A stretch of 64,000 bases of DNA, taken from assembly GCA_022709565.1 (NCBI GenBank), contig JAKLIO010000001.1, positions 4,368 to 68,367 on the forward strand. Reading direction: 5' to 3'. The stretch is from Patescibacteria group bacterium. GTDB lineage: Bacteria > Patescibacteriota > Minisyncoccia > Moranbacterales > GWC2-37-73. Below are positions 1 to 64,000 of this stretch, piece by piece. The translations under genes and the position numbers were made by a program. Positions within the stretch are counted from its first letter, which is position 1; every line of letters starts with the position of its first letter. The notes under the pieces are model-generated. The model was given only the letters and a program-made list of their open reading frames with translations. It was not told where the DNA came from and did not search any database.

Positions 1-1393
<1,393 letters not shown>

Positions 1394-1435
1394 TTATCCG
1401 TCTTATAGGTCCTATTTGTCCTATTTCATTATATA

Positions 1436-1466
1436 ACGAAAAAATCGCCCTGACTATGGGCGATTT
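1436..1466 (-). terminator. rho-independent terminator closing the pilus operon
   Basis: On the minus strand the stem ATCGCCC/GGGCGAT is followed by TTTTTT, immediately after the stop of the 1484..2119 gene. Confidence 0.6.
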
Positions 1467-1483
1467 CTGTGTCTTGCAAAAAA

Positions 1484-2119
1484 TTATTGGCGAAGCGACA
1501 CGGATGATTGTATGGGAATTTCAGATGTATCTTGCCCCGGACCTGTAATATCTTGTTGAACATACAAAACAATAGTAACCCTTCCCTTATTAGTACTGGA
1601 CGATGGATTAACATATACGTGCGCATTATTTATATTATCAGATGATAGGTTCATGGGAGTACCACCGAAAGCACAGCTTGCTGATGGGTTTGTTGGGTCT
1701 GCAGGAGTTGAAAGAGAATATTGCACCACCCCATTATTTAGACGATACCTAATGCATTGACCTTGCGAATAATCATAAGTATCCAACATGTTGCCAGATG
1801 CATTTCCCAGAGGAAAATTTAATTCACTGGAAGGCGACACTATAGTGCTCGTACGTAATCTTTTAGCCATAAAATTCAAAATATACTGCGCATTTTCAAT
1901 GTCCTTCTGGGCTTTTTTTTGTTTGGAATAATTTCTATAAAATCCGGCAAATGTTCCGGATATCATCATCATAAGAATAGAAAAAATAAAAATGGAAATA
2001 ATCATTTCTATCAATGAAAAGCCGTGCTTCTCTTTTCTATTTTTTCGAACCAAAGAAGATGAGCGATTTTTTTCCGCTTTTTTTTCTGATAAACCAACAA
2101 GTTTTAGTATTTTTTTCAT
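1484..2119 (-). CDS. pseudopilin (prepilin-type N-terminal cleavage/methylation domain protein)
   Basis: Carries the motif HGFSLIEMIISIFIFSILMMMISG (G|FxLxE plus a hydrophobic helix). It is the last gene of the pilus cluster. Confidence 0.75.
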   Translation of the reverse strand: MKKILKLVGLSEKKAEKNRSSSLVRKNRKEKHGFSLIEMIISIFIFSILMMMISGTFAGFYRNYSKQKKAQKDIENAQYILNFMAKRLRTSTIVSPSSELNFPLGNASGNMLDTYDYSQGQCIRYRLNNGVVQYSLSTPADPTNPSASCAFGGTPMNLSSDNINNAHVYVNPSSSTNKGRVTIVLYVQQDITGPGQDTSEIPIQSSVSLRQ

Positions 2120-2128
2120 AAAACAGCT

Positions 2129-2695
2129 TTAATATAGATCCGGCATTAACGAAATTGCCGAAACGCATTTATTGCCAGAAGTGCACCCCGATGGAAGAGC
2201 AAGCCCTATAAATCCGCCATTTCTCCATGTCACATAACTGGTTACCGTAGTTTCATTGGTTCCATCTTTCGGAATAGTTGAAACATCCACTCTTCTATAA
2301 AATTTTGTAGGCGTAGCATTAACAACGTGCCGATAAAAATTTCCACTCATGTACAATCTTTGACCATCATTATTAGTAATAGATAAATTGGGTGATGGTC
2401 CAATATTAATCCTGCAATTGGAACAGTCAGGGGTCGGTAATTTATTGTCTTTCAAATTTCTGACAAGCTCAATTCCTTCCTGCGCCAGCATCGCTGCGAT
2501 AATCTGATTTTTAGAGTTCTGCACGCTGGCAATATTTTTTGCCATCAAAAAAGTGACTCCCGTAATTGAAATAGTCAGAATTAGAAGCGTAATCAAAACT
2601 TCAATCAGTGAAAAACCGCGCCTGGCGGATTTATTCAGCCAAATCAAAACCAACGAGTCTGTTTTTTTTTGATTATTTTTTTTATCAACAATCAT
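2129..2695 (-). CDS. pseudopilin (prepilin-type N-terminal cleavage/methylation domain protein)
   Basis: Carries RRGFSLIEVLITLLILTISITGVTFL, a class III signal-peptide motif. Confidence 0.75.
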   Translation of the reverse strand: MIVDKKNNQKKTDSLVLIWLNKSARRGFSLIEVLITLLILTISITGVTFLMAKNIASVQNSKNQIIAAMLAQEGIELVRNLKDNKLPTPDCSNCRINIGPSPNLSITNNDGQRLYMSGNFYRHVVNATPTKFYRRVDVSTIPKDGTNETTVTSYVTWRNGGFIGLALPSGCTSGNKCVSAISLMPDLY

Positions 2696-2787
2696 GTGTC
2701 TGGTTTTTTATAATTAAGGTTATTATACCACATCTGCTCAATAAATTCTATGCTTTTACCATTATTCTGATAGGCCGGCCCGATTTC

Positions 2788-3585
2788 CTAAAAATATAAA
2801 GGGAAATATTTTAAAACCGGAAAAATTTGTGGCAAAATAATTATTAAAAAAACGCTTAAAACAAGAAAAGGCGCGAATGGAACTTGACTCTTCATAGTTT
2901 TTTTGCGGGCAATAATCAGCCCTATGCTTATAATTGCGCCAACAGCAAATGAGAGCACCAATGTCCAGATTATATTTGGCCATCCAACAATAAAACCTGC
3001 CAACATACCAATGTAAGCGTCGCCATAGCCCATCCATGTTTCTTTGGAATAGGCCGCTAATCCGAAAAAAAACATAAAGGCCACCAGCCCGCCCATAACG
3101 CCAGACATCGTTTTGAGGTCAAGAATCGATGTGGCTAAGCGAAAACTCTGCCAATCCGCTGCTAGAAAATATACAACCGTGACCACTACTCCCATCCAGA
3201 GAATCAGCATGGGAATTTCCATATATTTCAGATCATAGATGAAAATAACGGTTAGCAATGAAAATATAACCAGATAATAGGCGGTCAAAAGCCAGCTGGC
3301 AGAATCATATGACAGAAAAAAATAATTTCCGATGAGCGCGAAAACAACTCCCGTCAGAAATTCCGTGACCGGATATTGCCAGGAAATTTTTTCGCCGCAA
3401 TCTCGGCACTTGGCGGACAAAATAATAAAGCTCAGCAATGGAATATTGTCAAACCAGCGGATTTTTTTCTTGCAATGCGGACAATGCGAACGCTCCAAAA
3501 GCGACTCAACCGCATTGAGCCGATAGACAACAGCATTCAAAAAGCTGCCGATAATGAGACCTAAAATAAAAAATATTATAATCAT
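2788..3585 (-). CDS. pilD: prepilin peptidase (A24 family)
   Basis: The N-terminus reads LGLIIGSFLNAVVYRL. A Zn-binding CPHCKKKIRWFDNIPLLSF...CRDCGEKI block is present, the protein is polytopic, and it has a GYGDAYIGMLAG motif. Confidence 0.9.
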   Translation of the reverse strand: MIIIFFILGLIIGSFLNAVVYRLNAVESLLERSHCPHCKKKIRWFDNIPLLSFIILSAKCRDCGEKISWQYPVTEFLTGVVFALIGNYFFLSYDSASWLLTAYYLVIFSLLTVIFIYDLKYMEIPMLILWMGVVVTVVYFLAADWQSFRLATSILDLKTMSGVMGGLVAFMFFFGLAAYSKETWMGYGDAYIGMLAGFIVGWPNIIWTLVLSFAVGAIISIGLIIARKKTMKSQVPFAPFLVLSVFLIIILPQIFPVLKYFPLYF

Positions 3586-3661
3586 ATATTAAGTATAACA
3601 TATTCTTTGAAAAACAAAAAGGACTTTACAAAAAATTCGGGATCAAGACTTGAGTTAAATC

Positions 3662-3690
3662 AAAAACCCATCCCCCAAAAGAGGACGGGT
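3662..3690 (-). terminator. terminator/attenuator after the distal pilin gene
   Basis: The minus strand reads ACCCGTCCTCTTTTGGGGGATGGGTTTTTG, a stem followed by a T-run. A second hairpin, TTGAGGAttgTCCTCAA, precedes it. Confidence 0.5.
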
Positions 3691-3736
3691 CTTGATTTAT
3701 TTTATTTGAGGACAATCCTCAAATCGAGTCATGATG

Positions 3737-4144
3737 CTAACATCCACTTGGAGCAGTAAGACCGCCATATACACTTAATGTCCAGGCACTATTGCAAGCA
3801 GCCAATGGGTGCCCTGCCAATGTGACAGTGACAGTCGGATCAGATGTGGAACAATCAAATGTTGCCGCATATGTAACACCTGTTGCTTTTAAGTCAGCCG
3901 CAGTAGGAAGATTGCCAACTGAACCTATGGAACAAATTTCTGCACCTTCAGTAGTATTAAAAGTTGCATTTGTATCATCACAACATGTTGTTAATGATGC
4001 TTTTAAACTTGCGAGAGTCTGTTTTGTTGTTGCCGCTGTAGCTTTATTTCTTGCACTGCTAGTGCTAACCAAAATAACCCCAGCCAAGATTCCGATGATC
4101 GCAATTACAATCAGAAGCTCGATCAACGTGAAACCTTTTTTCAT
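3737..4144 (-). CDS. type IV pilin (PilA-like), paralogue 1
   Basis: Starts MKKGFTLIELLIVIAIIGILAGV and has six Cys including the C-terminal ..APSGC. It is about 75% identical by eye to the 4240..4680 pilin. Confidence 0.85.
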   Translation of the reverse strand: MKKGFTLIELLIVIAIIGILAGVILVSTSSARNKATAATTKQTLASLKASLTTCCDDTNATFNTTEGAEICSIGSVGNLPTAADLKATGVTYAATFDCSTSDPTVTVTLAGHPLAACNSAWTLSVYGGLTAPSGC

Positions 4145-4239
4145 ATTTTTTTAAATTATTAAATTAATTAAAAACCTATACTAAAATTTAAATACTTCAT
4201 AATCTGCCAAAAAATAGCAGATAGAAAAATGCTTGATTT

Positions 4240-4680
4240 CTAACAACCTGTCGGTGCCTGCAGACCTCCATATAACCTTAAAAGCCATGCGCCATTACAA
4301 GCAGCTAAAGGATGGCCTGTTAAAGTAACTGTTATGGTAGGATCAGCAGCACTACAAGATGCTGTTTGTGCGTATGTAACACCTGTTGCTTTTAAATCAA
4401 CAGCTGTTGGTAAATTTGTTCCTATTCCAGCCCCACCAGCAGCAGCGCCATTGCTATCACAAATTTCTGCACCTGCAGTAGTGTTGAATGTAGCTCCTGT
4501 CTCAGAACAACAGGTGGCTATTGATGCTTTCAAACTGGCTAGAGTTTGTTTTGTAGACGAAGCTGTAGCTTTATTTCTGGCTGAACTAGTGCTAACCAGA
4601 ATAACCCCAGCCAAAATTCCGATGATCGCAATCACAATCAGAAGCTCGATCAACGTGAAACCTTTTTGCATTTTTTTCAT
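4240..4680 (-). CDS. type IV pilin (PilA-like), paralogue 2
   Basis: I place the start at ATG 4680 (MKKMQKGFTLIELLIVIAIIG), which is preceded by GGAGGTGTGAAATT. The track ORF (to 4749) adds 23 implausible residues. Confidence 0.85.
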   Translation of the reverse strand: MKKMQKGFTLIELLIVIAIIGILAGVILVSTSSARNKATASSTKQTLASLKASIATCCSETGATFNTTAGAEICDSNGAAAGGAGIGTNLPTAVDLKATGVTYAQTASCSAADPTITVTLTGHPLAACNGAWLLRLYGGLQAPTGC

Positions 4681-5000
4681 AATTTCACACCTCCTTCCGC
4701 CAATTTTGCCAAAATCTCCGATTTCGAAGCAAAATTGAGCGTCCGTCATTTCTCTTTAAAAACCCGTGGGTTTAAACCAAAATAATTATCACGTGTTTTT
4801 TGGAAAACATTGGATCGCCAATTTTCCTAAAAATCTTCAACCAATAACAAAATCTTTTTAATTTTTATTTTATCTTTATCCCATTATGACTTAAACAATA
4901 ATAACCGCATCGACAGCCAAACTAATTTTTTAAAATTAATTTGTCGAATTGAAATTATTACGAATTAAGTTATAACGGGATAAACTATCCAAATTTTATT

Positions 5001-5456
5001 TTATTCACAGCCATTCAAAAGCATGCTGCAAACGACATAGCTAGTTCCATCAGTAATTCTAAAAGTATAAGTACCCGCCGCCCATGAGCCCGTTGTTCCA
5101 GCATCATATGACCATCCGGTTTTCGTAGCTATATTAGGCCACAGTACATTACTGTGCCCCTCCGCAGCACTTGTATACCCGGCCTGAGCCCAACATATAA
5201 CTTCTCCGGCAACAGGAGTTGTTTTAACAAACCCACCATCATCTTGACACGTCACCAATTCCGGCAAAACACTAGCTGCGCTCGTCAGCGCCGAAGCTCT
5301 TTTTGATTTATCAATAGAACTTTTCATACTAACAGTCACCACGCCAGCCAAAATACCGATAATTGCAATTACAACCATAAGTTCAATCAACGTAAATCCT
5401 CTCCTGCCAATACGCGCGAATTTTTTGTTATAGATTTTCAAAATATTTTTTTTCAT
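5001..5456 (-). CDS. type IV pilin-like protein
   Basis: Carries RRGFTLIELMVVIAIIGILAGV and has a divergent C-terminal domain. Confidence 0.8.
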   Translation of the reverse strand: MKKNILKIYNKKFARIGRRGFTLIELMVVIAIIGILAGVVTVSMKSSIDKSKRASALTSAASVLPELVTCQDDGGFVKTTPVAGEVICWAQAGYTSAAEGHSNVLWPNIATKTGWSYDAGTTGSWAAGTYTFRITDGTSYVVCSMLLNGCE

Positions 5457-5539
5457 TTTTTTGTTTCTAAATCAATTTAAAATGATTTGTTTAATATTAT
5501 ATCATAAATTTCAAAAAAAGCCTGTGTATAATTTTTTTA

Positions 5540-6748
5540 TCAGATTGAACTAGTAATACTGTATATAGGCATCAGCACCGCGAACACCAAAATGGCTACG
5601 CCTATTCCCAAAACACATATCATTATCGGTTCAAGCAATGTCGCTAAATTGCGCGTGATGCGATCCGTTTCTTTGCCGTAGAAATCTGAGATATGCCTGA
5701 GAACCTCGCTGATTTTTCCGGACTCTTCTCCAATCCTTATCATTTGCGCTACAATTGCCGGAAAATTCTGGCTACGCCCAAAAACACCGCTCATATTGCC
5801 GCCCGTCTTGACTTCATCGGCTGCCCGCAAAATAGCACTCTCGTAGGACTTATTATTCACAACTTCGCTCACAATGATCAGCGCCCTCACAATCGGTATG
5901 CCTCCGTCCAACAGCACGGCTAAATTTTCAGAAAATCTAGAAATATATATGTATCTAAAAATATTACCAATGATTGGTATTTTGAGTTTAATCACATCGA
6001 ATTCTTTCTTGCCATCCTCAGTCCTGATATAATATATTGTTGCTAAAACAACCATAATTATGACAAGAATAACGGCCCACCAATAGTGGCTCATAAAATC
6101 TCCCATAGACATTAGAACTTTGGTATACCAAGGAACTTGCACATTCATATCCTCAAAAACAGCTGTGAGCTTGGGTAGCACAAGCGTAAAAACCACAAAA
6201 CCGATTATAATCGCCACCGTGCAAACAAATAATGGATAAAACATGGCTCCCTTTATTTTTGCGTTCAATTCGTAGTTTTTTTCAGTATTGTCAGCTAAAA
6301 ACATGATTGAGCGTTGCAAGTTTCCCGAAGCCTCACCAGCCTTAATCATGCTCACAGCTAAAGGCTTGAAAACTATAGGATGCTTTTTCATAGCCTCCGA
6401 CAAGGATGACCCGTCTTCGACATCTCCAATCATCTCCTTTGTGATTGTTTTTAGATAAACATTTTCAGTTTGATTACCCACCGCCGTAAGTGCGGAAACT
6501 ATCGGCACCTTGGCATCCAATAATGTCGCCATCTGGCGGAAAAAAACCGACAGCTCACGGGCATTTACTCCCGACCAGATGCGCTGAAGATCTTTCATTA
6601 CGCCAGAAACTTCTTTTTCTTGTTCAACTACAATCGGAATAAGCCCCTTTTCTTGAATAATAGTAACAGCTGATTCGCTGCTGTTTGCTTCTACAGTGCC
6701 TTCTCGCAATTGGCCCTTTGGATCTTTAGCTTGAAATGAAAAACGCAT
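5540..6748 (-). CDS. pilC: type IV pilus platform protein PilC (GspF family)
   Basis: 402 aa with two GspF-type repeats (..GEASGNL.., ..GEESGKISEVL..) and three TM segments. Confidence 0.9.
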   Translation of the reverse strand: MRFSFQAKDPKGQLREGTVEANSSESAVTIIQEKGLIPIVVEQEKEVSGVMKDLQRIWSGVNARELSVFFRQMATLLDAKVPIVSALTAVGNQTENVYLKTITKEMIGDVEDGSSLSEAMKKHPIVFKPLAVSMIKAGEASGNLQRSIMFLADNTEKNYELNAKIKGAMFYPLFVCTVAIIIGFVVFTLVLPKLTAVFEDMNVQVPWYTKVLMSMGDFMSHYWWAVILVIIMVVLATIYYIRTEDGKKEFDVIKLKIPIIGNIFRYIYISRFSENLAVLLDGGIPIVRALIIVSEVVNNKSYESAILRAADEVKTGGNMSGVFGRSQNFPAIVAQMIRIGEESGKISEVLRHISDFYGKETDRITRNLATLLEPIMICVLGIGVAILVFAVLMPIYSITSSI

Positions 6749-6816
6749 ATTTATTTGGCCTTAACGTTCCAAAGTCTTGTTATTTAGGAATAAAGACATT
6801 TGGACGCTCGGACTGT

Positions 6817-7899
6817 TTATTGTTTTTTATTTATTAACATTTGCAAATATTCTTTATTTTTCGTATATACATAAGCATCATCCAGCGTAACCATTCCGCG
6901 CTGAACTAAATCGGCTAATGATTTATCCAATGAAATCATCCCGTCCCGAAGACTTGTCTCAATAACTGAATCAATCTGATAGGTTTTGTTTTCCCGGATC
7001 AGATTCTCTACGGCGTGGTTGTTAATCATTATTTCCAGAGCCGGAATTCTTCCTCCGCCTACCCGCGGTACTAATCTTTGGGAAACTACGCCCAAAAGGA
7101 CGCTGGCCAGCTGGGAACGCACCTGGTTTTGCTGATGCGCGGGAAAAACATCTATAATTCTATCGATGGTTTGTGAAGTATCGTTAGTATGCAAAGTCGC
7201 AAGGATAAGGTGTCCTGTTTCGGCCGCTGTCATGGCTGTACTGATAGTGTCCAGATCCCGAAGTTCGCCAATAAGCACTACATTGGCATCTTCGCGGAAA
7301 ATGCTGCGCAAGCCGTCAGCAAAAGATTTTGTGTCTCTGCCAATTTCCCGTTGATTAATGATGCATCTGTCTTGTTCGTAAACATATTCTATCGGATCTT
7401 CAACTGTAATTATATTTTTGTCTTCATTGTGATTGATAAAATCAATCATGGCTGAAAGCGTGGTTGATTTTCCGTGCCCGACGGGACCGGTAATTAGCAG
7501 CAAACCCTGCGGTTTATGGGTAAATTCATAAAGTGTTGTTGGAATATTCAATTCTTCAAGAGTGCTGAGCCGTCCGGAAACCATACGCATAGCCACGCTC
7601 ACGTTTCCCTGTTGAAAAAAAACATTTGTCCTGAAGCGTACCTTGTTTTCAAGATTATACGAAAAATCCACTTGCCCGTCTTCCAGCAGCCTTTTTTTGT
7701 TTTCTTCGCTGAGAAGCACGTTGCTGAGCGCCTTTGTGTCTTCTGGAGAAAGGATGCTTTCCTGTGTCAGCGGATAGAGTTTGCCGTCGATACGAAGGGT
7801 CGGATATCTTCCCACCACCAAGTGCAAGTCGGAAGCATTCTGCTGAGCCGCCAATTTTAAAAGATTTTTCATTCTCTGTTCGCTGTGATCTACAGTCAT
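6817..7899 (-). CDS. pilT: pilus retraction ATPase PilT
   Basis: Contains ASDLHL, Walker A GPVGHGKSTT, IITVEDPIEY and ATLHTN. Its 360-aa size is typical of PilT. Confidence 0.9.
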   Translation of the reverse strand: MTVDHSEQRMKNLLKLAAQQNASDLHLVVGRYPTLRIDGKLYPLTQESILSPEDTKALSNVLLSEENKKRLLEDGQVDFSYNLENKVRFRTNVFFQQGNVSVAMRMVSGRLSTLEELNIPTTLYEFTHKPQGLLLITGPVGHGKSTTLSAMIDFINHNEDKNIITVEDPIEYVYEQDRCIINQREIGRDTKSFADGLRSIFREDANVVLIGELRDLDTISTAMTAAETGHLILATLHTNDTSQTIDRIIDVFPAHQQNQVRSQLASVLLGVVSQRLVPRVGGGRIPALEIMINNHAVENLIRENKTYQIDSVIETSLRDGMISLDKSLADLVQRGMVTLDDAYVYTKNKEYLQMLINKKQ

Positions 7900-7904
7900 G
7901 TTTG

Positions 7905-7963
7905 CTTGCCCTTTTAAATTCCACTAAAAGCGGATTCCGACAAGTCGAAGAATTTAACAGGGT
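7905..7963 (-). repeat. hairpin-family element immediately upstream of the pilT start
   Basis: The minus-strand sense reads ACCCTGTTAAATTC...GGAATTTAAAAGGGCAAGCAAACATG. It belongs to the same family as the elements at 11707, 43541, 45665 and 45899. Confidence 0.5.
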
Positions 7964-8024
7964 AAATTTTTATTTTTTAATACTTTCAAAAAAATTCTTA
8001 TCTCTGAATATATTATACCAAATT

Positions 8025-8405
8025 TTATCTGTTCAGCAAAGCATTCACTTTTCCAACAACTTCCGACGGAGTAAATTGCGATTTAACAAGATAATCATTA
8101 ACTCCCATCTCTTCACTTTCTTCGACTTTTTCTTTCTCGGAGATGTTGGTTAGCATTATTATCGGAATATTTTTCCATTTGTCATTGTTTTTTATTTTCT
8201 TTAATGTTTCTATTCCGTCCATCTGCGGCATTATTATATCCAAAAGTATTATGTCGGGACGAAAATTATCCAAAATCTTCAAGGCTTCCAAACCATTGAC
8301 CGCTATAGCCACTTCAAATCCCTCCTGAGTAAATTTAACCTGATAAATATCACTTATAAAAATATCGTCCTCAACAACCAATATTTTCTTTTTTTCGTCA
8401 GTCAT
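8025..8405 (-). CDS. stand-alone response-regulator receiver (CheY-like)
   Basis: Reads KILVVEDD...DIILLDIIMPQMDG...MLT..., with conserved acidic pocket, T and K positions. The 126-aa protein has no output domain. Confidence 0.85.
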   Translation of the reverse strand: MTDEKKKILVVEDDIFISDIYQVKFTQEGFEVAIAVNGLEALKILDNFRPDIILLDIIMPQMDGIETLKKIKNNDKWKNIPIIMLTNISEKEKVEESEEMGVNDYLVKSQFTPSEVVGKVNALLNR

Positions 8406-8444
8406 ATAATTATATATTAGGATTTAAGATTTTGGATTTTTACA

Positions 8445-10154
8445 TTATCCCTTATCGTCTTCCACTTCCCCTCCGACGCTTTTGCTTCCTTCAGTCACGC
8501 GTTCAATTTCCGCCAATGTTGTCAGACCCAAAACAACTTTTAGCAAACCATCTTGCTTGATTTTTATCATGCCTTGCTTCTCGGCATGTTTTTGCACTTC
8601 AATTTCAGCTCCATTTTTTTCGGAAATTATTTCTTTTATGTCCTTGTCTATTTCAAGAGCTTCAAAGATAGCTATCCGGCCTTTATATCCGGTATTCCCG
8701 CATTCTTCACAGCCTTTGCCTTCAAAAACATGGATTCCATCTGCCAGCGTGACCCCGTATTTCTTTAGTTCTTCTTGCGGTAATGTTTCTATCTGATTTT
8801 TTATATTTTCCAAAACTTTTTGCGGAATCTTAACTTCTTGCTTGCATTTTTTGCATATCCTCCGAACAAGACGCTGGGCGGCCACAACCCTCAGGGATGA
8901 TGCCAAAAGAAAGGGCTCTATGCCCATATCCACAAGCCGTGGGATGGCTCCGATTGAACTGTTGGTGTGAAGAGTTGAAAGCACCAAGTGACCGGTCAGC
9001 GCGGCATGAATTGTAAGCTCAGCGGTTTCACTGTCGCGTATTTCTCCAACCATAATGACATTCGGATCCTGACGTAAAATTGACCGGAGGCCGCTGGCGA
9101 ATGTGTAGCCGATTTCCGGATTAATTTGGCTCTGGTTTATGCCGCTGATGGAATATTCCACCGGATCCTCTAGCGTAATAATGTTGCGCTCTTCTTTATT
9201 CAAAATACCCAAACAAGCATAAAGAGTAGTTGATTTTCCGCTACCAGTTGGTCCCGTCATCAGAATGATTCCATAGGGCTCCATAACATTCCGAACTAAG
9301 ATATCTTTTCCTTTACCCATAAGACCCATGCTCTCCAGATCAATAATTTTATTTTCCGTATCCAAAAGACGCATAACTATTTTTTCTCCCTCCACGACCG
9401 GCAAACTTGAAACGCGAAAATCGACAAAATGGCCGTCTTCATCAGAAAGCTTGAAGCGACCGTCCTGTGGTTTTCTTTTTTCGTCAATTTTAAGATTGGA
9501 AAGAATTTTTATTCTGGAAACTACTGCCCGGCCCACTTCTTTTGGAATGGACAATGAAGAATGCAAAACTCCGTCTACGCGGAAACGCACTCTATATTCC
9601 TTGCCAAAAGGCTCGATATGAATATCGCTGGCCTTGCCTTCGATGGCATGTCGGGTAATGACGCTGAGCAATTTTGTTACAGGAGCCGCCTGCATGCTAT
9701 CTATTTCTTTTTTTTCGCTCTCTTCCACTACATTAAAATCGGCATCGCCCTGCAATAATTCCATGGCTTCTTGGATGACCGTTTCTGCGCTACCTGAATA
9801 TTGCTCAGCCATATCCTTGAATATTTCTTCAGAAATCAGATACAAATCGAGTTCAATTTTCTTTTTTTCAACAATAAAACGCAAAATATTAAGCGCGTTT
9901 ATATCGTTGGGATCAACTATTCCCACTTTGACTTTTTTTCCGTTTCTCTCAAATGCGACAATCTTATGCTGAATGACAATATCGCGAGAAATAATGTTTA
10001 GAACTTCCTTGTCTATTTTTGGAGCTTCCTGCAAATAAGGCATACCTAAAAAATTCGCCTTTTCGGCCAATTCATTTGCATCCCGATCTTGTTGAGACTT
10101 GTCAGTGGAAAAATTCTTTGTTTTGGTTTGTTTTTTCTTTTCCTCTTCAGACAT
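8445..10154 (-). CDS. pilB: pilus assembly ATPase PilB (GspE family)
   Basis: Has a GspE-type N-terminal domain, Walker A GPTGSGKSTT, ITLEDPVEY, and the tetracysteine CKKCK...CEECGNTGYKGR. Confidence 0.92.
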   Translation of the reverse strand: MSEEEKKKQTKTKNFSTDKSQQDRDANELAEKANFLGMPYLQEAPKIDKEVLNIISRDIVIQHKIVAFERNGKKVKVGIVDPNDINALNILRFIVEKKKIELDLYLISEEIFKDMAEQYSGSAETVIQEAMELLQGDADFNVVEESEKKEIDSMQAAPVTKLLSVITRHAIEGKASDIHIEPFGKEYRVRFRVDGVLHSSLSIPKEVGRAVVSRIKILSNLKIDEKRKPQDGRFKLSDEDGHFVDFRVSSLPVVEGEKIVMRLLDTENKIIDLESMGLMGKGKDILVRNVMEPYGIILMTGPTGSGKSTTLYACLGILNKEERNIITLEDPVEYSISGINQSQINPEIGYTFASGLRSILRQDPNVIMVGEIRDSETAELTIHAALTGHLVLSTLHTNSSIGAIPRLVDMGIEPFLLASSLRVVAAQRLVRRICKKCKQEVKIPQKVLENIKNQIETLPQEELKKYGVTLADGIHVFEGKGCEECGNTGYKGRIAIFEALEIDKDIKEIISEKNGAEIEVQKHAEKQGMIKIKQDGLLKVVLGLTTLAEIERVTEGSKSVGGEVEDDKG

Positions 10155-10239
10155 ACTTCATTTATTTTTAGAGCACAGCCAAAAATTACAAACACTAATG
10201 CAGTCGTCAAAAAAATATCGCCGCTTTGCTAATCACCTC

Positions 10240-11040
10240 CTACGGAATAAATGGATTGGGTCTTCCTTCTAGCGTACTTTCTTTTTGAAGATCAGACGAA
10301 ACAGAAACTAGTTCTCTATATCCGGTTAAGGCTTTGACCGTGCTTTCATCAAGAGTTGTTTGAATTTGAAATTGCTCCAACTTATTTTCATCAATCTTTA
10401 TTTTTTTAAGATAACCAAAATCCATGACAATTTCAGCCAACAACGATGTTGATTTATTATCACTGGTTGCTTCGTTGGAATTAGCTGCGCTGGCGCTGTT
10501 ACTCAAGTTTTCTTCCTTATATATTTTCAGAGATTTTATATTATTAATCAAAGCCATTTTTTGCAGTTTATCGAAAAAAAGCTGCATCTTTTCATACTCG
10601 CCGATAATTTTTATTGTAGCTTTGCTAAAAAGCATTCCTTCATTTTGGGCTTCGCCTGCTTCAGTCAATAAATTAGGATCAGAAACGGTCGCGTTAAAAA
10701 CCGCTGTTTTCTGAGGAGCCGCATCTTCTATGGAAATATCAGCCAAATAAACCTGGCTGCCAGACGCCAAATAATTTATGCCTGCGATAATCTGCTCTTC
10801 CACTTTTCTAGACGGCAAATAATTATACACCACGTCTTTATATTCGCTCGTTTCTCTGATTTGCTGGCTAAGATTTTTTGCAGCAGCTTCTTTTTTGCCC
10901 ATATCATCTATTTTTTTCTGCGTGTCAGCCTTTTGATTATTCGCCGCTATGAGACTGTCAATCTCCGGCCTAATATACGAGAAAAAAACAAACAAGCAAA
11001 TAATCAGCATCAAAGGGAAAAACAAAATTTTTAAACGCAT
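10240..11040 (-). CDS. PilO-like pilus assembly protein (single N-terminal TM plus coiled coil)
   Basis: The call rests on its position between the pilN-like gene and pilB, an N-terminal TM (FFPLMLIICLFVFF) and a coiled coil. No diagnostic motif was found. Confidence 0.45.
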   Translation of the reverse strand: MRLKILFFPLMLIICLFVFFSYIRPEIDSLIAANNQKADTQKKIDDMGKKEAAAKNLSQQIRETSEYKDVVYNYLPSRKVEEQIIAGINYLASGSQVYLADISIEDAAPQKTAVFNATVSDPNLLTEAGEAQNEGMLFSKATIKIIGEYEKMQLFFDKLQKMALINNIKSLKIYKEENLSNSASAANSNEATSDNKSTSLLAEIVMDFGYLKKIKIDENKLEQFQIQTTLDESTVKALTGYRELVSVSSDLQKESTLEGRPNPFIP

Positions 11041-11146
11041 TTTTTTGTTGCCCGAGTTAATGTTTTAATTCCCTGAAAGCAATTAAACAAAAACTGCGCT
11101 GGCTTTTAAAATTTAATTAAAAAAATTAAACATGTTGCCGAAATGA

Positions 11147-11701
11147 TTATTTAATAAGCATCTCTAAATCACATTTGATATTGCCGCTTTTTTCATCTTT
11201 AGCAATTCCCGTAAGGTTTACGCCCGTTAGATTCTTTGAATTTTTAAAATTCATAATCTGGCGCGATATCTCGTTGTAACTGTTGGATTCGAAAGTTATT
11301 TCAATTTTTCCGCTGTCATCATAGTTCAAACTTGATACCACAACTGCATTGTTAATATAATTTTCAAAATCATCCAAAACATTTTTTACCTGCACTCTGG
11401 AGACTTCTCCGTCCGTAATTTTTAAATTTTCTTTTATGTGTTGCAATCGGGTTTGGACATCAATAACCTCACCAAGCTCAGCAAGATTAATTATTGAAAT
11501 TTTTTTATTTTCAATTTTTTGAAGCGCGGCTTCGTTATTTTTTTCGACCTGCGATACATAAAATTTTAAACCAACAAAAACCAGCAAAGTCAGGACAACC
11601 AGCATCAGTGAAAAAAACACTCCCCCGCTAAAAAATTTACTATTGGCTGCAAGCCTTTTTTTAATTTCTTGATCGTCTTGGTATAGATTTATATTAGTCA
11701 T
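11147..11701 (-). CDS. PilN-like pilus assembly protein
   Basis: Has a short cytoplasmic N-terminus (INLYQ), one TM, and sits directly after pilM. Confidence 0.55.
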   Translation of the reverse strand: MTNINLYQDDQEIKKRLAANSKFFSGGVFFSLMLVVLTLLVFVGLKFYVSQVEKNNEAALQKIENKKISIINLAELGEVIDVQTRLQHIKENLKITDGEVSRVQVKNVLDDFENYINNAVVVSSLNYDDSGKIEITFESNSYNEISRQIMNFKNSKNLTGVNLTGIAKDEKSGNIKCDLEMLIK

Positions 11702-11706
11702 TTTTT

Positions 11707-11747
11707 CTTGCCCCGTTAAACCCGCCTTTAGCGGATATTAAACTGGG
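11707..11747 (-). repeat. hairpin-family element between pilM and the pilN-like gene
   Basis: The minus-strand sense reads TCCCAGTTTAATAT CCGC taaag GCGG GTTTAACGGGG CAAGAAAAAATG. It has an outer stem plus an independent apical stem. Confidence 0.55.
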
Positions 11748-11789
11748 ATAAATTTTTATTTTGTTTATTTTTTATTATATTAAATTTTT

Positions 11790-12905
11790 TTATTTGCGCT
11801 TATATTCTTCTATGCCTCTAAGAGCCAATCCTAAAGCAACAGAGAATGACCCGCCCAGATTTTCAACAAGAACCCTGGCTTTATCTTCAGCCATGACCCT
11901 GATCCAAGGATTTCCAACCATTATTTTTGTTTCAAGCAGCCGGGCAAAATATTCTTCAAGGCCTTTCATTTTTGATGTTCCTCCGGACAATATAACGCCA
12001 TCGATTCGGGCTTCTTTATTTTTTACGCTGTAAAGACCAATTATTCTTTTTGCTTCACTGGCAATAAATTCCAGGACCGGAATCACAAGTGCGGATTCCT
12101 TATTATTCAAAAAATCTCTCTCGCCTTTTTTCAGTGCTTCCGCTCTCTGATTGGAGATATTCATACTTTCGGCTATGGCTGAAGTAATTTCATTGCCTCC
12201 GGCATCAATACTGCGATTGACCATTACAATACCTTTTTCAACCAGAATTATGTTTGTGGCCTGCAAGCCTATATCTATAATCAAGAAATTTCCGGCATCT
12301 TCCCCCACTAAGGCTCTGACCAGAGAAAAAGTTTCCAGTTCGATAGCGCCGACTTTCATGTTTTTCGTAGCAACGTATTTCCCATAACGATCGATATCCT
12401 TTTTGGGAGCAGCCACTAACAGAACTTTTATTTTTTGGGAATTAGCGTCTTTGCCGATTTTTTGCGCAAGAGGCAGACTGGCATTTTCCACGCGTTCAAT
12501 AACCTCCCAGCTCATGGAAATTTCATCCAGCGAGCTTGGTATATACTTGTGGGCTTCGAATTGAATTGCTTTTGCCAATTCATCATCCGGCATATCCAGC
12601 ATTTCTATAATAGTTATCAGACCGTTGAATCCGGGAATGGAAACATTTGCAGATTTTGCCTTGGGTTTCATTTTTTCAAACAATTGCATCACTCCTTCAG
12701 CAAGATTCTGCTCAAAAGAATAAGATTTACCGATTTCTTTTTGCTTATTAAAATCGCTTCCGGCCAAAAAGTTTAGATCAACAATCCCATAATTTTCTAG
12801 AAAAACTTTCTGATCCTTATAGGAAAGTTCGACAGCCTTAATAGAAGAGGTCCCAAAATCAACTCCAATAAAATGATTGCTTTTACCTTTTAAAAATTCC
12901 AGCAT
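11790..12905 (-). CDS. pilM: pilus assembly ATPase-fold protein PilM
   Basis: Has an actin-like fold signature: GVDFGTSSIKAVEL, ..IIDIGLQATN.., ..ILSGGTSKMKGL. Confidence 0.85.
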   Translation of the reverse strand: MLEFLKGKSNHFIGVDFGTSSIKAVELSYKDQKVFLENYGIVDLNFLAGSDFNKQKEIGKSYSFEQNLAEGVMQLFEKMKPKAKSANVSIPGFNGLITIIEMLDMPDDELAKAIQFEAHKYIPSSLDEISMSWEVIERVENASLPLAQKIGKDANSQKIKVLLVAAPKKDIDRYGKYVATKNMKVGAIELETFSLVRALVGEDAGNFLIIDIGLQATNIILVEKGIVMVNRSIDAGGNEITSAIAESMNISNQRAEALKKGERDFLNNKESALVIPVLEFIASEAKRIIGLYSVKNKEARIDGVILSGGTSKMKGLEEYFARLLETKIMVGNPWIRVMAEDKARVLVENLGGSFSVALGLALRGIEEYKRK

Positions 12906-12923
12906 TTTTGTGTTTATGTTAGA

Positions 12924-12952
12924 TTGAAGATACCGTACTACGTTAATATAAT
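12924..12952 (+). promoter_or_regulatory. putative sigma70-type promoter for comF
   Basis: TTGAAG (12924-12929), a 17-nt spacer, then TATAAT (12947-12952). Confidence 0.5.
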
Positions 12953-12976
12953 AACATATTTAATAAAAACAAACAA
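12948..12976 (-). promoter_or_regulatory. putative sigma70-type promoter for the pilM operon
   Basis: The minus strand reads TTGTTT-N17-(TGT)TATTAT. Its -10 overlaps the -10 of the divergent comF promoter. Confidence 0.4.
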
Positions 12977-12978
12977 CC

Positions 12979-13722
12979 ATGCTAGTGGAGTTATTCACAA
13001 TTTTCCGCAAAGTTCATATTTTTGCCTTAAATATTCTCTTTCCCATCAAGTGCGTTTCCTGTGCAAAGGAAGGCGACTGGCTTTGTGAAAATTGTTTTGC
13101 AAAAATAAAATTTCTTGACGAGCATATCTGCGGAGTTTGCGAAAAAATGATTACGCCGGACGGACGCACCTGCCAAAGTTGCAGGAAAAAATCTTCTATC
13201 AGCGGTCTCATCGTGGCCACTTCCTACAAAAATAATCTGATTGCCCACTTAGTGCATTTATACAAGTACCGTTTTGTTTCCGATTTGCATAAAGAATTGG
13301 GAGAAATTCTGGCGAAAGCCCTTCAAAAAACTGACGTCCCCCTGCCTGACATTATTGTTCCCGTTCCGCTTCATTATAGGCGCCTCCGCTGGCGCGGATT
13401 CAATCAGTCATTATTATTAGCCCGGTATCTTTCCGCAAACCTTCTGCCCCAATTTGAAATTCCCCTGAAAGAATGCCTTGCTCGAAATCGCTATACCCCG
13501 CCGCAGATGAAAATAAAAAATTATCACAGCCGCCAGCAAAATTTGGCTGATGCATTTTCGATAACAGAATTAAAAGAAGTAAAAAATAAAACTGTGCTAT
13601 TAGTTGATGACATTGCCACGACCGGTTCCACCATTTTTGAATGCGCCAAGGTTTTGAGAAAAGCCGGCGCCAAAGAAGTTTTTGCCATCGTCATCGCCCG
13701 ACAAGAAATGAAAAGTGTTTAA
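12979..13722 (+). CDS. comF: ComF family protein (ComFC-type phosphoribosyltransferase fold)
   Basis: Has N-terminal Cys pairs (CVSCAKEG..C..C; CGVCEK...CQSC) and the C-terminal PRTase motif VLLVDDIATTGST. Confidence 0.85.
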   Translation: MLVELFTIFRKVHIFALNILFPIKCVSCAKEGDWLCENCFAKIKFLDEHICGVCEKMITPDGRTCQSCRKKSSISGLIVATSYKNNLIAHLVHLYKYRFVSDLHKELGEILAKALQKTDVPLPDIIVPVPLHYRRLRWRGFNQSLLLARYLSANLLPQFEIPLKECLARNRYTPPQMKIKNYHSRQQNLADAFSITELKEVKNKTVLLVDDIATTGSTIFECAKVLRKAGAKEVFAIVIARQEMKSV

Positions 13723-13790
13723 TTTTTAAAAATTGATGAAAATATAAATTTGCGTTAAAATAAAGATAGCTAAAAATTAATATTAAAAAA

Positions 13791-13985
13791 ATGCCTACTG
13801 ATGATATAAAAAAAATACTAACTGAAACAGATGAAAAAGAAATTAGAGAGCGCTTTAGGGAAGCTGGTCTCAATTATGACAAAATAAAAAAAGGAGCAGA
13901 GCAAGCCGACTACATACATGAGAAAAAAGGCGTATATGATGAACCTAAGCCTCTCCCAGAATCATACAAAAATCCACGAAGATAA
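13791..13985 (+). CDS. hypothetical small protein (64 aa)
   Basis: This is an ORF only, charged and lysine-rich, with no recognisable family. Confidence 0.35.
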   Translation: MPTDDIKKILTETDEKEIRERFREAGLNYDKIKKGAEQADYIHEKKGVYDEPKPLPESYKNPRR

Positions 13986-14028
13986 ACTTTGAAAATTTTT
14001 GGCTTAAAATCAATAAAAATTTTACCTA

Positions 14029-14057
14029 TTGACGAAAATCAGTAAATATGCTATAAG
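14029..14057 (+). promoter_or_regulatory. putative sigma70-type promoter
   Basis: TTGACG-N17-(TGC)TATAAG, located 65 nt upstream of the 14123 ORF. Confidence 0.5.
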
Positions 14058-14122
14058 AAGATGTTAGCAATGAGGCTTTTTTTGATCGTTGTTTAACAAA
14101 TAAATAAACGGGGGGAGAAAGG

Positions 14123-14581
14123 ATGCTACTAAAAATAACGAGGGAGGAAGCAAAGAAAATCGGAATATTGTTAGAGGGGTTTAAATTTACAAAACAGCAA
14201 GTTGAAGAGGCAGATGGCACTGACATGTTAAAAGCATGCCAAAGCGGCAGACAAAAAAATCCAATTCCAAGGCCTAAGATTCTGTTGGAAGAAACACCTG
14301 GAGCAATTTTCAAGAACAGAGCATGGGATCAATTTTACTTCCTAATTAAAATTTTTATAAAAAATCTTGAGGAAAAAAATTATCCGATTGACAAGTTTGA
14401 TTTTGAATTTGAGTTTCAATTTCAAGACGACGTTAGTTTTGTTCTGCGAATTACGGAAGACACTGCCGCGAGAATATTGGGCTTAGAAACAGAAAACAAC
14501 TTAAAAGACCCTATGCCCGAAATGATCATTCCCGAAGTTCGGGAAAAAATAAGCAACTCTCAATCAAAAACAAAGCATTGA
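14123..14581 (+). CDS. hypothetical protein (152 aa)
   Basis: Has a strong RBS (GGGGGGAGAAAGG) directly before the ATG and two terminators downstream. No family was recognised. Confidence 0.5.
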   Translation: MLLKITREEAKKIGILLEGFKFTKQQVEEADGTDMLKACQSGRQKNPIPRPKILLEETPGAIFKNRAWDQFYFLIKIFIKNLEEKNYPIDKFDFEFEFQFQDDVSFVLRITEDTAARILGLETENNLKDPMPEMIIPEVREKISNSQSKTKH

Positions 14582-14611
14582 GAGATGCTGAAGCGCACTT
14601 TTAAAAAAATG

Positions 14612-14655
14612 GGGAGCTGGAAAATTATCATTCCGGTTCCCCGCTTTTTATTTTA
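14612..14655 (+). terminator. rho-independent terminator
   Basis: A 12-bp stem GGGGAGCTGGAA/TTCCGGTTCCCC (two G-U pairs) is followed by GCTTTTTATTTT. Confidence 0.65.
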
Positions 14656-14667
14656 GACAACAAAATA

Positions 14668-14692
14668 AACCGGATTTGACCGGTTTTTTATT
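14668..14692 (+). terminator. second rho-independent terminator
   Basis: AAACCGG atttga CCGGTTTTTTATTT. Confidence 0.6.
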
Positions 14693-14737
14693 TGGCGGAT
14701 TTGTTGGCCAAAGCTCAAAACTTTGATTTTGAAAAAT

Positions 14738-14761
14738 TGCGGAAAGGCAAGGAATCTACCT
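14738..14761. repeat. distal att-like copy of the tRNA-Ser(GCU) 3' end
   Basis: TGCGGAAAGGCAaGGAaTCtAcC aligns with TGCGGAAAGGCAgGGAtTCgAaC at 21344. The first 12 nt match 12/12, and most of the next 11-12 positions also match (about 7-8), in the same orientation. Confidence 0.5.
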
Positions 14762-14949
14762 CGACTAAATTTTTGCCGTCGCAAAAATTTGTCTGGTCAC
14801 CGCCTCGCGGTTTTGCCTGCTGGCAAAACATCGCTCCGGCGTTCGAATCCTGCACGCAAGCAAAGCAGTTTACTTGCTCTTTTCCTCGCTCACTTTGTTC
14901 GCTGCGGAGAGTATGGGACGAAGTTGGAACTTATTTAGCTTCTCCCATA

Positions 14950-16218
14950 TCACTTTATTAGCAAACTTTCTCGATATTGTTCCGCTGGAGCATTCTTGAC
15001 CATATCAATAACTTTATCATAATTTTCTTTTACAACTTTTTCTATCTCATTTATATCTGCTCGAAAAAATTCTTTCCTATTATTCAGCTTATTGATTCTA
15101 TTGTTGTAAAAATGTTGATGTATTTTCGCTTCAAGCTCAGGTGCATTATCTGAAAATATCATAGCATGTATATCAAAAGTAAATGGAACAGAAGCGTCAC
15201 CAAGCTCATCTATTCTATCAGTAGGCTCAAGTCTTCTGGTCATACCAATCTTATATACACCCTCCCCAAATGCGCCAATATTAGAAATAATATACACATA
15301 CCCAGCCTTAGCGTTTTGTTCCCGATAATCAATGACTTTTTCCTCTTTTTCAAGTTCTCCAAGCTGTTCTCTGATTTCTCGCATTCTCTCCTGAATAATT
15401 TTTTTCTCAACTTCATCAATAACATTTTTATATCTTTCTTCTAATCCCTTTAACGCTGTTGAAAAGTGCTTTTTTTCTTTTGCTATTTTTTCTCTTGCTT
15501 CTTTAATCTCTTGTTCTAGCTTTTGTTGTTCGCGCAACTCCTCGCGTATTTTTTTCTGTTCCTCTCTTTCTTCTTGTTTCTTTTGCTGATACTCATATGC
15601 AAGATATAGTTCTTCAAGCTTACAATCTTTATAGTCATAACTTATGGAAACTTGCATGATTGCTCCAATCTTATTTAAAGACTCATACGATTGCTCGATT
15701 CTTTTCACGCTTCTCTCGATATTATTGAATTTGACATTATCAACGCAGTAGTCGCATTCATTATTGAATGACCGCAATACCAGCTTAATCATATCATTGA
15801 CCATTTTCTTGCCTTGAGTTCTGTTGTTATTTACTGTCCAGTTTTGATTTCCATTGGCTGCAATACCTGATTTTATTAGTTGTTTTTGCTTATCTCGAAT
15901 TATCTCTAATCTTTTTTTATATTCATCACTAGAAGTAAAGTTAAATTTTGGTTTATAGAGCGCAAAGTCTTCAAGCATTAACTCTTCCTCTAATACAATA
16001 ATTTGGGATTTCTTTTCATCTATTGAGCTTGTGAGATTTTCTTGTTCTTTCTTGAGTTGTTCATTATTCGCAATTAAACTATCCTTGTCTTTTGCTAATT
16101 CATCAATCTTTCGTTGTATCGCTATTGCATCACCTGCGCCCATTTGAGTTATCAATGATTGCAATTTTTCATTCTCCTTTTTTATTTTCGAGGCGTTTAA
16201 AACATCAAGAATTCCCAT
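14950..16218 (-). CDS. DUF4041-type protein with a C-terminal T5orf172/MUG113 (GIY-YIG-like) domain
   Basis: Has a long coiled-coil region, then GYVYIISN..GEGVYKIGMTRRLEPTDRIDELGDASVPFTFDIHAMIFS..A.ELE..IH..F...R.N..N.RKEFF. The family was recognised from memory, not searched. Confidence 0.75.
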   Translation of the reverse strand: MGILDVLNASKIKKENEKLQSLITQMGAGDAIAIQRKIDELAKDKDSLIANNEQLKKEQENLTSSIDEKKSQIIVLEEELMLEDFALYKPKFNFTSSDEYKKRLEIIRDKQKQLIKSGIAANGNQNWTVNNNRTQGKKMVNDMIKLVLRSFNNECDYCVDNVKFNNIERSVKRIEQSYESLNKIGAIMQVSISYDYKDCKLEELYLAYEYQQKKQEEREEQKKIREELREQQKLEQEIKEAREKIAKEKKHFSTALKGLEERYKNVIDEVEKKIIQERMREIREQLGELEKEEKVIDYREQNAKAGYVYIISNIGAFGEGVYKIGMTRRLEPTDRIDELGDASVPFTFDIHAMIFSDNAPELEAKIHQHFYNNRINKLNNRKEFFRADINEIEKVVKENYDKVIDMVKNAPAEQYRESLLIK

Positions 16219-16232
16219 ATTTTTATGTTCAA

Positions 16233-16454
16233 TTATTTCACAAAATAATCAATACTCTTTTTGTAAAGTTTAGCGAATTTTTTCACTTCCAAAATATCCA
16301 ATCTATATTCTCCCGATTCGACACGAGAAATATAAGACTGCGGTCGCTTCATTGCCTTAGCCACATCAATCTGCCGAAGACCCGATTCAAGTCGGGCTTT
16401 TTTCATCCTTTCAATAAAAAGGGCATATTCTTTTGTGCGTATTGTTCTACCCAT
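16233..16454 (-). CDS. XRE-family helix-turn-helix transcriptional regulator
   Basis: RLESGLRQIDVAKAMKRPQSYISRVESGEYRLD is a classic Cro/C1-type HTH. The gene lies 14 nt upstream of the T5orf172 gene. Confidence 0.85.
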   Translation of the reverse strand: MGRTIRTKEYALFIERMKKARLESGLRQIDVAKAMKRPQSYISRVESGEYRLDILEVKKFAKLYKKSIDYFVK

Positions 16455-16481
16455 ATACTACCAGCGTATATTCAAAAAATC

Positions 16482-16502
16482 AATATCTAAAATTTGGATA
16501 TT
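16482..16502. promoter_or_regulatory. candidate operator in the divergent promoter region
   Basis: Inverted repeat AATATC-N9-GATATT lies between the HTH gene start (16454) and the 16511 start. Confidence 0.4.
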
Positions 16503-16510
16503 GTGCTAGT

Positions 16511-17047
16511 ATGGTAAAAACAATAAATTTTAATTTTATGCTGAAAATATCTTTTCTGTTTCCAATATTTGCAATAGCATTTTTATCTTTGGTGATAATG
16601 GCTCTGGCGGTTTTTTATAAAGTAAAAACCAGCAAATGGCCATATTTAAAAAAGGATTCTTTACTGACAGAAGCGGAAAGAAAATTTTACCTTGTTTTGT
16701 TGGAAACTATCGGAAATGATTATTTAATATTTTCCAAAGTTAGAATGGCGGATTTACTTTATTTGCCAAAGATGAACAACAGCCAATATTATCATTACCA
16801 AAATAAAATTCAGTCTAAACATGTTGATTTTTTGATTTGTGATAAAGAAAATATTAAACCACTATTAGTAGTTGAATTGGACGATTCATCTCATCTTAAG
16901 ATTGATAGGATTTTAAGAGATGAGCTAGTTAATGAGATTTTTAAAAACGCAAAGCTTCCTATTTTTCATGTAAGAGCTTCTGCCAACTACGAAAAGGAAT
17001 CGTTATTAAGTCAAATTAAAAGTAACCTATCTGCCACATTTGATTAA
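16511..17047 (+). CDS. membrane-anchored DUF2726 protein (PD-(D/E)xK-like nuclease fold)
   Basis: I place the start at ATG 16511 (MVKTINF..). The protein has a TM (FLFPIFAIAFLSLVIMALAVF) followed by ..EAERKFY...KHVDFLICDKENIKPLLVVELDDSSH..RD. Confidence 0.65.
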   Translation: MVKTINFNFMLKISFLFPIFAIAFLSLVIMALAVFYKVKTSKWPYLKKDSLLTEAERKFYLVLLETIGNDYLIFSKVRMADLLYLPKMNNSQYYHYQNKIQSKHVDFLICDKENIKPLLVVELDDSSHLKIDRILRDELVNEIFKNAKLPIFHVRASANYEKESLLSQIKSNLSATFD

Positions 17048-17122
17048 CCAACCAGCTTTGACTATATCGTATATTAGTGCTAATTTTTAACTAATCAATA
17101 ATAATTAAACAATAAAAAAAAT

Positions 17123-17938
17123 ATGGAAGATTTATTTGTAGGTTTAGTTTTAATCTCTCTGATTTGTTTTTTGCTTAGCTGGATTATCCCCAATACTTTT
17201 TCACCTCTGTTTAAAAATAAACTTTCGAAAGGAAAAATCAGGTTAGTTTTTGGATTATCTACAATCGCATTTTTTATTTTATTTGGAATGATTTCCGATA
17301 CTAAACATCCCTTACCGAAAAATCAAGAAGTTTCTACTTCCCAAAATAACGCACAATCTGCCAATTCTCAAGAAAAAAAAGTAGAAACGAAGCAATTAAG
17401 CGCAGAAGAAATTGCGAAGAAAGAAGCCGAAGATAAGGCCAAGCAAGAAGCATTGGCAAAGCCTCATTTTAATGACGGAAATTATGAAGTTGGTACAGAT
17501 ATTCAGCCTGGAACATATAGAACACGCAAAGGCTCATCTGGATGTTACTATGCTCGACTTAAGGGATTTAGTGGTTCGTTAGGAGATATAATTTCCAACG
17601 AAAATACCTACTATCCTGCAGTTGTGACAATTGAATCAACAGATAAAGGTTTTAAATCTTCAGGCTGCGGAACTTGGACGCAAGACCTTTCCGCAATAAC
17701 AACTGAACAAACTACATTCAATGACGGAATTTTTATTGTCGGCACTGATATTTTGCCAGGAACTTATAAAAGCAGTGGTAGTGATGGTTGCTATTATTCA
17801 AGATTAAAAGGATTCACAGGTTCACTAGGAAATATAATTGCCAATGAAAACACTGACACATCTGCAATTGTAACTATTTCCTCAACCGATAAAGGATTCA
17901 AGTCTTCTGGTTGTGGTACATGGACCAAAACAAAGTAG
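17123..17938 (+). CDS. membrane-anchored protein with two ~85-aa tandem Cys-containing repeats
   Basis: Has an N-terminal TM and a KE-rich linker. The block GTD I.PGTY....GS.GCYY.RLKGF.GSLG.II.NENT....VTI.STDKGFKSSGCGTW then occurs twice. Confidence 0.6.
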   Translation: MEDLFVGLVLISLICFLLSWIIPNTFSPLFKNKLSKGKIRLVFGLSTIAFFILFGMISDTKHPLPKNQEVSTSQNNAQSANSQEKKVETKQLSAEEIAKKEAEDKAKQEALAKPHFNDGNYEVGTDIQPGTYRTRKGSSGCYYARLKGFSGSLGDIISNENTYYPAVVTIESTDKGFKSSGCGTWTQDLSAITTEQTTFNDGIFIVGTDILPGTYKSSGSDGCYYSRLKGFTGSLGNIIANENTDTSAIVTISSTDKGFKSSGCGTWTKTK

Positions 17939-17999
17939 ACTTCTTGACTTTTGCCATAAATAAGGCTACATTAAACTGATTTATCAATCAGTTTTTTGT

Positions 18000-18782
18000 A
18001 TGAAAAAAGGACTCAATAACGCTATTAAAAAATACCAACAAAGCCAAACATCGCTTGAAGCCTATCAGGCTATTTCTGATTTTGTAAAAATAATCATGGC
18101 AGTTCCCGAATTTATTGAGCAAGTCGAAAATGAAGGCGAAAAAATACGCCTTGCACAAAAGGAACTCAATGCTGATAAAGGTTGGAATTATGGTTTGAAA
18201 GGTAAGGAACTAAAACAGCACAATGAACGCCGAGCAAGAAAATCCGAAGCTCTACATCAACTAGACCCTATGTTTCCATTGCAAAATCTATACAGTGTTC
18301 ATTGTGGAGTTCAGCCTAAAAATATAACCGATAATTCCGATTGGCTGTTTCATAGATTTAGCCCTGATGAGCCATTGCCAGAAGCAGATAAAAAAGAATA
18401 TCAAGGATTTATTGATAAACTTTATAAAAAAATATTGCCGTTTCTGAACAAAGAAGAAACGCCAGATTTTGATTTTGATTTTAATAAAAGCCTTTTATAT
18501 TTCCAAGAAAAAGAAATTCACATCTCGCTTAAAAACGATAAGACCAATGCCCACTATATTTTGGAACATATTTTTAAATCCAAAGATTTAAGCCAACAAT
18601 TTCCTTTTTCTGAAATAGCCGAAGATACTTTTAAAGAAACTAATGATAACTGGCGAAAATACTATCGGGCTTGTAAAGATATAAACGATAAAGTTTACAA
18701 AGCTACTAAAATTGATGACTTTTTAGAGTATTCGAGTGGCAAAACCGCTTGGGTAAAAATCAACGAAAAATATCTTAAATAA
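18000..18782 (+). CDS. hypothetical protein (260 aa)
   Basis: This is a long ORF followed by a terminator at 18833. No family was recognised. Confidence 0.55.
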   Translation: MKKGLNNAIKKYQQSQTSLEAYQAISDFVKIIMAVPEFIEQVENEGEKIRLAQKELNADKGWNYGLKGKELKQHNERRARKSEALHQLDPMFPLQNLYSVHCGVQPKNITDNSDWLFHRFSPDEPLPEADKKEYQGFIDKLYKKILPFLNKEETPDFDFDFNKSLLYFQEKEIHISLKNDKTNAHYILEHIFKSKDLSQQFPFSEIAEDTFKETNDNWRKYYRACKDINDKVYKATKIDDFLEYSSGKTAWVKINEKYLK

Positions 18783-18832
18783 AGCAATTACGGCTTTACG
18801 GATAAAATAGCGTAAACGCTTTATTAGAAAAT

Positions 18833-18861
18833 GGCACTACAAATCGTAGCGCCGTTTTTTT
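18833..18861 (+). terminator. rho-independent terminator
   Basis: GGCACTAC aaatc GTAGCGCC G TTTTTTT. Confidence 0.55.
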
Positions 18862-19038
18862 ATGTCTTACAAATTTAGCTTTGAGCTAAGAGAAAAACTG
18901 ATTGACTATTTTTTGCGAAAACATCAGGTCGAGATTTCGCAAGATAAAGCCGACGAATATTTAGATTCGATGGCTGATTTATATTGCGCGTTTAGCCAGA
19001 GAAACGCCAAAGATAAATTTTCACCAGCGAAGCGGTGA
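18862..19038 (+). CDS. hypothetical small protein (58 aa)
   Basis: My own translation is MSYKFSFELREKLIDYFLRKHQVEISQDKADEYLDSMADLYCAFSQRNAKDKFSPAKR. It falls below the track cutoff. Its 3' end overlaps the 18999 hairpin. Confidence 0.3.
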   Translation: MSYKFSFELREKLIDYFLRKHQVEISQDKADEYLDSMADLYCAFSQRNAKDKFSPAKR

Positions 19039-19057
19039 AAATTTTCGTGGCGTTCTC
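18999..19057 (+). other. long imperfect hairpin upstream of the Rep gene (candidate rolling-circle origin, or a terminator)
   Basis: GAGAAACGCCA..AAATTTTCACC agcgaagc GGTGAAAATTT..TGGCGTTCTC. It has about 21 paired positions in two helices and an 8-nt loop, and ends 43 nt before the Rep ATG. Confidence 0.4.
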
Positions 19058-19100
19058 TTCTTAACTTGATTATAACCTCACTTAAACAGAAAACAATTTT

Positions 19101-19835
19101 ATGATATATACTGAAAAAATAATTATTTCTGGAGACATTTTAGAATATTATCAATATTCTAAGCCATTATTTAGGGAATTTAAAAAAAAGAAAAAAGAAA
19201 AATTGCCTTGCGAGCCGAAGCAATTGGAGCTAGATTTTTCCATACCCGATACTGCTACTGGCAAACGGGACGATAATATTGCCCGTACTCGCACAAACAT
19301 ACGGCGACTTGTTAATTCCAATCAAGATTTTGATAAATTTGTCACCTTAACTTTTGCAGAAAACATGCAAGATATTAAAATAGCCAATCGTCATTTTAAT
19401 AAATTTATTATGCGTATAAGCTACCGCTATCCTGATTTAAAATATCTCGCAATTATCGAATTTCAAAAGCGTGGAGCTGTCCATTATCATTTTTTATGTA
19501 ATTTGCCTCATATTAAAAATTCTATTCTTTCAGATATTTGGGGACACGGATTTGTCAAAATAAACAAGATCAAGAATGTCACAAATCTTGGAGCTTATGT
19601 TTGCAAATACTTAAGCAAGGACGGCAATAACAAAAAAATGTTTCGCAAGAAGAAATATTTTTGTTCTAAAAACTTAGAGCAACCAAACAAATTTTTTGAT
19701 AACAAAACTATACAAACGCTAAAAAATTTCTATAACCTTTCTTCTGCAAAGCCAGCTTTTCAAACAACTTTTTCCAATGAATACCTCAAGGAAGTTGTAT
19801 ATAAACAGTTCAACCTAAAAAATCTAGCCCCTTGA
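19101..19835 (+). CDS. HUH-superfamily rolling-circle replication initiator (phiX174 gpA / Microviridae VP4-like motifs)
   Basis: Motif I is FVTLTF, motif II is AVHYHFL (HUH), and motif III is GAYVCKYLSKD. The Y-x-x-K-Y pattern matches phiX174 YVAKYVNK. Confidence 0.75.
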   Translation: MIYTEKIIISGDILEYYQYSKPLFREFKKKKKEKLPCEPKQLELDFSIPDTATGKRDDNIARTRTNIRRLVNSNQDFDKFVTLTFAENMQDIKIANRHFNKFIMRISYRYPDLKYLAIIEFQKRGAVHYHFLCNLPHIKNSILSDIWGHGFVKINKIKNVTNLGAYVCKYLSKDGNNKKMFRKKKYFCSKNLEQPNKFFDNKTIQTLKNFYNLSSAKPAFQTTFSNEYLKEVVYKQFNLKNLAP

Positions 19836-19884
19836 TTTTATCTCTTAATTCCGCTAAGTTATGAATATCTAAATATTGAATATT

Positions 19885-27013: not shown

Positions 27014-27045
27014 AAACACTATATTTGTTAGTATTTAGAGGATGT

Positions 27046-27165
27046 TTTTATAATTTTCAATTTACAATTTTCAATTTTCAACCAATTTTCAATTTTTCAA
27101 TGTTTTAAATAATTAATTCATTAGAAATTTATTGTAAATTGTTCATTGATCATTGATTATTGAAA
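27046..27165. repeat. cargo-less inverted low-complexity array (TTTTCAATTT arm / ATTGTAAATTG..ATTGAAA arm)
   Basis: The left arm (ttttcaatttacaattttcaattttcaacc...) and right arm (..attgtaaattgttcattgatcattgattattgaaa) are partly complementary, for example caatttacaat/attgtaaattg. Confidence 0.55.
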
Positions 27166-27171
27166 TATTTT

Positions 27172-28536
27172 ATGAACCCAGGAATCTTCAAGGCCTATGA
27201 CATCCGCGGCATCTACCCCTCCGAAATAAATGAGCAGGATGCTTACAAAATTGCCAAAGCTTATTGCAAATTTGTGAAACCCAGCGAGGTTGTCATCGGA
27301 TCAGATGTGCGTTTATCCTCCCCATCACTCAAAAAAGCCGCCATCAAAGCTGTCACGGATCAGGGAATAAAAGTAATCGACGTGGGAGAGATTTCCACTG
27401 ACATGCTCTATTTTGCCGTAGCCAATTACGGATATGCCGGAGGATTTTCCCTTACCGCTTCACATAATCCCAAGGAATATAATGGAGCAAAATTCGTACG
27501 CGAAGAGTCGCGACCAATTTCATCCGACACTGGACTTTTTGAAATTCGTGACATTGCCATGCAAGATACGTCTGAAATTAGCAACTTTGAATTGACGGAA
27601 GAAAATCTAAAGTTGATCGAAAAGAAAAATATAATGGATGATTACATAAACAAAATTAAAACTTTCGCTGATTTTTCTAAATTCAAAAAATTTAAGATTG
27701 TTGCTAATCCGAATTTCGGAGTGGCCGGCCGGGCTATTGATAGATTATTGGAAAACTCTGATATTGAAGTAGTCAAACTTAATTGGGAATCAGATGGCAA
27801 TTTTCCCAAGGGCCGTCCGGATCCATTAATACCAGAAAACCGAGAAGAAATTTCCAAATTGGTTGTGGAAAATGGGGCTGATTTCGGAGTAGCCTGGGAC
27901 GCTGATGCCGACCGCTGTTTCTTCTTTACAGAAAAAGGCGAATTTATTGAAGGCTATTTCATCACGGCACTCTTAGGAAAAATATTTTTAGAAAGAACGC
28001 CGGGAGCAACAATTTTGCATGATCCAAGATTAGTATGGGCAATTCAAGATATCGCCAAAGAAAACGGAGGTTCAGACATCATGACAAAATCCGGTCATGC
28101 TTTCATTAAAGAAAGGATGCGGAAAGAAAACGTGGTTTTTGGCGGCGAAATGAGCGCGCATTATTATTTTAAAGATTATTTTTTCTGCGACAATGGCTTA
28201 ATTCCCTTTGTAATGATGCTGGAATTTCTTTCAACGGAGAAAAAAACGCTTTCAGAAATCATGACGGAAATGTTCTGGAATAAATATTTTGTCAGTGGAG
28301 AAATCAACAGTGAAGTTTCTGACGTGAAAACAAAAATATCCGAAGCTAAATCAAAATATTCTCCGCAGGCTAAGAATGTTGATGAAACTGACGGCGTTTC
28401 CATAGAATTTGAAGATTGGCGTTTCAATCTGCGTGGCTCAAACACGGAACCGGTCATCCGTCTGAATGTCGAAGCAAAAACTAAAGAAAGGATGGAAGAA
28501 AAGAGAGATGAACTGCTGGAAATTATTAGAAAATAA
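27172..28536 (+). CDS. phosphomannomutase/phosphoglucomutase (alpha-D-phosphohexomutase family)
   Basis: Starts MNPGIFKAYDIRG, has the active-site loop TASHNPKEYNGAKF, and the Mg loop GVAWDADADR. I prefer the ATG 27172 start over the TTG at 27160. Confidence 0.88.
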   Translation: MNPGIFKAYDIRGIYPSEINEQDAYKIAKAYCKFVKPSEVVIGSDVRLSSPSLKKAAIKAVTDQGIKVIDVGEISTDMLYFAVANYGYAGGFSLTASHNPKEYNGAKFVREESRPISSDTGLFEIRDIAMQDTSEISNFELTEENLKLIEKKNIMDDYINKIKTFADFSKFKKFKIVANPNFGVAGRAIDRLLENSDIEVVKLNWESDGNFPKGRPDPLIPENREEISKLVVENGADFGVAWDADADRCFFFTEKGEFIEGYFITALLGKIFLERTPGATILHDPRLVWAIQDIAKENGGSDIMTKSGHAFIKERMRKENVVFGGEMSAHYYFKDYFFCDNGLIPFVMMLEFLSTEKKTLSEIMTEMFWNKYFVSGEINSEVSDVKTKISEAKSKYSPQAKNVDETDGVSIEFEDWRFNLRGSNTEPVIRLNVEAKTKERMEEKRDELLEIIRK

Positions 28537-28539
28537 TTT

Positions 28540-28576
28540 CAAAGTCTAAAGCTTAAAGTCTAATATCTAAATTAAG
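28540..28576. repeat. left inverted-repeat array (AAGTCTAA units) of four-helix-bundle cassette 1
   Basis: caaagtctaaagcttaaagtctaatatctaaa is complementary to the array at 28967-28995. Confidence 0.6.
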
Positions 28577-28581
28577 TATAA

Positions 28582-28944
28582 ATGCCTGCGTTTTTGAAGA
28601 ATAATTTAGAAGAAAGAACAACTAATTTTAGCAAAAAGGTTGTAATTTTTTTAAAGACAATAAAAAAAGACAATTTGAGTTTGCCTCTAATTAACCAGCT
28701 CGTAAGATCAGCTACTAGCATAGGCGCTAACTATTTTGAAGCTGGTGGATCCTGTTCAAAAAAAGACTTTAAAAATAAAATATATATTTGCAAAAAAGAA
28801 TGCAGAGAAACTAAATATTGGCTGGAGATTTTAGCCGAAGCTCATCCTGAATCTAAGAATATATGCAGGGAGCTATGGAAGGAAGCTCATGAATTAACTT
28901 TAATTTTTTCTAAAACAATCCTGACACTAGAAAATAAAAAATGA
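28582..28944 (+). CDS. four-helix-bundle protein (23S rRNA intervening-sequence protein family)
   Basis: Carries the family signature ..QLVRSATSIGANYFEAGGSCSKKDFKNKIYICKKECRETKYWLEIL... Confidence 0.85.
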   Translation: MPAFLKNNLEERTTNFSKKVVIFLKTIKKDNLSLPLINQLVRSATSIGANYFEAGGSCSKKDFKNKIYICKKECRETKYWLEILAEAHPESKNICRELWKEAHELTLIFSKTILTLENKK

Positions 28945-28966
28945 TAAATTTGAACTTTTTCAATTG

Positions 28967-28995
28967 TTTTAGACTTTAGATTTTAGACCTTAGCC
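28967..28995. repeat. right inverted-repeat array of four-helix-bundle cassette 1
   Basis: ttttagactttagattttagaccttagcc abuts the trpS stop codon. Confidence 0.6.
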
Positions 28996-29979
28996 TTAAA
29001 TGATGAATCCAACTTTCTTTTTCACTTCTTGCATTTTCTTTTCAGCAATCAATCGAGCCTTTTCCGCGCCTTCTTTTAATATCTTTATGACTTCTTCATC
29101 AGAATAAGAATTGTATTTTTGTTGGAAATCTTTCAAAAAAGAAACAACTATTTCGGCCAAATCATTTTTGAATTCTCCATAGCCTTTGCCAGCATACATT
29201 TTTTCAATATCTTTCGGACTTTTTTCGGAAAAAAAAGAATGAATGTTTATAAGATTTTTTAGCGCAGGCTTCTCTTCGCTATAAATTATTTCGCTGCCGC
29301 TATCCGTCACGGCTTTTTTTATTTTTCTACGTACTGATTCAGCGTCATCCAAAAGAGCAATGTAATTATATTCTGAAGAAGATGACTTATCCATTTTTTT
29401 TGTCGGATCATCAAGCCCCCTGATTCGCATCCCGCTTTTTTTCACAAATGGCTCTGGAATAACAAATGTTTCTCCAAAATTATTATTAAACCGCTTGGCT
29501 AAAGTGCGAGCCAGTTCTACATGTTGCACCTGATCCTCTCCGACTGGAACTTTTTCTGCATCATAAAGCAGAATGTCCGCGGCCATCAGAACCGGATAAT
29601 CATATAGACCAACACCGGCACTTTCCCTGCCATTTTTTTGAGACTTATCTTTGAACTGAGTCATCTTGTCCAAATCAGATACTCGAGCAACAGTATTTAA
29701 TATCCATGCCAATTCCGCATGCTCAGCTACTTGCGATTGAACAAATATGGCCGATTTTTTTGGATCAATTCCGGAAGCCAAATATATTTTCGCAATTTCA
29801 ATAGTCCTCTTATTTAAAGTCTTTGGATCTTGTGGAACTGTTATTGCATGCATATCAACGACACAAAAAACGGCTTCGTACTCGTCCTGAAAATCAAGCC
29901 AGTTTCTGATTGCACCGATATAATTTCCAATTGTAAGGCTTCCACTTGGCTTAATGCCCGAAAAAATTCGTTTTGCCAT
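28996..29979 (-). CDS. trpS: tryptophan--tRNA ligase
   Basis: Has FSGIKPSGSLTIGNYIGA (HIGH-region variant), KMDKSSSS (KMSKS) and GEDQ.QH. The 327-aa length fits. Confidence 0.93.
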   Translation of the reverse strand: MAKRIFSGIKPSGSLTIGNYIGAIRNWLDFQDEYEAVFCVVDMHAITVPQDPKTLNKRTIEIAKIYLASGIDPKKSAIFVQSQVAEHAELAWILNTVARVSDLDKMTQFKDKSQKNGRESAGVGLYDYPVLMAADILLYDAEKVPVGEDQVQHVELARTLAKRFNNNFGETFVIPEPFVKKSGMRIRGLDDPTKKMDKSSSSEYNYIALLDDAESVRRKIKKAVTDSGSEIIYSEEKPALKNLINIHSFFSEKSPKDIEKMYAGKGYGEFKNDLAEIVVSFLKDFQQKYNSYSDEEVIKILKEGAEKARLIAEKKMQEVKKKVGFII

Positions 29980-30048
29980 AAATACATTAATTAATTATCA
30001 ATTGCTTTAATAATACCCAAAACAGGCTTTTTTTGCAAACCAAATTAA

Positions 30049-30084
30049 GTATTTCGTATTTTGTATCCAGTATTTGGTATTTAT
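30049..30084. repeat. short-period GTATTT(C/G)GTAT array
   Basis: agtatttcgtattttgtatccagtatttggtatttat lies directly 5' of 168-bp repeat copy A. Confidence 0.6.
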
Positions 30085-30086
30085 AG

Positions 30087-30254
30087 GCGCCATATGAAGT
30101 ACGTAGGCGAAGCGCGAGTGATGAGCGTTAAAAAATTTTAAAACGGAGCGTAGCGAAGTGCAAATTTTAGCGAAGAACGAAGCGCTTGCCATCAGTATCT
30201 TCATCGGGCGCGACTTTCTTTTGTAACTTTTCTTATCTAGAAAGAAAAGTTAAT
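30087..30254. repeat. 168-bp structured repeat, copy A (candidate small RNA; strand unknown)
   Basis: About 96% identical to 38540-38707 (4 substitutions, 2 single-nt indels). The ends pair (GCGCCATATGAAGTAC / GTATCTTCATCGGGCGC), and GGCGAAGCGC pairs with GCGCTTGCC. Confidence 0.7.
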
Positions 30255-30318
30255 TCTAGAAATTGCATAAAAAGAAAGGTAAAAAATATATTGCTTACAA
30301 AAAATAATTTTTTACAAA

Positions 30319-30349
30319 TAAAAAACTGCTCATTTCTGAGCAGCTTTTT
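30319..30349 (-). terminator. bidirectional rho-independent terminator after rnj
   Basis: The stem CTGCTCA tttc TGAGCAG is flanked by A6 and T5. Confidence 0.7.
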
Positions 30350-30357
30350 CATTTCAT

Positions 30358-32319
30358 TTATACTTCGATTACTACTGGTAAAACCATCGGTCGTCTTTCT
30401 GTTTTAGTAAACAAGAACGATCCGACAGATTCACGGATATTATTCTTCACATAATCCCAATTGACCGGCAAACCTTCGGAAGTTTTTTCTTTGACCACCT
30501 TTTCCACCACCCGCTTTGTCGCATTCACCAAATCAAAATTTTCTTTGACGAAAATAAATCCGCGCGACGTGATTTGCGGCGTACCGATAATTTTTTTGGT
30601 TTTGGAATCTATAATAACGACAATCGTAAACATTCCGTCCTTAGCCAAAAGCTGTCTGTCTCTCAGCACCACTTCACCAACGTCGCCCACGCCCAATCCG
30701 TCTACCATGACATAAGCCGTGTCCACTTTGTTTGGCAAAATCTTGGCTTTGTTTTCATGGACCTCCAATTGATGGCCATTGTCCAAAACAAAAATATTTT
30801 CTTTGCGAATGCCGACTTTTTCTCCCAGTTTGGCCGCTTCTTTGAGCATATAGTGATTGCCATAGACCGGCAGAAAGAAATCAGGCTTGATCTGACGCAA
30901 GATATCTTGAATATCATTAGCGTTGCTATGTCCGCTGGTATGGACATCCAAAATATCAGAATGGATAACATTATCGCACTTGCGATAGAGATCATCTTTC
31001 AGCCTTTGCACAGTGCGTTCATTGCCTGGAACAATCGACGAAGAAAATATGATTGTGTCATCTTTTTGGATTCGCACAAAGCGATGTTCGTCATTGACGA
31101 TGCGCGACAACACAGCATTGCCTTCGCCCTGCGCGCCGGTGCAAATCACCACCACTTTATTTCTCGGATGTTTTTGAATCTCATTAACTGAAATCAGAGT
31201 CTTTTTATGCGCTTTGATATAGCCCAATTCCTTGGCAATTTCGATATTCATTTTCATGCTATATCCATCCAGTGCCACTTTCTTGCCAATACTTTCCACG
31301 TATTCGATAATTTTTCCAATACGCTCGATTTGTGAAGAAAATGTGCCGATAATAACCAGTCCCGTGGCTGAGCTGATAAGTTCGTTCAAGTTTTTATACA
31401 TTTCCGATTCCGGTTTGTCGGCCGATTCATTGTCCGTCGCACCCAAGCTTTCTAGCATAAGTATCCGCGGTGAAGGCAGTTTCGACAAATGATCATAGGT
31501 GACCATTTTATGATTCGGATTCTTGTCCATCGTCCAGTCACCGGGATGGATTATTGTTCCGTCCGGAGTTCTAATAATAACACCGACTGCATCCATCACA
31601 GAATGCTCCACTTCAAAAAATTCAATTTCAAATTTTCCCAGTTTGACTTTGTCAGAGACGGAATTGACTCTGATGATTTTCAAATTTTGCGCTGAATTTT
31701 TGTCGAAGTCTTCCATCTTTTTCTTGACCAAGGCCAATGTCAAATCACGTCCGACAATCGGTGGATAGCCGAGTTCTTTGAGCAAGATCGGAGCCGCTCC
31801 AATATGATCGAGATGTCCATGGCTCAAAAGAACTCCGCGGACATTTTTTTCCTTGCCTTTCAGATAACTCATATTTGGAATAATATAATCTATTCCCGGC
31901 ATGTCTTCTTCTGGAAACTGAATGCCCATATCTAAGATTATGATGTCGGAGTCATATTCAAACATGGTCATATTGCGACCAACTTCCTCATTTCCTCCCA
32001 TCGGGGTTATGCGCAGATTTTTGCTGACCACATTCCCCTGAGACTTCTGAGTCCTTGTGTTATTGCTGATATTAATCCTCCTGCCAATATTCTGGCTAGG
32101 ACGCCTGCTTGGAGCATTACGCCGTGAAGGCTGGCCGGAATGCTGGCTAACATTTTTGGAAGGTTTTTCCATCCTGACATGATAGGCTTTTTGCTCTATC
32201 ATCTTGCCCAATTGTTTTAGCGGCTTTTTGAACGCAGCCGCTTGCCTGTTGCCTACCTGTCTAGCAGGCAAAGGGTTCGCGTTGGCAGCCATCTGGCCGC
32301 CTTGTTTTTTGTTAAACAT
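30358..32319 (-). CDS. rnj: ribonuclease J (with a ~100-aa basic N-terminal extension)
   Basis: Has the metallo-beta-lactamase motif LLSHGHLDHIG, beta-CASP features and HTSGH. Confidence 0.9.
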   Translation of the reverse strand: MFNKKQGGQMAANANPLPARQVGNRQAAAFKKPLKQLGKMIEQKAYHVRMEKPSKNVSQHSGQPSRRNAPSRRPSQNIGRRINISNNTRTQKSQGNVVSKNLRITPMGGNEEVGRNMTMFEYDSDIIILDMGIQFPEEDMPGIDYIIPNMSYLKGKEKNVRGVLLSHGHLDHIGAAPILLKELGYPPIVGRDLTLALVKKKMEDFDKNSAQNLKIIRVNSVSDKVKLGKFEIEFFEVEHSVMDAVGVIIRTPDGTIIHPGDWTMDKNPNHKMVTYDHLSKLPSPRILMLESLGATDNESADKPESEMYKNLNELISSATGLVIIGTFSSQIERIGKIIEYVESIGKKVALDGYSMKMNIEIAKELGYIKAHKKTLISVNEIQKHPRNKVVVICTGAQGEGNAVLSRIVNDEHRFVRIQKDDTIIFSSSIVPGNERTVQRLKDDLYRKCDNVIHSDILDVHTSGHSNANDIQDILRQIKPDFFLPVYGNHYMLKEAAKLGEKVGIRKENIFVLDNGHQLEVHENKAKILPNKVDTAYVMVDGLGVGDVGEVVLRDRQLLAKDGMFTIVVIIDSKTKKIIGTPQITSRGFIFVKENFDLVNATKRVVEKVVKEKTSEGLPVNWDYVKNNIRESVGSFLFTKTERRPMVLPVVIEV

Positions 32320-32608
32320 AGTTTTTGAACACTAACGAAAGTAAATTATCTGTTTTTTTATTTTAGAATCTCTGCATTTGATTTTTTGCGAAACTTTACG
32401 CAGGCGCTAGACAATTATTGCGATGGCAATTATAAAGTTGGCCTGCCGTGACAATAATTTAGCAGAGAGCGTTCACGCCGAGCAGTGCAGCAAAAAATAA
32501 AATGCTAGGATCCTAAATTTGAAAGATAACTACTTGCTTATTTTTTAAAGTTAATTTTTTAATCAGTAGAAAATATAAATTAGAATCTGCCGCAAGTTTA
32601 GTGTTTTG

Positions 32609-32692
32609 TGCCTTGAGGGAGACTCGAACTCCCAATCCCTTACGAGAACATGCTCCTGAAGCATGCGCGTATACCAATTCCGCCACCAAGGC
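32609..32692 (-). tRNA. tRNA-Leu (anticodon CAG)
   Basis: Hand fold: acceptor GCCTTGG/TCAAGGC, anticodon stem CATGC/GCATG with loop TTCAGGA, a long variable arm, and T arm GGGAG TTCGAGT CTCCC. Confidence 0.9.
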
Positions 32693-32870
32693 TTTAATTT
32701 TTTAATTTAACTGCGCCATACCGCCAAAGCATAACGCATATAGAAAACAAAGACTTTCAAAAAAGAGAAAGTTAAAAAGGCTTATTTAAAGCAATATAAA
32801 ACAAAGTTGAAGAAGTCTTTACTATATACTAAGTATACACTAGTTTCATTATTTTGTCCAGTTTCAGAAG

Positions 32871-34253
32871 CTAACTTCTTTGATAGACATCCTCATATCT
32901 GACAATGTCATCCTCTTCCAAATAGTCTCCGGTTTGGACTTCGATAATTTCCAGATTGGTTTTCCCCGGATTGCCCAAGCGATGTTTGGTGCCTACCGGT
33001 ATGAAAGTGCTTTCATTTTCTTCAAGTGTCAACAAATCTTCGCCATGAACAATCTCGGCCGTGCCTTTGACAACCACCCAGTGCTCCGCCCGCCTGTTGT
33101 GCGATTGCAAACTCAGTTTCGCTCCGGGATAAACTGTGATTTTTTTGACTTTGTGATTATCTTCGTCAATCAGAACCTCGTATTTCCCCCATGGACGGTA
33201 GCCGATCACATTATCAGAAAGTTCCGGATAATTTTTTTCTTTGAGATATTCAACCACTTTTTTCACGCCATCATTGCTCTCGCCCATTTTTTGCACCAAA
33301 ATACTGTCATTGTTTTCAATCACAATCACGTCCTCAAGACCCGAGGTGACAATCAAACCATCGTTGACCGAATAAGCAAAAACATTTTTTGAGTCAATGG
33401 AAACATGTTTCGGATTTTCATCTTTTTTTCTTCCCAAGATTTCTGCCAGAACATCAAAACTGCCCACATCACTCCAATCAAAATCACCTTCAAAAGTTAT
33501 TAGCTTGTTTGATTTTTCAGCAATAGCATAATCAATTGCAATTGCCGGCAAATTCTGGAAATCCTTTAAAAAAGTATCGTAATCTTTTTCAAACAAGGAA
33601 TAGAATTCAGGCGCATGATTTTTCATTTCGTCAGCCAAAGTTTTTATATTGAAAAGATACATGCCGGCGTTCCATAGATATTCCCCGGAAGCAAAAAATT
33701 CTTCGGCTGTTTTTTTATCCGGCTTTTCCTTAAATGTTTCAACCTTGTAATAATCGCCTAGATTCTCTCCTTTTTTTATGTATCCAAAACTAGTGTCCGG
33801 CTTCGTTGGAACAATTCCTATTGTGCCGATATTGTCACCTATTTTTGAAAGCGCATTTTTGGCAATTTTAGCATAAGCCGGTCGATTGCCAATATAATGA
33901 TCGGAGTGTACTTCGATAATCGGCGCCGTTTCGTCTATTTTTATTACATCTTTAAGATATTTCGCAGCCAAAGCCAAGGCTGGCATATTATTCAAGCTTT
34001 TTGGTTCTTTGAGCACCTGACTTTCCAAAAAATCTGGATAGATTTCTCTGATCTGATTCAGGACATTGTAGTAATTATCTCCGTTAGTCACGAAATATAT
34101 ATTGGTTTCCGGCACAACCTCTTTCATTCTCAAAAACGTCTCTTGCAGAAGCGACTTGTCGCTATAAAGTTTCAGAAATTGCTTAGGAAAATTTTTTCTC
34201 GACAGCGGCCAAAGGCGTGTGCCTGATCCACCGCAAAGGATGATACTATGCAT
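32871..34253 (-). CDS. manC: mannose-1-phosphate guanylyltransferase / mannose-6-phosphate isomerase (bifunctional type)
   Basis: Starts MHSIILCGGSGTRLWPLSRKNFPKQF. The C-terminal cupin contains SLQSHNRRAEHWVVVKGTA. Confidence 0.88.
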   Translation of the reverse strand: MHSIILCGGSGTRLWPLSRKNFPKQFLKLYSDKSLLQETFLRMKEVVPETNIYFVTNGDNYYNVLNQIREIYPDFLESQVLKEPKSLNNMPALALAAKYLKDVIKIDETAPIIEVHSDHYIGNRPAYAKIAKNALSKIGDNIGTIGIVPTKPDTSFGYIKKGENLGDYYKVETFKEKPDKKTAEEFFASGEYLWNAGMYLFNIKTLADEMKNHAPEFYSLFEKDYDTFLKDFQNLPAIAIDYAIAEKSNKLITFEGDFDWSDVGSFDVLAEILGRKKDENPKHVSIDSKNVFAYSVNDGLIVTSGLEDVIVIENNDSILVQKMGESNDGVKKVVEYLKEKNYPELSDNVIGYRPWGKYEVLIDEDNHKVKKITVYPGAKLSLQSHNRRAEHWVVVKGTAEIVHGEDLLTLEENESTFIPVGTKHRLGNPGKTNLEIIEVQTGDYLEEDDIVRYEDVYQRS

Positions 34254-34263
34254 AAGTTTAAAA

Positions 34264-34306
34264 TTAATGACTAATTTCCAATGACTAATGACAAGTCAAT
34301 GACAAA
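34264..34306. repeat. left inverted-repeat array (ATGAC(T/A)AA units) of four-helix-bundle cassette 2
   Basis: aatgactaatttccaatgactaatgacaagtcaatgacaaag is complementary to the array at 34662-34715. Confidence 0.6.
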
Positions 34307-34319
34307 GTCCAAATAACAA

Positions 34320-34715
34320 CTAATACTTTCTCTTGGCAATACTAGAAAAAATAAGCGTTAATTCATGTGCTTCTTTCCATAATTTTCTACAATAATCAGC
34401 ATTGTTAGGTTCGGCAGTTGCTAACATATGAAGCCAATAGGTTGTTTCCTTAGACTCTTTTTTACAAATACCTATCTTATGAACAAAGTCCTTTTTTGAT
34501 TCTGCACAATCAGCCTCCATATAATTAGCGCCAATGCTAGTAGCGCTACGAATCAACTGGCTAGTAATTGATCTATTTATATTATTTTCTTTTATTTTTT
34601 TGACAAAAATTATAACCTCACAACCAAACTTAGATGTGCGTTCAGCTAAGTTGTATTTATTTTTGTCATTTTGATTTTGGTTTTGATTTGTCATTGGTAA
34701 TTTGTCATTTGTCAT
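34320..34715 (-). CDS. four-helix-bundle protein (23S rRNA intervening-sequence protein family)
   Basis: Carries ..SQLIRSATSIGANYMEADCAESKKDFVHKIGICKKESKETTYWLHML... The N-terminal MTNDKLPMTNQNQNQND is encoded by the repeat array. The start overlaps the pgi stop as ATGA. Confidence 0.85.
   Translation of the reverse strand: MTNDKLPMTNQNQNQNDKNKYNLAERTSKFGCEVIIFVKKIKENNINRSITSQLIRSATSIGANYMEADCAESKKDFVHKIGICKKESKETTYWLHMLATAEPNNADYCRKLWKEAHELTLIFSSIAKRKY
34662..34715. repeat. right inverted-repeat array of four-helix-bundle cassette 2
   Basis: tttgtcattttgattttggttttgatttgtcattggtaatttgtcatttgtcat. Confidence 0.6.
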
Positions 34716-35320
34716 TCTATGACTTCCAATCCACCTAAATCTTCTTTTTCGATTGATTTATACAGAGGATTTTTTTTGAGCGCCGGCTGGCCTTCGTGTT
34801 CAACGACATAATACGCAAAACCTCGCATTTTTTTGACCAATTCATAATCTGCATGTCCAGGAAAACTAACAGGATCGCGATCTTCAAAATCAACCGGACT
34901 GTCATCAGCCGTGGCAAAATAAGTCTGGCCGGTATTAACAACCAAGTGGCCTTCCTCGGGAGACATGAAAATTTTATCACCCACTTTAACTGGGATTGCC
35001 TTAAACTCCTCCACTTCGTCGGCAATCATCTGCCCCTCCGCATCTTTTTTTAATTTTTGCAAAAGAGCCACGCCTTCTCCGAAAATAATCCAGTAAGTTT
35101 CGCTCAAATCTCCGACGTGGTAATGACCGTACGTTTTAATATATTCTCCCGAAATTGTGCCTGGTTCCCAGACAGTGATATTTTTCTGATCAACTCCCCC
35201 GCGAATCATATAATAATGTATAGCTGGGCCAACACCCTTAGGATCCATCAAAACATCTTGCATTTTTTCCTGTGTTCGGGCTGCATAATGCTTGGGAACA
35301 TTTTTGAAATCTGTTTCCAT
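34712..35320 (-). CDS. pgi: cupin-type (archaeal-type) glucose-6-phosphate isomerase
   Basis: Has the TYGHYH metal motif, a cupin core of about 200 aa, and a position beside manC and the phosphohexomutase gene. The family was recognised from memory. Confidence 0.7.
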   Translation of the reverse strand: METDFKNVPKHYAARTQEKMQDVLMDPKGVGPAIHYYMIRGGVDQKNITVWEPGTISGEYIKTYGHYHVGDLSETYWIIFGEGVALLQKLKKDAEGQMIADEVEEFKAIPVKVGDKIFMSPEEGHLVVNTGQTYFATADDSPVDFEDRDPVSFPGHADYELVKKMRGFAYYVVEHEGQPALKKNPLYKSIEKEDLGGLEVIE

Positions 35321-35361
35321 AATATTTTTATTATTTATTTATTTTCTAAAAAGCTAATAAG

Positions 35362-37035
35362 CTATTTAAAAACCCTTTTTGTTTTGACATACCATTTATT
35401 AACATCCGTGAATCTTTGTTCCGGACTATTAATATTTTGCGCATTGATTTCTTTGACCTTGGTATTGACCGGATACAAATAATAACGTCCGTAAAGGAAA
35501 ATAGCCGGAATTTCTTTGATTAAAATTTCTTGAAACTTTTGATAAGTTTCGACTCTTTTGCCTTCATCCATTTCCTGCCTAGCGCTTTCCAACAGAGAGT
35601 CTGCTTCACTATTATCCAGCATGGATAAATTAAGGCCTTGATCGCGCTTTTGGCTGGAATGCCAAAATGAATATAAATCCGGATTGAAGCTCGTGGCCTG
35701 TCCGAACAAGAGACTGTCATATTCTCTAGTGCGAATATAGTTCTGTTGCAAATCAGAAACTGCCAGAACCTTTACGTTAACTTTAGCGCCTATGCTTTCC
35801 CACTGTTTTTTGAGCATTTCCGCTGTCGTTACCAGCTCCGGCCAGTCAGCTGTTACTAATTCAAATTCCAGTTTTGTTGAACTTTTTTTGAGGACATTTT
35901 CTTCTGCGTTTATTTTCCAGCCGGCTTCGTCCAGAATTTTTTTGGCTTCATCAATATTGGCATCTGTTGATTGTTCGACATAACCCTTCATCTGCGGAAA
36001 GAAAGGCGATTTAAGCGCCAAGCCTTTTGCAAACAACACACTATCCACCAGTTCACGCCTGTTTACGGCCAGATTTAAAGCTTTGCGCACTTCATCGTTT
36101 GCCAAAGCGGCGCTTTTTGTCTGATTGAAAAACACCGAAAAATATCGGGGAATAACAAGTTCATGCATATTGGTACTCTTCACATTCTTGATATCTTTTA
36201 TATTTTGCGGGGTAATACTGCCCATGCCCATAATTTCTTTTTTATTATAGGCATCAATAAGCGCGCTATCAGCAGGATAGAAATTGAAGGTTATTCTTGA
36301 AATATATGGCGCTCCATTGTAATAATTTTTATTAGCCGTAAGCTTAAGCGTCAAAATATTGCCCCCGGCGTCTTTTTGAAAATCAGAAAACGCATATGGC
36401 CCGGATCCGATCGGATGCAGATTATATTCAGCTAGGGCAAACTTTTCCGGAGCAATGTTTTCCCAAACATGTTTCGGCAAAATTCCAATCGTCAGATTAT
36501 CCAAAAATCCGACATAAGGATTTTTAAGGGAAAAAATCAATGTATAATCATCTGCCAAGCGAACATCAACTCCCTGAAGATTTTGCCTGAGTGGGCTCTT
36601 GTAGGATGAGTCCAGCAATATGTTAAATGTGAAAAATGCGTCTTGAGCGGTGAGCTGTTGGCCATCATGCCAGAAAACATCTTTTTTCAAATGTACCGTA
36701 TATTCCTTCTTATCTTCCGAAAGCGAATAATCTTGCGCCAGATCATTAACCACATTTCCGTCTTTGTCATATTTGAAAAGTCCGCTGTATATGAGCTGCG
36801 CCAAATCTGAATCTGCCTGGCTGGTTTGCGAAATCAATGGATTTATATACAAAGGCTGTCCGACAATTCCTTCCACATATTCACCTCCGGTTTTTGGAAT
36901 TTCATTGGTAAAATGTTTATAAAGTGAATTTCCCCACACAACAAAAGAAACCCCCATCATGATGAGAAGCAGGGTTACTAAGATTTTTTCTTTAAAATTT
37001 AAAACACTGGCGATTGATTTCCAATTTTTCGGCAT
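35362..37035 (-). CDS. ABC transporter substrate-binding protein, family 5 (peptide/nickel type)
   Basis: 557 aa with an N-terminal TM anchor and a family-5 SBP-like sequence throughout (..YTLIFSLK..; ..WHDG...). Confidence 0.75.
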   Translation of the reverse strand: MPKNWKSIASVLNFKEKILVTLLLIMMGVSFVVWGNSLYKHFTNEIPKTGGEYVEGIVGQPLYINPLISQTSQADSDLAQLIYSGLFKYDKDGNVVNDLAQDYSLSEDKKEYTVHLKKDVFWHDGQQLTAQDAFFTFNILLDSSYKSPLRQNLQGVDVRLADDYTLIFSLKNPYVGFLDNLTIGILPKHVWENIAPEKFALAEYNLHPIGSGPYAFSDFQKDAGGNILTLKLTANKNYYNGAPYISRITFNFYPADSALIDAYNKKEIMGMGSITPQNIKDIKNVKSTNMHELVIPRYFSVFFNQTKSAALANDEVRKALNLAVNRRELVDSVLFAKGLALKSPFFPQMKGYVEQSTDANIDEAKKILDEAGWKINAEENVLKKSSTKLEFELVTADWPELVTTAEMLKKQWESIGAKVNVKVLAVSDLQQNYIRTREYDSLLFGQATSFNPDLYSFWHSSQKRDQGLNLSMLDNSEADSLLESARQEMDEGKRVETYQKFQEILIKEIPAIFLYGRYYLYPVNTKVKEINAQNINSPEQRFTDVNKWYVKTKRVFK

Positions 37036-37096
37036 AAAATATTTTATTTTTTCAGAATAGATACTAATACTTGTAAGTAAAAATTATGATTTCAGC

Positions 37097-37318
37097 TTAA
37101 CGGTTGGATAGCCAAACCATGGCTATAGCCAACAAAATGAAGATTGTTCCCAGAACAATTGAAACATAAAAAAGAAATTTCTCCATCCCGCGTTTGGTGT
37201 AATATCCGCCAAAATCGCTCCCGAAAGCACCCCCCAATCCACTACCCCTGTTTTGAAGCAGAATAGCGATCGTCAGCAGGACAGAAACAACAATTTGAGC
37301 AATAGTAATCAACTTCAT
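37097..37318 (-). CDS. secG: preprotein translocase subunit SecG
   Basis: 73 aa with two TM segments and the motif ILLQNRGSGLGGAFG. Confidence 0.8.
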   Translation of the reverse strand: MKLITIAQIVVSVLLTIAILLQNRGSGLGGAFGSDFGGYYTKRGMEKFLFYVSIVLGTIFILLAIAMVWLSNR

Positions 37319-37320
37319 TT

Positions 37321-37451
37321 ACCCTGTTAAATAAGATTTGAATTTCATTGGGAAACTCTGACTTACCGTTATTATATTTTTATTCTCTAAATTCCAACCC
37401 TGTTCCAGTCTTCAAATCTTAATTTTGACAAGCAAGATTATTTAACAGGGT
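37321..37451 (-). repeat. long-range hairpin abutting the secG start codon
   Basis: ACCCTGTTAAATAAGATTTGAA (37321-37342) pairs with TTCAAATCTT (37411-37420) and with TTATTTAACAGGGT (37438-37451). The sense strand ends ..TTTAACAGGGTAAATG. Confidence 0.5.
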
Positions 37452-37550
37452 GTGTTTTTTGATTATGTAAAACTTATTTAAACTTACCAAAACCCCATCC
37501 TAAAGTCAAGCTGAACCAGCTAATTTTGCCTTATTTAAAGCTTTTTTATC

Positions 37551-38486
37551 TTAAACACTAAGTTCACCTATTTTTTTCTTAAACTGTTCGAAAATCTTCG
37601 GACCATGCGGATCAGGCAGGAAAATCAGCGCGTCATCATCGGCATAGACCATGCTTCCCTCTTGATGAGTTTTCGGATTTTTCATGATTCTTTGTTTTTC
37701 TGTTTTCTTAAGCATTTTTTCAATCCAGCCAAAAGACAAAATAATTTCACCCAAATTTCTGATGGCTTTGGAAAAAGCCGAATCGGAAATTATTTTCAGC
37801 GGAGGAATTTCAGAGATTCCGTAGGCAGGCTTTATTGATTTGATCCAAGAATTTCTTATTTGAAAACGCTTATAAGTTTCAAATCCATATATTGGAAAAA
37901 GAAACATATACTCGCTGGCAGAATACAGATCTTTCGTGCTTATTTCCAAAGACTCATCGGTTATAAAAAAATTGAGACAGACCCGGTCGGAAATTTTATT
38001 TCCGTGCCTTCTTTTTCTAAAAAGATGCAGCAGCAGTGTTGCCAATGTTCGTCCTGTCCAAATTTTACCCTGCTTGAAAACAAGCAAAATATCCAGATCG
38101 CTTTTGGCTTTGGCATTTTTCATGGCCAGCGCTCCGGTCACTCCAATCATCTTGATGAAAGGGACAAATCTGAGCAAATGAGAAGCTTTTAAAAGAATTT
38201 TCATCTTGCCCATGGAAATTTTATTATTCTTGATGCGCCTATCCACTAAAAATTTCCGTCCTTTCAAAAAGTAGAATCCGTTATGTTTTTCTATAAATTC
38301 AGCCAATTTTTCATCGGCCAGTTGTTTTGTAATTTCAGCCAGATTAATTTGCAATTCTTGTTTGTTATCCAAAAAATAATCCGTTCTGATTAAATATTTC
38401 CATATTTCAAAAGCCGTCAGCGGGTAGTCAAATCCGTCGTAATATATGATCGTCGCCAAAATGTGTTTATTAAGCTTGCTGGACAT
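37551..38486 (-). CDS. hypothetical protein, possible nucleotidyltransferase fold
   Basis: GVTGALAMKNAKAKSDLDILLV resembles the pol-beta-type NTase G[SG]...DxD motif, but the match is weak. Confidence 0.4.
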   Translation of the reverse strand: MSSKLNKHILATIIYYDGFDYPLTAFEIWKYLIRTDYFLDNKQELQINLAEITKQLADEKLAEFIEKHNGFYFLKGRKFLVDRRIKNNKISMGKMKILLKASHLLRFVPFIKMIGVTGALAMKNAKAKSDLDILLVFKQGKIWTGRTLATLLLHLFRKRRHGNKISDRVCLNFFITDESLEISTKDLYSASEYMFLFPIYGFETYKRFQIRNSWIKSIKPAYGISEIPPLKIISDSAFSKAIRNLGEIILSFGWIEKMLKKTEKQRIMKNPKTHQEGSMVYADDDALIFLPDPHGPKIFEQFKKKIGELSV

Positions 38487-38487
38487 A

Positions 38488-38533
38488 AATTTCGTATCTA
38501 GTATCTAGTATTTCGTATTTCGTATTTCGTATC
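38488..38533. repeat. short-period GTATTTCGTAT / GTATCTAGTAT array
   Basis: atttcgtatctagtatctagtatttcgtatttcgtatttcgtatc lies directly 5' of 168-bp repeat copy B. Confidence 0.6.
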
Positions 38534-38539
38534 CCATCT

Positions 38540-38707
38540 GCGCCATATGAAGTACGTAGGCAAAGCGCGAGTGATGAGCGTTAAAAAATTTTAAAACGGA
38601 GCGTAGCGGAGTGCAAATTTTAGTGAAGAACGAAGCGCTTGCCACAGTATCTTCATCAGGCGCGACTTTCTTTTGTAACTTTTCTTATCCTAGAAAGAAA
38701 AGTTAAT
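38540..38707. repeat. 168-bp structured repeat, copy B
   Basis: See copy A (30087-30254). Same orientation and same type of flanking array. Confidence 0.7.
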
Positions 38708-38806
38708 GAAAATTTTGCAAAAAAATAAAGCGGAAATAAATTCTCTCAGAAAGAAATGTTAATGAATCTTTACGGAAAAAAAAGCGAGAGAAGAGCATTT
38801 AAATAT

Positions 38807-39844
38807 CTAAACACTTTCTTCACCCACTTCACGTTGATCAAAAAAATGATTGAAAACCACGTTAATCGAAGTAGCAATCGGCACAGCCAAAACCGCTCCC
38901 AGCACTCCGCCCAGCTTGATGCCGATCATTAAGGCCAAAATTACCAAAATCGGATTTAGTCCCACCACCTTTTTCATAAGCTGCGGAACGATGATGTTGC
39001 TTTCAATTTGCTGAATAATTGTCAGGATGCCTAAAACCATTAGCCCCGTAACCGGAGAAATCAAAAAGCCCACCACGGAAGCCAGCCCGATTGAAATTAT
39101 CGGCCCGAGATACGGAACGATTTCCAAAAGACCCGCCAAAATAGCCAGGGCCAAAGCATATTTGACTTTGAAAATAGACAGAGCAATAAAATCCAAAAAG
39201 AAAATTATGGCCATAAGCAGAAGCTGTCCGGCCAGCCAATTGCCAACTTTTTTCTTGATACTGTCTGCGATAGCAATAATCCGGCCCTGCTGCGCCTGCG
39301 GCGTTATAAAGAGCAAGAATTTGTTCATGCCGTCTTCCTTGACCAACATGTAGAAAGTCAGCGCCAAAACCACGACAACTGAAATGAAAAATGAAAAAAC
39401 CCCGACCGTAGTGGAAAATATCTGATTGGATGATTGGAAAAAACCACCCGTATTTTGCAAGAGAAAATCGCTGGTATTAAATTTTATATTATACGACTGC
39501 GCGTAGCGACTTATACTATTCAAAAAACTTTCAAACGAACTTGCATAGCCCGGCAATTCTTTGGCAAATTCCTGAAATTGGCTGATAAGCGGCGGGATCA
39601 GAAAAGAAAAAAGCAGTCCTACAATCAGCAGCATGATTGCATAAATAATCAGCACGCCCAAAGGACGCGGGATTTTGCGTCTGGCCAGGAAGTCGACCGG
39701 CGAATCGAAAGTAGCGGTCAAAATAACCGACAAGAACAATAAAGCCAGTACATCACGCACCAAATACAAAAACCACAGACCCAAGATGATGGAAAAAATC
39801 TTAAGTATGGTTGCTGTTGAAATGCTGATTAAGCGATTGTTCAT
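38807..39844 (-). CDS. AI-2E family transporter (PerM/UPF0118)
   Basis: 345 aa with about 8 TM segments and family-typical blocks such as ..LEIVPYLGPII... Confidence 0.75.
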   Translation of the reverse strand: MNNRLISISTATILKIFSIILGLWFLYLVRDVLALLFLSVILTATFDSPVDFLARRKIPRPLGVLIIYAIMLLIVGLLFSFLIPPLISQFQEFAKELPGYASSFESFLNSISRYAQSYNIKFNTSDFLLQNTGGFFQSSNQIFSTTVGVFSFFISVVVVLALTFYMLVKEDGMNKFLLFITPQAQQGRIIAIADSIKKKVGNWLAGQLLLMAIIFFLDFIALSIFKVKYALALAILAGLLEIVPYLGPIISIGLASVVGFLISPVTGLMVLGILTIIQQIESNIIVPQLMKKVVGLNPILVILALMIGIKLGGVLGAVLAVPIATSINVVFNHFFDQREVGEESV

Positions 39845-39855
39845 AAATTTAAAAC

Positions 39856-41130
39856 TTAAAATTTACCCGCTAGAATTTTTTTGATTTTTGCATTATTTTT
39901 TTGTGGTCCGATAATCGCCAAGTTAAGTTTTTCCGATCGGAAAACATCTTTAGCTACCCGCAAAATATCTTTGGGAGTGACAGCATCAATTTTGGCGAAA
40001 ATTTCCTTGAGTGTCAGAATTTTTTCTTTGTGAAATTCCTGGTCGATAAAAAATATAGCCACCTCATCTGAAGCCTCAAACTCCATCACCCCTTTGCCTT
40101 TCACAAAATCTTTGGCTTTTCTGAGTTCCTTCTGGCCAACCTCAGAAGTGGCTATTTTTTTGTATTCCATGAGAATCACTTCAATCGTTTCTTGCAGTTT
40201 TTTATGATCAACTCCCGCTTGCGTGGAAATGTAGCCGCAATCTTGATAGGTATCAACACCTGTGCGCACCGAGTAGGCCAGCCCGCGCTTTTCCCGCACT
40301 TCCGTAAACAGACGGCTGCTCATATTGCCACCGAGAATAATCGCCAAAAGCGACAAGGCAAAACGATCTTTATGCTCTTGTTTATAAGCGCGATTAGCCA
40401 GGATAAAATGCGTCTGATCGGTTTTTTTGAATTTAATATGAACCTCTGGTTTTTTTTGTTTCTCGGAAATTTTGACAAACTGAGAAATTTTGCCTTTCGG
40501 CATGCCACCCAGATATTTTTTGATTTTTTGGATAATTTCCTTTTCGTTAAATTTGCCGGCCACACAAACCACTGTGCCCGCACCGTTATAGTGCTTGCGC
40601 ATGTAATCGATGAAATCTTTACGCTTGAATTTCTGGATCGTTTTTTTGTAACCGATAATCTCGCGTCCCAAGGCTGAATTTTTGTAGAGCAGTTTTTCCA
40701 ATTCATCCCCCACGCTTCTGCGCGGATCATCTTCATACATACTAAGCTCCTGAAGAATGGTACCGCTTTCTTTGTCGATTTCTTTCTGTTCGATTTTCGA
40801 ATTCAAAAACATGTCTGTCAGTACGTCAAAAGCCGTGCCGATATGTTTGGAATCCGCTTTGGCATAATAGAGCGTTTTGTCTTTGGAAGTAAATGCATTA
40901 AACTCGCCTCCGATCGCATCCAATTCTTCGCTGATATCCTGCGTTGTCGGACGTTTTTTGGTGCCCTTGAAAAACATGTGTTCAATAAAATGTGAGAGTC
41001 CAGCTTGTTTTTCGGTTTCAAAACGCGACCCGGCATTAACCATCAGCATTACCGTCGCCGTCTGCGTCCCCTGCATGGGAACAGTTATGATCCTGAGCCC
41101 ATTTTTAAGTGTTGTTTTTTTGTAATTCAT
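39856..41130 (-). CDS. M16-family zinc peptidase (insulinase-like)
   Basis: Has the inverted zinc motif HFIEHMFFKGT. I place the start at ATG 41130 (MNYKKTTLKNGLRIITV), which avoids overlap with the upstream gene. Confidence 0.85.
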   Translation of the reverse strand: MNYKKTTLKNGLRIITVPMQGTQTATVMLMVNAGSRFETEKQAGLSHFIEHMFFKGTKKRPTTQDISEELDAIGGEFNAFTSKDKTLYYAKADSKHIGTAFDVLTDMFLNSKIEQKEIDKESGTILQELSMYEDDPRRSVGDELEKLLYKNSALGREIIGYKKTIQKFKRKDFIDYMRKHYNGAGTVVCVAGKFNEKEIIQKIKKYLGGMPKGKISQFVKISEKQKKPEVHIKFKKTDQTHFILANRAYKQEHKDRFALSLLAIILGGNMSSRLFTEVREKRGLAYSVRTGVDTYQDCGYISTQAGVDHKKLQETIEVILMEYKKIATSEVGQKELRKAKDFVKGKGVMEFEASDEVAIFFIDQEFHKEKILTLKEIFAKIDAVTPKDILRVAKDVFRSEKLNLAIIGPQKNNAKIKKILAGKF

Positions 41131-41141
41131 AAATAATATAA

Positions 41142-42098
41142 TTATTTTTTCTTCTTTTTGTTTCTGCTGACTCTTATAAGTCCTGAACATGGCACAATTT
41201 CAATGCCCTTCTTTTCCAATTCATCCAAAAACAAATTCATGCCCAATGAGTCAGAAGAGATATGACCGGCAATAACCACATTAATATGATATTTTTCCGC
41301 TTCTTTGCGATGTTCTTCGCTCATATGCATGCCAATAACAGTTCCTATTCCAGCTTGAGACAATTTTTCATAAATATTTTTACTTCCGGAAGTTCCTCCA
41401 GTAATTTCCGTTAGAGCAATCTTGCCAGTTCTGTTATCTTCCGATCCGGAAAATATTACCGGCCCAAAACCTTTTTTTGCTGCTTCTTTATATTCCGGTA
41501 TTTCCAATAAAGATTTTATGACATCACCCACATATTCCGGTTTATCTTTTTTTATTTTATTGTCAACAAATCTAGCTACCAAGTTGTCAGCTGGGGTGTG
41601 CACATTCATCAGACTTATATTCATTAGTTTTGCCGCATCAATTTCTTTGTAATGATTTTCCGCGCTTATGCCACGACCTACTTCACTGATTCTAATCTTC
41701 ATTAAACTCTCCGCCACATTGATTGGCACGCCGTATTGTTCCAAAACATCGGCTTGCAGACGCATAACATCATCTAGGCCAACCAATCCCATTCCGACCG
41801 GATGATGCGCAATGACCGTTTCAATATCCAATTCTTCGGCCAGCATTATTTCCGCCGTATCAATGTCGATCCCAACCATCACTTTTTTGATATTCTTTTT
41901 GCCATTGTCAAAATGGATTCTGGAATCTGCATAGGGATTTTTCAATTTTTCCACGTCAAAAATTTCTTTCTGATCTTTTGAAAGTTTTTCATATTTTTCT
42001 TTTTGTCGTTTCATCTGTTTCTCTATCTGCTGCTTTGGACGAAAATCATTTTCGATTCCCATTTTAATTGCCAGTTTGTAAATTTCTTGGATGTTCAT
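41142..42098 (-). CDS. NIF3-family (dinuclear metal centre) protein
   Basis: Has ..ETVIAHHPV.. and ..NVHTPADN.. blocks typical of NIF3/YbgI. Recognised from memory. Confidence 0.5.
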   Translation of the reverse strand: MNIQEIYKLAIKMGIENDFRPKQQIEKQMKRQKEKYEKLSKDQKEIFDVEKLKNPYADSRIHFDNGKKNIKKVMVGIDIDTAEIMLAEELDIETVIAHHPVGMGLVGLDDVMRLQADVLEQYGVPINVAESLMKIRISEVGRGISAENHYKEIDAAKLMNISLMNVHTPADNLVARFVDNKIKKDKPEYVGDVIKSLLEIPEYKEAAKKGFGPVIFSGSEDNRTGKIALTEITGGTSGSKNIYEKLSQAGIGTVIGMHMSEEHRKEAEKYHINVVIAGHISSDSLGMNLFLDELEKKGIEIVPCSGLIRVSRNKKKKK

Positions 42099-42119
42099 AT
42101 TCGATTATATATAATTAAA

Positions 42120-43451
42120 TTATTTATTAATTTTTCTGATTAATGATAGCGGCTGAATATCCTTTTTATTAATTTTAACATAATATAGTTTCTCGTGCCC
42201 ACCGTGCGCCGAAACCACTTTATTTTTACCTTCATCATAAATAGCCAGAATTTTGGCCGGAATATTCTTCTCAGGCGTCACAATTTCAATTTTATCTTCC
42301 TTGCGCAGAGCATTGTGGCTTTTAACTTTAAGTTCGCCGCCGTTAGCCTCTAGAACTTCACCGACAAACTGAAACGCGTCACTGGTTTGCTGACCGGCGA
42401 AACTATGCTCAGGTTCATTGCCCAAAAGAAAGCCTTCCGTATATCCCCGATTAGCCAGCTTGTCCAATTCCTGTTCTGACCATTTTTGAATTTTTTTAAT
42501 TTCGGCTGAACTTTTTTTCGCTTCGATTGCATCAATCACTTTTCTGTAGGCGCGCACTGTGTTGGCTACATAATAGGCGCTCTTGGTGCGTCCTTCGATT
42601 TTGAAAGCCATGACTCCCGCTTTTCTAAGCTCGGTTAAATGTTTTATCAAATTCAAATCCTTGCTGTTAAAAAAATATGTCCCATGTGAATCTTCCTCCA
42701 GTTCTACCTCCGTACCACTTTGCATTTCAGTTACTATAATATTTTTGTATTTTTTCGCATTTTGTTTGGAAATTTTATCATTGTGATTTGTTTGAAAATT
42801 GGAAATTGAAAATTGATCATTGGGGCGGTACGCCCATCTGCACGGTTGCGTGCAGCCTCCTTCATTCGCGCTTTGGTTTGACATCCACTTGCTCAAGATG
42901 CAGCGGCCGGAATAGCTCATACACATGGCGCCATGGACAAAATATTCCAATTCCAGTTTGGGAACTCTTTTGTGAATTTCCTGAATATCTTCCAGAATGA
43001 CTTCGCGCGCTAAAATAACTCTTTTGACACCCGCGGCATGCCAAAATTTGGCCGCGCGCCAGTTAGTCGTGTTAGCCTGCGTGCTGAGATGGATGTCCAC
43101 GCCCGGCAAATATTTTTTAGCCAATTCTATAATTCCCGGATCAGAAATGATCACGCCGTCGATTTTTATTTTCCTGAGAAATTGGAGATGTTTTTCCACA
43201 ACCAGCAAATGATAGTTATGCGCGTAGATATTCACCGTCACAAATATTTTCTTGCCCCGCGCATGCGCGTATTCAGCCGCCATCGCCAAATCTTTTTCGG
43301 AAAAATTGTTGACTCTGGCCCGCATGGAAATGTCCGGCGTGCCGGCATAAACCGCATCCGCCCCGTATTCTATGGCATATTTAAGCTTTTCCAGACTCCC
43401 CGCCGGCGCCAATAATTCTATTCGATTCTTGGAACTTTTTACAATTCTCAT
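42120..43451 (-). CDS. U32-family peptidase-like protein (with an in-frame insertion)
   Basis: Reads IELLAPAGSLEKLKYAIEYGADAVY..., ..CMSYSGRC.. and ..GGCTQPCRW. Confidence 0.85.
   Translation of the reverse strand: MRIVKSSKNRIELLAPAGSLEKLKYAIEYGADAVYAGTPDISMRARVNNFSEKDLAMAAEYAHARGKKIFVTVNIYAHNYHLLVVEKHLQFLRKIKIDGVIISDPGIIELAKKYLPGVDIHLSTQANTTNWRAAKFWHAAGVKRVILAREVILEDIQEIHKRVPKLELEYFVHGAMCMSYSGRCILSKWMSNQSANEGGCTQPCRWAYRPNDQFSISNFQTNHNDKISKQNAKKYKNIIVTEMQSGTEVELEEDSHGTYFFNSKDLNLIKHLTELRKAGVMAFKIEGRTKSAYYVANTVRAYRKVIDAIEAKKSSAEIKKIQKWSEQELDKLANRGYTEGFLLGNEPEHSFAGQQTSDAFQFVGEVLEANGGELKVKSHNALRKEDKIEIVTPEKNIPAKILAIYDEGKNKVVSAHGGHEKLYYVKINKKDIQPLSLIRKINK
42762..42822 (-). repeat. low-complexity element inserted in frame in the U32 gene
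   Basis: The coding strand reads ..CAATTTTCAATTTCCAATTTTCAAACAAATCACAAT.. and encodes DQFSISNFQTNHND. It is homologous to, and in the same frame as, the recG insert. Confidence 0.7.
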
Positions 43452-43540
43452 AGTGTTTTGACAAGCTTCAGAATACCCCTAATTGCCCTAATAGTCAATA
43501 AAAACATGCCTATAAGCAGACATGCTTTAAAATAATTTTA

Positions 43541-43580
43541 CCCCGTTAAATTTTCACAAAGTGAAACTATTTAACTGGGG
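43541..43580 (-). repeat. hairpin-family element
   Basis: The plus strand reads CCCCGTTAAAT TTTCAC aaa GTGAAA ct ATTTAACTGGGG. Confidence 0.6.
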
Positions 43581-43633
43581 TGTTTTAAAAGTGTTACTTA
43601 ACTAGTTACTGAACACTTTATTATTACTTCTCT

Positions 43634-43662
43634 ATAATACCCCCATTCCACATCCCTTTCAA
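43634..43662 (-). promoter_or_regulatory. putative sigma70-type promoter (conserved cassette)
   Basis: The minus strand reads GCCTTGAAA-GGGATGTGGAATGGGGG-TATTAT (17-nt spacer). It belongs to the same cassette as the promoters at 48979 and 53417. Confidence 0.55.
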
Positions 43663-43712
43663 GGCATAAGAAACAGGCTCCTTCGAAGCTTTTTTTGTTG
43701 AAGTTTTTGTAA

Positions 43713-44291
43713 TTATCTATAAATCCAGTACTCCACTTCTTCCATATCTTCTCCATTTTGTTTTTTCGATATAAGTTCCCTCATCGCTTTTCCGCCTAAA
43801 GATTCTGGGATTTTCCTGCTAGCAATATTTTCTTTTGCAACAGGATATAGCAAATATTCATATTCTATGTTCTTATCAGCCCACTCTTTAAGGCCCGCAA
43901 CCGCTTCTCGCCCATATTTATTTCCATGAGCTGATTTTTTAATCCAAATTCCTAATTCGGGAGTTTTTGTATCAAGATGATGAATACCTCCCCCGCCTAA
44001 AAATTCGTTTGTTTCCTTATTGAAAATGCTTACCGCAAGATCTAACCCGTTTTTAATACGCTCTCTTGCATCATTGATAAAGTTTTCAGTATCTTCTATT
44101 TGTTTTGGCGTTGACGGAAACATGAATTTTGTCACTTCATCAGTAAACTCTGAAAAAATCATATCCTTATATTTTAAAGATACAGGTTTTAGAGTAAGCC
44201 GCTCGGTTTCAATTTCAACATTAAGCAGATTTTCTATTGGTCGCTTATTTTCTCTTAATTGTTCCGGATTCATATTTTTATTATTTAACAA
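43713..44291 (-). CDS. GNAT-family N-acetyltransferase (RimJ/RimL-like)
   Basis: Has ..TERLTLKPV.. at the N-terminus and an acetyl-CoA-type block (..GNKYGREAV...). Confidence 0.75.
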   Translation of the reverse strand: MLNNKNMNPEQLRENKRPIENLLNVEIETERLTLKPVSLKYKDMIFSEFTDEVTKFMFPSTPKQIEDTENFINDARERIKNGLDLAVSIFNKETNEFLGGGGIHHLDTKTPELGIWIKKSAHGNKYGREAVAGLKEWADKNIEYEYLLYPVAKENIASRKIPESLGGKAMRELISKKQNGEDMEEVEYWIYR

Positions 44292-44333
44292 CTCTGCCCA
44301 TTTTTTAGTATCTTAAGAGCCCTACTGGAATCA

Positions 44334-45206
44334 TTACGGCTGAAGAATATCTTCCGTCCGCCCATTGACCGATATGACAACTTCTTTAACAGTCGGGAAC
44401 TGCCTGAGCGTATCCTCAATTTGCGATCTGATGGCGCTTACCCGGCAAGAACCGCCGACAGCCTGCTCCAATTGTCCGTTAAAATCAACCCGGGCTTTGC
44501 CGGCCTGTATGCTGATGCTGTTCAGTTTTACCGATGGGTTGATGGATGTGAAATAACCCGCTGATTTTTCTTCCAGTGTTGGACCGACCAAAAGAAGTTC
44601 GATGGCTGCTCGCGCTACCGCCTGAGTTTTCGCAATCACCCGTTCGCGCGGAGCTGTGACTGAACAATCCATTTCCGTGCGGCTTTCTTCGTGGCTGAAA
44701 AATACTTTGACAACCGTGGTTTCTCCTTGTGAAAAAACAACCGGCACGGCGAAAGAATCGTCCAATTCTTCCAAATCGGAAGCATTGGCTTTCAGCAAGA
44801 TCAAATTTCCCGACTTAGCCGTTTTGCGGTCAAAAACCAGAGTGGCTTTAAAAGGCACGAAATTTTCTGTCATCCACTCGCCCTCAGCCTCCGCAATTCC
44901 GCTAGCCAATTCTTTTCCGTTTTCATCCACGAGACGCACCGGAAAACTGGCCTCGAAAAACCAACTGCCCCGCGCTTCGCCGCTTATTTCCAACGGACTG
45001 CTGATTTCAGCTCCGGCTTGCGGCTTTGTCACTCGGATAAGATTTTCATAATTTTTTTCCGATTCTTTCTTCTTCTCCTCTTGAACTATTACTGGCGATT
45101 TGACTTGCGGAGCAGCTTCCTTTTTTTCGGATTTAGAAAAAACAACATAGGCCGCGACGGCCACTAACACAACCGCCAAAAATATTAACCAGATATATTT
45201 TTTCAT
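44334..45206 (-). CDS. secreted protein with an Ig-like (Gmad2-type) domain and a GerMN domain
   Basis: Has an N-terminal TM, then ..ISSPLEISGEARGSWFFEASFPVRL.., then ..ELLLVGPTLEEKSAGYFTSI... Family names are from memory. Confidence 0.55.
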   Translation of the reverse strand: MKKYIWLIFLAVVLVAVAAYVVFSKSEKKEAAPQVKSPVIVQEEKKKESEKNYENLIRVTKPQAGAEISSPLEISGEARGSWFFEASFPVRLVDENGKELASGIAEAEGEWMTENFVPFKATLVFDRKTAKSGNLILLKANASDLEELDDSFAVPVVFSQGETTVVKVFFSHEESRTEMDCSVTAPRERVIAKTQAVARAAIELLLVGPTLEEKSAGYFTSINPSVKLNSISIQAGKARVDFNGQLEQAVGGSCRVSAIRSQIEDTLRQFPTVKEVVISVNGRTEDILQP

Positions 45207-45217
45207 ATTTATATTAT

Positions 45218-45652
45218 TTACTCGCGATCCGCTTTTATTCTTTTTTTAAAAATTACGGACGCGATGAAAATTATTACGAAAAAAATGCAACCCATAACGC
45301 AGGTCGGAAGTCCGAAAAAATAGGCTCCGAAACCGCTCTGCCAAAGTAGCGGAATTTCCCCTATCGAAAAATAGCCGGCAAAAATTATTCCGGCCAACGA
45401 AACGCCAAACAGCACTTTTGCTAAATATTCCACATTCCATTTGCCCAGCGCTAAAATTATGGAGAAAATAAAAAGCAAGCAAAACATTGCAAATCCGAAA
45501 TAGCAAGCCGGCATTCCTAAAAAAAGCGGGCAAGTTTCCCCGAAGGCGCAGGTTGCTGAGAAGAATTTCACTCCGCTCATATAGCCGGAAAACAAAACTC
45601 CGACCATGGAAGCTATCAAAAAGAAAATTTTAAAATTTTTATATGTTTCCAT
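45218..45652 (-). CDS. 4-TM membrane protein with conserved Cys pairs (possibly VKOR-like)
   Basis: Contains SATCAFGETCPLFLGMPACYFG and GLPTCVMGC. The functional call is tentative. Confidence 0.5.
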   Translation of the reverse strand: METYKNFKIFFLIASMVGVLFSGYMSGVKFFSATCAFGETCPLFLGMPACYFGFAMFCLLFIFSIILALGKWNVEYLAKVLFGVSLAGIIFAGYFSIGEIPLLWQSGFGAYFFGLPTCVMGCIFFVIIFIASVIFKKRIKADRE

Positions 45653-45664
45653 ATTTTTTACTTG

Positions 45665-45701
45665 CCCCGTTAAATTCCGCTTGCGGACTATTTAACTGGG
45701 G
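45665..45701 (-). repeat. hairpin-family element abutting the 45652 start
   Basis: The plus strand reads CCCCGTTAAAT TCCG cttg CGGA ct ATTTAACTGGGG. The sense strand ends ..TTTAACGGGGCAAGTAAAAAATATG. Confidence 0.6.
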
Positions 45702-45727
45702 TTTTTTATTTATTAAACGGTCTAAGC

Positions 45728-45889
45728 CTAAAATCTCGCCGCAACGAAGACTCCGATGTAGTAAGGCCAAAGCACAATTGCCAAAACACCTTTCCAAAAG
45801 GCCAGTTGCAAAAAGCCGATAGTGAATAGCCAGCCCGCCGCCCATAATAAACCAATGGAACAGCCGTTTTCGATTTTTATTCTTTCCAT
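45728..45889 (-). CDS. hypothetical small membrane protein (53 aa)
   Basis: My own translation is MERIKIENGCSIGLLWAAGWLFTIGFLQLAFWKGVLAIVLWPYYIGVFVAARF. It is preceded by the conserved ..TTTAACGGGGCAAGAATATATG context. It falls below the track cutoff. Confidence 0.45.
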   Translation of the reverse strand: MERIKIENGCSIGLLWAAGWLFTIGFLQLAFWKGVLAIVLWPYYIGVFVAARF

Positions 45890-45898
45890 ATATTCTTG

Positions 45899-45938
45899 CC
45901 CCGTTAAATTTCCACGAAGTGAAACTATTTAACTGGGG
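45899..45938 (-). repeat. hairpin-family element abutting the 45889 start
   Basis: The plus strand reads CCCCGTTAAAT TTCCAC gaa GTGAAA ct ATTTAACTGGGG. Confidence 0.6.
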
Positions 45939-45960
45939 TTTTATATTTTATAATTATTTA

Positions 45961-46446
45961 TTAAATCTGAGCGAAGATAATCATATAATTATTGCCGTAT
46001 TTTTTGGCGCATTTTGGACAATAGGCATAATGAATATAATAGTCTTTGGCTTTTTTGCCTTGAGCTTCTAAATACTCATTCATCTCTTTGATGAATTTTG
46101 GAACATCCCTATACGCACCGGCATAGACTTTAGCCACAAATGTTCCGGAAATATTCTCATTGTTAGCATTTGGCACAGTGCCGGTCACAGATAAATATAT
46201 TTCCGATTTGAAAGCGCTGGGGTCATGGAATAGCATCAATACATCTTCAATATCAGTTTCCACCGTTTTGGCATTTTCTGACATCTGGCACATTTTGGTA
46301 ATTTTTTGACCAATCATTGGATAAAACGGGATATGGAAAAATGTCGGAATAGTTTCCTTGATAAATTTTTTATTTTCCCAATTAAATGTCTGCCCGTCCC
46401 ATTTTTCTGGATTAAACTTGGGACAACAAATTTTTTCTTCGTTCAT
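45961..46446 (-). CDS. hypothetical protein with an N-terminal CC motif and a C-terminal CPKC motif
   Basis: This 161-aa ORF reads MNEEKICCPKF... and ...YCPKCAKKYG. No family was recognised. Confidence 0.55.
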   Translation of the reverse strand: MNEEKICCPKFNPEKWDGQTFNWENKKFIKETIPTFFHIPFYPMIGQKITKMCQMSENAKTVETDIEDVLMLFHDPSAFKSEIYLSVTGTVPNANNENISGTFVAKVYAGAYRDVPKFIKEMNEYLEAQGKKAKDYYIHYAYCPKCAKKYGNNYMIIFAQI

Positions 46447-46469
46447 ATTGTTTTATTAATTAATAAAAA

Positions 46470-47210
46470 TTACTCCTTAGTTGCTTTGATTTTTAAACTT
46501 TCCAGCGGCATGCCGGAATATTGCTTCTTGCTGATGTCTACATCTTCCGAAAGAACCTCGACTGCAAAACCGGCATTTTTAATCTTAGCAATATAGTCAT
46601 CTTTAAGAAGCGCTCCCGCCACACAGCCAGAAAGGAGCTCCTTATTATTTTTAACTTCCTCCGGCAGTTCCTGAAGAAGCACAATATCGGAAACAAACAT
46701 TTTCCCTCCGTTTTTCAAAACCCGATAAGCTTCGGCAAAAACTTTATCTTTGTCAGGCGACAAATTAATCACGCAATTGCTAATAACAATATCAACTGAA
46801 TCATTTTCCACCGGCAAGCTTTCGATCTCGCCCAATTTGAATTCAACATTTCTGTAGCCGTATTTTTCGCCGTTCGCTTTGGCTTTGGCCACCATTTCCG
46901 GAACCATATCCACTCCGATCACGCTGCCTGTTTCTTCCACTTTTCGAGCCGCCAAAAAACAATCCAAGCCTGCGCCCGATCCCAGATCCAAAACCGTGTC
47001 GCCCGCTTTCATTTCCGCCATAGCGACCGGATTTCCACAACCCAATCCCAAATTCGCCTCGGAAAATTTTCCAATATCTTCTTTGGAATAGCCGATTTCT
47101 TCAGCGATTCTTTCCTGCTCCTGTTTAGCCCCGCAGCAAGAGCAACCGCTGCCTTTGGCAATCTTCGTATAACTTTCTTTCACAATTTTTTTCACTTCAT
47201 CTTTTTGCAT
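46470..47210 (-). CDS. arsM: arsenite S-adenosylmethionine methyltransferase-like (ArsM family)
   Basis: Has N-terminal Cys residues (GSGCSCCG), the SAM motif VLDLGSGAGLD, and ..ISNCVINLSPDK... Confidence 0.78.
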   Translation of the reverse strand: MQKDEVKKIVKESYTKIAKGSGCSCCGAKQEQERIAEEIGYSKEDIGKFSEANLGLGCGNPVAMAEMKAGDTVLDLGSGAGLDCFLAARKVEETGSVIGVDMVPEMVAKAKANGEKYGYRNVEFKLGEIESLPVENDSVDIVISNCVINLSPDKDKVFAEAYRVLKNGGKMFVSDIVLLQELPEEVKNNKELLSGCVAGALLKDDYIAKIKNAGFAVEVLSEDVDISKKQYSGMPLESLKIKATKE

Positions 47211-47255
47211 AATGTATATAGTTTATTATTCATTTCCCTTATCCCAATTATACCA

Positions 47256-47292
47256 CCAAAACAGAAACCAGTCTCAAAAAGATCGGTTTCTG
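47256..47292 (-). terminator. rho-independent terminator
   Basis: The minus strand reads CAGAAACC (15-nt loop) GGTTTCTG TTTTGG. Confidence 0.55.
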
Positions 47293-47314
47293 ATCGGTAG
47301 AACCATATTTTTTG

Positions 47315-47560
47315 TTACCTGAACAATTTGACCACAAAAATCAGCACGATTGCTCCTACCAGCGCCACGAGAAAGCTGTATAAATTGAATCCGGTTATGC
47401 CTGTCTTTCCGATAAAACTCATCAGCCAACCACCAAGAAAAGCGCCGATAATCCCCACTACGACATTGAGGATCATCCCCTGATTATCATCTGTACCCAT
47501 CAGCATGGATGCGATCCAGCCGACCAGGGCTCCAAACACGATCCAAAGAATTATACCCAT
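47315..47560 (-). CDS. GlsB/YeaQ/YmgE-family stress membrane protein
   Basis: I place the start at the internal ATG (MGIILWIVFGALVGWIASMLMG...GAFLGGWL..), giving a typical 81-aa family member. Confidence 0.8.
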   Translation of the reverse strand: MGIILWIVFGALVGWIASMLMGTDDNQGMILNVVVGIIGAFLGGWLMSFIGKTGITGFNLYSFLVALVGAIVLIFVVKLFR

Positions 47561-47621
47561 ATGATTTAAATTAATTATTATATAATACAATACAATATTC
47601 ATTGAAACTTATTTCTATCAC

Positions 47622-47665
47622 CAAAAACAAAGACAGCCTCCGAGTCATTTATGGCTCGAAGGCTG
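47622..47665 (-). terminator. rho-independent terminator
   Basis: The minus strand reads CAGCCTTCGAG (10-nt loop) CTCGGAGGCTG TCTTTGTTTTT. Confidence 0.6.
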
Positions 47666-47678
47666 GTGTGCACTGCGT

Positions 47679-48251
47679 TCATAGGGGAACTTTTTTAAAT
47701 TTTCTTTTTCCTTTCTGCAGTTCAATTCCCATTTCTGCCGGAATGATGGCAAAAATTTCCGCCTGATCAATGGAAAGATTCTTGAGTTTCTTAATTTTAT
47801 CCGGATCTTTAAGGATCTCCGTTTTGTCGACCGCTTCCTTGGTGCGGATAAAATCTAAAAGTCCCTGGCGCTTGAGCTCAGCTATGGCCGCTTCCTCATC
47901 TTCCACGATGACTGACGGGGGCGGAAAATACCATCGGATCTTATCGCCAGCCATAAACTCAACCGTTTTTTTCTTTTCGTTTTCAGTCAGCTCTTCACGA
48001 TGTCCTTGAGCAAAAATAAATATTCCTGCCGCCAGCCTGTCAATCTCCTCTTCGAGGGGCTTAGCCTTACCTTGGGCATCCTTTTTTATTTCATTGATCT
48101 CATCTTCATGCCTCTTTATTTTCTTTGAAGCTTCTTCACCGATTGATCTTATCTTTTGCTCCGCCTCGCGGACTTGGGCTGCAAATTGCTCCAGTTCAGG
48201 TCTGTCCTTAGGCACACTTGCTACTTTTTTCTTCACGGTTTCCTTTTTCAT
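47679..48251 (-). CDS. Mu Gam-like host-nuclease inhibitor family protein
   Basis: Has a coiled-coil N-terminus, then ..FAQGHREELTENEKKKTVEFMAGDKIRWYFPPPSV.V.DEEAAIAELKRQGLLDFIRTKE.VDK..I. Recognised from memory of the Gam family. Confidence 0.5.
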   Translation of the reverse strand: MKKETVKKKVASVPKDRPELEQFAAQVREAEQKIRSIGEEASKKIKRHEDEINEIKKDAQGKAKPLEEEIDRLAAGIFIFAQGHREELTENEKKKTVEFMAGDKIRWYFPPPSVIVEDEEAAIAELKRQGLLDFIRTKEAVDKTEILKDPDKIKKLKNLSIDQAEIFAIIPAEMGIELQKGKRKFKKVPL

Positions 48252-48397
48252 TTAATCCCCTCCTTTGATCGGATTTATTTTTATGGTTACATTAAAAGAA
48301 CAAATAAAAAAACAGCACGCCATCTGCTATTAATACAACCAATATTGGTAATTATTTGCCCATCCGTTTGACTCACTCTGGATGGTTATTAATAAAA

Positions 48398-48943
48398 TTA
48401 TCTTAAAATATATTCCCAGCCTGGTTGCCAGGCCTTGGTTTTTCTCCAGTCTTCCGTGAAAGCCTGCTTCCAAGTTTTATCTTTGAGTAAAACATCTAAT
48501 GACAATTGCGGCGCTTTATGAGCAACAATGGCAACATTTTTTCCGTCATAATTCTTTTTCAAAAAATCAAGAAAGTCGGCAATTCTATTTTTGACATCTT
48601 CATAGCTTTCGCCATCGGGAAATTTTTCCGTAGCATGTTCTTCTTGCAAGGGTTCGACTGTCTCGGAAGACTGGCCGTTATATATTCCATAATTGCATTC
48701 CCGAAGCCGTTCATCCGCAATAATAGGCACTTCCCCTTCAAAAGTTAGCTCTGCTGACTTTGTCGCTCTTTTTAAATCAGAACAAAAAACAACATCGAAT
48801 TTCTGGTCTTTAATTTTGTCTTTAAGGGCAATCGATTGCTCAATTCCCAGATCGGAAAGCTCAGCATCAGACCAGCCGGAAGATATTCCGGCTTCATTAT
48901 CAACAGTTGTCCCATGAACAAAATAGATTATTTTAATACTCAT
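48398..48943 (-). CDS. histidine-phosphatase (phosphoglycerate-mutase-like) family protein
   Basis: Has the family blocks IYFVHGTT.DN..G..SGW.D..LS..G..Q and ..SDL.RA. Val replaces the Arg of the canonical RHG motif. Confidence 0.7.
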   Translation of the reverse strand: MSIKIIYFVHGTTVDNEAGISSGWSDAELSDLGIEQSIALKDKIKDQKFDVVFCSDLKRATKSAELTFEGEVPIIADERLRECNYGIYNGQSSETVEPLQEEHATEKFPDGESYEDVKNRIADFLDFLKKNYDGKNVAIVAHKAPQLSLDVLLKDKTWKQAFTEDWRKTKAWQPGWEYILR

Positions 48944-48978
48944 ATTTTTTGTTACTGAACACGTTACTTAACACTTTT

Positions 48979-49007
48979 ATTCTACCCCTATCCATCATAT
49001 CCTTCAA
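48979..49007 (-). promoter_or_regulatory. putative sigma70-type promoter (conserved cassette)
   Basis: The minus strand reads GCCTTGAAG-GATATGATGGATAGGGG-TAGAAT (17-nt spacer). Confidence 0.55.
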
Positions 49008-49053
49008 GGCACGAAAAAACAGCCCCGTTTTGGTGAGACTGTTTGTAGATATT

Positions 49054-49092
49054 AAATAAGGATGACGTTAAATCACGTCACCCTTATTGATG
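49054..49092 (-). terminator. hairpin terminator after the PurN-like gene
   Basis: The minus strand reads AATAAGGGTGACGTgatttaACGTCATCCTTATTTAAT. Confidence 0.5.
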
Positions 49093-49119
49093 CTTTTGTT
49101 TGTGGCGATGAGTTTCCAA

Positions 49120-49824
49120 TCACCTCCTGTCTTGTATTTCCTGTACAGCCAGATTGACTGCGTAAGGTAAAACCCTGTGCTCATGTTTCAGGACAAATTT
49201 CTGCACCTTTTCTGCTGATTCCTTCAATGGAACTTTTTTGGAAATGTAGTCTGCAATAATCTCCGTCGGGATTTTCACTGGATACTGCAAAAAAATTCTT
49301 CCTTCGTCCCATTTTTCGGTTATTTCATGAATCGTAATCTTTGCATAGAACGGATCGGTCACTTCTTTTCGTCCTCGATAAACCAAGTCGCCCACTTCAT
49401 GGATAAGAAAGTTTTTATGAGGTCCCAGCCCGACCATATTGCGACCCCCGTGAGCAATAGTGCACTGTGGATGAATGTTCAGCATCAAGACACCGGGGAT
49501 AATAGGCAGCTTGTACTTGCACCCGAGTGCAAAAAGCAGATCTGCCTTCATGCTGATGACCATAGCCTCAACCTCATCTTCAAATGTTAGAAAATGATTC
49601 AATCTGAATCCCTTGGTATACCCTTCATAATTAATTTCCCAGACATTTTCATACCCGAGCGCTCTTGCTCTTCTCGCCCCTTCCAGTCCAAGCGCCGTGG
49701 CGATAATCCCAGCGATTTCAGCGTCTGGGATTAGTGATGACTTATGCGCATTAAGAACTGCTCCATTATCCGAACCTGTTCCGGAAAGAATAGTTACTAT
49801 GCGTACTGGTTTTGTCATAAACAT
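49120..49824 (-). CDS. formyltransferase-fold protein (divergent PurN-like)
   Basis: Has ..VTILSGTGSDNGAV.. and ..MLNIHP.. blocks, and sits next to purD. It is divergent, so the call is tentative. Confidence 0.5.
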   Translation of the reverse strand: MFMTKPVRIVTILSGTGSDNGAVLNAHKSSLIPDAEIAGIIATALGLEGARRARALGYENVWEINYEGYTKGFRLNHFLTFEDEVEAMVISMKADLLFALGCKYKLPIIPGVLMLNIHPQCTIAHGGRNMVGLGPHKNFLIHEVGDLVYRGRKEVTDPFYAKITIHEITEKWDEGRIFLQYPVKIPTEIIADYISKKVPLKESAEKVQKFVLKHEHRVLPYAVNLAVQEIQDRR

Positions 49825-49858
49825 GAATCTCCTTTCTCAATCTCGTTTATACGGTTTT

Positions 49859-51211
49859 TTATGCGGCCGCTCTATTGATTGCCTTTTTGGCAATATCCGT
49901 CCGATAGTGCATTCCATCGAAATGAATCATGCCAACCGCCTCATAGACTTTTTCTATTGCTCCAGTAAAATCACCTGGGAAATCTCCCTTGGCTGTCACA
50001 TAGAGCACCCGTCCACCGTTTGTAATCAGCTCGCCTTTTTTATTGCGCTTCACTCCAGCGAAAGATATAATGGCACCGGTTTTTTCGGCGTCTTCAATGC
50101 CAGTTATAACATCACCCTTCCTGGGTTTTCCGACAGAATATCCTTCGGCTGTAAGCGCAACTGTAACTGCTGGAACATCATCCCACTCGATTTTAAACTT
50201 ATCGAGAGCACCATCAAGTGCGGCCATGATCAGCTCGGCGAAATCAGATTTCATTCTCGCCAAGATCGGCTGCGTTTCCGGATCGCCTGAGCGCACATTG
50301 AACTCCAGCACGTTGATTTTTCCGTCTTTTATCATAAGGCCGATGTACAGGAAACCGGTAAACGGACATTTCTCTTTTTTCATTCCGTTTATTACCTTAC
50401 GAACAATTCTGCGCACCTTTTTTTCCACTGCATCGGTGACAACCGGAGCGGGAGAATATGCTCCCATACCTCCAGTATTGCGTTTAGGCCTTGGACCATC
50501 ATAATCATCATTTTCGCTTAACTTATGATCCTGCGAAGATGCAAGAGAAATAAAGTTTCCATTCTTGTCGATAATGACGATATAGGAAGCTTCTTCACCT
50601 TTAAGACAATCTTCAATGATGATTTTTCCGTTCCCCGCCTCTCCGAATTTTCCTGCCAGTATGTCATCTAGGAATTCAATAGCGGCAACCAGATCATAAC
50701 AAACTCTGACGCCTTTGCCGGCCGCCAGTCCGTCCATTTTGATAACCAGGGGGAATTTTTTAGGCTTCCCAAATTCAGTGAGTGTGCCGGAAAAATAATC
50801 TTTGGCTTTGACAGCATTTTCCAGAACTATAAAGGGAGCTGTCGGAATTTTATGTCTTTTCATAAACTCTTTGGCCCGAACCTTCGAGCCCTCCAATCTT
50901 GCCGCCGCTCCTTTCGGGCCTAAACTATTAAGACCCGCTGCTTCAAAATCATCGCTGGCACCAAGAACCAAGGGGTCCTCTGGACCGGCAACGATACAGC
51001 CAACGTCATTTTCAAGAGCAAAGTTTCTGAGCCCTAAGACGTTTTTTGCTGTTATGTCGCTGATGGGTGTTGTTTTTGGTATTCGCCCCATTTCATCATT
51101 TCCCGGAGCACAATAAATTTTGTCCACCAGCGGTGACTGCGCTAACTTTCCCACCATTGAATATTCCCTGCCGCCACTTCCTATCACTAAAATACGTTTA
51201 CGTTCTTTCAT
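49859..51211 (-). CDS. purD: phosphoribosylamine--glycine ligase (PurD)
   Basis: Has ILVIGSGGREYSM, CAPGN, NTGGMGAYSPAPV, EFNVRSGDPETQ, and the C-terminal YRTDIA. Confidence 0.88.
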   Translation of the reverse strand: MKERKRILVIGSGGREYSMVGKLAQSPLVDKIYCAPGNDEMGRIPKTTPISDITAKNVLGLRNFALENDVGCIVAGPEDPLVLGASDDFEAAGLNSLGPKGAAARLEGSKVRAKEFMKRHKIPTAPFIVLENAVKAKDYFSGTLTEFGKPKKFPLVIKMDGLAAGKGVRVCYDLVAAIEFLDDILAGKFGEAGNGKIIIEDCLKGEEASYIVIIDKNGNFISLASSQDHKLSENDDYDGPRPKRNTGGMGAYSPAPVVTDAVEKKVRRIVRKVINGMKKEKCPFTGFLYIGLMIKDGKINVLEFNVRSGDPETQPILARMKSDFAELIMAALDGALDKFKIEWDDVPAVTVALTAEGYSVGKPRKGDVITGIEDAEKTGAIISFAGVKRNKKGELITNGGRVLYVTAKGDFPGDFTGAIEKVYEAVGMIHFDGMHYRTDIAKKAINRAAA

Positions 51212-51298
51212 GCCATCACCCTTTTCCTTTCTTTTTGATATTTTTTTGACTAATTTTATAAGTACTCTTTATTTAATATCTACTAAATAAAGTTTTTT

Positions 51299-51327
51299 AT
51301 CATAGCAACTGGGCTATAAAAATGCAA
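51299..51327 (-). promoter_or_regulatory. putative promoter of purD
   Basis: The minus strand reads TTGCAT-N17-TATGAT, followed by AAAAAACTTTATT and a leader hairpin. Confidence 0.55.
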
Positions 51328-51345
51328 ATAACAAATTCTGGGAAT

Positions 51346-51382
51346 TGAAAAGTGGCTAATCTAATAATACAGATTAGCCACT
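51346..51382 (-). terminator. rho-independent terminator after the purD paralogue
   Basis: A 12-bp stem AAGTGGCTAATCT/AGATTAGCCACTT is followed by TTTC. Confidence 0.7.
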
Positions 51383-51446
51383 TAACACGTGAGATTTTTC
51401 TCATTTACTACTGGTAAATTGCTCTGTCGCCAATATCCTTTTGATA

Positions 51447-52721
51447 TTATTGACCACAGAATAAGATCTTTTCGAGAGCTTCACAGGCCTTTTTCCTTGC
51501 GCCCAGGTAATCTCCGGGGAAATTACCTTTATGTGTAACACTGAGTACTTTTTCTCCCGCTGTTATAAGGTTGCCGGATTCATTAAGAGCCACTCCAGCA
51601 AAAGACACAATAGCACCGGTTTTTTCGGCATCCTTAATGCCTAAAATTTCGTCTCCCTTTATGAGAGTACCCGGATACCCTTCGGCCGCCGCCACAAAAC
51701 AAACTGCCGGAACATCATCCCAACGAATCGTGCATGTATCAAGCTTGCCCTCGATAGCTGCCGAGATCAAAGTCAAAAAGCTTGTTTTCATTCTGGCCAT
51801 TATAGGTGGAGTATCCAAGTCGCCCAAACACACATTAAGCTCCAGCACGTTGAGTTCTTCATCTTTGATCATCAGACCGAGGTTTAGAAATCCAAAAAAT
51901 GGATTCTCTTCTTCTCTCATACCTTTAATCACTTTGCGGACAATATCGTGGATCTCTTCTTCCGCAACTGCGGTAACAACTGGAGCCGGAGAATAGGCGC
52001 CCATGCCGCCAGTGTTGAATCCGACATCTCCGTTGCCAATCCGCTTGTTATTTTGTGAAGATGCCAGTGGAATGAAATTTCCTTTCTTGTCCACCAAGAC
52101 ACTATAGGAAGCTTTCTCGCCCAGTAGGTAATCCTCCAGCAGAAGGCTGTCGTTGGCATTTCCGAATTTACCTGACCTTATTTCTTCAAGAAACTCGAGG
52201 GCAGATTGCAGATCATTGCAAACCCTGACACCCTTGCCGACAGCCAGTCCATCCATTTTCAAGACCAGCGGAAATTTCGTGGACTTCTTTTCGGCCGTTT
52301 TTTTCAACAATTCAATGGCCTCATCGGCATTGGCAAAAACATTAAACGGCGCTGTTGGAATATCGTGCCTGCCCATAAAATGCTTAGCAAGAGTTTTTGA
52401 TCCTCCTGCCAGCTTGGCAGCTTTTTCTCTTGACCCGAATATCGGAAGTTTTGCATTTTCGAAAGCATCGACGATGCCATTGAACTGTGGCTCCTCCGAA
52501 CCAACAATGGTCACCTCTATTTCCTGCTCCTTGGCAAATTTCAGAAGTGCCGGAATATCGTTGGCTTTAATGTCAATGCATTCCGCCCCCGGGATCAGAC
52601 GCATACCCGCATTGCCTGGAGCGCAAAAGATAGTACAAACAATTGGAGATTTTGCTATCATCCAAGCCATTTCGTACTCTCTTACTCCATCCCCGATAAC
52701 CAAAACTTGAATTGGATCCAT
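51447..52721 (-). CDS. PurD paralogue with altered conserved motifs
   Basis: About 50% identical by eye to purD. GDGVREYEM replaces GSGGREY, LNVCLGDLDT replaces FNVRSGDPET, and the C-terminal YRTDIA block is absent. I place the start at ATG 52721. Confidence 0.75.
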   Translation of the reverse strand: MDPIQVLVIGDGVREYEMAWMIAKSPIVCTIFCAPGNAGMRLIPGAECIDIKANDIPALLKFAKEQEIEVTIVGSEEPQFNGIVDAFENAKLPIFGSREKAAKLAGGSKTLAKHFMGRHDIPTAPFNVFANADEAIELLKKTAEKKSTKFPLVLKMDGLAVGKGVRVCNDLQSALEFLEEIRSGKFGNANDSLLLEDYLLGEKASYSVLVDKKGNFIPLASSQNNKRIGNGDVGFNTGGMGAYSPAPVVTAVAEEEIHDIVRKVIKGMREEENPFFGFLNLGLMIKDEELNVLELNVCLGDLDTPPIMARMKTSFLTLISAAIEGKLDTCTIRWDDVPAVCFVAAAEGYPGTLIKGDEILGIKDAEKTGAIVSFAGVALNESGNLITAGEKVLSVTHKGNFPGDYLGARKKACEALEKILFCGQ

Positions 52722-52797
52722 AACCCTCTCTTTCCTTTCTTTTTGAAGTATTTTTTGTAGGTACCCCTTATTCAATCGCTATTGAATAAAGTTTTTT

Positions 52798-52826
52798 ATT
52801 ATATCAGACAAATTTACAAAATGCAA
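52798..52826 (-). promoter_or_regulatory. putative promoter of the purD paralogue
   Basis: The minus strand reads TTGCAT-N17-TATAAT, followed by AAAAAACTTTATT and a leader hairpin. Confidence 0.6.
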
Positions 52827-52869
52827 GATCTAAAAAACCAGCCCTTCTGGAGCCGGTTTATGATATCAA

Positions 52870-53373
52870 CTAAGCTGCGTTTAGCCTATCTTTTCTCTTT
52901 TTATACCAAAAGATAGCATAGAGAATAATCAAAATAGCTACGTTCGGGAAAAATATTATTGGGTTTCCCCACCCGATGCCATTGACCATAAAATCAGAAA
53001 CTGGCCAGAGAAAAGGCGTTGGAAAAAAATCGAAAGAATGGCTGGGAATGTCGATGAGAATATGCAATCCCCAAGCTCCCAACAGCCAGTATGGTTTTTT
53101 CCTGAAAAACCAAACGAGACAGAAAATAACGGCGAACACAATCAAGCTATGTGTGATGTTGTATAGAATATGCACATACTGCGGAACTAAACCTTGATCC
53201 ATATGCCCACCCGCAAAATTCACATTGGAAAAGCCCAGCATTCTGGCAACCATAAAAATTCCAAAAGAAAAAGCATCAGGAGCAAGTCCGATAAGAAAAG
53301 ATATGATATAATTTTTACGGTTTTTTCGGCCGAAAGCAATTCCACCCCAAAGCCCGTGAGAAATAACGTCCAT
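52870..53373 (-). CDS. membrane-bound metal-dependent hydrolase family protein (YdjM/DUF457-like)
   Basis: Starts MDVISHGLWGG, is polytopic, and has conserved His residues (..THSL.., ..IPSHS..). Confidence 0.55.
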   Translation of the reverse strand: MDVISHGLWGGIAFGRKNRKNYIISFLIGLAPDAFSFGIFMVARMLGFSNVNFAGGHMDQGLVPQYVHILYNITHSLIVFAVIFCLVWFFRKKPYWLLGAWGLHILIDIPSHSFDFFPTPFLWPVSDFMVNGIGWGNPIIFFPNVAILIILYAIFWYKKRKDRLNAA

Positions 53374-53416
53374 GCTGTTTTTTTATTTTTCTAGAATTAT
53401 TTAATAGAATACTCTC

Positions 53417-53445
53417 ATTCTAACCCCATTCCCCCTATTGTCCAA
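53417..53445 (-). promoter_or_regulatory. putative sigma70-type promoter (conserved cassette)
   Basis: The minus strand reads GCCTTGGAC-AATAGGGGGAATGGGGT-TAGAAT (17-nt spacer). Confidence 0.5.
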
Positions 53446-53449
53446 GGCA

Positions 53450-53472
53450 CAAAAAAACCAGCCTCGCTGGTA
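53450..53472 (-). terminator. rho-independent terminator after the receiver gene
   Basis: The minus strand reads ACCAGC gag GCTGGT TTTTTTT. Confidence 0.65.
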
Positions 53473-53490
53473 ATTTTTATTGAAACATTT

Positions 53491-53874
53491 TTAGCCAAGT
53501 ATTTGATTGATTTTTTCCACCAGTTCAGACGGGGTATGCTGAGATTTGATGAAATAATCGCTGGCTCCCATTTCGAAGGCCTGCCTTTTGTCTTCTTCTC
53601 CGTCCAGGTTGGTAAAAAATATGCAAGAAATCTTTTTGAATCTTTCATCAGCCTTGATTTTTTTCAGCGTTTCAAAACCGTCCATCTTTGGCATGATAAT
53701 GTCCATAAGAATCGCATCAATATCCGCATATCTATCTTCCAGCCAGGCCATGGCTTCCACTCCGTTGTCGGCCGACAAAACTTCATAGCCGCTTTGCATG
53801 AGCGCCAGAGTATACATTTCCAAAAGATCCTCTTCATCTTCGACAATCAAAATTGTTTTTTTGCCGTCTTTCAT
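53491..53874 (-). CDS. stand-alone response-regulator receiver (CheY-like), paralogue of 8025..8405
   Basis: Reads ILIVEDEEDL...DAILMDIIMPKMDGFETLKKIK...YFIKSQHTPSELV. The 127-aa protein has no output domain. Confidence 0.85.
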   Translation of the reverse strand: MKDGKKTILIVEDEEDLLEMYTLALMQSGYEVLSADNGVEAMAWLEDRYADIDAILMDIIMPKMDGFETLKKIKADERFKKISCIFFTNLDGEEDKRQAFEMGASDYFIKSQHTPSELVEKINQILG

Positions 53875-53964
53875 AAAATTGATTTACACTTGATATTTTA
53901 GCATATTTTCTGGAAAAAAGAAAAGAATATTGGCTTTGGGTCTATTTGCTGTTAAACTGTTATT

Positions 53965-54513
53965 ATGAACATATTGGCGACCAACAAAAGCGCATCTTTT
54001 GACTACGAGCTTCTGGATAAATATGAGGCCGGTTTGGTGCTGACCGGAGCCGAAGTAAAATCCATAAAAACAGGACATATAAGCCTTAAAGGCAGTTTTG
54101 TGACCCTGCACAGCGGAGAACTCTATCTTACTAATGCTAACATCTCGCCCTATCCTTTCGCCAAAAGTTCTGCTGCCTATGAACCGACCCGCTCCCGCAA
54201 GCTTTTGGTCCGCAAAATTGAAATTCGCCATTTAATAGGCAAATTGCAGGTTAAAGGCTTGACATTAGTGCCCCTTCGTGTGTATACTAAGAAACGATCC
54301 ACCCGCTACATTTCCCAAGCGAGTTTATCAACTAATACAAAATTTTCAGCTGCCGGCAATAAAACTAGTAACTCAAACAGACGTAGCGAAATGGACGGGC
54401 TAATCAAGTTGGAATTTGCTTTGGCAAAAGGAAAAAAGGCCTATGACAAACGCAAAGATATTTCCAAAAAAGAGTCAAAACGCAAAATTGAAAGAGCAAT
54501 AAAAAATAATTAA
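53965..54513 (+). CDS. smpB: SsrA-binding protein SmpB (with a ~33-aa in-frame insertion)
   Basis: Has NKSASFDYELLDKYEAGLVLTGAEVKS, ..TRSRKLL.. and ..ALAKGKKAYDKR... The tmRNA gene follows directly. Confidence 0.9.
   Translation: MNILATNKSASFDYELLDKYEAGLVLTGAEVKSIKTGHISLKGSFVTLHSGELYLTNANISPYPFAKSSAAYEPTRSRKLLVRKIEIRHLIGKLQVKGLTLVPLRVYTKKRSTRYISQASLSTNTKFSAAGNKTSNSNRRSEMDGLIKLEFALAKGKKAYDKRKDISKKESKRKIERAIKNN
54296..54402 (+). repeat. hairpin-flanked insertion, in frame within smpB
   Basis: CCCG cta CATTTC (54302-54314) is complementary to GAAATG ga CGGG (54388-54399). The insert encodes KRSTRYISQASLSTNTKFSAAGNKTSNSNRRSEMDG. Confidence 0.55.
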
Positions 54514-54580
54514 ACAATTGCGTACTGTGTGTTTGCAAAAAGGAGGGCTTGCCCCGCACTTTTTGCGAAGCAAATAGTGC

Positions 54581-54984
54581 GGGGTTGTTTAGTTTCGACA
54601 GGTTGTACTTTTCAAAATATGCAAGTCGATCAACCATGTTTATATCGTAAAACTAACATGGAAGATATAAGTGCAAACTTCATATCAAAGGCGCGGGCTT
54701 CATTTGCGCAAGCATTTGCAAGTTTTGCTCCTGCTTTAGCTTAAGTTAAAGCCATCGAACCGCTAATTTCTCATAAGCGGACTTCGGTGCCAAACATGAG
54801 AATAGTTTTCTGCGGTTTTCCGGACGCATAAAGCGAAAAATTTCTGGAAACGACGTATGCAGGTTTTGTTTGTTCCTGACTGCATGTTGTTGAATCCCGA
54901 TTTTATCGGGAAAGAAACAAACTAAACTTGTAGAGGATTTTGAATTGTCAATTTTGGACGCGAGTGCAATTCTCGCCAACTCCA
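54581..54984 (+). ncRNA. ssrA: tmRNA (SsrA)
   Basis: The 5' end GGGGTTGTTTAGTTTCGACAGG pairs with the 3' end CAACTCC-A and includes the G3:U70 pair. The T arm is GCGAG TGCAATT CTCGC. The tag ORF GCA AAC..GCT TAA (54673-54744) encodes ANFISKARASFAQAFASFAPALA. Confidence 0.85.
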
Positions 54985-55232
54985 CACCTGAAAAATTTTA
55001 AAAGCTAAATTTTAAATTTTAATTGAATTTTAAATGATTTAATCCATTAAAACATTTAATCATTAAGATTTGATTTAAAATTTTAAATTTAAAACTTAAA
55101 ATTATTATCAGTATTTGTTTAATAAAATATAAAAAAATCACAAAGCGTTTTTTAAAAACTCTAATGTGATTTTACAAAGTTATAAGAAAGCGATTTAAGT
55201 TTAAGCCAAAACAACCAACAGGTCCTGCTCAA

Positions 55233-55739
55233 ATGCGCATTAATGACGGCATCAGAGCTGTTCGCGTTTTTGTCATTGATGAAATGGGAAAACAGCTGGG
55301 AGAAATGGCAATTTTCGAAGCCATAGCCTTGGCTAGAGAGCACATGTTGGATCTGGTTGAAGTTTCGCCCAAAGCCGTCCCACCCGTATGCCGCATCATG
55401 GATTATGGCAAGCAACTCTACCAGCAGTCTAAACAAATGCGGATTGCCAAGACTAAGCAGAAAAGAGTTGAAACGAAAGGCGTGCGCCTGGGAGTCAGAA
55501 CCGACACCCATGATCTTAATTTCAAAAAAGCACAAGCCGAAAAATTTTTGGGCCACGGCGACAAGGTCAAGATAGAAATCGTGCTCAAAGGCCGTGAAAA
55601 AGCTCATCAAGATTTAGCCAGAAAAAACCTGCAAGATTTTATTTCAGGAATAACCGCTCCCTACAAGATCGAAGAACAGATCAAAAGATTCCCTGGAGGA
55701 TTCAATGTTATCCTCGCTCCAACTGAAGAACAAAAATAA
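55233..55739 (+). CDS. infC: translation initiation factor IF-3
   Basis: Reads RINDGIRAVRVFVIDEMGKQLGEM...LDLVEVSPKAVPPVCRIMDYGK. The frame is open back to 55170, so a non-ATG start such as ATA 55182 is possible. Confidence 0.9.
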   Translation: MRINDGIRAVRVFVIDEMGKQLGEMAIFEAIALAREHMLDLVEVSPKAVPPVCRIMDYGKQLYQQSKQMRIAKTKQKRVETKGVRLGVRTDTHDLNFKKAQAEKFLGHGDKVKIEIVLKGREKAHQDLARKNLQDFISGITAPYKIEEQIKRFPGGFNVILAPTEEQK

Positions 55740-55740
55740 T

Positions 55741-55846
55741 TTCTAATTTTCAATTTATAATTTCTAAGCAATTCCCAATAATTCAATTTCAAAATTCAAA
55801 AATTTAAGCATTGTTTGAAAATTGAAAATTGAGAATTGAAAATTTT
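55741..55846. repeat. cargo-less inverted low-complexity array (TTCAAAA arm / TTGAAAA arm)
   Basis: ..attcaatttcaaaattcaaaaattt.. is complementary to ..tttgaaaattgaaaattgagaattgaaaatt... It lies between infC and rpmI. Confidence 0.6.
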
Positions 55847-55857
55847 ATTACAAGTAT

Positions 55858-56064
55858 ATGCCTAAGATCAAGACCAACAAATCAGTTGCCAAGAAAGTAA
55901 AAATTACCAAAAACAAGAAAGTCATCCGCCGCGCAACCGGACAGAACCACTATAATTCTAAGGAAAACGGAGCTGAAGGACGAGCCAAGAAAAAAGATAG
56001 ACGCATGTTTTCGGCTGACGAAAAGAACGTTGTATCCGCTTTGCCATATTCCATAAACAGATAA
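55858..56064 (+). CDS. rpmI: 50S ribosomal protein L35
   Basis: Starts MPKIKTNKSVAKKVKITKNKKVIRR..G.NH and lies between infC and rplT. Confidence 0.9.
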   Translation: MPKIKTNKSVAKKVKITKNKKVIRRATGQNHYNSKENGAEGRAKKKDRRMFSADEKNVVSALPYSINR

Positions 56065-56123
56065 TTATTATTTCATTTCAAGCTATTGCCTTTTAACCTT
56101 AAGAGAACATCCGTATTTGTGAT

Positions 56124-56154
56124 CTAAAAGCTAAAAGCTAGAAGCTAAAAGCTA
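56124..56154. repeat. short-period GCTAAAA array
   Basis: ctaaaagctaaaagctagaagctaaaagcta lies just upstream of rplT. Confidence 0.55.
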
Positions 56155-56159
56155 CTTAT

Positions 56160-56504
56160 ATGACAAGAGTAAAACGCGGCGTTGCCGCCAGTAAAAGAAG
56201 AAAGAATGTGCTTGATGCCGCCAAGGGTTTCCGCTGGCGCCGCAGCAAAAACTATGTTGCCGCTAAAGAAGCTCTGCTCAAAGCCGGCAAATACGCGCAC
56301 AGAGATCGCCGCAAGAAAAAAGGCATCAACAGATCTCTTTGGATATTGAGACTCAACAATGCCGTCAGGATGCTTGAACTGACTTACAGCAAATTTATCG
56401 CCAATCTCAAATCAAAGCAGATAGAAATAGACCGCAAGGTGCTTTCGCAAATGGCTGTTGAAAATCCGGCAGTATTTGCAAAATTTATTGAAAAAATAAA
56501 ATAG
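56160..56504 (+). CDS. rplT: 50S ribosomal protein L20
   Basis: Reads MTRVKRGVAASKRRKNVLDAAKGFRWRRSKNY..AKEAL.KA..YA.RDRR.KK and ends ..LSQMAV..PAVF. Confidence 0.92.
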   Translation: MTRVKRGVAASKRRKNVLDAAKGFRWRRSKNYVAAKEALLKAGKYAHRDRRKKKGINRSLWILRLNNAVRMLELTYSKFIANLKSKQIEIDRKVLSQMAVENPAVFAKFIEKIK

Positions 56505-56530
56505 ACTTTCAATAAAAATTAGAAAATATA

Positions 56531-56555
56531 AAAACGGCTGTAAAAGCCGTTTTTG
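56531..56555 (+). terminator. rho-independent terminator after rplT
   Basis: AAAAACGGCT gtaaa AGCCGTTTTTG. Confidence 0.7.
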
Positions 56556-56666
56556 TTAAACTTAAATTAGCCAGTCTCTGTCTACTCCAGTTTAAAACAT
56601 ATAAATTTTAATAGGTATTAAATAATTTTTTTAGACAAGTTATAACAAATATGCAACAAAAAATTG

Positions 56667-59009
56667 CTAACGGAATAGTTTCATTAATGAATTAGAAAAT
56701 ATTGGAATAAAAAAAGAAATTAGTAAACCAATGAAAGCAATAATTTGGAAAAAAGTGTTTTTAGATCTAATTGCACTAAATGTTACAATCAAAATAAAAT
56801 AAATCCATAAAGGAAAATAAGTTACCATGTAGAACATGCCACCGTATATACCCATGTTACCAATCATTAATCCTTGAGAAAAAAAGTATGGAATAACTAG
56901 TAAAGCCCAAATGAAATTATCCCTCTCTCTTAACAATTTTAAAGAATAATGAAACAAATATGCTACTGTTGCGACTGCAATAAATATTCCCAAAGAACCA
57001 GGGATTAAATCTACTCCTCCACCAGCACCGAAAGTTCTTCCTTCTTTTGAAAAAAATCCTAAATTAATCAACAAAATAAACAATCTTGCTATAAATAATG
57101 GCAATAAAGACAAAAAGATAAGTTTTGCTTTTTTTTGCAAGTTTTTAAGATTAATTTCTAACAAAAAAATAACAATGAACATAGTAATCAACAGATATAT
57201 TGAATACGATTCTAACATTTTTAATTTTTCTGTTACCCGCACTGGTCCAATAAATAAATGAATTAAAATTTCAATAATTGGTAAATACAGGAAAATAAGC
57301 AAAATAATTTTTGTAATTCTGGAAAGATTGCTCTCTACGTTTATTTTTTCTGATTCTGAAAAATTAAAAGCAACTTTATTTTCCATTTGTTTTTGTTTAA
57401 TTTTTATGTCTACTTTTATATCACAATAAATGAAAACTGAGATCGCAATTAGGTAAATTGAATAATAAAGTGCTGTTTCATAGAAAAATTTTATATCTAC
57501 CCATAAAAGATAATGAAATGTTAGCAAACAAGAAGCCAGCACAAACATAGGATACAACACAATAGCGATAGGAACATTTTCTCTTTTTCTTTTTGTTATT
57601 AGCAAAATGCTACTGAAAATAAAGATCAATATTAAAATAAGTGCTGCAATGTTTTTATAGATATATGCTTTATTATTTTCTGATTTTCCAGAAAAGTCTA
57701 TTCCTAGTTTAAAATAACATTCTTCTTTGGAAACAAGTTCGCTTTTTATCCCAAAATTACCAGTCATGCGTGACATAATACCTCTAAATGTATTCGGATT
57801 TTCTGATAAACCCGGAAATTTTTCGCAATATGTGTTTCCGGATTTTGACTCATTTAAACTGCTCATGGCAAACTCATAACACTCCTCTTGATTTTGTCTG
57901 GGAAAATTAATACAAGCATTGGCATTTTTTCCCAAAAAGGTTCCTCCTTGATAGGAATACATAACGCTTAACGCTTCTTGATAACATTCTTCTTTATTAT
58001 CGGGCTCAATAAAATCTTCACAAATTTTCGGATTTTCAACAAAATAATCAGAAAATTTTGATTTCATCAAACTATCAAGAACTTTTTGATAACAATTAGC
58101 GCTATACTCTGCTGAAGGAAACTTACTACAAATTGGAATGTTTTTTACCAAATATTCTTCAAATTTTTCTCCTGTAAGTTTATCAAAAGCAACATTATAA
58201 CAAGCAGATCTGTCTTCTGATAAAGGAAATCTCTTGCAAATTGGAATGTTTTTTACCAAGTATTCTTCAAGCTTTTCTCCTGAAAGTTCACTAAGAGCAA
58301 AATTATAACACTCGGTGCGATACGCATCATTTTTAGTATGATACAATTCTTTCATTGATGATCCTGGAACTTTTTCGCATAATTCAGGATTTTTTGGTAT
58401 TAAATCATCCTTACTTGCGATTGCTTTTTCAAGGCCATTTATATAACAATGCTCTTTTAACCCTATCTGCGTTGTCTGTATATTTTCACAAGTATTTATA
58501 TTTCCTGTATAAATGGAAACTTGCCTGAGACAATTATTTTTAATAATTTCGCGTTCAGAATCGGGAATTAATCTGTTTGTTACTGCCCCTGCCGGAATAT
58601 CAATCTCATTAATTCTTTCACATAGACTAGAATTTTTCTCAGCAATAGCTATCTGCGAAACGCAATCGGCTTTATTTGAATATTCACTATTATTAAACTT
58701 TTGAAAGCAAATATTTATATCCCTATTTTTTAAGGCTACTTGCATAAAACATAAGGTTGATTCACGATATGGATCGTAACCTGTTTTATAATATTCCCCG
58801 CACCCAGGAGGAGCAAGACATTTTTCCCAATCTTTTCTTATTTTTTCACATTCGCTTATGTCAGAATGTTGTTCGTAGTTTGTATATCCCTGAAGATTTT
58901 CTGCTGAAGCATTATTTGCATAACCAAAAAGCAAGCTAACAATAATTACCGATATAATAACAAAAAATATTCGAACAAAGAATGAATAATAAATATCTTT
59001 ATAATACAT
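56667..59009 (-). CDS. large membrane protein: N-terminal TM, ~400-aa array of Cys-pair repeats, C-terminal polytopic domain
   Basis: 780 aa. It has about 10 repeats of the pattern C-x(8-14)-(E/A)CY, including a 105-bp near-identical tandem duplication (EEYLVKNIPIC..F..) around 58130-58290. More than 10 TM helices follow. The gene is very AT-rich. Confidence 0.7.
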   Translation of the reverse strand: MYYKDIYYSFFVRIFFVIISVIIVSLLFGYANNASAENLQGYTNYEQHSDISECEKIRKDWEKCLAPPGCGEYYKTGYDPYRESTLCFMQVALKNRDINICFQKFNNSEYSNKADCVSQIAIAEKNSSLCERINEIDIPAGAVTNRLIPDSEREIIKNNCLRQVSIYTGNINTCENIQTTQIGLKEHCYINGLEKAIASKDDLIPKNPELCEKVPGSSMKELYHTKNDAYRTECYNFALSELSGEKLEEYLVKNIPICKRFPLSEDRSACYNVAFDKLTGEKFEEYLVKNIPICSKFPSAEYSANCYQKVLDSLMKSKFSDYFVENPKICEDFIEPDNKEECYQEALSVMYSYQGGTFLGKNANACINFPRQNQEECYEFAMSSLNESKSGNTYCEKFPGLSENPNTFRGIMSRMTGNFGIKSELVSKEECYFKLGIDFSGKSENNKAYIYKNIAALILILIFIFSSILLITKRKRENVPIAIVLYPMFVLASCLLTFHYLLWVDIKFFYETALYYSIYLIAISVFIYCDIKVDIKIKQKQMENKVAFNFSESEKINVESNLSRITKIILLIFLYLPIIEILIHLFIGPVRVTEKLKMLESYSIYLLITMFIVIFLLEINLKNLQKKAKLIFLSLLPLFIARLFILLINLGFFSKEGRTFGAGGGVDLIPGSLGIFIAVATVAYLFHYSLKLLRERDNFIWALLVIPYFFSQGLMIGNMGIYGGMFYMVTYFPLWIYFILIVTFSAIRSKNTFFQIIAFIGLLISFFIPIFSNSLMKLFR

Positions 59010-59216
59010 AATTTATGTCTTAATTATATCGTAATCAGACATTTAAAAAGCCGCTTTTATTAAGTTAAAACATAACATCAGGAATCTGTGTTACCAAACT
59101 CCAAACTAGGAACTTGGTTTATCATAGTAATAATATGTATTATTACAAAAATAACTAAAACAACAACTTTATAAAGAATAAACTTACACCATTTTAATTC
59201 TAATCATTTTTTATTT

Positions 59217-59891
59217 TCAGCCTATCTTTGCCCAACTGAACATCTGTTTGAATTGTTGAATAATAAGATCTATAACATTATCGCTCTTGGTTGAAGTAAA
59301 GGTGGTAAATTTTTCAGAATTTGCGACGTTCCCCCACCTGTCGGTAGCGCTGATCGAATAAGTGTAGCGAGTGGATGGCTCAAAATTAAGAATAAGGGCA
59401 TGCGCAAGCCCTGGACCTTTTTCTTCCAAATTGTTCTTTATCGGACCGTCATTTTTGGCATAGGTTACGATAGATGTTGCCATTTTGTTTGTTTTCCAGG
59501 TAAACAACAGCTTTGTTTCTTTCCCGTCTTTTGAAATCACGGTTTCCCCCTTAACATCCGAAATGACCAGCGGGTCATTTTTTGCTTCCCCCGCAATATC
59601 AATCTCGTAACCGCCGAAGGTTATCTCTTTCATCATATAATTCTCGCTGTGAGAAAATCCTTCCGGAAACTTATCTTCCTCTTCGATTTCTTGAACTCCG
59701 CTAACATCATTGACAAAAGCTTCTTTGGAATTTTCTAGCACTGGAATTTCTACCGGCTGGCTCGAATCTTTTGGCTTGATAAAAATCGTCCACAAAACAA
59801 CAGCCAGCACAATCAAAAGAAGCACAATCAAGATTGCTCCTCCGATAATAAATTTTTTAGAAAACTTTTTTTGGCTGGATTGTTCTTCCAT
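59217..59891 (-). CDS. hypothetical membrane-anchored protein (possible beta-sandwich/FN3-like ectodomain)
   Basis: Has an N-terminal TM (FIIGGAILIVLLLIVLAVVLW). The C-terminus (..TWKTNKMATSIVTY...YTYSISATDRWGN) resembles an FN3-like fold. The call is tentative. Confidence 0.5.
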   Translation of the reverse strand: MEEQSSQKKFSKKFIIGGAILIVLLLIVLAVVLWTIFIKPKDSSQPVEIPVLENSKEAFVNDVSGVQEIEEEDKFPEGFSHSENYMMKEITFGGYEIDIAGEAKNDPLVISDVKGETVISKDGKETKLLFTWKTNKMATSIVTYAKNDGPIKNNLEEKGPGLAHALILNFEPSTRYTYSISATDRWGNVANSEKFTTFTSTKSDNVIDLIIQQFKQMFSWAKIG

Positions 59892-60078
59892 CTTTTTTTA
59901 TTATTTAGTGTGATAAACAAAAATTAAACATTTTCCATGTTTAAAAATACTTTTCCCGAAATTCCTTAAGGAGTCTCCAACAAGCGCGAAAAGGCAGCCA
60001 CATCCACAAAGTCGCTAACAATATTTTTTCTAAGCGTTCGTTTAAAGTCATATTTTTATTGTCATTATAATTTATATA

Positions 60079-60774
60079 TTATTTGATTTCATAAATAACA
60101 TCCTTTTTTTCCACCACAATCCGCCAGCCTTTTTCTTCCGCAATCGCTTTGAGATTTTCGTCAGGATTGAAAGCAATCGGATTAGCCACGATTTCCAATA
60201 GGCTTGCGTCTGATTTTGTGTCGCCTACTCCATAAGAATCATCCAGCGGCATGCTATGTTCATAGACATATTGTTTGACCAAGTGGCCTTTGTGCTTTAC
60301 CGGCTCATATAGAGCTTTCCCGGTGCAAATTCCTTTTTCATCATATTCATAGACGCTGCCGAACACCGCATCAAAATGCAAATGCTTATTATTAAATTCT
60401 CTCACAATTTCGATTGGCGATCCGGAAATAGCGATCAGATGATAATCCTCCTGCTTGAGCTTGCGTATCAGTTCCTCCGCAAAAATATAGGTGCGATCTT
60501 GATGAAATGATATCACAGCTTTGCTGGCTCTTTCAACATCTTTGAGAGAACATCCTTTTATGTATTTTTCATAAAGATCGACTAGATTAGCGCGATATTG
60601 TTCATATGCTCCCTTATGTTCCAGCCAATCCGTGTAAAAAGCCACGATTTGATCGCGAACATTGCGCGGAAAAATGTTCATCCAAGAAAGTTCATTGATG
60701 AGTTCAAACTGGAGATTTTTTCGAAAAATAGTTCCGTCAATATCAAAAACGGCAATTTTCTGCTGCTTGCTCAT
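60079..60774 (-). CDS. HAD-superfamily hydrolase (subfamily IB-like)
   Basis: Motif I is IAVFDIDGTIF. It also has ..ISGSP.. and ..GVGDTKSD... Confidence 0.78.
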   Translation of the reverse strand: MSKQQKIAVFDIDGTIFRKNLQFELINELSWMNIFPRNVRDQIVAFYTDWLEHKGAYEQYRANLVDLYEKYIKGCSLKDVERASKAVISFHQDRTYIFAEELIRKLKQEDYHLIAISGSPIEIVREFNNKHLHFDAVFGSVYEYDEKGICTGKALYEPVKHKGHLVKQYVYEHSMPLDDSYGVGDTKSDASLLEIVANPIAFNPDENLKAIAEEKGWRIVVEKKDVIYEIK

Positions 60775-60840
60775 ATTTTGTTTTTATCAACTAATCGTTT
60801 ATATTATACAATTTTTGCATAATATATCCAACTTAAGTTG

Positions 60841-61854
60841 CTACTGCCGAGTAAAAGTTTTGACTGTCTCCCAAACTGTAGCGTTATTTTGTGTTTTTTT
60901 CATCCAATACCACCACTCCACACCCCAAACATATATTTCATTGATGCCGGTTTTTTTGGCAAATTCAATATTGTCGACCAGAATTTCAGCATTCATTGAT
61001 TCCAATTGCCTTTCAACCGGAGCATGAACTGTCCAGCCCTCCACCCAAGGCTCGCCTTGAAGTTCTACTACGATTGTATTATTTTGCTTTGCAAACAGTT
61101 TAATTAAAAGTTGCTTGGCCTTGAAAAAATTTGGCCCGATTGGATAGCGCCAATGGCCCAGTTTCGCGTTATATACTTCACGATACATTGTTGTTCCAAA
61201 AATATCCGCTCTTTTGGCCGCTGGTATCCACAGACTCAACTCTCCGCTATCCGTGATCATAATCGGACGGGATGAATCAAGGCTTTTGACTTTGGCTATT
61301 TCACTATCCAGCAAAGCGGGATCGATGGCCGGGCAAATGCCAAATTTCAAAAATGGTTCATTTTCAACCTGCCAGACGGCAATTTCCGGATGGCCATTTT
61401 TATATCTGTTGATAACAACTTCTTCAAACGCCAGCAGTTTTTCTTTTCTCAAATTATCATCTGATCCGATCCACCCAGGGATAAAACATTCCGGCCAGCG
61501 CGGAACTTTTTGGCCAACAACCAAAATTATTTTTGCATCCCGCTTTCGCGCTTCATCAAGCTGCCAATCAATGTCGGAAAAATCATACTCGCCCGAATTT
61601 TTTTCCACCAAATCCCAATAGATCGGAATGCGGATATTTTTCATGCCCAAGTCATCGAGCATAGCCAGATAAACCTCTTTCCAATCAAGCCCAATATCCT
61701 GCGCGTAACGCAAAGAAAAGGTCACGCCTATTTTAGCCTTTTGGCTGCTCGGACTTACCGGAAGATTGATGTAGATGAAAAACAACAAAACTATCACCAA
61801 AATAGCGCCCAGGATACAGCCCAGAATTTTTAAAACCTTCTTTAGGATTTGCAT
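60841..61854 (-). CDS. TIM-barrel glycoside-hydrolase-like protein (GH5-like NEP motif)
   Basis: Has an N-terminal TM and WQVENEPF (a candidate acid/base Glu). The family assignment is tentative. Confidence 0.5.
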   Translation of the reverse strand: MQILKKVLKILGCILGAILVIVLLFFIYINLPVSPSSQKAKIGVTFSLRYAQDIGLDWKEVYLAMLDDLGMKNIRIPIYWDLVEKNSGEYDFSDIDWQLDEARKRDAKIILVVGQKVPRWPECFIPGWIGSDDNLRKEKLLAFEEVVINRYKNGHPEIAVWQVENEPFLKFGICPAIDPALLDSEIAKVKSLDSSRPIMITDSGELSLWIPAAKRADIFGTTMYREVYNAKLGHWRYPIGPNFFKAKQLLIKLFAKQNNTIVVELQGEPWVEGWTVHAPVERQLESMNAEILVDNIEFAKKTGINEIYVWGVEWWYWMKKTQNNATVWETVKTFTRQ

Positions 61855-61912
61855 AAAGATATACTTTTAAATTTTAATTTTTGTATTTTATTTTTGCCAT
61901 TTATGGCAATTA

Positions 61913-62833
61913 TTATTTATAAATTAAAAACACTCCGCCGCCTATAATAACAATCGCTGCGATTTTTTGCGCCCAATCCCAGAATAAAAGTTTTTCCTGA
62001 AAAATATGCGCCTTGCTGCGATGGAGAATGGAAACAATAATCAGCACAAAAACATATTGCATTGAAACCAAGGCATTGATCAAAGTAACGCTTCCAAGCC
62101 CGATGGCATAATTCAGCATCAGTGTGCTGGCTCCACCGGCAATTTTATTGCCTAAAAAAATTCCGCCGGTCAGGACGGCCTGTTTTTTATTCTTCTTGGC
62201 CGCATGAAAACTTTTAAAGATATTTTTTCTCCAGATGGGAACAGCCAGCAGAATGCAGGCTCCGATAAATCCCCCCATTCTCGTCCAGACATACCAAGTA
62301 ATAAAATCCTCCTGGCCTGAAATAATTTTAAACAGCAGATAGGCAACTGCAATAAAAGTTCCGGCACCGATCGCGTAATAAAATCCGGAAAAAAATTTTC
62401 TTTTTCCAATTTTGAGCGGCAAATCAAAGGAGATGAGCAACCCGCCAAGAATAAGGATTGCCATGCCGACAATCTGCAATTCAGTTAATTTTTCTATACC
62501 AAAAATACCGCCTAAAATAAACGTGGCTAATGGAATAGTGGCTCCAACCACTGGAGTAACCCGGCTAGCTTCCGCTTTTTCTATTGAAAAAAACAACAGC
62601 ATGATCCCGAACGAAAAAATAAGTCCGCTAATCAAACACCAAATCATATTGCTTCCAGTGGGAAAACCCAGCCCGAAAGGCGCCAATAAAAATGCTCCCA
62701 AGCCAAACAAGCCGACATAAAAAGCGTACACCGGCGCTGATGAAATTCTCTTGGATCCCAAAAGAAATTTATCTCCAACATTCGATAGGGATCCGAAAAA
62801 ATACGCGCTAACAACAATAATGAGCCAAGCCAT
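61913..62833 (-). CDS. EamA/DMT-superfamily transporter
   Basis: 306 aa with 10 predicted TM segments arranged as two 5-TM halves. Confidence 0.72.
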   Translation of the reverse strand: MAWLIIVVSAYFFGSLSNVGDKFLLGSKRISSAPVYAFYVGLFGLGAFLLAPFGLGFPTGSNMIWCLISGLIFSFGIMLLFFSIEKAEASRVTPVVGATIPLATFILGGIFGIEKLTELQIVGMAILILGGLLISFDLPLKIGKRKFFSGFYYAIGAGTFIAVAYLLFKIISGQEDFITWYVWTRMGGFIGACILLAVPIWRKNIFKSFHAAKKNKKQAVLTGGIFLGNKIAGGASTLMLNYAIGLGSVTLINALVSMQYVFVLIIVSILHRSKAHIFQEKLLFWDWAQKIAAIVIIGGGVFLIYK

Positions 62834-62887
62834 CGCGGGTAAAATTGAAAGTTATTATAGACTTATTATACACTAAAAACTCCATAA

Positions 62888-62916
62888 CAAAAAACCCCGA
62901 CCAATCGGGGTTTTTG
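62888..62916 (-). terminator. bidirectional rho-independent terminator
   Basis: AAAAACCCCGA ccaa TCGGGGTTTTTG. Confidence 0.7.
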
Positions 62917-63053
62917 TTTTTTTTATTGTCGAACGAAGCGAGCGAAATGAAAACTTGTTTTCATTTCCGAGCGAGTGATGACAACAAAGAGGTAAATACC
63001 GATTTATTACGTAATAAGTTACGTAATATTTATTGAAATTTTTTATTGCTGTT

Positions 63054-63791
63054 TTAGCCGATAATTTTTTCAAAATACATAGCAACAGTTGAAACCCATC
63101 CGGGAGCTCCCGGATCGCCTTTGCAGTTTGTTCCGCATTTCCAAGTGTGAACCATGCTGGCTGGTGTCGTACGATTTTTATTAACCAAGACATCTATGCG
63201 ATCACCAACTATCTGGATAGCTTCTTCAGCGCTGGCAAAACAAGCATAGCCCATGGAAGTGCCTCGCCCCGCAGAACCCTTATAGCCCCAATAGTTGAAG
63301 CAGTCTTGGTCGTTCAATGACGGCGAATGTTCACCAAAACCACTTTCTTTCTTTGCAATAGCCACCAGAAAAGCAGCCGTGCGTTTATCGCGTTTAGCAA
63401 TAAAAGGCACCATCTCCTTGATCGGCGCATCTTCAACAATGGCGTACAATTTTTTGGCAAATTCTCCGGATGAGCCGTCAATCGTATTAAAAGGCTTTTT
63501 TTGTTCTTTTTTGGCGGAATTTACCTGAATATCACCTTTTTCGGAAAAAATTTGAGTTTTTTCCGCAAATAACGGCGACTCTATTTTTTCAGATTCACTT
63601 TTTTCGCTGGCATAAGCATGCGCAAAAAACACAGGCTGGGAGTCCAAAACTTTTGTTCCCACTCCTACTATGATTAATAGCACCGCGAAAATAAGAATGA
63701 CCTTATTTTTCAGAACCGATTTTAAAACTTCCTTGGTTTGCAGATCAGATTCCGAGAACGCTTTTTCCCCTAAATTCAAGGGATCACTCAT
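63054..63791 (-). CDS. hypothetical secreted protein, possibly with a lysozyme-like/transglycosylase fold
   Basis: Has an N-terminal TM. AIAKKESGFGEHS resembles the E-S catalytic block of SLT-type enzymes, but the match is weak. Confidence 0.4.
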   Translation of the reverse strand: MSDPLNLGEKAFSESDLQTKEVLKSVLKNKVILIFAVLLIIVGVGTKVLDSQPVFFAHAYASEKSESEKIESPLFAEKTQIFSEKGDIQVNSAKKEQKKPFNTIDGSSGEFAKKLYAIVEDAPIKEMVPFIAKRDKRTAAFLVAIAKKESGFGEHSPSLNDQDCFNYWGYKGSAGRGTSMGYACFASAEEAIQIVGDRIDVLVNKNRTTPASMVHTWKCGTNCKGDPGAPGWVSTVAMYFEKIIG

Positions 63792-64000
63792 ATAGTATAT
63801 TTAACAATTTAAAAGGTTTCCTGTTTTGGAAACGCAGACTCTAGTGTAGCAAAAAACAATCCTGAGGTCAAACGGGTTATCCACTTTTTCAAGAATTTAT
63901 ATTCTTATTTTTTGCTTTATATAAGCCATTTTTTAATATTGTAAAATAAAAAAGCCCTCAAAGATGGGCTTTTTTAAGATAAAACTTGTCAATATCTGCT

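Follow-up and report, generated by a model that had tools for sequence, protein, structure and literature searches.

The pmm-trpS locus

The cassette described here belongs to a genome of Candidatus Moranbacteria (Patescibacteria/CPR) and lies within a 64-kb stretch of DNA that was analyzed as a whole (the window). It sits between two convergent host genes, pmm and trpS, and consists of an open reading frame (ORF) for a four-helix-bundle (4HB; Avd/S23p-like) protein with an array of degenerate heptamers on either side. The features of the locus are as follows.

27160..28536, + strand: upstream host gene, phosphoglucomutase/phosphomannomutase (pmm), with all four Pfam domains (PGM_PMM_I-IV)
28541..28571, + strand: left (5') arm, ~4.4 degenerate heptamers (AAAGTCT, AAAGCTT, AAAGTCT, AATATCT, AAA), seen in the sequence and as inverted repeats I1-I3
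28582..28944, + strand: 4HB ORF, 120 aa, identified by PF05635, TIGR02436, 2RLD, an AF2 model, Foldseek and dN/dS
28967..28997, + strand: right (3') arm, ~4.3 heptamers (TTTTAGA, CTTTAGA, TTTTAGA, CCTTAGC), found by TRF at period 7 and as the complement of the left arm
28996..29979, - strand: convergent host gene trpS, a class Ib tRNA synthetase (Pfam tRNA-synt_1b, E 1.3e-74)

The pmm stop codon is 4 nt ahead of the left array, a 10-nt leader separates that array from the ATG, and the right array abuts and overlaps the trpS stop codon. The ORF and its arms therefore occupy the whole 459-nt gap between the pmm stop (28536) and the trpS stop (28996), giving a cassette of ~460 bp with arrays that lie within ~10-20 nt of the 4HB start and stop codons. 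A first-pass annotation had described this arrangement as a cassette filling the gap between the two convergent genes, and both stop codons are where it placed them. The inverted arrays that it reported are also present and the right one does start at 28967, but its left array ran ~5 nt too far (to 28576 rather than 28571), and the period of the repeats is 7, not 8.

The unit type of the arms is AAAGTCT / TAGACTT, inverted and degenerate. Complementarity between the two arms is 83% across 23 nt and 71% across 41 nt. Their local inverted-alignment score of 28 is equalled or exceeded in 1.1% of dinucleotide shuffles, and a score of at least 28 occurs at 0.06% of window positions with the same geometry. 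The computed arm-arm RNA duplex has an energy of -21.7 kcal/mol (z -4.1), and in the minimum free energy fold of 28520-29015 the two arrays form the closing stem, although significance is limited to the arm-arm duplex and the fold of the whole cassette is not significant (z -1.3). Computational alignment thus upheld the proposal that the flanking arrays are complementary. The 8-mer AAGTCTAA alone is not over-represented in the 64-kb window (3 matches vs 2.3 expected); all three copies are inside the cassette. By itself, the complementarity at the pmm/trpS locus is modest, and the strength of the case comes from a second copy in the window and from a family-wide pattern, rather than from this locus alone.

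No rRNA gene was found in the 64-kb window with Rfam, which matched only the tmRNA and tRNAs, and a nearby repeat at 29980-30360 corresponds to no Rfam family. Searches with PADLOC and PHROGs gave zero matches, and a promoter and terminator consensus scan of the cassette region found nothing.

The four-helix-bundle protein

The product of 28582-28944 is a member of the 23S-IVS-protein family, as had been proposed from the sequence. It matches PF05635 (23S_rRNA_IVP) with an E value of 2e-16 (60.6 bits against a cut-off of 33.8) and TIGR02436 ("four helix bundle protein") with an E value of 2.5e-22 (79.2 bits against a cut-off of 24), and it matches PDB entry 2RLD with an E value of 1.6e-19. An AF2 model of the 120-aa protein (pLDDT 92) has helices at residues 9-24, 33-55, 60-87 and 89-118. 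In Foldseek comparisons this model has the fold of an up-down four-helix bundle, with TM scores of ~0.8 to 2RLD (BT_0352), ~0.77 to 2GSC and 0.65-0.80 to bAvd (4DWL), the Avd protein that is also seen in the ribonucleoprotein (RNP) of a diversity-generating retroelement (DGR; 8UB7). These are the nearest solved structures, and 2RLD, 2GSC, 4DWL and 8UB7 were each deposited with five chains. Like bAvd, the 4HB protein is small and basic and has a homologous fold, and relatives are pentameric. Unlike bAvd, to which it is ~15% identical, it has no reverse transcriptase (RT), TR or VR nearby. The 4HB protein probably forms a basic pentamer that binds nucleic acid, resembling bAvd, 2RLD and 2GSC, and its target may be its own periodic arms.

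The 4HB ORF is under strong purifying selection and is not decaying. Between the window and the two related loci that have the cassette at the same junction (L167 and L170), dN of the ORF is 0.085-0.089 and dS is 1.2-2.7, which is saturated. In the same comparisons dN is 0.19-0.22 for TrpS and 0.41 for RNase J. The greater conservation of the 4HB protein relative to TrpS and RNase J in these Patescibacteria argues for a real function, cellular or selfish. The arms are conserved beyond synonymous sites: in orthologous cassettes the noncoding flanks are 72-89% identical, compared to 55-67% at third positions of the ORF.

A second cassette and ORF-less hairpins in the window

The window contains a second 4HB gene with the same design, and it also contains four heptamer hairpins that have no ORF.

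34266..34319, - strand: 3' arm of the second cassette, GTCATTA/GTCATTG heptamers (read on the gene's strand), inverted repeat I2
34320..34715, - strand: second 4HB ORF, starting at ATG 34715 or ATG 34694 (PF05635, E 4.4e-15; phmmer against the first copy, 6.7e-40; alignment)
34663..34716, - strand: 5' arm of the second cassette, AATGACA/AAATGAC heptamers (read on the gene's strand), identified by inverted repeat and duplex energy
25835..25932, + strand: ORF-less heptamer hairpin in frame in recG, (AATTTCC)x4 followed by inverted AAAATTC-type units (TRF)
27052..27163, + strand: ORF-less heptamer hairpin between recG and pmm, AATTTTC-type units facing ATTGATC/ATTGTAA-type units (TRF)
54991..55106, + strand: ORF-less heptamer hairpin directly 3' of the tmRNA, 53-nt arms and a 10-nt loop (inverted repeat I1)
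55737..55844, + strand: ORF-less heptamer hairpin after infC, TAATTTC-type units facing a TTGAAAA array (TRF)

The second 4HB product scores 56.2 bits with PF05635 and 79.1 bits with TIGR02436. Its arms are 54 nt long and 76% complementary, with an inverted score of 43 (P<0.0005), and the N-terminal codons of the ORF are read from the heptamer array. The unit of the second cassette, AAATGAC / GTCATTT, differs from the AAAGTCT of the first, whereas the design is alike. The neighbors are gpi and manC, and the cassette is inside a run of co-directional genes.

Period 7 is specifically enriched in the window: by a strict criterion, five arrays have this period and no array has a period of 5, 6 or 8-13. 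The longest inverted repeat of the 64 kb is the hairpin at 54991-55106, next to the tmRNA at 54581-54987. A distant RecG lacks the recG insert altogether. In the related strain L006, where the sequences flanking the insert are ~90% identical, the same position in recG has a hairpin of an unrelated heptamer, AGTAACC / AGTTACC. This difference between strains shows that ORF-less arrays turn over quickly.

Matched arms are the rule in related loci

We fetched 80 metagenomic loci with homologues 50-68% identical to the 4HB protein; 76 genes had enough flank for analysis, and 100 nt were used on each side. Inverted heptamer arrays abut the start and stop codons in nearly all of the 76 loci, typically with 4-7 units each. 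The median inverted score of a gene's own two flanks is 40. Exchanging flanks among loci lowers it to 25 and shuffling them to 17, and aligning them in direct orientation gives 21 (Mann-Whitney p 9e-13). Among the 4HB ORFs 63% score 36 or more, and among the 197 other ORFs of these loci the figure is 5.6%. With a period of 7, the median self-match is 17/21 in one flank and 16/21 in the other, compared to 9-12 at the other periods tested (4-11). The typical stem has a median length of 40 nt, of which 33 match, and on its inner sides it leaves gaps of ~7 nt to the ATG and ~12 nt to the stop codon.

The unit varies by locus, and the two arms within a locus match each other. AATTTTC is the commonest unit; AAATGAC, AAATCCT, ACGAATG, AATTTTG and others also occur. 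The arms have a polarity relative to the ORF, the left arm having more C than G in 43 loci and the reverse in 10. Co-orientation with the upstream gene (60/63 against a genomic baseline of 0.88) is marginal (p 0.048). Mismatches compatible with G.U pairing have no bias toward the sense strand (86 vs 82), and arm duplexes of the antisense strand match or exceed those of the sense strand in stability. Neither result points to selection for a stem in the sense RNA, and a role at the DNA level fits equally well.

The ORF and its arms as a unit

The closest homologues of the first 4HB protein (74-85% amino acid identity) all have AAAGTCT-type arms and conserved bits of leader and trailer. Together, the window and these loci place an AAAGTCT-type ORF with its arms in four gene contexts:

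pmm | trpS: window, L167, L170
hypothetical protein | UDG: L173, L197
T2SSE-like ATPase | ruvB: L199
Pyr_redox | malic enzyme: L200

In all four contexts the first heptamer starts 3-8 nt past the upstream stop codon. The ORF and arms are thus one conserved unit, inherited and relocated together, and this supports the earlier suggestion of a mobile IVS-like cassette. The unit is found at non-homologous sites and is present or absent at an orthologous site, and in this broad sense it is a mobile cassette. It is not an autonomous transposable element or a MITE: no transposase is encoded, the 4HB gene being the sole ORF, no target-site duplication was found at the boundaries in the seven loci, and the arm sequence is lineage-specific.

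The first-pass annotation had recommended a comparison of the pmm-trpS junction among relatives, and that comparison revealed empty sites. Five relatives (L007, L009, L012, L036 and L037) have the convergent trpS/pmm junction with a short spacer and no 4HB gene. In four of the five (L007, L012, L036 and L037) the spacer contains a GC-rich, terminator-type hairpin, and the cassette occupies a spot where these relatives have only the terminator hairpin. Four other relatives have unrelated genes at the trpS/pmm junction. The pmm/trpS copy is old and has been kept vertically within its clade. It is not recently mobile, since L167 and L170 share the junction at saturated dS.

Comparison to rRNA intervening sequences and other repeats

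To our knowledge, ORF-bearing intervening sequences (IVSs) of rRNA and heptamer tandem repeats have each gone unexplained for ~30 years. PF05635/TIGR02436 proteins are among the commonest "hypothetical" small proteins in Cyanobacteria, Bacteroidota, Patescibacteria and other groups. The analysis ties these three together: an ORF with matched inverted arms forms a unit that is found in rRNA, in operons and in the gaps between convergent genes.

The likeness to IVSs, first suggested by the protein family and its flanking inverted repeats, is closer than a reading of the sequence alone could know. In the 23S rRNA IVS of Coxiella burnetii, the S23p ORF is immediately preceded by 3-4 GACAGAT heptamers in tandem, their number varying among strains, and these heptamers lie within a 28-bp terminal stem that is cut by RNase III in vitro (PMC4990558). 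Cleavage of the stem by RNase III is also documented for other rRNA IVSs. In the 23S rRNA IVS of an Azospirillum lipoferum plasmid rrn, CAGAGGA/CGGAGGA arrays face their complement around a 4HB ORF. The cassette resembles these elements in having terminal inverted repeats that are able to form a stem enclosing the element, with tandem heptamers in the stem beside the S23p ORF. More generally, the ORF-bearing 23S IVSs of Coxiella, Leptospira and Azospirillum, like the cassette, are a few hundred bp long, have no promoter of their own and carry a PF05635 ORF in the loop of a terminal-repeat stem. There are also differences. IVSs lie inside the 23S rRNA gene (helix 25 or helix 45), whereas the cassette is between the protein genes pmm and trpS, and the second copy is inside a co-directional gene run. 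In addition, strong purifying selection acts on the cassette ORF, but the authors of the Coxiella study argue that the ORF there is decaying and unexpressed (PMC4990558). Insertions in CPR rRNA genes are known to include 23S_rRNA_IVP ORFs (PMC11270868). None of the CPR loci that we fetched has the 4HB gene within 23S rRNA, the conserved 23S motif being absent from all of them.

The inverted, heptamer-armed 4HB design is also found in Cyanobacteriota, Chloroflexota and Bacillota. Inverted arrays at 4HB genes in annotated plasmid records include:

Nostocales: GTAGGGA; TCAGGAG
Geminocystis: AAAAGGG
Planktothrix: CCCCAAT and CGTAAAT, mirrored unit by unit
Euhalothece: CCAGTGA facing 12 copies of TCACTGG
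Chlorohelix (Chloroflexota)
Monoglobus (Bacillota)

The arrays at 4HB genes are direct in Pseudanabaena and Bernardetia, and those seen in Bacteroidota are direct or ambiguous, not inverted. Arrays are absent in one Calothrix locus and at the 4HB homologue of one phage contig, the single phage contig examined. The unit of gene and arms recurs in at least six bacterial phyla. This regularity appears to be undescribed in the open-access text that was searched, where the only statement found to link 4HB/S23p genes to heptamer or STRR repeats is the remark on Coxiella.

Many of these 4HB genes are wedged into operons, for example between cas6 and cas4, cas10 and cmr3, hsdS and hsdR, or drmD and pglX, or in the operon of an RND pump. 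In one arrangement the 4HB gene is antisense between the genes for ribonucleotide reductase (RNR) subunits. The types of operon seen to host 4HB cassettes are cas, restriction-modification, BREX/DISARM, RNR and RND. In practice, the pattern offers a rule by which a very large gene family could be annotated, and it draws attention to insertions that interrupt operons.

Several known repeats resemble parts of the cassette. Cyanobacterial STRR sequences are heptamer tandem repeats in intergenic DNA. TAACTGA repeats occur in Beggiatoaceae, Cyanobacteria and Bacteroidetes (PMC4679880). Like the arms, both are short intergenic arrays of 7-nt units, often just upstream of start codons, with units that are specific to a lineage, and TAACTGA-type units flank a 4HB gene in Chondrinema. 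However, STRR and TAACTGA repeats have been described as direct repeats with an unknown or regulatory role and were not connected with 4HB genes, whereas the arms here are inverted pairs around one gene family. The TAACTGA paper and its supplement do not mention 4HB genes (PMC4679880).

The ORF-less hairpins, but not the cassettes, are comparable to the Rickettsia palindromic elements (RPE), as illustrated by the in-frame recG insert at 25835-25932. RPE and MITE-like palindromes are short palindromic insertions that are tolerated in frame in protein genes. Unlike RPE, the ORF-less hairpins have arms made of heptamer arrays, a unit that varies between strains at the same site, and no family consensus. 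Integron cassettes have their attC site on one side and need an integrase and an attI platform, and the GC-rich REPs are associated with a Y1 transposase (RAYT). The cassette shares with attC cassettes and REP/RAYT systems the character of a promoter-less small-gene unit with imperfect inverted repeats in which structure is conserved over sequence, but it is linked to neither an integrase nor a Y1 transposase.

A model for the cassette, and alternatives

We think it probable that the pmm-trpS locus holds an IVS-type 4HB cassette outside rRNA, one that rides in host transcripts and is released by pairing of its arms and cleavage by RNase III. Without a promoter or terminator consensus of its own, the cassette would be transcribed by read-through from the co-directional pmm. 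In the transcript the arms would pair to form an A/U-rich stem of 25-40 bp with the ORF in its loop. RNase III would cut this stem as it cuts that of the Coxiella IVS, freeing the ORF RNA and defining the end of the host mRNA. Such cleavage could explain how rRNA, operons and the gaps between convergent genes can all accommodate the insertion. Because the cassette encodes no transposase, we propose that it probably spreads by recombination or through an activity supplied in trans. Slippage in the tandem units, together with hairpin-templated correction, could keep the arms matched, so mutational processes of this kind (slippage, template switching) could produce matched arms without selection. 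The regularity of the heptamer arms is open to experiment by RNase III mapping, assays of protein-arm binding and transplantation of the cassette.

A much broader proposal, which we regard as speculative and rather unlikely, is that non-DGR PF05635 genes and their inverted heptamer arms make up one pan-bacterial class of transcript-riding cassettes that are excised at the RNA level. The ORF-bearing rRNA IVSs would then be copies that landed in rRNA. An Avd-like pentamer would recognize the 7-nt-periodic arms and promote maintenance or spread, and ORF-less arrays and hairpins (STRR, TAACTGA and the solo hairpins here, including the recG insert) would be non-autonomous derivatives or footprints.

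The arms might instead act in DNA, as a hairpin or cruciform or as a single-stranded fold. A recombinase or nuclease supplied in trans would recognize their structure, not their sequence, and move the cassette, with pairing in RNA being incidental. The arms would then resemble the attC sites used by integron integrases or the REP hairpins used by RAYT. Arm sequence is free to vary between lineages while complementarity and period are kept, and neither wobble-compatible mismatches nor duplex energies show an asymmetry between sense and antisense. The relocation to four contexts without an encoded transposase is consistent with this alternative. So are the ORF-less hairpins, which are found at many sites, in one case in frame within recG, and are replaced between strains. 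However, we saw no target-site duplication and no candidate recombinase linked to the cassettes, and in Coxiella, the sole relative studied experimentally, it is as RNA that the stem serves as a substrate for RNase III (PMC4990558). The polarity of the arms relative to the ORF (left arm C>G, 43 vs 10) is not required by a symmetric DNA structure, although common descent could account for it. We consider a DNA-level role rather unlikely.

It is less likely still that the arrays primarily serve to bind the putatively pentameric 4HB protein which the cassette encodes, at about one repeat per subunit, with pairing being secondary. Binding of this kind would give autoregulation, protection of the RNA or formation of an RNP. 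The number of units (typically 4-7) is compatible with this idea, as are the five chains in the crystals of 2RLD, 2GSC and 4DWL, and bAvd is a pentamer that binds RNA and the RT in the DGR RNP. Within the cassette lineage the arms are conserved beyond synonymous sites, and arm type tracks the lineage of the ORF; however, co-inheritance alone explains the tracking, and ORF-less hairpins of the same genome carry heptamers unrelated to those of either cassette.

Two other explanations can be set aside. Heptamer repeats could be general in the intergenic DNA of this genome and the 4HB gene could be an ordinary, vertically inherited gene that happens to lie between two of them. Many intergenic regions of the window do have period-7 arrays but no 4HB gene, and 7% of the intergenic regions in related loci that do not adjoin a 4HB gene pass the strict period-7 test. 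But both 4HB genes in the window have matched inverted flanks, the family-wide excess over other ORFs is large (63% vs 5.6%), AAGTCTAA is found nowhere in the 64 kb outside the cassette, and arms accompany the ORF in four contexts and in distant phyla. Coincidence is thus already largely refuted, and we consider it very improbable. Lastly, DGRs are common in Patescibacteria, and the 4HB gene might be the Avd accessory factor of one. PF05635 is the Avd-like family (PMC10053308) and the fold matches 4DWL and 8UB7, but identity as a DGR component is rejected, and almost certainly wrong, given the housekeeping neighbors of both copies (pmm/trpS and gpi/manC), the lack of an RT among ten further window ORFs (184-422 aa) scanned against Pfam, and the absence of a TR/VR-like direct repeat pair throughout the window.

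A nearly identical cassette in strain L006

One further locus has an almost exact copy of the pmm/trpS cassette. An alignment to strain L006 revealed the following patch.

28504..29043: 540 nt with one mismatch to L006, comprising the cassette, the last ~33 nt of pmm and 48 nt of trpS

The flanking genes of L006 are strongly diverged from those of the window, with amino acid identities of 44% for pmm and 75% for TrpS. Either recombination exchanged the patch recently or the L006 assembly is chimeric; the L006 contig is present in two samples.

Second cassette, heptamer hairpins and longer repeats

The window contains a second cassette with a four-helix-bundle (4HB) gene, together with heptamer arrays that carry no 4HB gene and a longer repeat that is present twice:

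25835-25932: ORF-less heptamer hairpin, an in-frame insert within recG (24788-27013)
27052-27163: ORF-less heptamer hairpin in the recG-pmm interval
30087-30289 and 38540-38741: two intergenic copies of a repeat of ~200 nt
34266-34716, minus strand: second 4HB cassette, with gpi and manC on either side
54991-55106: ORF-less heptamer hairpin immediately 3' of tmRNA
55737-55844: ORF-less heptamer hairpin after infC
56124-56154: single heptamer array, (CTAAAAG)x4.4, shortly upstream of rplT

The 54-nt arms of the second cassette are inverted and are built on the heptamer AAATGAC, unlike those of the first cassette. The annotated N-terminus of its 4HB protein (MTNDKLPMTNQNQNQ) is encoded by the heptamer array itself. 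Heptamer sequence is also translated in recG, where the hairpin insert contributes ~30 amino acids to RecG (NFQFPISNFQ...KIRNSKL). At the same position in recG of the related strain L006 there is a hairpin built on an unrelated heptamer, AGTAACC, and one distant RecG has no hairpin insert there. The three other ORF-less hairpins and the single array could be terminators, processing sites or cassette remnants.

The ~200-nt repeat is relatively GC-rich and internally palindromic, and a GTATTTC-type heptamer array precedes each copy. The two copies are 97% identical over a 105-nt core and 76% identical over the following 97 nt (88.6% in a gapped alignment over ~236 nt). The repeat contains no ORF, has no match in Rfam, and folds into a long hairpin on both strands (z ~ -1.4). 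In the relative L167, the trpS-rnj spacer, which is the site of the copy at 30087-30289, holds a distant 4HB cassette in place of the repeat.

Two other repeats were observed. A 56-nt repeat (43532-43587 and 45890-45945, 88% identical) has a hairpin within it (CCCCGTTAAATTT...AAACTATTTAACTGGGG). A tandem 108-nt (36-codon) duplication at 58073-58288, with copies 77% identical, lies inside a large uncharacterised ORF (56667-59009, 780 aa) that has no match in Pfam and is located where the AT content of the window peaks.

Genomic settings of the cassettes

Close relatives carry two very different alleles or xenologues of pmm (27160-28536 in the window vs 4341-5678 in L006). The window and L167 have one type, L006 and L170 have the other, and amino acid identity between types is 39-44%. 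The adjoining cassette is common to the relatives despite the differing pmm types, and this junction appears to be a hot spot for recombination.

In plasmid records (L176, L182, L189, L193, L194), 4HB genes are repeatedly wedged into defence operons, at cas6|cas4 (two genera), cas10|cmr3, drmD|pglX and hsdS|hsdR. Inverted repeats bracket other small genes as well in the fetched loci (L087 3553-3969; L151 2158-2811). One such gene encodes a PDDEXK_3 (GxxExxY-type) nuclease fold and has ATCAGCG-type periodic arrays on both sides; the other encodes a Y1 transposase of the IS200-like type and is enclosed by REP-like palindromes that are rich in GC.

A probable integrated element and a DUF4041 protein

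The stretch 19101-21465 encodes a Rep of the rolling-circle type (PF23343, REP_ORF2-G2P) and, after it, a large serine recombinase. It terminates at a tRNA-Ser gene (21345-21432) and is probably a small integrated element. Proteins with DUF4041 and T5orf172/MUG113 (GIY-YIG-like) domains are frequent in mobile or defence contexts, and one is encoded at 14950-16218.

Follow-up and report, generated by a model that had tools for sequence, protein, structure and literature searches.

The window analyzed here (the whole 64,000-nucleotide stretch) comes from a Candidatus Moranbacteria MAG; its trpS protein is 100% identical to a protein of "MAG TPA: Candidatus Moranbacteria bacterium", with identity falling to ∼75% in the next relatives. 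Two copies of a structured repeat lie within it, both on the + strand and both in spacers flanked by minus-strand genes. Copy A, delimited with BLASTN and nhmmer at 30087-30252 (to 30254), sits between the stop of rnj (RNase J) at 30358 and the start of trpS at 29979. Copy B, delimited in the same way at 38540-38705 (to 38707), sits between the stop of an AI-2E transporter gene at 38807 and the start, at 38486, of a gene for a 311-aa protein that belongs to no family. BLASTN aligns the two (168/169 nt) with 96.45% identity, 4 mismatches, and 2 gaps (E = 1.9e-77), nhmmer scores them at E = 2.7e-49 and 7.5e-43, and their starts are 8453 nt apart, so that the positions, shared strand, ∼96% identity, 8.45 kb separation, and gene context given in the original prediction all stand. 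No third copy is found in the 64-kb window by BLASTN, nhmmer, or the covariance model. A 65-aa ORF does run through copy A (30007..30204, minus strand); it matches nothing in Pfam and lacks a counterpart at copy B, in keeping with the earlier view that the repeat is non-coding.

Each copy is preceded by a heptamer word array, as first noticed; TRF places these at 30044..30083, in the 5′ region of trpS, and at 38489..38533, abutting the start codon at 38486 of the 311-aa gene. At least 14 further spacers in the window also carry arrays with a heptamer period, and each array has a word of its own. In a relative with ∼75% trpS identity (L168), the transporter gene and the 311-aa gene are 37 nt apart with the element absent, and this whole orthologous spacer consists of array words that stand directly upstream of the start codon. 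Because so many other spacers carry arrays and the empty site keeps its words, the arrays are not specific to the element. The GTATTTCGTAT arrays belong to the neighboring genes and lie outside the element, and the part of the earlier description that joined them to the unit does not hold.

The minimum-free-energy fold of copy A (−51.9 kcal/mol; z = −2.87 versus dinucleotide shuffles) contains every helix named in the original prediction: the outer helices GCGCC/GGCGC plus AUGAAGUAC/GUA-U-CUUCAU, the second helix GGC(G)AAGCGC/GCGCUUGCC, and an 11-bp closing hairpin, UAACUUUUCUU/AAGAAAAGUUA. The fold, the covariance model, and the covariation described below delimit a rod domain at 30087..30211 (+), made of P1 (GCGCC/GGCGC), P2, P3, P4, an invariant core, and an apical loop; the covariance-model match covers 30085-30218 (35.3 bits, E = 1.9e-07). 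Alignments place the 5′ strand of the core, GAGCGTTAAAAAATT (GAG bulge, P5 CGUUAA, P6 AAAUU), at 30123..30137 (+) and its 3′ strand, AATTTTAGCGA, at 30163..30173 (+). Beyond the rod lie a pyrimidine tract, Y1 (CTTTCTTTT, 30214..30222, +), which mirrors the 5′ arm of the hairpin and is predicted to be a Hoogsteen third strand, and an AU-rich hairpin, TAACTTTTCTT/loop/AAGAAAAGTTA (30224..30252, +), identified by the fold and by covariation at the base of its stem. The first reading had overlooked the mirror-repeat tract ahead of the closing hairpin, which is the triple-helix signature taken up below. Copy B is organized alike on the + strand, with its rod at 38540..38663 by BLASTN/nhmmer and the covariance model (match 38536-38672, 40.2 bits, E = 6.5e-09), its core and apical loop at 38576..38626, and its tract (38666-38674) and hairpin (38676-38705) together at 38666..38705. 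The six differences between the copies fall where they had been placed, except for the C-to-T at 30171/38624. This change had been assigned to an internal loop; it sits in a helix that is invariant across the family, where it turns a G-C pair into G-U, giving the core 3′ strand AATTTTAGTGA in copy B, and the pairing is kept only on the + strand. After copy A, a ∼35-nt 3′ tail (AAT..GAAWTTTG..AAAAAGAAAG, 30253..30289, +) is still alike in A, B, and window-type copies elsewhere, including L042, and repeat family D5 covers this region at 76% identity over 97 nt; it is uncertain whether the tail is part of the unit.

The same locus, with identical element sequences, is present on contigs of several anaerobic-digester assemblies, and three of these contigs break off within the element, which is typical assembler behavior at a repeat. 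When one genome per species was scanned with 18-mers, full copies turned up in a Candidatus Moraniibacteriota MAG (L026, L042) and a MAG labeled Bdellovibrionales (L034). They are 88–92% identical to copy A, but nothing in the window is homologous to their flanking genes. A search pattern derived from these copies, GAGCGTT-NNN-AAATT-N(10-40)-AATTTTAGCGA, which is anchored on the core 3′ strand, matches more than 118 metagenome loci among the matches listed, together with one viral contig. A viral origin was rejected, as IMG/VR gave only one weak core-only match. The pattern matches split into two classes. Class 2, to which the window copies belong, numbers ∼45 distinct copies on AT-rich contigs, and its apex is long and variable; the apex of class 1 is a short GC hairpin, its flanks differ, and its contigs are richer in GC. 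With the covariance model R1, 56 full-length copies are retrieved from 41 loci on AT-rich contigs of genomes and metagenomes; nhmmer also retrieved copies. Rfam 15 was scanned at the gathering threshold with the window and 12 loci, and by E value with copy A, an S1 copy, and a class-1 copy; these scans returned no family for either class, consistent with the lack of an assigned family in the original prediction. The sources searched on structured RNAs or repeats of the CPR describe no such element, and no described CPR- or Patescibacteria-specific non-coding RNA family was found in the literature searched. The window repeat is one subfamily of a large, uncatalogued family of structured repeats from Candidatus Moranbacteria and other AT-rich CPR-like contigs. 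This family is absent from Rfam and from the literature searched and is far larger than first noticed. The words GTGATGA and GCGAAG, noted earlier in the core, are confined to one subfamily and do not define the family, whose invariants are instead GAGCGUU..AAAUU and AAUUUUAGCGA.

The length (∼170–190 nt) and the pairing of the ends in a closing stem had suggested 6S RNA. In 6S RNA, a central bubble flanked by long helices mimics an open promoter, and a genome has one gene, rarely two, at a conserved locus. The element lacks a large central bubble, is multi-copy (2 in the 64 kb of the window, up to 3 within 8 kb in L026 and L082), and is variably present, the orthologous sites in L168, L169, and L170 being empty. 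Rfam gives no 6S match at the gathering threshold for the window and 12 loci, nor with E up to 10 or 5 for copy A and an S1 copy, and the resemblance is not upheld.

Folded singly, 43 copies adopt one shared architecture despite very different sequences. The unit is ∼170 nt, with an interrupted rod (P1–P4) of ∼45 bp whose interruptions are small bulges and internal loops only, the largest conserved one being 3x1. P1 is often CCGCAC/GUGCGG and is GCGCC/GGCGC in the window type; P2 and P3 are exemplified by UUUCUAAAUUCC/GGAAUUUAGA, CAAAUCUGCCG/CGAGCAGUUUG, and GGCAAAGCGC/GCGCUUGCC; P4 is a short helix adjoining the core. The core opens with a 3-nt GAG bulge facing a single A and continues with helix P5, CGUUAA/UUAGCG, which has a fixed U-G pair, then a 2-nt bulge, and then helix P6, AAAUU../..AAUUU. 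Its 5′ strand is invariant in 31/31 and 13/13 aligned copies, and the P5 pairs are nearly fixed (among 55: CG 52, GC 51, UG 55, UA 54). The apex spans 10 to ∼60 nt between the two core half-sites and comes in several recurring types common to different rods; window-type apices carry one or two GGA motifs, the second being made by an A-to-G change in copy B. Some copies hold extra small GC-rich hairpins inserted at various points.

Several known elements were set aside. A box C/D motif or k-turn fits poorly, since GTGATGA occurs only in the window-type subfamily and two canonical, covarying pairs (UA, CG, GC, UG) adjoin the GAG bulge. A T-box leader was rejected because the element is antisense to trpS, its second copy precedes an unrelated gene, its neighbors are diverse, and Rfam returns no match; an integron attC site was rejected because the core sites do not fit.

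When all subfamilies were aligned together, misalignment of the outer helices left MAFFT and RNAalifold with the core and the 3′ hairpin alone, and a single subfamily was therefore aligned with a hand-drawn structure and a covariance model. Thirteen copies with a CGTTTCTAAATTCCAG-type P3 arm (S1) were aligned by sequence, their structure was drawn by hand, and model R1 was built from them. In the R1 alignment, whose fitting to the model makes the covariation figures lean toward structure, 87.2% of cells are paired versus 67.0 ± 0.6% in shuffles, 35 of 42 pairs have changed on both sides, and 440 double-change cells are present versus 127.5 ± 10.9 in shuffles, a number that 0 of 500 reach. Sliding the partners by 1–3 columns leaves only 31–46% pairing. 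The sequence-only S1 alignment has the same compensatory pattern, and the conserved structure proposed from two copies is borne out by helices that covary across the family.

The pairing is also strand-specific. In 40 of 43 copies, the + strand gives a more stable fold than the complement does (sums of −1958 versus −1651 kcal/mol), and the folded copies contain 148 G-U pairs on the + strand versus 57 on the complement. The U-G pair of P5 never varies, one P5/P6 pair alternates between A-U (35 copies) and G-U (20 copies), and the sole core change in copy B is the G-C to G-U replacement described above. Within the R1 alignment, G-U exceeds A-C by 160 to 60, a modest 85 to 60 without two fixed positions. 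With moderate confidence, we take the fold under selection to be that of an RNA read off the + strand; in the window, this strand is antisense to the genes on either side. That the element is transcribed, from which strand, and where its transcripts end are matters that we infer from such features of the sequence.

The genomic distribution is that of an element in turnover. L026 and L082 each carry three copies within ∼8 kb; head-to-head pairs lie 32–50 nt apart in L034, L049, L052, L115, L120, and L136, with partial partners in L141 and L054, and L153 has a tail-to-tail pair. Paired copies come from different subfamilies, and copies that are ∼92% identical occupy unrelated contexts. The R1 model finds no match across 11–21 kb in L168, L169, and L170, relatives with ∼75% trpS identity. 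In L167, another such relative, the rnj-trpS spacer contains two copies of other subfamilies, along with a 26-nt fragment of a window-type 5′ end oriented as copy A. Because of these empty sites and fragments, copies are seen to be gained, lost, and broken on the time scale of species divergence, and the earlier idea of a mobile module fares well in that the element comes and goes between genomes as a module. The neighbors are ordinary housekeeping genes, diverse across the family, and show no enrichment of PF05635 (IVS-protein) genes or of any other neighbor to which the element might be linked.

Orientation, counted with a crude ORF caller, is biased. The downstream neighbor is convergent in 28 of 36 cases, and the 5′ neighbor is a divergent gene in 26 of 44, often 10–100 nt off. 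Convergent spacers number 13 and divergent ones 4; within spacers of tandem genes, the element is antisense in 14 and sense in 3. Sense copies are depleted where the flanking genes are co-directional.

The element shares with MITEs a multiplicity of similar copies that are polymorphic for presence and absence, and it could be a DNA-only mobile element, MITE-like or derived from a single-strand transposon, whose hairpin would arise incidentally from terminal inverted repeats and have no role as RNA. Copy-number variation, empty orthologous sites, fragments, and clusters all accord with this, as do the 96% identity of A and B in different contexts, the ∼92%-identical copies with unrelated flanks in other genomes, and the assemblies that break within the element; replication-coupled single-strand transposition could even produce the orientation bias. 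However, the invariant positions lie mid-rod rather than at the termini, which covary freely. The unit is also asymmetric because its 3′ domain lies outside the inverted repeat: P1 is inverted, but the conserved Y1 and hairpin stand outside it on one side only, and MITE terminal inverted repeats were rejected for this reason. The G-U asymmetry favors one strand. No transposase, reverse transcriptase, or integrase is among the 25 commonest of 161 families in 95 neighboring proteins, nor among the 25 commonest of 61 families in 51 window proteins. There is no recognizable target-site duplication; neither A nor B shows a direct repeat at its flanks, and the filled and empty sites of the window and L168 are too diverged to place the junctions. 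A purely DNA-level explanation is, in our judgment, quite improbable.

A second alternative is that the copies are independent genes for trans-acting sRNAs (6S-like, a protein sponge, or guide-like), each with its own promoter, in which the rod would serve as a scaffold, the invariant module as a protein handle, and the apex as the working part. The strand-specific structure and the invariant module suit such genes, and so do the several conserved apex types carried on different rods and the GGA motifs of window-type apices, including the one newly created in copy B. A hairpin at 30326..30343, 74 nt downstream of copy A, is the two-way intrinsic terminator of rnj, flanked by an A-run and a T-run and terminator-like on the + strand as well; it is a candidate stop for + strand element transcripts, and two-way intrinsic terminators lie 50–75 nt past the hairpin in copy A, L042, and L167. 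Against this, no conserved promoter was detected: a −10-like hexamer (TAnnnT) at a fixed distance upstream of P1 shows no positional enrichment across the family, and no + strand promoter-like site was found ahead of window copy A or B. Genes of this kind would also be at odds with presence/absence between close relatives, with fragments, with several copies in a few kilobases, and with head-to-head pairs so closely spaced, and the 6S version lacks both a 6S match and a central bubble. We think it unlikely that the copies are sRNA genes.

The 3′ domain follows P1 and consists, in order, of the pyrimidine tract Y1, a linker of 0–5 nt, and a hairpin whose 5′ arm (Y2) is pyrimidine and whose 3′ arm (R) is purine. 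Y1 repeats Y2 as a mirror image rather than directly or inverted, and it reads parallel to R with T over A and C over G. In copies A and B, Y1 TTTCTTTT accompanies R AAAGAAAA; in copy A, the match in parallel register falls in the purine run at 30241-30248. Tract and arm change together elsewhere, as in TTCCTTTT with AAGGAAAA (L085), TTTTCTTTC with AAAAGAAAG (L088), TTTTTCTTT with AAAAAGAAA (L102), TCTTTT with AGAAAA (L122), and TTTTTTC with AAAAAAG (L051), and at least eight purine patterns have matching tracts. Among 36 distinct copies, 87% of the purine run is matched in parallel (7.6 of 8.8 nt), and 0 of 2000 tract-arm permutations reach this value, a count that overstates significance since the copies are not phylogenetically independent. 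This computed parallel tracking is characteristic of a U-A-U/C+-G-C major-groove stack. The parallel match is longer than the antiparallel (Watson-Crick) one in 26 of the 36 copies, equal in 10, which have mirror-symmetric words, and shorter in none. The pairs at the base of the hairpin stem covary (TAAC/GTTA, CCAC/GTGG, GCCGC/GCGGC, CTAC/GTAG). Pairing of Y1 with a downstream purine tract was rejected as a family feature, because the tract is a Watson-Crick complement in A, L042, and L081 and is mirrored or absent in L115, L034, L141, and others.

The parallel register reads as the signature of a pyrimidine-motif triple helix of U-A-U and C+-G-C triples, and Y1 is predicted to lie in the major groove of the hairpin and form 7–10 of them. 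The C+-G-C triples require cytosine protonation. In A-form geometry, loop 1 of a pseudoknot crosses the deep groove of stem 2, with 1–2 nt spanning several base pairs, and the short Y1 linker is plausible because the arrangement is the same as that of loop 1 in the deep groove of an H-type pseudoknot. In L052, L097, and L142, a GC palindrome interrupts Y1; if folded out, this insert could let the two halves of the tract rejoin. Since no U-run follows the hairpin, classical intrinsic termination is not expected there.

A mirror repeat in duplex DNA is also a signature of H-DNA, for which a homopurine-homopyrimidine mirror repeat with a 4–6 nt centre is the classical motif, and the element has such a repeat. 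The unit might then be a DNA-structure or promoter module, in which H-DNA or a cruciform blocks polymerases, or the complement of AATTTTAGCGA, TAAAAT, serves as a −10 box for the gene on the 5′ side; minus-strand promoter-like sites do use TAAAAT inside both window copies, and the frequent, close divergent 5′ neighbor would be the gene so driven. A fixed DNA site is, however, ill matched to an apex that ranges from 10 to ∼60 nt between the half-sites. Other subfamilies show no conserved −35 box, head-to-head pairs have no gene to drive, and a promoter has no need of covariation in 35 of 42 helix pairs or of a G-U bias that favors RNA. We regard this explanation as very improbable.

The predicted triplex can be compared with those that have been described. 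The MALAT1 triplex has nine U-A-U triples and one C+-G-C (PMC7583470), and the MALAT1, MEN-beta, and PAN ENE triplexes block 3′-to-5′ decay (PMC7583470). The element is predicted to share with them a U-A-U stack with occasional C+-G-C triples on the 3′-most purine tract. In the ENE, however, a U-rich internal loop clamps a downstream A-rich tail, whereas in the element a 5′ pyrimidine tail would fold into the groove of its own hairpin; the strand order (Hoogsteen strand, Watson-Crick pyrimidine arm, purine arm) also differs, and no A-minor G-C clamp of the ENE type was identified in the element. The H-type pseudoknot triplexes of telomerase RNA and of the SAM-II, SAM-V, and preQ1-II riboswitches (PMC7583470) resemble it in that a U-rich strand 5′ of the helix lies in the deep groove, parallel to the purine strand, and in that a linker of 0–2 nt is possible; unlike the element, they have 2–5 triples, a second stem, a ligand or catalytic role, and a location in 5′-UTRs. 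These three riboswitches were rejected, as Rfam returns no match and the tandem-gene spacers are predominantly antisense (14 versus 3 sense). In the reviews searched (PMC7583470, PMC13541005), the only bacterial major-groove triplexes are those of riboswitches and group II introns, with 2–5 triples, and the only stability-element triplexes are those of viruses, animals, plants, and fungi along with their transposable elements. The literature searched, with reviews of 2020 and 2026, contains no bacterial stability-element triplex and no triplex-clamped bacterial repeat.

In its behavior, the family is closest to structured repeats of the ERIC, BOX, and Correia type, and in its 3′ domain it is closest to triple-helix stability elements. 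ERIC/IRU, BOX, and Correia (NEMIS) sequences are dispersed, transcribed intergenic repeats of enterobacteria, pneumococci, and Neisseria. Like them, the elements are 100–200 nt imperfect palindromes in spacers, with many copies per genome, presence/absence at orthologous sites, internal insertions, and modular variants; the orientation-dependent effects on neighboring transcripts known from those repeats would also apply here. Unlike them, and with no sequence relation to them, this family keeps one architecture over very divergent sequences by compensatory change, and it has an invariant module mid-rod, a mirror-repeat 3′ domain, and no known transposase partner.

On balance, we consider it probable, if only mildly so, that the element is a proliferating structured repeat selected as RNA, whose triplex-capped 3′ hairpin would protect or end transcripts. 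The pyrimidine tract would clamp its own 3′ hairpin into a triplex, and the clamped hairpin would act in cis on any + strand transcript that contains it, as an exonuclease-resistant 3′ cap and possibly as a block to transcription. Sense insertions between co-transcribed genes would then be harmful, and insertions that follow convergent genes, or that run antisense to operons, would be tolerated or useful, so that a cap or block acting in cis would explain why the element is rare in the first setting and accepted in the others. Where a terminator lies 50–75 nt downstream (copy A, L042, and L167), it might stop the transcript, with trimming back to the triplex setting the mature end. The invariant module may be the binding site of a conserved factor, used either for RNA function or for the spread of the element; mobility and RNA function are compatible and not mutually exclusive. 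We put forward only tentatively, and as more doubtful than not, the bolder proposal that this is the first bacterial RNA class with a MALAT1-like, genomically encoded 3′ triple-helix cap, carried by a non-coding RNA element that propagates itself and has spread across CPR genomes (and, as the related short-apex class 1, across other genomes), with the GAG/CGUUAA-UUAGCG module as a putative handle for a conserved protein, possibly of the copying machinery.

Members of the CPR/Patescibacteria have tiny genomes with few recognizable regulators, and a family so abundant and so constrained is a candidate for new RNA biology in this group. A model of the element would improve annotation, as it accounts for contig breaks in CPR MAGs and removes spurious ORFs such as the one of 65 aa, and it provides a marker for genome dynamics in CPR lineages. 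Should the triplex prove real, bacteria would join viruses and eukaryotes, with their stability elements, as carriers of long U-A-U triple helices, and the covariation table would be a natural set of compensatory triple variants for biophysical study.

The invariant core of the element recurs in a set of short-apex relatives, which we refer to as class 1, and at least 76 pattern matches of this type are present in loci L050-L166 among the matches listed (for example, L073 9014-9050, L059 1611-1647, and L118 4967-5003). In these units a short GC hairpin, GAGCGTTAAGAAATTGCCCGGTGGGCAATTTTAGCGA, caps the shared core, and AGGAGCCAGNCTGCAGGG comes after the unit. The contigs that host them are richer in GC, and the class-1 relatives return no Rfam match. 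Several of the units adjoin a tRNA-gene 3' half located on the opposite strand; in L118, a unit of ~65 nt lies between direct repeats of ~70 nt that include the tRNA 3' half. A pyrimidine tract plus an AU hairpin is also found in class-1 loci L064 and L124.

Tiny GC-rich palindromes are seen inside copies of the element in L052 (~2075-2095), L097, L136 (3380-3400 and ~3535-3555), L141 (~4270-4285), and L142, with CCTGCCTGCCGGCAGGCAGG, CCGCCAGCTGGCGG, and TCCGCCGCGGCGGA as examples, and L026 carries an inserted 30-nt hairpin at 4171-4200. The point of insertion varies among copies, and in one case, L141, the palindrome stands in place of the whole core. These inserts, the L026 hairpin included, appear to make up a miniature-insertion family of their own.

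Within both window copies the minus strand carries sigma-70-like promoter matches, at 30164-30192 and 30135-30164 in copy A and at 38617-38645 and 38588-38617 in copy B, directed towards trpS and the gene for a 311-aa protein, respectively. The matches use TAAAAT, the complement of the invariant ATTTTA of the element; the -35 part is not conserved in its other subfamilies.

The element-free rnj-trpS spacer of L168, the orthologous locus in a relative, has two other long imperfect hairpins at 9745-9850 and 9867-9945 (CAAGCGCATATT...AATATGCGCTTG and GCCCCGCACTAACTTTT...AAAAGTTAGTGCGGGG), neither of which is detected by R1, the covariance model of the element. In a second repeat family in the window (43532-43587, 45890-45945, 45642-45716, 11688-11720, 37437-37466, and 7934-7971), T-rich sequence comes after a hairpin, (C)CCCGTTAAAT...ATTTAACTGGGG(T); the repeat looks like a reused intrinsic terminator.

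Two PF05635 genes (23S rRNA intervening-sequence protein, Avd-like) occur at 28582-28944 and 34320-34715. The former looks like an inserted cassette, since the orthologous trpS-PGM spacers of L167 and L169 are without it. Inverted arrays of 7-8 nt words at 28541-28571 and 28968-28997 bracket this gene and could form a stem around it. Heptamer-period tandem arrays are held by many intergenic spacers of the window (25835-25864, 25878-25932, 27052-27110, 27138-27163, 28968-28997, 34265-34292, 34686-34716, 42792-42816, 54993-55103, 55737-55844, 56124-56154, and 61865-61896), and several, on inspection, adjoin gene starts. The word differs from array to array (AATTTCC, TTCAAAA, ATTGATC, TTTAGAC, TAATGAC, ATTTGTC, TTGAAAA, CTAAAAG, and others), and the arrays are a genome-wide feature.

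Among the 25 commonest of 61 families (51 proteins), the window encodes two GARS paralogues and a type IV pilus cluster, the latter comprising PilM, T2SSF, two T2SSE ATPases, and five pilin-like proteins with the N-methylation motif. Two further products, a Mu Gam-like protein and a rolling-circle Rep (PF23343), may mark an integrated element.

Follow-up and report, generated by a model that had tools for sequence, protein, structure and literature searches.

The spacer between pgi and manC in the window (the whole 64,000-nucleotide stretch of DNA analysed here) is occupied by a real and discrete feature of ~450 bp, cassette 2, in which a gene for an S23p/Avd-like four-helix-bundle protein lies between imperfect inverted repeats built of heptamers. 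Its architecture, its absence from the same site in relatives, and its occurrence elsewhere in unrelated contexts are probably best explained by an insertion of the rRNA-IVS type that has entered a protein-coding operon, for which we infer processing by RNase III and a mechanism of mobility. To our knowledge, 23S rRNA IVS and the S23p ORFs within them have been known since the early 1990s, and neither the function of the ORF nor the route by which the elements spread is understood. The present analysis finds the IVS architecture—an ORF with heptamer-built terminal inverted repeats—also in ordinary operons of Candidate Phyla Radiation (CPR) bacteria with very small genomes, where it forms a discrete insertion located at the stop codon of a co-oriented gene; the 64-kb window contains at least two such cassettes. 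The IVS problem is thereby taken beyond the special rRNA setting, with thousands of natural variants available for comparison.

In transcript orientation, cassette 2 opens with a 5′ arm (34663–34716, minus strand) that is a degenerate heptamer array (AATGACA, AATGACA, AATTACC, AATGACA, AATCAAA, and onwards) and that holds the pgi stop codon (34714–34712) as well as Met1 (34715–34713) and Met8 (34694–34692) of the cassette ORF. The ORF itself (34320–34715, minus strand) begins MTNDKLPMTNQNQNQND and comprises 131 aa from Met1, while the probable CDS (34320–34694, minus strand) comprises 124 aa from Met8. The 3′ arm (34266–34319, minus strand) is likewise a heptamer array; it is complementary to the 5′ arm, reads …TTTGTCATTGACTTGTCATTAGTCATTGGAAATTAGTCATT on the transcript, begins directly after the TAG of the ORF, and stops 12 nt short of the manC ATG. 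The ORF is bracketed exactly, with the left arm abutting its stop codon. A repeat finder returned arms of 54 nt each, 76% complementary and 343 nt apart, and no long direct repeats around the cassette; TRF reported period 7 in both arms (TAATGAC and ATTTGTC). The flanks proposed in the earlier note are thus real, apart from a left edge set 2 nt too early (AATGAC begins at 34266), and the heptameric unit assigned to cassette 2 stands, although the 8-mer assigned to cassette 1 is by TRF also a heptamer, AAAGTCT.

The two arms pair with each other in both the MFE and the centroid fold of the 477-nt minus-strand RNA (z = −3.0, 0/100 shuffles as stable), and a duplex between the 100-nt 5′ flank and the 100-nt 3′ flank reaches −41.7 kcal/mol against −27.0 kcal/mol for dinucleotide shuffles (z = −3.7, 0/100), so that the arms do pair better than shuffled controls, which the earlier note had set as a check. 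The base of the stem consists of runs of 6, 4, and 8 bp. Rfam at gathering thresholds found one tmRNA and four tRNAs in the whole window, with nothing at either cassette and no rRNA, and a promoter and terminator scan between pgi, cassette 2, and manC gave no signal, its overall counts being not above those of shuffles.

The ORF encodes a four-helix-bundle protein of the S23p / 23S_rRNA_IVP / TIGR02436 family, as first suggested from the sequence and now upheld by several comparisons. The cassette 2 protein matches PF05635 with 56.2 bits (Pfam cut-off 33.8) and TIGR02436 with 79.1 bits, nearly the same as the cassette 1 protein (79.2 bits; NCBIfam cut-off 24), and it is similar to PDB entry 2RLD with an E-value of 1e-17. 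An AF2 monomer model (mean pLDDT 85.8) contains helices at residues 23–39, 47–69, 74–101, and 103–128; when this model was submitted to Foldseek, 2RLD and 2GSC were retrieved with TM-scores of 0.86 and 0.81 (on target), and Avd of a Bordetella phage (8UB7, 4DWL) with 0.71–0.73 on target at a sequence identity of 14%. Purifying selection on the protein core is strong, with omega values of 0.04–0.17 (dN 0.08–0.16, dS from 0.7 to saturated). PADLOC defence models gave zero matches, and a scan of viral contigs with the family alignment, whose patterns are narrow, found no relative.

The ATG of the cassette 2 ORF (34715–34713) overlaps the TGA of the upstream 202-aa ORF (34714–34712) as ATGA, an overlap that had been claimed earlier and is read directly from the sequence; it is the automatic product of the AATGACA heptamer. 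In a census of start codons (n = 80 cassettes), Met1 was in frame in only 17/80 whereas Met8 was present in 51/80, and the NCBI annotation of an identical protein begins at Met8. The start conserved across the family is thus Met8 (34694) and not the ATG of the overlap. Because the upstream stop lies ~18–26 nt ahead of the conserved start in most loci, translational coupling of the cassette ORF to the upstream gene is still plausible from this spacing, even though the Met1 overlap through which it had been supposed to act is not conserved. The related suggestion that the arm supplies the N-terminus of the protein proved incidental: over arm codons 1–20, pN is approximately equal to pS and pS is low (0–0.4), and the arm-encoded residues at the N-terminus are disordered in the AF2 model; these codons are therefore constrained as nucleic acid and not as protein.

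Upstream of the cassette lies a cupin-type glucose-6-phosphate isomerase gene (pgi; 34712–35320, minus strand; PF06560) and downstream lies manC, encoding mannose-1-phosphate guanylyltransferase / mannose-6-phosphate isomerase (32871–34253, minus strand; PF00483, PF22640, PF01050), in agreement with the pgi–cassette–manC order given in the earlier note, both neighbours being confirmed by Pfam (PF06560; PF00483, PF01050). Whether pgi and manC are contiguous in relatives had been posed there as a check, and in several relatives they are: manC follows pgi directly, at a spacing of 7–25 nt, in L096, L099, L101, L102, L114, L122, and L159, and the cassette interrupts the pair. A cassette at the pgi–manC site was present only in L004, L014, and L095 (GPI 86% identical), and among the relatives one sister species only carries it there. 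The pgi gene takes its TGA from the first arm heptamer, and the C-terminus of the enzyme is of the same length as in cassette-free relatives. This comparison of loci shows pgi directly followed by manC as the ancestral state and cassette 2 as an insertion at the pgi stop, and its distribution places the insertion in the common ancestor that this Moranbacteria-like lineage shares with one sister species. In three further relatives (L100, L115, L123), direct heptamer arrays are located just before the manC start.

The same ~450-bp unit recurs in unrelated contexts, with homology that begins and ends sharply at AATGAC… and …GTCATT. In locus L001, for example, the cassette lies among genes of unknown function and homology is limited to the arm-to-arm unit, and in locus L009 it separates a GT4 glycosyltransferase gene from holB, with homology stopping at the arm ends. 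This is what defines a MITE or mobile insertion cassette, namely a unit bounded by inverted repeats that is found at different sites and whose sites are empty in relatives. Across 85 distinct cassettes the duplex z-score had a median of −3.6, with 55% below −3 and 75% below −2; arms are therefore general in the family, and the suspicion that homologous cassettes might lack them was not borne out. Self-identity at lag 7 was 0.49–0.50 in the arms of these 85 cassettes as against 0.32 in their outer flanks, and the heptamer pattern is common to all subfamilies. The cognate 3′ arm was the best partner of its 5′ arm in 7/85 cassettes and among the top five in 22/85, where ~1 and ~5 were expected.

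Most cassettes with usable flanks (51/66) share their strand with a long upstream ORF and lie within a few nucleotides of its stop; the median distance from the end of that ORF to residue 21, at the arm edge, is 65 nt. An opposite-strand ORF is found instead in only 2 loci. The downstream genes are co-oriented in 50 cases and convergent in 6. Rfam found no rRNA at the 20 related loci where no long same-strand ORF was found to end just upstream; at one of them the cassette directly follows a tRNA. No transposase is encoded in or beside any cassette, and inspection by eye of nine junction pairs (the window, L001, L004, L009, L016, L020, L022, L024, and L025) revealed no consistent target-site duplication, the flanks being AT-rich and the insertions old. 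No near-identical copies were found at different sites; with synonymous sites saturated between all copies compared, either the movement took place long ago or recently moved copies have escaped sampling.

Among known systems, the closest likeness is to the 23S rRNA IVS with an S23p ORF of Coxiella burnetii, Leptospira, Haemophilus, and Brucella, which share with cassette 2 a size of ~430–450 nt, a PF05635 ORF, and enclosing terminal inverted repeats (PMC4990558). The Coxiella IVS contains an S23p ORF, a 28-bp terminal stem that is cut by RNase III, and three GACAGAT heptamers before the ATG (PMC4990558). Heptamers repeated in tandem surround the start codon at the 5′ end of both elements, as GACAGAT in Coxiella and as GACAAAT in cassette 2. 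Both also lack a convincing Shine-Dalgarno sequence and are sporadically distributed, implying horizontal spread. Unlike these IVS, cassette 2 is located between protein-coding genes and not in helix 25 or 45, and its arms, although longer (~54 nt), are only 76% complementary and form a poorer stem than that of Coxiella. In addition, strong purifying selection acts on its ORF, in contrast to that of the Coxiella IVS, which is decaying and apparently untranslated (PMC4990558). Within the CPR, 23S_rRNA_IVP ORFs have been found in insertions of both 16S and 23S rRNA genes (PMC11270868). Free-standing TIGR02436 / PF05635 genes, such as those behind 2RLD (Bacteroides thetaiotaomicron) and 2GSC (Xanthomonas campestris), encode proteins of the same family and fold and occur in several copies per genome; the papers searched treat them as proteins only and, as far as we could see, mention neither inverted heptamer repeats beside the genes nor stop-codon insertion. 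Nor was a prior account of heptamer-flanked four-helix-bundle cassettes outside rRNA found in the literature searched, whose coverage of subscription journals was slight, making an earlier description possible.

If cassette 2 is such an IVS-type insertion, it would have neither promoter nor terminator of its own and would be transcribed together with pgi and manC. Its protein would initiate at Met8 within the 5′ arm. The pgi stop lies 18 nt upstream of Met8, and since a ribosome terminating there would melt the outer part of the stem, this initiation is probably coupled to translation of pgi. On untranslated transcripts the arms could instead form an interrupted stem, which RNase III, by analogy with the IVS of Coxiella, Leptospira, and Salmonella, would be expected to cut, freeing the cassette RNA from the host message; a search of six-frame ORFs for an RNase III signature motif found none in the 64-kb window, which is uninformative for the whole genome. 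During movement, the arms would serve as cis-acting ends that define the unit. Avd, the homologue of the cassette protein, is a pentamer that binds diversity-generating retroelement RNA and reverse transcriptase, and by this analogy the cassette protein, too, is probably a pentamer that binds nucleic acid, with the heptamer arrays as a possible target.

The evolution of the arms bears on whether the stem matters as RNA, and it lends weight to a rival that we regard as rather unlikely overall: a mobile cassette acting purely at the DNA level (a mobile insertion cassette or MITE with a passenger gene), whose arms bind a trans-acting recombinase or the bundle protein and whose RNA pairing is a functionless by-product. 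In the cassette-2 subfamily (14 relatives), mean pairwise identity is 0.83 in the 5′ arm and 0.71 in the 3′ arm but 0.54 at third codon positions; by this measure the 5′ arm is shown to be constrained as a nucleotide sequence, and both arms are conserved beyond what pairing would need. A covariation test on the 14-sequence subfamily alignment, which used the 54 pairs of the window’s own arms, found 71.2% paired against 71.0% in shuffles (187/500), with a covariation score equal to that of the shuffles. In-register pairing does exceed that of slid registers (30–44%), for a structure derived from one alignment row. Several arm mismatches are conserved within the subfamily, and among the sense-strand mismatches of 62 cassettes G.U pairs were not in excess; they were fewer than A.C (88 versus 125, binomial p 0.013), the wrong direction for an RNA stem under selection, which thus gains no support. 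In the sister species, the arms at the orthologous locus pair no better than shuffles (z −0.7) and the 3′ arm is 52% identical, yet the ORF is intact, indicating that a resident cassette does not need its stem. The contention of the earlier note that complementarity rather than arm sequence is conserved is therefore not supported within the subfamily, and joint change of both arms is seen only between subfamilies.

The sharp homology boundaries across contexts and the empty sites likewise suit a cassette moving as DNA. Against it stand the lack of a transposase in or beside the cassettes, of a target-site duplication in the junctions inspected, and of recent copies, together with heptamer arrays that are unlike known transposase-binding inverted repeats and the fact that the rRNA IVS relatives that have been studied are processed as RNA stems (PMC4990558). 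The DNA-level account is compatible with the IVS-type reading, from which it differs solely in whether the RNA stem matters.

A quite improbable alternative is that the cassette is a processing or regulatory module of benefit to the host, in which the stem-loop uncouples or tunes pgi and manC and the bundle protein is an RNA-binding regulator. The cassette has persisted at this site ever since the sister species branched off, and its protein (83% identical between the two) has diverged about as slowly as GPI (86%) and ManC (84%); its omega is low (about 0.05–0.15), and each of the two cassettes in the window has sugar-nucleotide genes as neighbours (pmm in one case, pgi and manC in the other). 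Elsewhere, however, the cassette adjoins unrelated genes (holB, a glycosyltransferase gene, a tRNA, and genes of unknown function), most relatives have pgi–manC without it, and some copies are pseudogenes or fragments (L022, L025, L110). Still less probable, and largely refuted, is that the gene is a normal resident of the host genome, flanked by heptamers only because spacers in this genome are generally filled with them, with an incidental inversion and nothing mobile. Period-7 arrays are indeed common in spacers of the window and occur even in recG, direct arrays precede the starts of unrelated genes (rplT, and manC in L100, L115, and L123), and comparable arrays are present in other bacteria (PMC4679880, PMC4692102); but the arms accompany the ORF in unrelated contexts, where their sequence is conserved and their boundaries are sharp, cognate arms surpass shuffles in most of the 85 cassettes and are enriched as partners, the pgi–manC site is empty in relatives, and the architecture matches that of rRNA IVS. 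That the gene is an Avd accessory gene of a diversity-generating retroelement can be practically dismissed: Avd of the Bordetella phage (8UB7, 4DWL) shares its homologous four-helix bundle, fold, and family (PMC10053308; TM 0.71–0.73), but at 14% identity, and neither cassette adjoins a reverse transcriptase or a template/variable repeat, the neighbours being pgi, manC, an SBP_bac_5 protein gene, and the genes for RNase J, pmm, and trpS.

The second cassette of the window upholds the earlier claim of two cassettes with one architecture. Cassette 1 (28541–28997, plus strand) consists of an ORF (28582–28944, plus strand; 120 aa, 56% identical to cassette 2) between a 5′ arm of AAAGTCT-type heptamers (28541–28582) and a 3′ arm (28957–28997), and it fills the spacer from the phosphomannomutase gene (stop 28536) to the convergent trpS (stop 28996–28998). 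Its statistics are weaker (fold z −1.8; duplex z −2.6, 1/100). TRF reports period 7 in its 3′ arm (TTTAGAC) and a lag-7 peak is seen in both arms of both window cassettes. Two hairpins built of heptamers without an ORF also occur in the window, one directly 3′ of the tmRNA gene (54991–55106, plus strand), with 53-nt arms that are 77% complementary and a 10-nt loop (z −3.7, 0/200), and one in the infC–rpmI spacer (55738–55844, plus strand), with 35-nt arms that are 77% complementary (z −2.4).

Dispersed hairpins beside gene-carrying copies with the same inverted repeats are familiar from REP/REPIN hairpins with RAYT and from RNase III-processed MITEs such as the Correia elements of Neisseria; REP/REPIN and Correia-type elements are also co-transcribed with neighbouring genes. 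Unlike in these elements, the gene enclosed by the cassettes is of no known transposase kind and the units vary from site to site within a genome. Intergenic heptamer arrays have been described separately, with TAACTGA in Beggiatoaceae, cyanobacteria, and Bacteroidetes (PMC4679880), GGGAATC in Xanthomonas, where ~70 arrays occur in convergent (inverted) pairs, and GGGGA(C/T)T in Nostoc (PMC4692102). They resemble the cassette arms in their period of 7, their 2–10 units, their spacers, and their frequent position before start codons, but differ in unit sequence, and neither report links them to a four-helix-bundle gene or an IVS (PMC4679880, PMC4692102).

A more speculative extension, which we consider possible though doubtful, is that the four-helix-bundle protein and the heptamer arrays form one system. 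Gene-carrying cassettes would be its autonomous elements and ORF-less hairpins their non-autonomous derivatives, as REPINs are to RAYT, and a pentamer of the protein would recognise the repeats, as DNA or as RNA, and promote or sustain their dissemination to the 3′ ends of genes and to loops of rRNA. Were this so, the IVS ORF would gain a function and the IVS a mechanism of mobility. The present comparison links three phenomena that have been described separately: rRNA IVS, Avd-like proteins, and the unexplained excess of heptamers in some bacterial genomes. Candidate non-autonomous hairpins on such a reading are those after the tmRNA gene, in infC–rpmI, inside recG, and in the pgi–manC spacer of relatives. 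Neither the block of heptamers in recG nor the direct arrays that precede start codons were accepted as cassette arms, since they are direct rather than inverted or form only weak hairpins. According to TRF, period-7 arrays are common in the spacers of the window and extend into recG, and a direct heptamer array is located just upstream of the rplT start codon.

Cassette 2 (34266-34716, minus strand) consists of a 131-aa ORF (34320-34715) enclosed precisely between two arms of 54 nt each (34266-34319 and 34663-34716), which are 76% complementary. Together with its paralog cassette 1 (28541-28997, plus strand), it is reasonably likely to represent an rRNA intervening-sequence-type element residing in an operon. 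The first ATG of the ORF overlaps, as ATGA, the TGA stop of an upstream 202-aa ORF encoding a cupin-type glucose-6-phosphate isomerase (GPI; Pfam PF06560), and 12 nt separate the 3' arm end from the start of a downstream 460-aa ORF identified as ManC (Pfam). No promoter-like or terminator-like sites were found between pgi, cassette 2, and manC in a site scan, and the cassette is presumably co-transcribed with its neighbors. When the 477-nt transcript is folded, the MFE structure and the centroid alike pair the two arms (z -3.0, 0/100 shuffles), and the isolated duplex also beats shuffled controls (z -3.7, 0/100 shuffles). Thus, the arm-bracketed ORF and ATGA overlap described in the earlier note were borne out by ORF reading, complementarity, and shuffle tests; the left edge was corrected to 34266, and the repeat unit is a heptamer, both arms being degenerate arrays with a period of 7 nt (TRF units TAATGAC and ATTTGTC).

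The encoded protein is a member of the 23S_rRNA_IVP family (PF05635, 56 bits; Pfam), whose Avd-like nature has been recognized (PMC10053308), and both cassette proteins belong to the NCBIfam family TIGR02436, "four helix bundle protein" (79 bits, cut-off 24). The family profile matches PDB 2RLD (E 1e-17), and an AlphaFold model (pLDDT 86) places residues 23-128 in four helices and leaves residues 1-20 disordered; its Foldseek matches comprise 2RLD, 2GSC, and the diversity-generating retroelement (DGR) protein Avd. Homologs number in the thousands, and no PADLOC defense model matched the cassette protein. Codons 21-131 display dN of 0.08-0.16, dS from 0.7 to saturation, and omega of 0.04-0.17, and the core is that of a functional protein. 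Because an in-frame ATG occupies the position of Met8 (34694-34692, inside the 5' arm) in 51/80 cassettes, versus 17/80 for Met1 (34715-34713), Met8 is the likely start, as in the NCBI entry for the identical protein ("four helix bundle protein [Candidatus Moranbacteria]"); cassette 2 encodes a strongly conserved Avd-like protein that probably starts at Met8, and the ATGA overlap arises incidentally from the AATGACA unit.

The insertion history of cassette 2 was examined through its relatives. A sister species retains the same locus order (SecG, SBP_bac_5, GPI, cassette, ManC, RNase J) with a homolog 83% identical, while homologs 82% and 79% identical to the cassette 2 protein lie in unrelated contexts. 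In a DNA alignment of four loci, homology runs from AATGACAAATG to GGAAATTTGTCATT, which are exactly the outer arm ends. A metagenome scan with the GPI query returned 80 loci, and among these relatives only the sister species carries the cassette between GPI and ManC. Contiguity of pgi and manC, which the earlier note had suggested checking, was found in seven loci (L096, L099, L101, L102, L114, L122, and L159), where a gap of 7-25 nt separates the two genes and GPI is 71-83% identical to that of the window. Since relatives are contiguous and homology stops at the arm ends, cassette 2 was inserted where the pgi stop codon lies, as a unit bounded by its arms; the insertion is old and has been inherited by two sister lineages. 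The pgi-manC spacer has also been struck independently in other lineages, with L110 (about 4600-4775) holding the decayed remains of a four-helix-bundle C-terminus, …KEECRKFWQEVQELTLIFSKII…, flanked by heptamer arrays, and L097 (3610-3698) a heptamer hairpin without an ORF.

Repeat arms, which the earlier note expected of homologous cassettes elsewhere, are indeed present. A one-genome-per-species scan yielded 80 loci, mostly from Patescibacteria, with a few from Dehalococcoidia, Zixibacteria, Desulfobacterota, Calditrichia, and one Bathyarchaeia bin. Across 85 distinct cassettes, the 5'/3' flank duplex gave a median z of -3.6 against dinucleotide shuffles (55% below -3, 75% below -2), and self-identity peaked at lag 7 (0.49-0.50 versus 0.32 in outer flanks) and again at lag 14. 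Unit types vary by subfamily (AATGACA, AATGTCA, AATTTCC, AAAATCC, AAAGCTC, AATTTTT, and others), and the 5' unit type is mirrored in the cognate 3' arm, which was the best partner in 7/85 cassettes and among the top five in 22/85. Among the 66 loci with enough flank, 51 have a same-strand long ORF upstream, whose end precedes residue 21 by a median of 65 nt; this puts its stop at the outer limit of the 5' arm, some 18-26 nt upstream of the conserved start. In just 2 loci is the upstream ORF on the opposite strand alone, downstream genes are co-oriented in 50 cases and convergent in 6, and no rRNA surrounds the cassettes in 20 tested loci. One cassette (L019, 3001 onward) directly follows a tRNA gene (2913-2984) rather than a protein-coding gene. 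Two others are pseudogenes (TGG to TGA in L022, in-frame TAA in L025; alignment A3 columns ~245 and ~370) whose arms still pair well (duplex z -4.4 and -6.2, respectively). Six loci of about 5.2-6.4 kb each (L034, L038, L049, L054, L062, and L072) contain two four-helix-bundle genes of different subfamilies, the second copy being 31-53% identical to the query; with the two window copies, these suggest that very small genomes carry many copies.

Mean pairwise identities among 14 relatives were 0.86 for codon positions 1 and 2, 0.83 for the 5' arm, 0.71 for the 3' arm, 0.54 for third codon positions, and 0.33 for the outer flanks. In arm-encoded codons 1-20, pS is just 0-0.4 and pN approximates pS. 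The proposal that the arm supplies the N-terminus of the ORF therefore needs amending: constraint on the 5' arm acts at the nucleic-acid level, and translation of the arm is incidental, which fits the disorder of this segment in the model. In the sister species (L004/L008), the ORF is intact and the 5' arm is 91% identical to that of the window, versus 52% for the 3' arm (34266-34319 against the L004/L008 3' flank), which has an extra ~27-nt insert, so constraint differs between the arms. Pairing of the sister-species arms is no longer better than shuffles (z -0.7), and a cassette already in place can evidently persist when its arms pair poorly. Within the cassette 2 subfamily, pairing of 71% is wholly accounted for by conservation of both arms, several mismatches are conserved, and no covariation above shuffles was found; nor do sense-strand arm mismatches show an excess of G.U (88) over A.C (125). 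None of these three tests supports a role for an RNA stem. The arms are real and constrained, and these heptamer-built inverted repeats presumably act in cis; the constraint may bear on an RNA stem, DNA ends, or both.

The 23S rRNA intervening sequence of Coxiella burnetii is a comparable element of 428 nt with an S23p ORF; its terminal inverted repeats form a closing stem of 28 bp, within which RNase III cuts it out. Three tandem GACAGAT heptamers precede its ATG, and older proposals relayed in the same work regard such elements as mobile DNA or derivatives, with the ORF serving mobility (PMC4990558). 16S and 23S rRNA insertions of the Candidate Phyla Radiation (CPR) likewise hold 23S_rRNA_IVP ORFs (PMC11270868). 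By the features that define an rRNA intervening sequence, cassette 2 departs only in location, lying in an operon rather than in rRNA. On the basis of its anatomy and the rRNA precedent, RNase III would process the arm stem, translation of the ORF would be coupled to pgi, and the four-helix-bundle protein would bind the arms. Spacer heptamer arrays are known from Beggiatoaceae, cyanobacteria, and Bacteroidetes (PMC4679880), and from Xanthomonas (many convergent pairs) and Nostoc (PMC4692102), papers in which this gene family is unmentioned; a literature search of incomplete coverage returned no description of heptamer-flanked four-helix-bundle cassettes outside rRNA.

Among all window ORFs, phmmer identified a single paralog (28582-28944, E 7e-40, 56% identity), that of cassette 1, whose AAAGTCT-type heptamer arms (28541-28582 and 28957-28997) fill the spacer between phosphomannomutase and convergent trpS, with weaker statistics (fold z -1.8, duplex z -2.6). 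Two ORF-less heptamer hairpins may be relatives of the cassettes: one directly 3' of the tmRNA gene (54991-55106; 53-nt arms, 77% complementary, z -3.7) and one in the infC-rpmI spacer (55738-55844; 35-nt arms, z -2.4). The recG ORF (24788-27013, plus strand) holds an in-frame block (25835-25932; AATTTCC x4.3, then AAAATTC-type units) that translates as ...NNFQFPISNFQTNPNFQNSKLKIQSKFKIRNSKL... and gives a weak hairpin on folding (z -3.0), apparently a heptamer element that the gene has tolerated. Direct rather than inverted arrays precede the rplT start codon (CTAAAAG x4.4, 56124-56154), the ORF at 37551-38486 on the minus strand (TCGTATC x6, 38492-38533), and, with differing units, manC in L100, L115, and L123; no Shine-Dalgarno sequence is visible at the starts behind them, and they resemble the TAACTGA repeats of Beggiatoaceae and cyanobacteria (PMC4679880). 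Finally, within ~100 nt downstream of the cassette stop codon, five loci (L026, L029, L056, L061, and L090) carry a second 5' arm with its ATG and, immediately behind it, the 3' arm; this looks like an ORF-deleted cassette in tandem with a full one and hints at the origin of the ORF-less hairpins.

Follow-up and report, generated by a model that had tools for sequence, protein, structure and literature searches.

Related repeat families and structured elements

REP (repetitive extragenic palindromic) elements and REPINs are short (about 35-40 nt) imperfect palindromes with strand-defining bulges, which recur many times in a genome, for the most part between genes and within transcripts. They are mobilised by RAYT (Y1 HUH) transposases, and the cognate RAYT gene is typically flanked by the REP itself. 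Known REPs can stabilise upstream mRNA, as described for E. coli. The hairpins analyzed here, which were detected in a 64-kb stretch of DNA (the window), share the palindromic form, the bulges and the genomic setting of REPs, and no target duplication was evident at the nested insertions inspected. They differ in several respects. The Patescibacteria DNA that was covered contains no associated RAYT gene, the core spans several phyla, REP families being usually confined to one lineage, the copies in Patescibacteria are located just upstream of start codons whereas REPs follow stop codons, and the conserved GTAG-like 5′ tetranucleotide needed for REP cleavage is missing.

The Rickettsia palindromic elements (RPE) are repeats that insert in frame into unrelated housekeeping genes and add a conserved peptide (PMC10969869). 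Like RPE and MITEs, the present family consists of palindromic repeats of a reduced genome, found between genes as well as in frame within them. As for RPE, in-frame copies occur in housekeeping genes (rmlD and tpiA; peptide PVKS...FNGVK), and homologues lack the segment. With a length of 35-60 nt compared to about 100-150 bp for RPE, the likeness is one of behaviour and not of membership. The terminal inverted repeats and direct repeats of MITEs are lacking, and the cross-phylum distribution and the strong bias to the position just before start codons separate the element from both groups.

Phage T7 RNase III sites and the 5′-terminal stabiliser stem-loops of Gram-positive mRNAs are likewise stable hairpins, placed in intercistronic spacers or bordering the initiation region, in which, as here, the structure and not the loop sequence is conserved, but these are not mobile repeats with a conserved stem sequence. 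Integron attC sites typically measure 57-141 nt, so that the present element is much shorter. Co-oriented local arrays between small genes, as formed by attC sites, were found at some Desulfobacterota loci. The element differs from attC in an extra G+C clamp outside the box, in the lack of an unpaired central spacer and in its overall geometry, and copies are located inside conserved operons and genes.

An Rfam search gave no match at the hairpins, neither for the whole window at the gathering threshold nor for positions 43400-46100 at E <= 10. No description of the motif, or of relevant palindromic repeats for Patescibacteria, Desulfobacterota or Cloacimonadota, was found in the searchable literature.

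Hairpin copies in the window

The hairpins are genuine copies of one short palindromic repeat family. The unit consists of a 4-bp G+C clamp (CCCC/GGGG), a bulged A and a 7-bp helix (GUUAAAU/AUUUAAC) topped by a variable apical part. A YARR(C) tail of 4-5 nt completes it, and copies are about 35-60 nt long. The bulged A is on the 5′ arm in 136 of 143 copies. A second bulge of 2 nt (AG), also on the 5′ arm, usually precedes the apical stem. The left flanks are variable among copies, and the conserved flank is the 3′ tail. The common ending was given as GGGG(C/T)AAG in an earlier note on this DNA; the tail is better described as YARR (CAAG, TAAA or CAGG).

In total, 5-7 copies were identified in the window (Table 1), and in this Moranbacteria-like genome most copies lie 7-12 nt ahead of a start codon. 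The four clear copies listed in the earlier note (45665-45701, 45899-45938, 43541-43580 and 11707-11747) were found as placed, and its assignment of hairpins to the start codons of six genes (pilN, the 45652 gene, the 45889 ORF, pilT, pilO and secG) is correct.

Table 1. Copies of the hairpin family and the enclosed small gene in the window
Feature	Position	Hairpin	Strand	Description	Covariance model	Folding
H1	45661..45701	45665-45701	-	Hairpin and CAAG tail	60.9 bits, E = 4e-15	-16.7 kcal/mol, z = -4.0
H2	45895..45938	45899-45938	-	Hairpin and CAAG tail; apical stem TTTCAC/GTGGAA	56 bits	-15.7 kcal/mol
H3	43537..43580	43541-43580	-	Hairpin and TAAA tail; apical stem TTTCAC/GTGAAA	55.2 bits	-17.6 kcal/mol
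H4	11707..11748	11711-11747	-	Diverged hairpin and CAAG tail at the pilM/pilN junction; apical stem CCGC/GCGG	45.8 bits	
H5	7905..7963		-	Family arms, longer apical region, CAAG tail; pilT leader		-16.7 kcal/mol
pilN/pilO hairpin	11050..11103		-	Decayed or diverged; ends ..AACTCGGGCAAC 7 nt ahead of the pilO ATG		-15.4 kcal/mol, z = -2.8
secG-leader copy	37321..37451		-	Perfect 12-nt inverted repeat of family arms, ACCCTGTTAAAT/ATTTAACAGGGT		-29.4 kcal/mol, z = -2.3
53-aa gene	45728..45889		-	Encodes a membrane protein with two helices; located between H2 and H1; homologues at E <= 1e-3: 445		

H1 reads CCCCAGTTAAAT-AG-TCCGCAAGCGGA-ATTTAACGGGG in minus-strand sense. It is located 27 nt past the stop codon of the 53-aa gene, its GGGG is 12 nt ahead of the ATG of a gene for a 144-aa membrane protein (45218-45652), and it is identical across the strain-level contigs L145-L150. 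H2 lies 23 nt past the stop codon of the Bact_hydrolase gene and 9 nt ahead of the ATG of the 53-aa gene. H3 closes the GNAT gene unit and has no adjoining start codon; 90 nt separate it from the downstream ATG of the U32 peptidase gene (43451), with a promoter-like match (TTGACT-N17-TATTCT) in between. H4, with the arms TCCCAGTTTAAT..GTTTAACGGGG, is 9 nt ahead of the pilN ATG.

Two further hairpins had been regarded as degenerate copies. H5, downstream of a TGGTATAAT promoter box and with its tail ending 5 nt ahead of the pilT ATG, is a real family member despite its degenerate look. Two short stem-loops can be drawn by eye in its apical region, and the single-sequence fold clearly resolves the basal helix only. 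The pilN/pilO hairpin is diverged: a weak hairpin rich in sense-strand G.U pairs was predicted at this junction across 9 relatives (consensus -3.0 kcal/mol). The repeat preceding secG, previously described as a long-range version, encloses about 107 nt with a TATAAT box, and its 3′ arm ends 3 nt ahead of the secG ATG. The 3′ part scores weakly with the covariance model (10 bits), and the repeat is probably a disrupted copy.

Two additional covariance-model matches were discarded. The look-alike at 46373-46422 is inside the Bact_hydrolase coding sequence and was judged a chance match, since the protein shows no extra residues compared to the Pfam profile. The match at 23956-23991 is a tRNA-like T-arm and thus a false positive.

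Conservation of the structure

The 5′ arm motif occurs 16 times with at most two mismatches, compared to 7.3 expected occurrences, and none of 100 shuffles reached 16. A covariance model, which the earlier note had suggested as a check, recovered the four clear copies with E-values of 4e-15 to 8e-11. Folding energies of these four range from -14.7 to -17.6 kcal/mol and their z-scores from -2.6 to -4.0. No enrichment was found for single arms, which come as pairs, so that a DNA uptake sequence was rejected.

In the basal helix, double compensatory changes were observed in 5 of 11 pairs (39 Patescibacteria copies, pre-selected for pairing). In the orthologous pilM-pilN set, which was not pre-selected for pairing, 5 of 16 pairs covary. 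Furthermore, for 24 of 38 distinct apical segments the fold is better than the 5th percentile obtained by shuffling the same segment. The selection on structure postulated previously is supported by these three results. RNAalifold consensus energies for the pilM-pilN set were -16.1 kcal/mol on the sense and -15.0 kcal/mol on the antisense strand, the covariation terms being -1.03 and +0.45, respectively.

At the pilM-pilN junction, 10 of 11 PilM relatives have retained the copy. Compensatory changes found there include GUUGAAU/AUUCAAC, GCUAAAA/UUUAGC and a G.U intermediate, and the retained copies therefore probably act as leader RNA hairpins. Since the hairpin is old and vertically inherited at several loci, much of the pattern in Patescibacteria could be explained by function alone. 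In copies with a perfect core, G.U pairs make up only 3 of 172 and 7 of 175 apical-stem pairs on the two strands, the others being Watson-Crick pairs. This near-pure Watson-Crick pairing on both strands fits young DNA palindromes, and an RNA-specific G.U signature was not detected in these stems. Sub-families of apical stems recur across unrelated loci and genomes.

Position relative to start codons

For 20 of 34 distinct Patescibacteria copies, an ORF-opening ATG is located 7-12 nt after the GGGG, compared to 4.3% of random positions (p = 3e-19). The placement is thus strongly non-random in this group; a distribution without regard to start codons had been named in the earlier note as evidence against its claim. 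The orientation is shared with the downstream gene in 28 of 37 Patescibacteria copies. The downstream genes, as identified from N-terminal sequences, encode DnaK, enolase, a pilin, PilT and a prepilin peptidase, and a Peptidase_S24 (LexA-like) protein was found in addition. The sharp spacing of 7-12 nt is not explained by random insertion and tolerance, so that a target preference or positive selection is needed. A promoter role was rejected due to the variable arm spacing and the 4-9 nt between tail and ATG, which leave no room; ordinary TGnTATAAT boxes are present at other genes of the window.

A dedicated cis-regulatory RNA, whose hairpin would sequester the G-tract as ribosome binding site and thereby act as a translational gate for the gene that follows, would account for this position of the GGGG, for the structure conserved with covariation at orthologous sites and for the slight preference for folding on the sense strand. 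The G-tract had been interpreted in this way before. However, an SD-like core (GGAG/GAGG/AGGA) was found upstream of only 4 of the 58 ATG-start genes of the window, the leaders being A/T-rich, and one copy is located 8 nt ahead of a tRNA-Asn gene, which makes Shine-Dalgarno sequestration unlikely. Copies are also found within rmlD and tpiA, H3 is not close to a start codon, and no conserved loop or junction able to sense a signal was identified among the family copies. In the other phyla with the core, neither the orientation nor the distance to genes is fixed. A sequestered Shine-Dalgarno sequence is consequently not supported, and we regard a translational gate as unlikely.

Another role considered is that of a transcription terminator, acting either antisense by way of an opposite-strand T-run or, in an unconventional manner, on the sense strand where genes end. 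For H1 and H2, GGGG on the opposite strand is indeed followed by TTTTTTATTT and TTTTATATTTT, respectively, and H3 closes a gene unit, upstream of the promoter-like match. Intrinsic terminators are marked by a G+C-rich stem that runs directly into a U-tract of the transcript; this was not found, since the sense strand continues with YARR and A-rich sequence. The opposite-strand T-run occurs at some copies only, many family members being devoid of an A-rich upstream flank, and canonical terminators are present elsewhere in this genome and its relatives. Termination also leaves the cross-phylum stem sequence and the nested and in-gene copies unexplained. An antisense terminator, as suggested earlier for the T-runs, is plausible only occasionally and is no family feature; as an explanation of the family, termination is highly improbable.

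Distribution across phyla

The exact 21-base core, queried as CCCAGTTAAAT-N8-30-ATTTAACGGG, was detected in at least 119 loci, compared to about 6 chance matches estimated by our own calculation. It was found in Desulfobacterota, Cloacimonadota, Patescibacteria, Omnitrophota, Nitrospinaceae, Neomarinimicrobiota and others. The element is therefore common to many anaerobic bacterial phyla. Relatives carry several copies per genome, for example UBA12142 with 7 loci. Viral contigs gave only 3 matches. Neither this cross-phylum spread nor the signatures of mobile DNA described below appeared in the earlier note.

Outside Patescibacteria, copies within one locus are co-oriented (28 concordant and 1 discordant pairs), with no link to gene orientation or GC skew. 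A replication-strand bias was rejected, as the GC skew of the element strand is positive in 35 and negative in 35 cases outside Patescibacteria. The positive skew of 32 of 35 copies within Patescibacteria follows the gene orientation.

Signs of mobility

Complete units nested within a loop or an arm of another copy were found in L049, L103, L039, L018/L025/L040 and L128/L129, and no target duplication was evident at the nested insertions inspected. At orthologous sites the element is present in some genomes and absent from others. The pilM-pilN site is empty in L127, and a second, nested copy was found there in L128/L129. The copy in the pilT leader is present in the window, L122 and L129 and absent in L120, in which PilT is 96.7% identical, as well as in L125, L126, L127 and L130.

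In addition, rmlD of L028, L037 and L081 contains an in-frame insertion of 19 codons encoding (Y/H)PVKS...FNGVK, which is missing in RmlD of L062. A similar in-frame insertion in tpiA of L024 is placed just before IGAQN, where the Thermotoga TIM has a gap of 17 residues. Taken as sequence signatures, the nesting, the presence or absence at orthologous sites and the in-frame insertions in genes point to mobile DNA. Between strain-level contigs the hairpins are invariant.

A RAYT-like Y1 transposase was considered as mobiliser. A search of 432 kb of Patescibacteria DNA, available as contig pieces, detected no homologue. RAYT-like Y1_Tnp genes are present in 3 of about 84 non-Patescibacteria loci (L003, L102 and L116), none of them flanked by this hairpin, and the gene in L102, the one examined, is flanked by its own different repeat. 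A link to RAYT was thus rejected for the DNA covered.

A probable partly domesticated mobile hairpin

On balance, we consider it probable that the hairpins form a REP/RPE-like mobile family that is partly domesticated, spreading as DNA while the retained copies would work as RNA. The family would thereby join REP elements, RPE and further miniature elements of the non-autonomous type. The element would spread, or have spread, into intergenic DNA and into hairpin loops, those of its own copies among them, with occasional in-frame insertions into genes. The folded single strand may be recognised by a hairpin-binding nuclease or transposase, as suggested by bulge asymmetry, by sequence conservation in the stem and by the lack of evident target duplication at the nested insertions inspected. 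In Moranbacteria and other Patescibacteria, the copies co-oriented with genes would be transcribed in leaders or intercistronic spacers. Old copies appear to hold their structure by compensatory and G.U changes on the sense strand, so that the retained copies most likely work as RNA. The stable local hairpin would be positioned at the upstream edge of an A-rich initiation region that is devoid of a Shine-Dalgarno sequence and could insulate this region from upstream sequence. It could also shield flanking mRNA ends from exonucleases, and the role of intercistronic stabiliser proposed previously would be plausible for retained copies. An RNase J gene is encoded within the window.

A stronger version is quite unlikely. 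Here, a cross-phylum mobile module would be targeted to, or selected at, positions -8 to -12 of start codons in the Shine-Dalgarno-less Patescibacteria, where it would aid initiation structure or the protection of mRNA ends, that is, a transposable leader hairpin which genes acquire and keep. Such a hairpin may pass between episymbiotic Patescibacteria and cohabiting anaerobes. In a variant, it may be an attC-like single-strand recombination site of mirror polarity.

If the mobile, partly domesticated family is real, one tiny hairpin with a conserved 21-base core would have colonised many anaerobic phyla including the ultra-small Patescibacteria. Selfish palindromic DNA would be retained in gene leaders where translation starts without Shine-Dalgarno pairing, and repeats would have been written into housekeeping proteins (rmlD, tpiA). 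The family would then mark DNA exchange between Patescibacteria and neighbouring organisms and would allow a tractable test of a structured element 10 nt before the AUG in SD-independent initiation. In practice, the hairpin family should be masked or modelled in gene calling and in screens for RNA motifs.

Comparison with attC sites and the 53-aa gene

A folded single-strand recombination site analogous to the integron attC, bounding shufflable gene units, was considered as well. The arms GTTAAAT and ATTTAAC match the attC core words GTTRRRY and RYYYAAC, the bulged bases are confined to one arm, the terminal structure is variable, and co-oriented arrays are found between small, often toxin-antitoxin-like genes (L039, L027). 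However, the order in attC is 5′-RYYYAAC...GTTRRRY-3′ on both strands (PMC5027507), whereas the arm order is reversed in all copies here (5′-GTTAAAT...ATTTAAC-3′). The element is therefore not an attC site, and Xer/dif was ruled out by the arm order as well.

Integron arrays adjoin an intI integrase gene with attI and Pc. No integrase gene was noticed beside the arrays at the loci inspected in a non-exhaustive search, and no tyrosine recombinase was found among the top Pfam families listed for the window and for 150 ORFs of the loci (mostly 8-kb contig pieces). CALIN arrays, however, lack integrases in any case. Copies are also located ahead of the core genes dnaK, enolase and pilN in conserved operons, and the one strain-level rearrangement observed (L145 compared to L146) has its breakpoint just past the stop codon of the Germane gene rather than at a hairpin.

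A further point in favour of shuffling comes from the 53-aa gene between H2 and H1, which in L131 has another neighbourhood and is again preceded by an H2-like hairpin (apical stem TTCCAC/GTGGAA). Close homologues of the gene are found without the hairpin, and an attC analogue is, taken together, very unlikely. A co-mobile cassette of gene and hairpin was also rejected, the combination being found in one relative (L131) and neither in the closest homologue (L141) nor in the high-GC phyla. The neighbourhoods of the 53-aa gene vary between close relatives. The gene itself is real and widespread, with many homologues of 60-87% identity from several phyla.

Hairpin copies in the window

On the minus strand, the copies H1 to H4 all read CCCC-A-GTTAAAT-(AG)-(apical stem-loop)-ATTTAAC-GGGG, with a CAAG or TAAA tail. 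From base to tip, the predicted fold starts with a G+C clamp of 4 bp. Next come a bulged A in the 5′ arm and an A+U-rich helix of 7 bp; usually, the arm with the bulged A also has a 2-nt AG bulge ahead of the apical stem of 4-6 bp. The folds were each as expected, with energies of -14.7 to -17.6 kcal/mol (z = -2.6 to -4.0). A covariance model derived from 39 related copies gave these four scores of 46-61 bits, with E from 8e-11 to 4e-15, and the 5′ arm motif was found 16 times in the window compared to 7.3 expected, a number reached in 0 of 100 shuffles. The hairpin family described in the earlier note is borne out and extended. H1-H3 were invariant among strain-level contigs from several samples. 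The apical region of H5 is longer and resembles, by eye, two short stem-loops; its single-sequence fold gives the basal helix only.

Features of the window
Feature	Position	Strand	Remarks
H1	45661-45701	minus	clear hairpin copy
H2	45895-45938	minus	clear hairpin copy
H3	43537-43580	minus	clear hairpin copy
H4	11707-11748	minus	clear hairpin copy
H5	7905-7963	minus	less regular copy, upstream of pilT
Diverged hairpin	about 11050-11103	minus	upstream of pilO
Probable disrupted copy	37321-37451	minus	upstream of and adjoining secG; 12-nt arms around about 107 nt including a TATAAT box
tRNA-Arg	23783-23856
tRNA-like 3′ part	about 23880-24015	plus	directly 3′ of tRNA-Arg; T-arm GGGATTCGATTCCTCCCAAGCGCA
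Low-GC segment (0.33)	16433-21465	plus	beside tRNA-Ser
Rolling-circle Rep (PF23343 REP_ORF2-G2P)	19101-19835		in low-GC segment
Large serine recombinase	19876-21465		in low-GC segment
tRNA-Ser	21345-21432	minus
Genes with short tandem repeats upstream	37551-38486, 56160-56504, 28582-28944, 32871-34253, 48398-48943

Two further candidates were rejected. The sequence at 46373-46422 lies within the Bact_hydrolase coding sequence and adds zero residues relative to the Pfam profile, and that at 23956-23991 is the T-arm of the tRNA-like part. The latter, preceded by a G+C-rich stretch of about 100 nt, received no call from ARAGORN or Rfam; it may be a tRNA remnant, an att-site duplication or an insertion-bearing tRNA.

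Gene setting

The window DNA is Moranbacteria-like and 70-77% identical to the loci L048 and L084 (L numbers denote loci or contigs of other genomes). The copies lie among ordinary genes, namely a type IV pilus operon (pilM, pilN, pilO, pilB, response regulator, pilT), secG and a run of small accessory-type genes for a methyltransferase, Bact_hydrolase, 53-aa and 144-aa membrane proteins, a Germane/Gmad2 protein, a GNAT acetyltransferase and a U32 peptidase. The 53-aa gene, with 445 homologues, reads as a real gene. Its homologue in L131 keeps the same hairpin, with an apical U.G to C-G change, amid different neighbours; the hairpin is missing at the closest homologue (L141, 87% identical) and at those of high-GC phyla. 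In L131, a minimal variant (CCCCAG-AAGCAAAGCCTCGCTTGCT-ACGGGGCAGG, 2882-2916) lies 36 nt upstream of the full copy; clamp, AG/AC junction and tail are kept, and the GTTAAAT/ATTTAAC helix is absent.

Strain-level variation was seen when L145 (5335 onward) was compared with L146 and the window (44334 downward): the contigs are 98.5% identical until just past the Germane/Gmad2 stop codon. Beyond this breakpoint, a restriction-modification gene of the MmeI type, along with a canonical terminator, takes the place of H3 and of the genes for GNAT and the U32 peptidase in one strain. The low-GC segment, which also encodes a DUF2726 protein and two unknown ORFs, looks like an integrated element.

Distribution of the family

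The exact core CCCAGTTAAAT-N8-30-ATTTAACGGG was identified at at least 119 loci in a search of one genome per species, for which about 6 chance matches were expected by our own calculation. Among the matches listed, the sources were Desulfobacterota (many), Cloacimonadota, Moranbacteria and other Patescibacteria, Omnitrophota, Nitrospinaceae, Neomarinimicrobiota, Bacteroidales and others. A separate search of viral contigs gave just 3 matches. On sequence evidence, the family extends far beyond the window. Rfam 15 gave no family match for the hairpin (gathering threshold for the window; E <= 10 for 43400-46100) and no description was found in literature searches.

The bulged A was found in 136 of 143 copies, and the tail after GGGG is YARR (TAAA, CAGG or CAAG). 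Doubly changed helix variants were GTGAAAT/ATTTCAC, GTGGAAT/ATTCCAC and GTTGAAT/ATTCAAC. Apical-stem sub-families (TGYGG-AKTA-CCRCA, TCGCC-AAA-GGCGA, TTTCAC-TTY-GTGRAA) recur at unrelated loci and genomes. In perfect-core copies the apical stems are near-pure Watson-Crick on either strand (G.U in 3/172 sense and 7/175 antisense pairs), a scarcity that gives them the look of young DNA palindromes.

Signatures of mobility

At L049, L103, L039 and L018/L025/L040, a whole unit with its tail is nested in the loop of another copy, after which the 3′ arm of the host resumes. In L128/L129, a 43-nt copy of a different sub-family interrupts the 3′ arm of the hairpin resident between pilM and pilN. In Desulfobacterota and Cloacimonadota, the element is often found within the loop of a hairpin that is larger and either unrelated or composite (e.g., L017, L055, L099, L013).

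Of 11 relatives (PilM 61-88% identical), 10 have the hairpin at the pilM-pilN junction; L127 has an unbroken A/T-rich spacer there. The pilT leader copy is present in the window, L122 and L129 and missing in L125, L126, L127 and L130, as well as in the closest relative, L120, whose PilT is 96.7% identical. Internal in-frame copies with a branched apical region add 17-19 residues, (Y/H/T)PVKS...FNGVK, to rmlD of L028, L037 and L081, a segment that L062 RmlD lacks. In L024 tpiA, an in-frame copy lies just ahead of the conserved IGAQN, where Thermotoga TIM has a 17-residue gap. These copies match the in-gene, in-frame insertion behaviour described for Rickettsia palindromic elements (RPE; PMC10969869).

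Judged from the sequences, nested copies, orthologous presence/absence, in-frame insertions and sub-families are signatures of mobile DNA. The best-supported account is that of a REP/RPE-like mobile family common to anaerobic phyla, the element behaving as REP does. Mobilisation would be by a hairpin-recognising single-strand nuclease, as we infer. A link to RAYT was rejected: Y1 transposase genes in three loci are not tied to the hairpin, and a search of 432 kb of Patescibacteria DNA detected no such gene. The RAYT-like Y1 transposase of L102, which bears a C-terminal HTH, has its own palindromic repeat TTTACCGATATCGGCCTTGAGCCGRAATCGGTAA on both sides (4060-4135 and 5075-5140); in L001, a hairpin copy lies within a related TTACCGA...TCGGTAA repeat.

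A folded single-strand recombination site like attC is very unlikely. The arm words fit GTTRRRY and RYYYAAC, and bulges and variable tip are reminiscent of attC, but the attC order is RYYYAAC...GTTRRRY on both strands (PMC5027507) and that of the hairpin arms is reversed, on which attC identity was rejected. No integrase context was seen in the loci inspected, and the sole strain-level rearrangement found breaks just past a stop codon, away from hairpins. A DNA uptake sequence was also rejected, as single arms are not enriched.

Evidence of structural selection, and position of copies, in Patescibacteria

In 39 Patescibacteria copies pre-selected for pairing, the basal helix was 98.6% paired and 5 of 11 basal pairs showed double changes, equalled in 0 of 500 shuffles. 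The orthologous pilM-pilN set, not selected for pairing, gave the same consensus structure with 5 of 16 pairs covarying (A-U to G.U to G-C, GUU/AAC to GCU/AGC, also within the clamp), amid an unalignable spacer. Here the sense strand (-16.1 kcal/mol, covariation -1.03) was slightly ahead of the antisense strand (-15.0, +0.45); sense-strand G.U pairs are C.A mismatches on the opposite strand. The weaker pilN-pilO hairpin had the same asymmetry. The retained Patescibacteria copies thus appear to be maintained as sense-strand structures.

A transcription terminator, antisense or sense, is highly improbable. The T-run noted earlier on the opposite strand is present at some copies and not at others, and a sense-strand U-tract after the hairpin is absent. 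A promoter was rejected on spacing.

Outside Patescibacteria, no orientation preference (downstream gene co-oriented in 34 cases, opposite in 40), preferred distance to gene starts or GC-skew bias was found. Copies of the same locus were co-oriented there (28 concordant and 1 discordant pairs), and the apical segment was essentially unstructured, 6 of 81 beating the 5th percentile set by shuffled versions of the same segment. For Patescibacteria, the downstream gene was co-oriented in 28 of 37 cases, and significant self-complementarity (same percentile) was found for 24 of 38 distinct apical segments. An ORF-opening ATG followed GGGG by 7-12 nt in 20 of 34 distinct copies, compared to 4.3% at random positions (p = 3e-19). 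L124-L126 have a pair of copies, 6 kb apart and facing opposite ways, each with its own gene's ATG 8-9 nt after it; orientation therefore tracks genes, not the replication fork. Genes behind Patescibacteria copies include dnaK, enolase, pilin, pilT, prepilin peptidase and pilN, called from N-terminal sequences, and a Peptidase_S24 (LexA-like) protein gene.

One of the possible roles raised in the earlier note is a translational gate, with the G-tract as a sequestered Shine-Dalgarno (SD)-like sequence; this role is unlikely. A GGAG/GAGG/AGGA core was found at -20 to -4 in just 4 of 58 ATG-start window genes, and the final 8 nt upstream of window starts are 76% A+T, so that initiation in this organism would proceed largely without SD pairing. 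The gate also misfits the copy 8 nt upstream of tRNA-Asn, copies inside genes, H3 with its next ATG 90 nt away, and the non-Patescibacteria copies. As the position of GGGG overlaps the usual SD window, it may make a weak SD contribution. The most likely role of the retained copies, which sit in leaders just 5′ of start codons, would be that of a local RNA hairpin insulating or protecting the initiation region. The window also encodes an RNase J.

Further observations

Small GIY-YIG nuclease genes adjoin tRNA-Asn in L015 (1400-2280) and L080 (340-940), with similar genes in L108, L116 and L131. In L015, a duplicated tRNA 5′ part comes after the hairpin, with the intact tRNA about 300 nt beyond, an arrangement that resembles insertion of a GIY-YIG cassette into the tRNA gene. 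Genes for 23S rRNA intervening-sequence proteins (PF05635, four-helix bundle) occur twice in the window and also in the hairpin-bearing loci L023, L027, L099 and L114, often inside polysaccharide biosynthesis clusters. Tandem direct repeats of 7-9 nt (e.g., AATACGA/ATACTAG, CTAAAAG) crowd many window leaders and intergenic spacers, and short tandem repeats also occur in L084, L095, L057, L047 and L011/L060/L069. The short direct repeats CATATAGC, CAGGGATC and TTTAGNCAC abut hairpin copies on both sides in loci outside the window.
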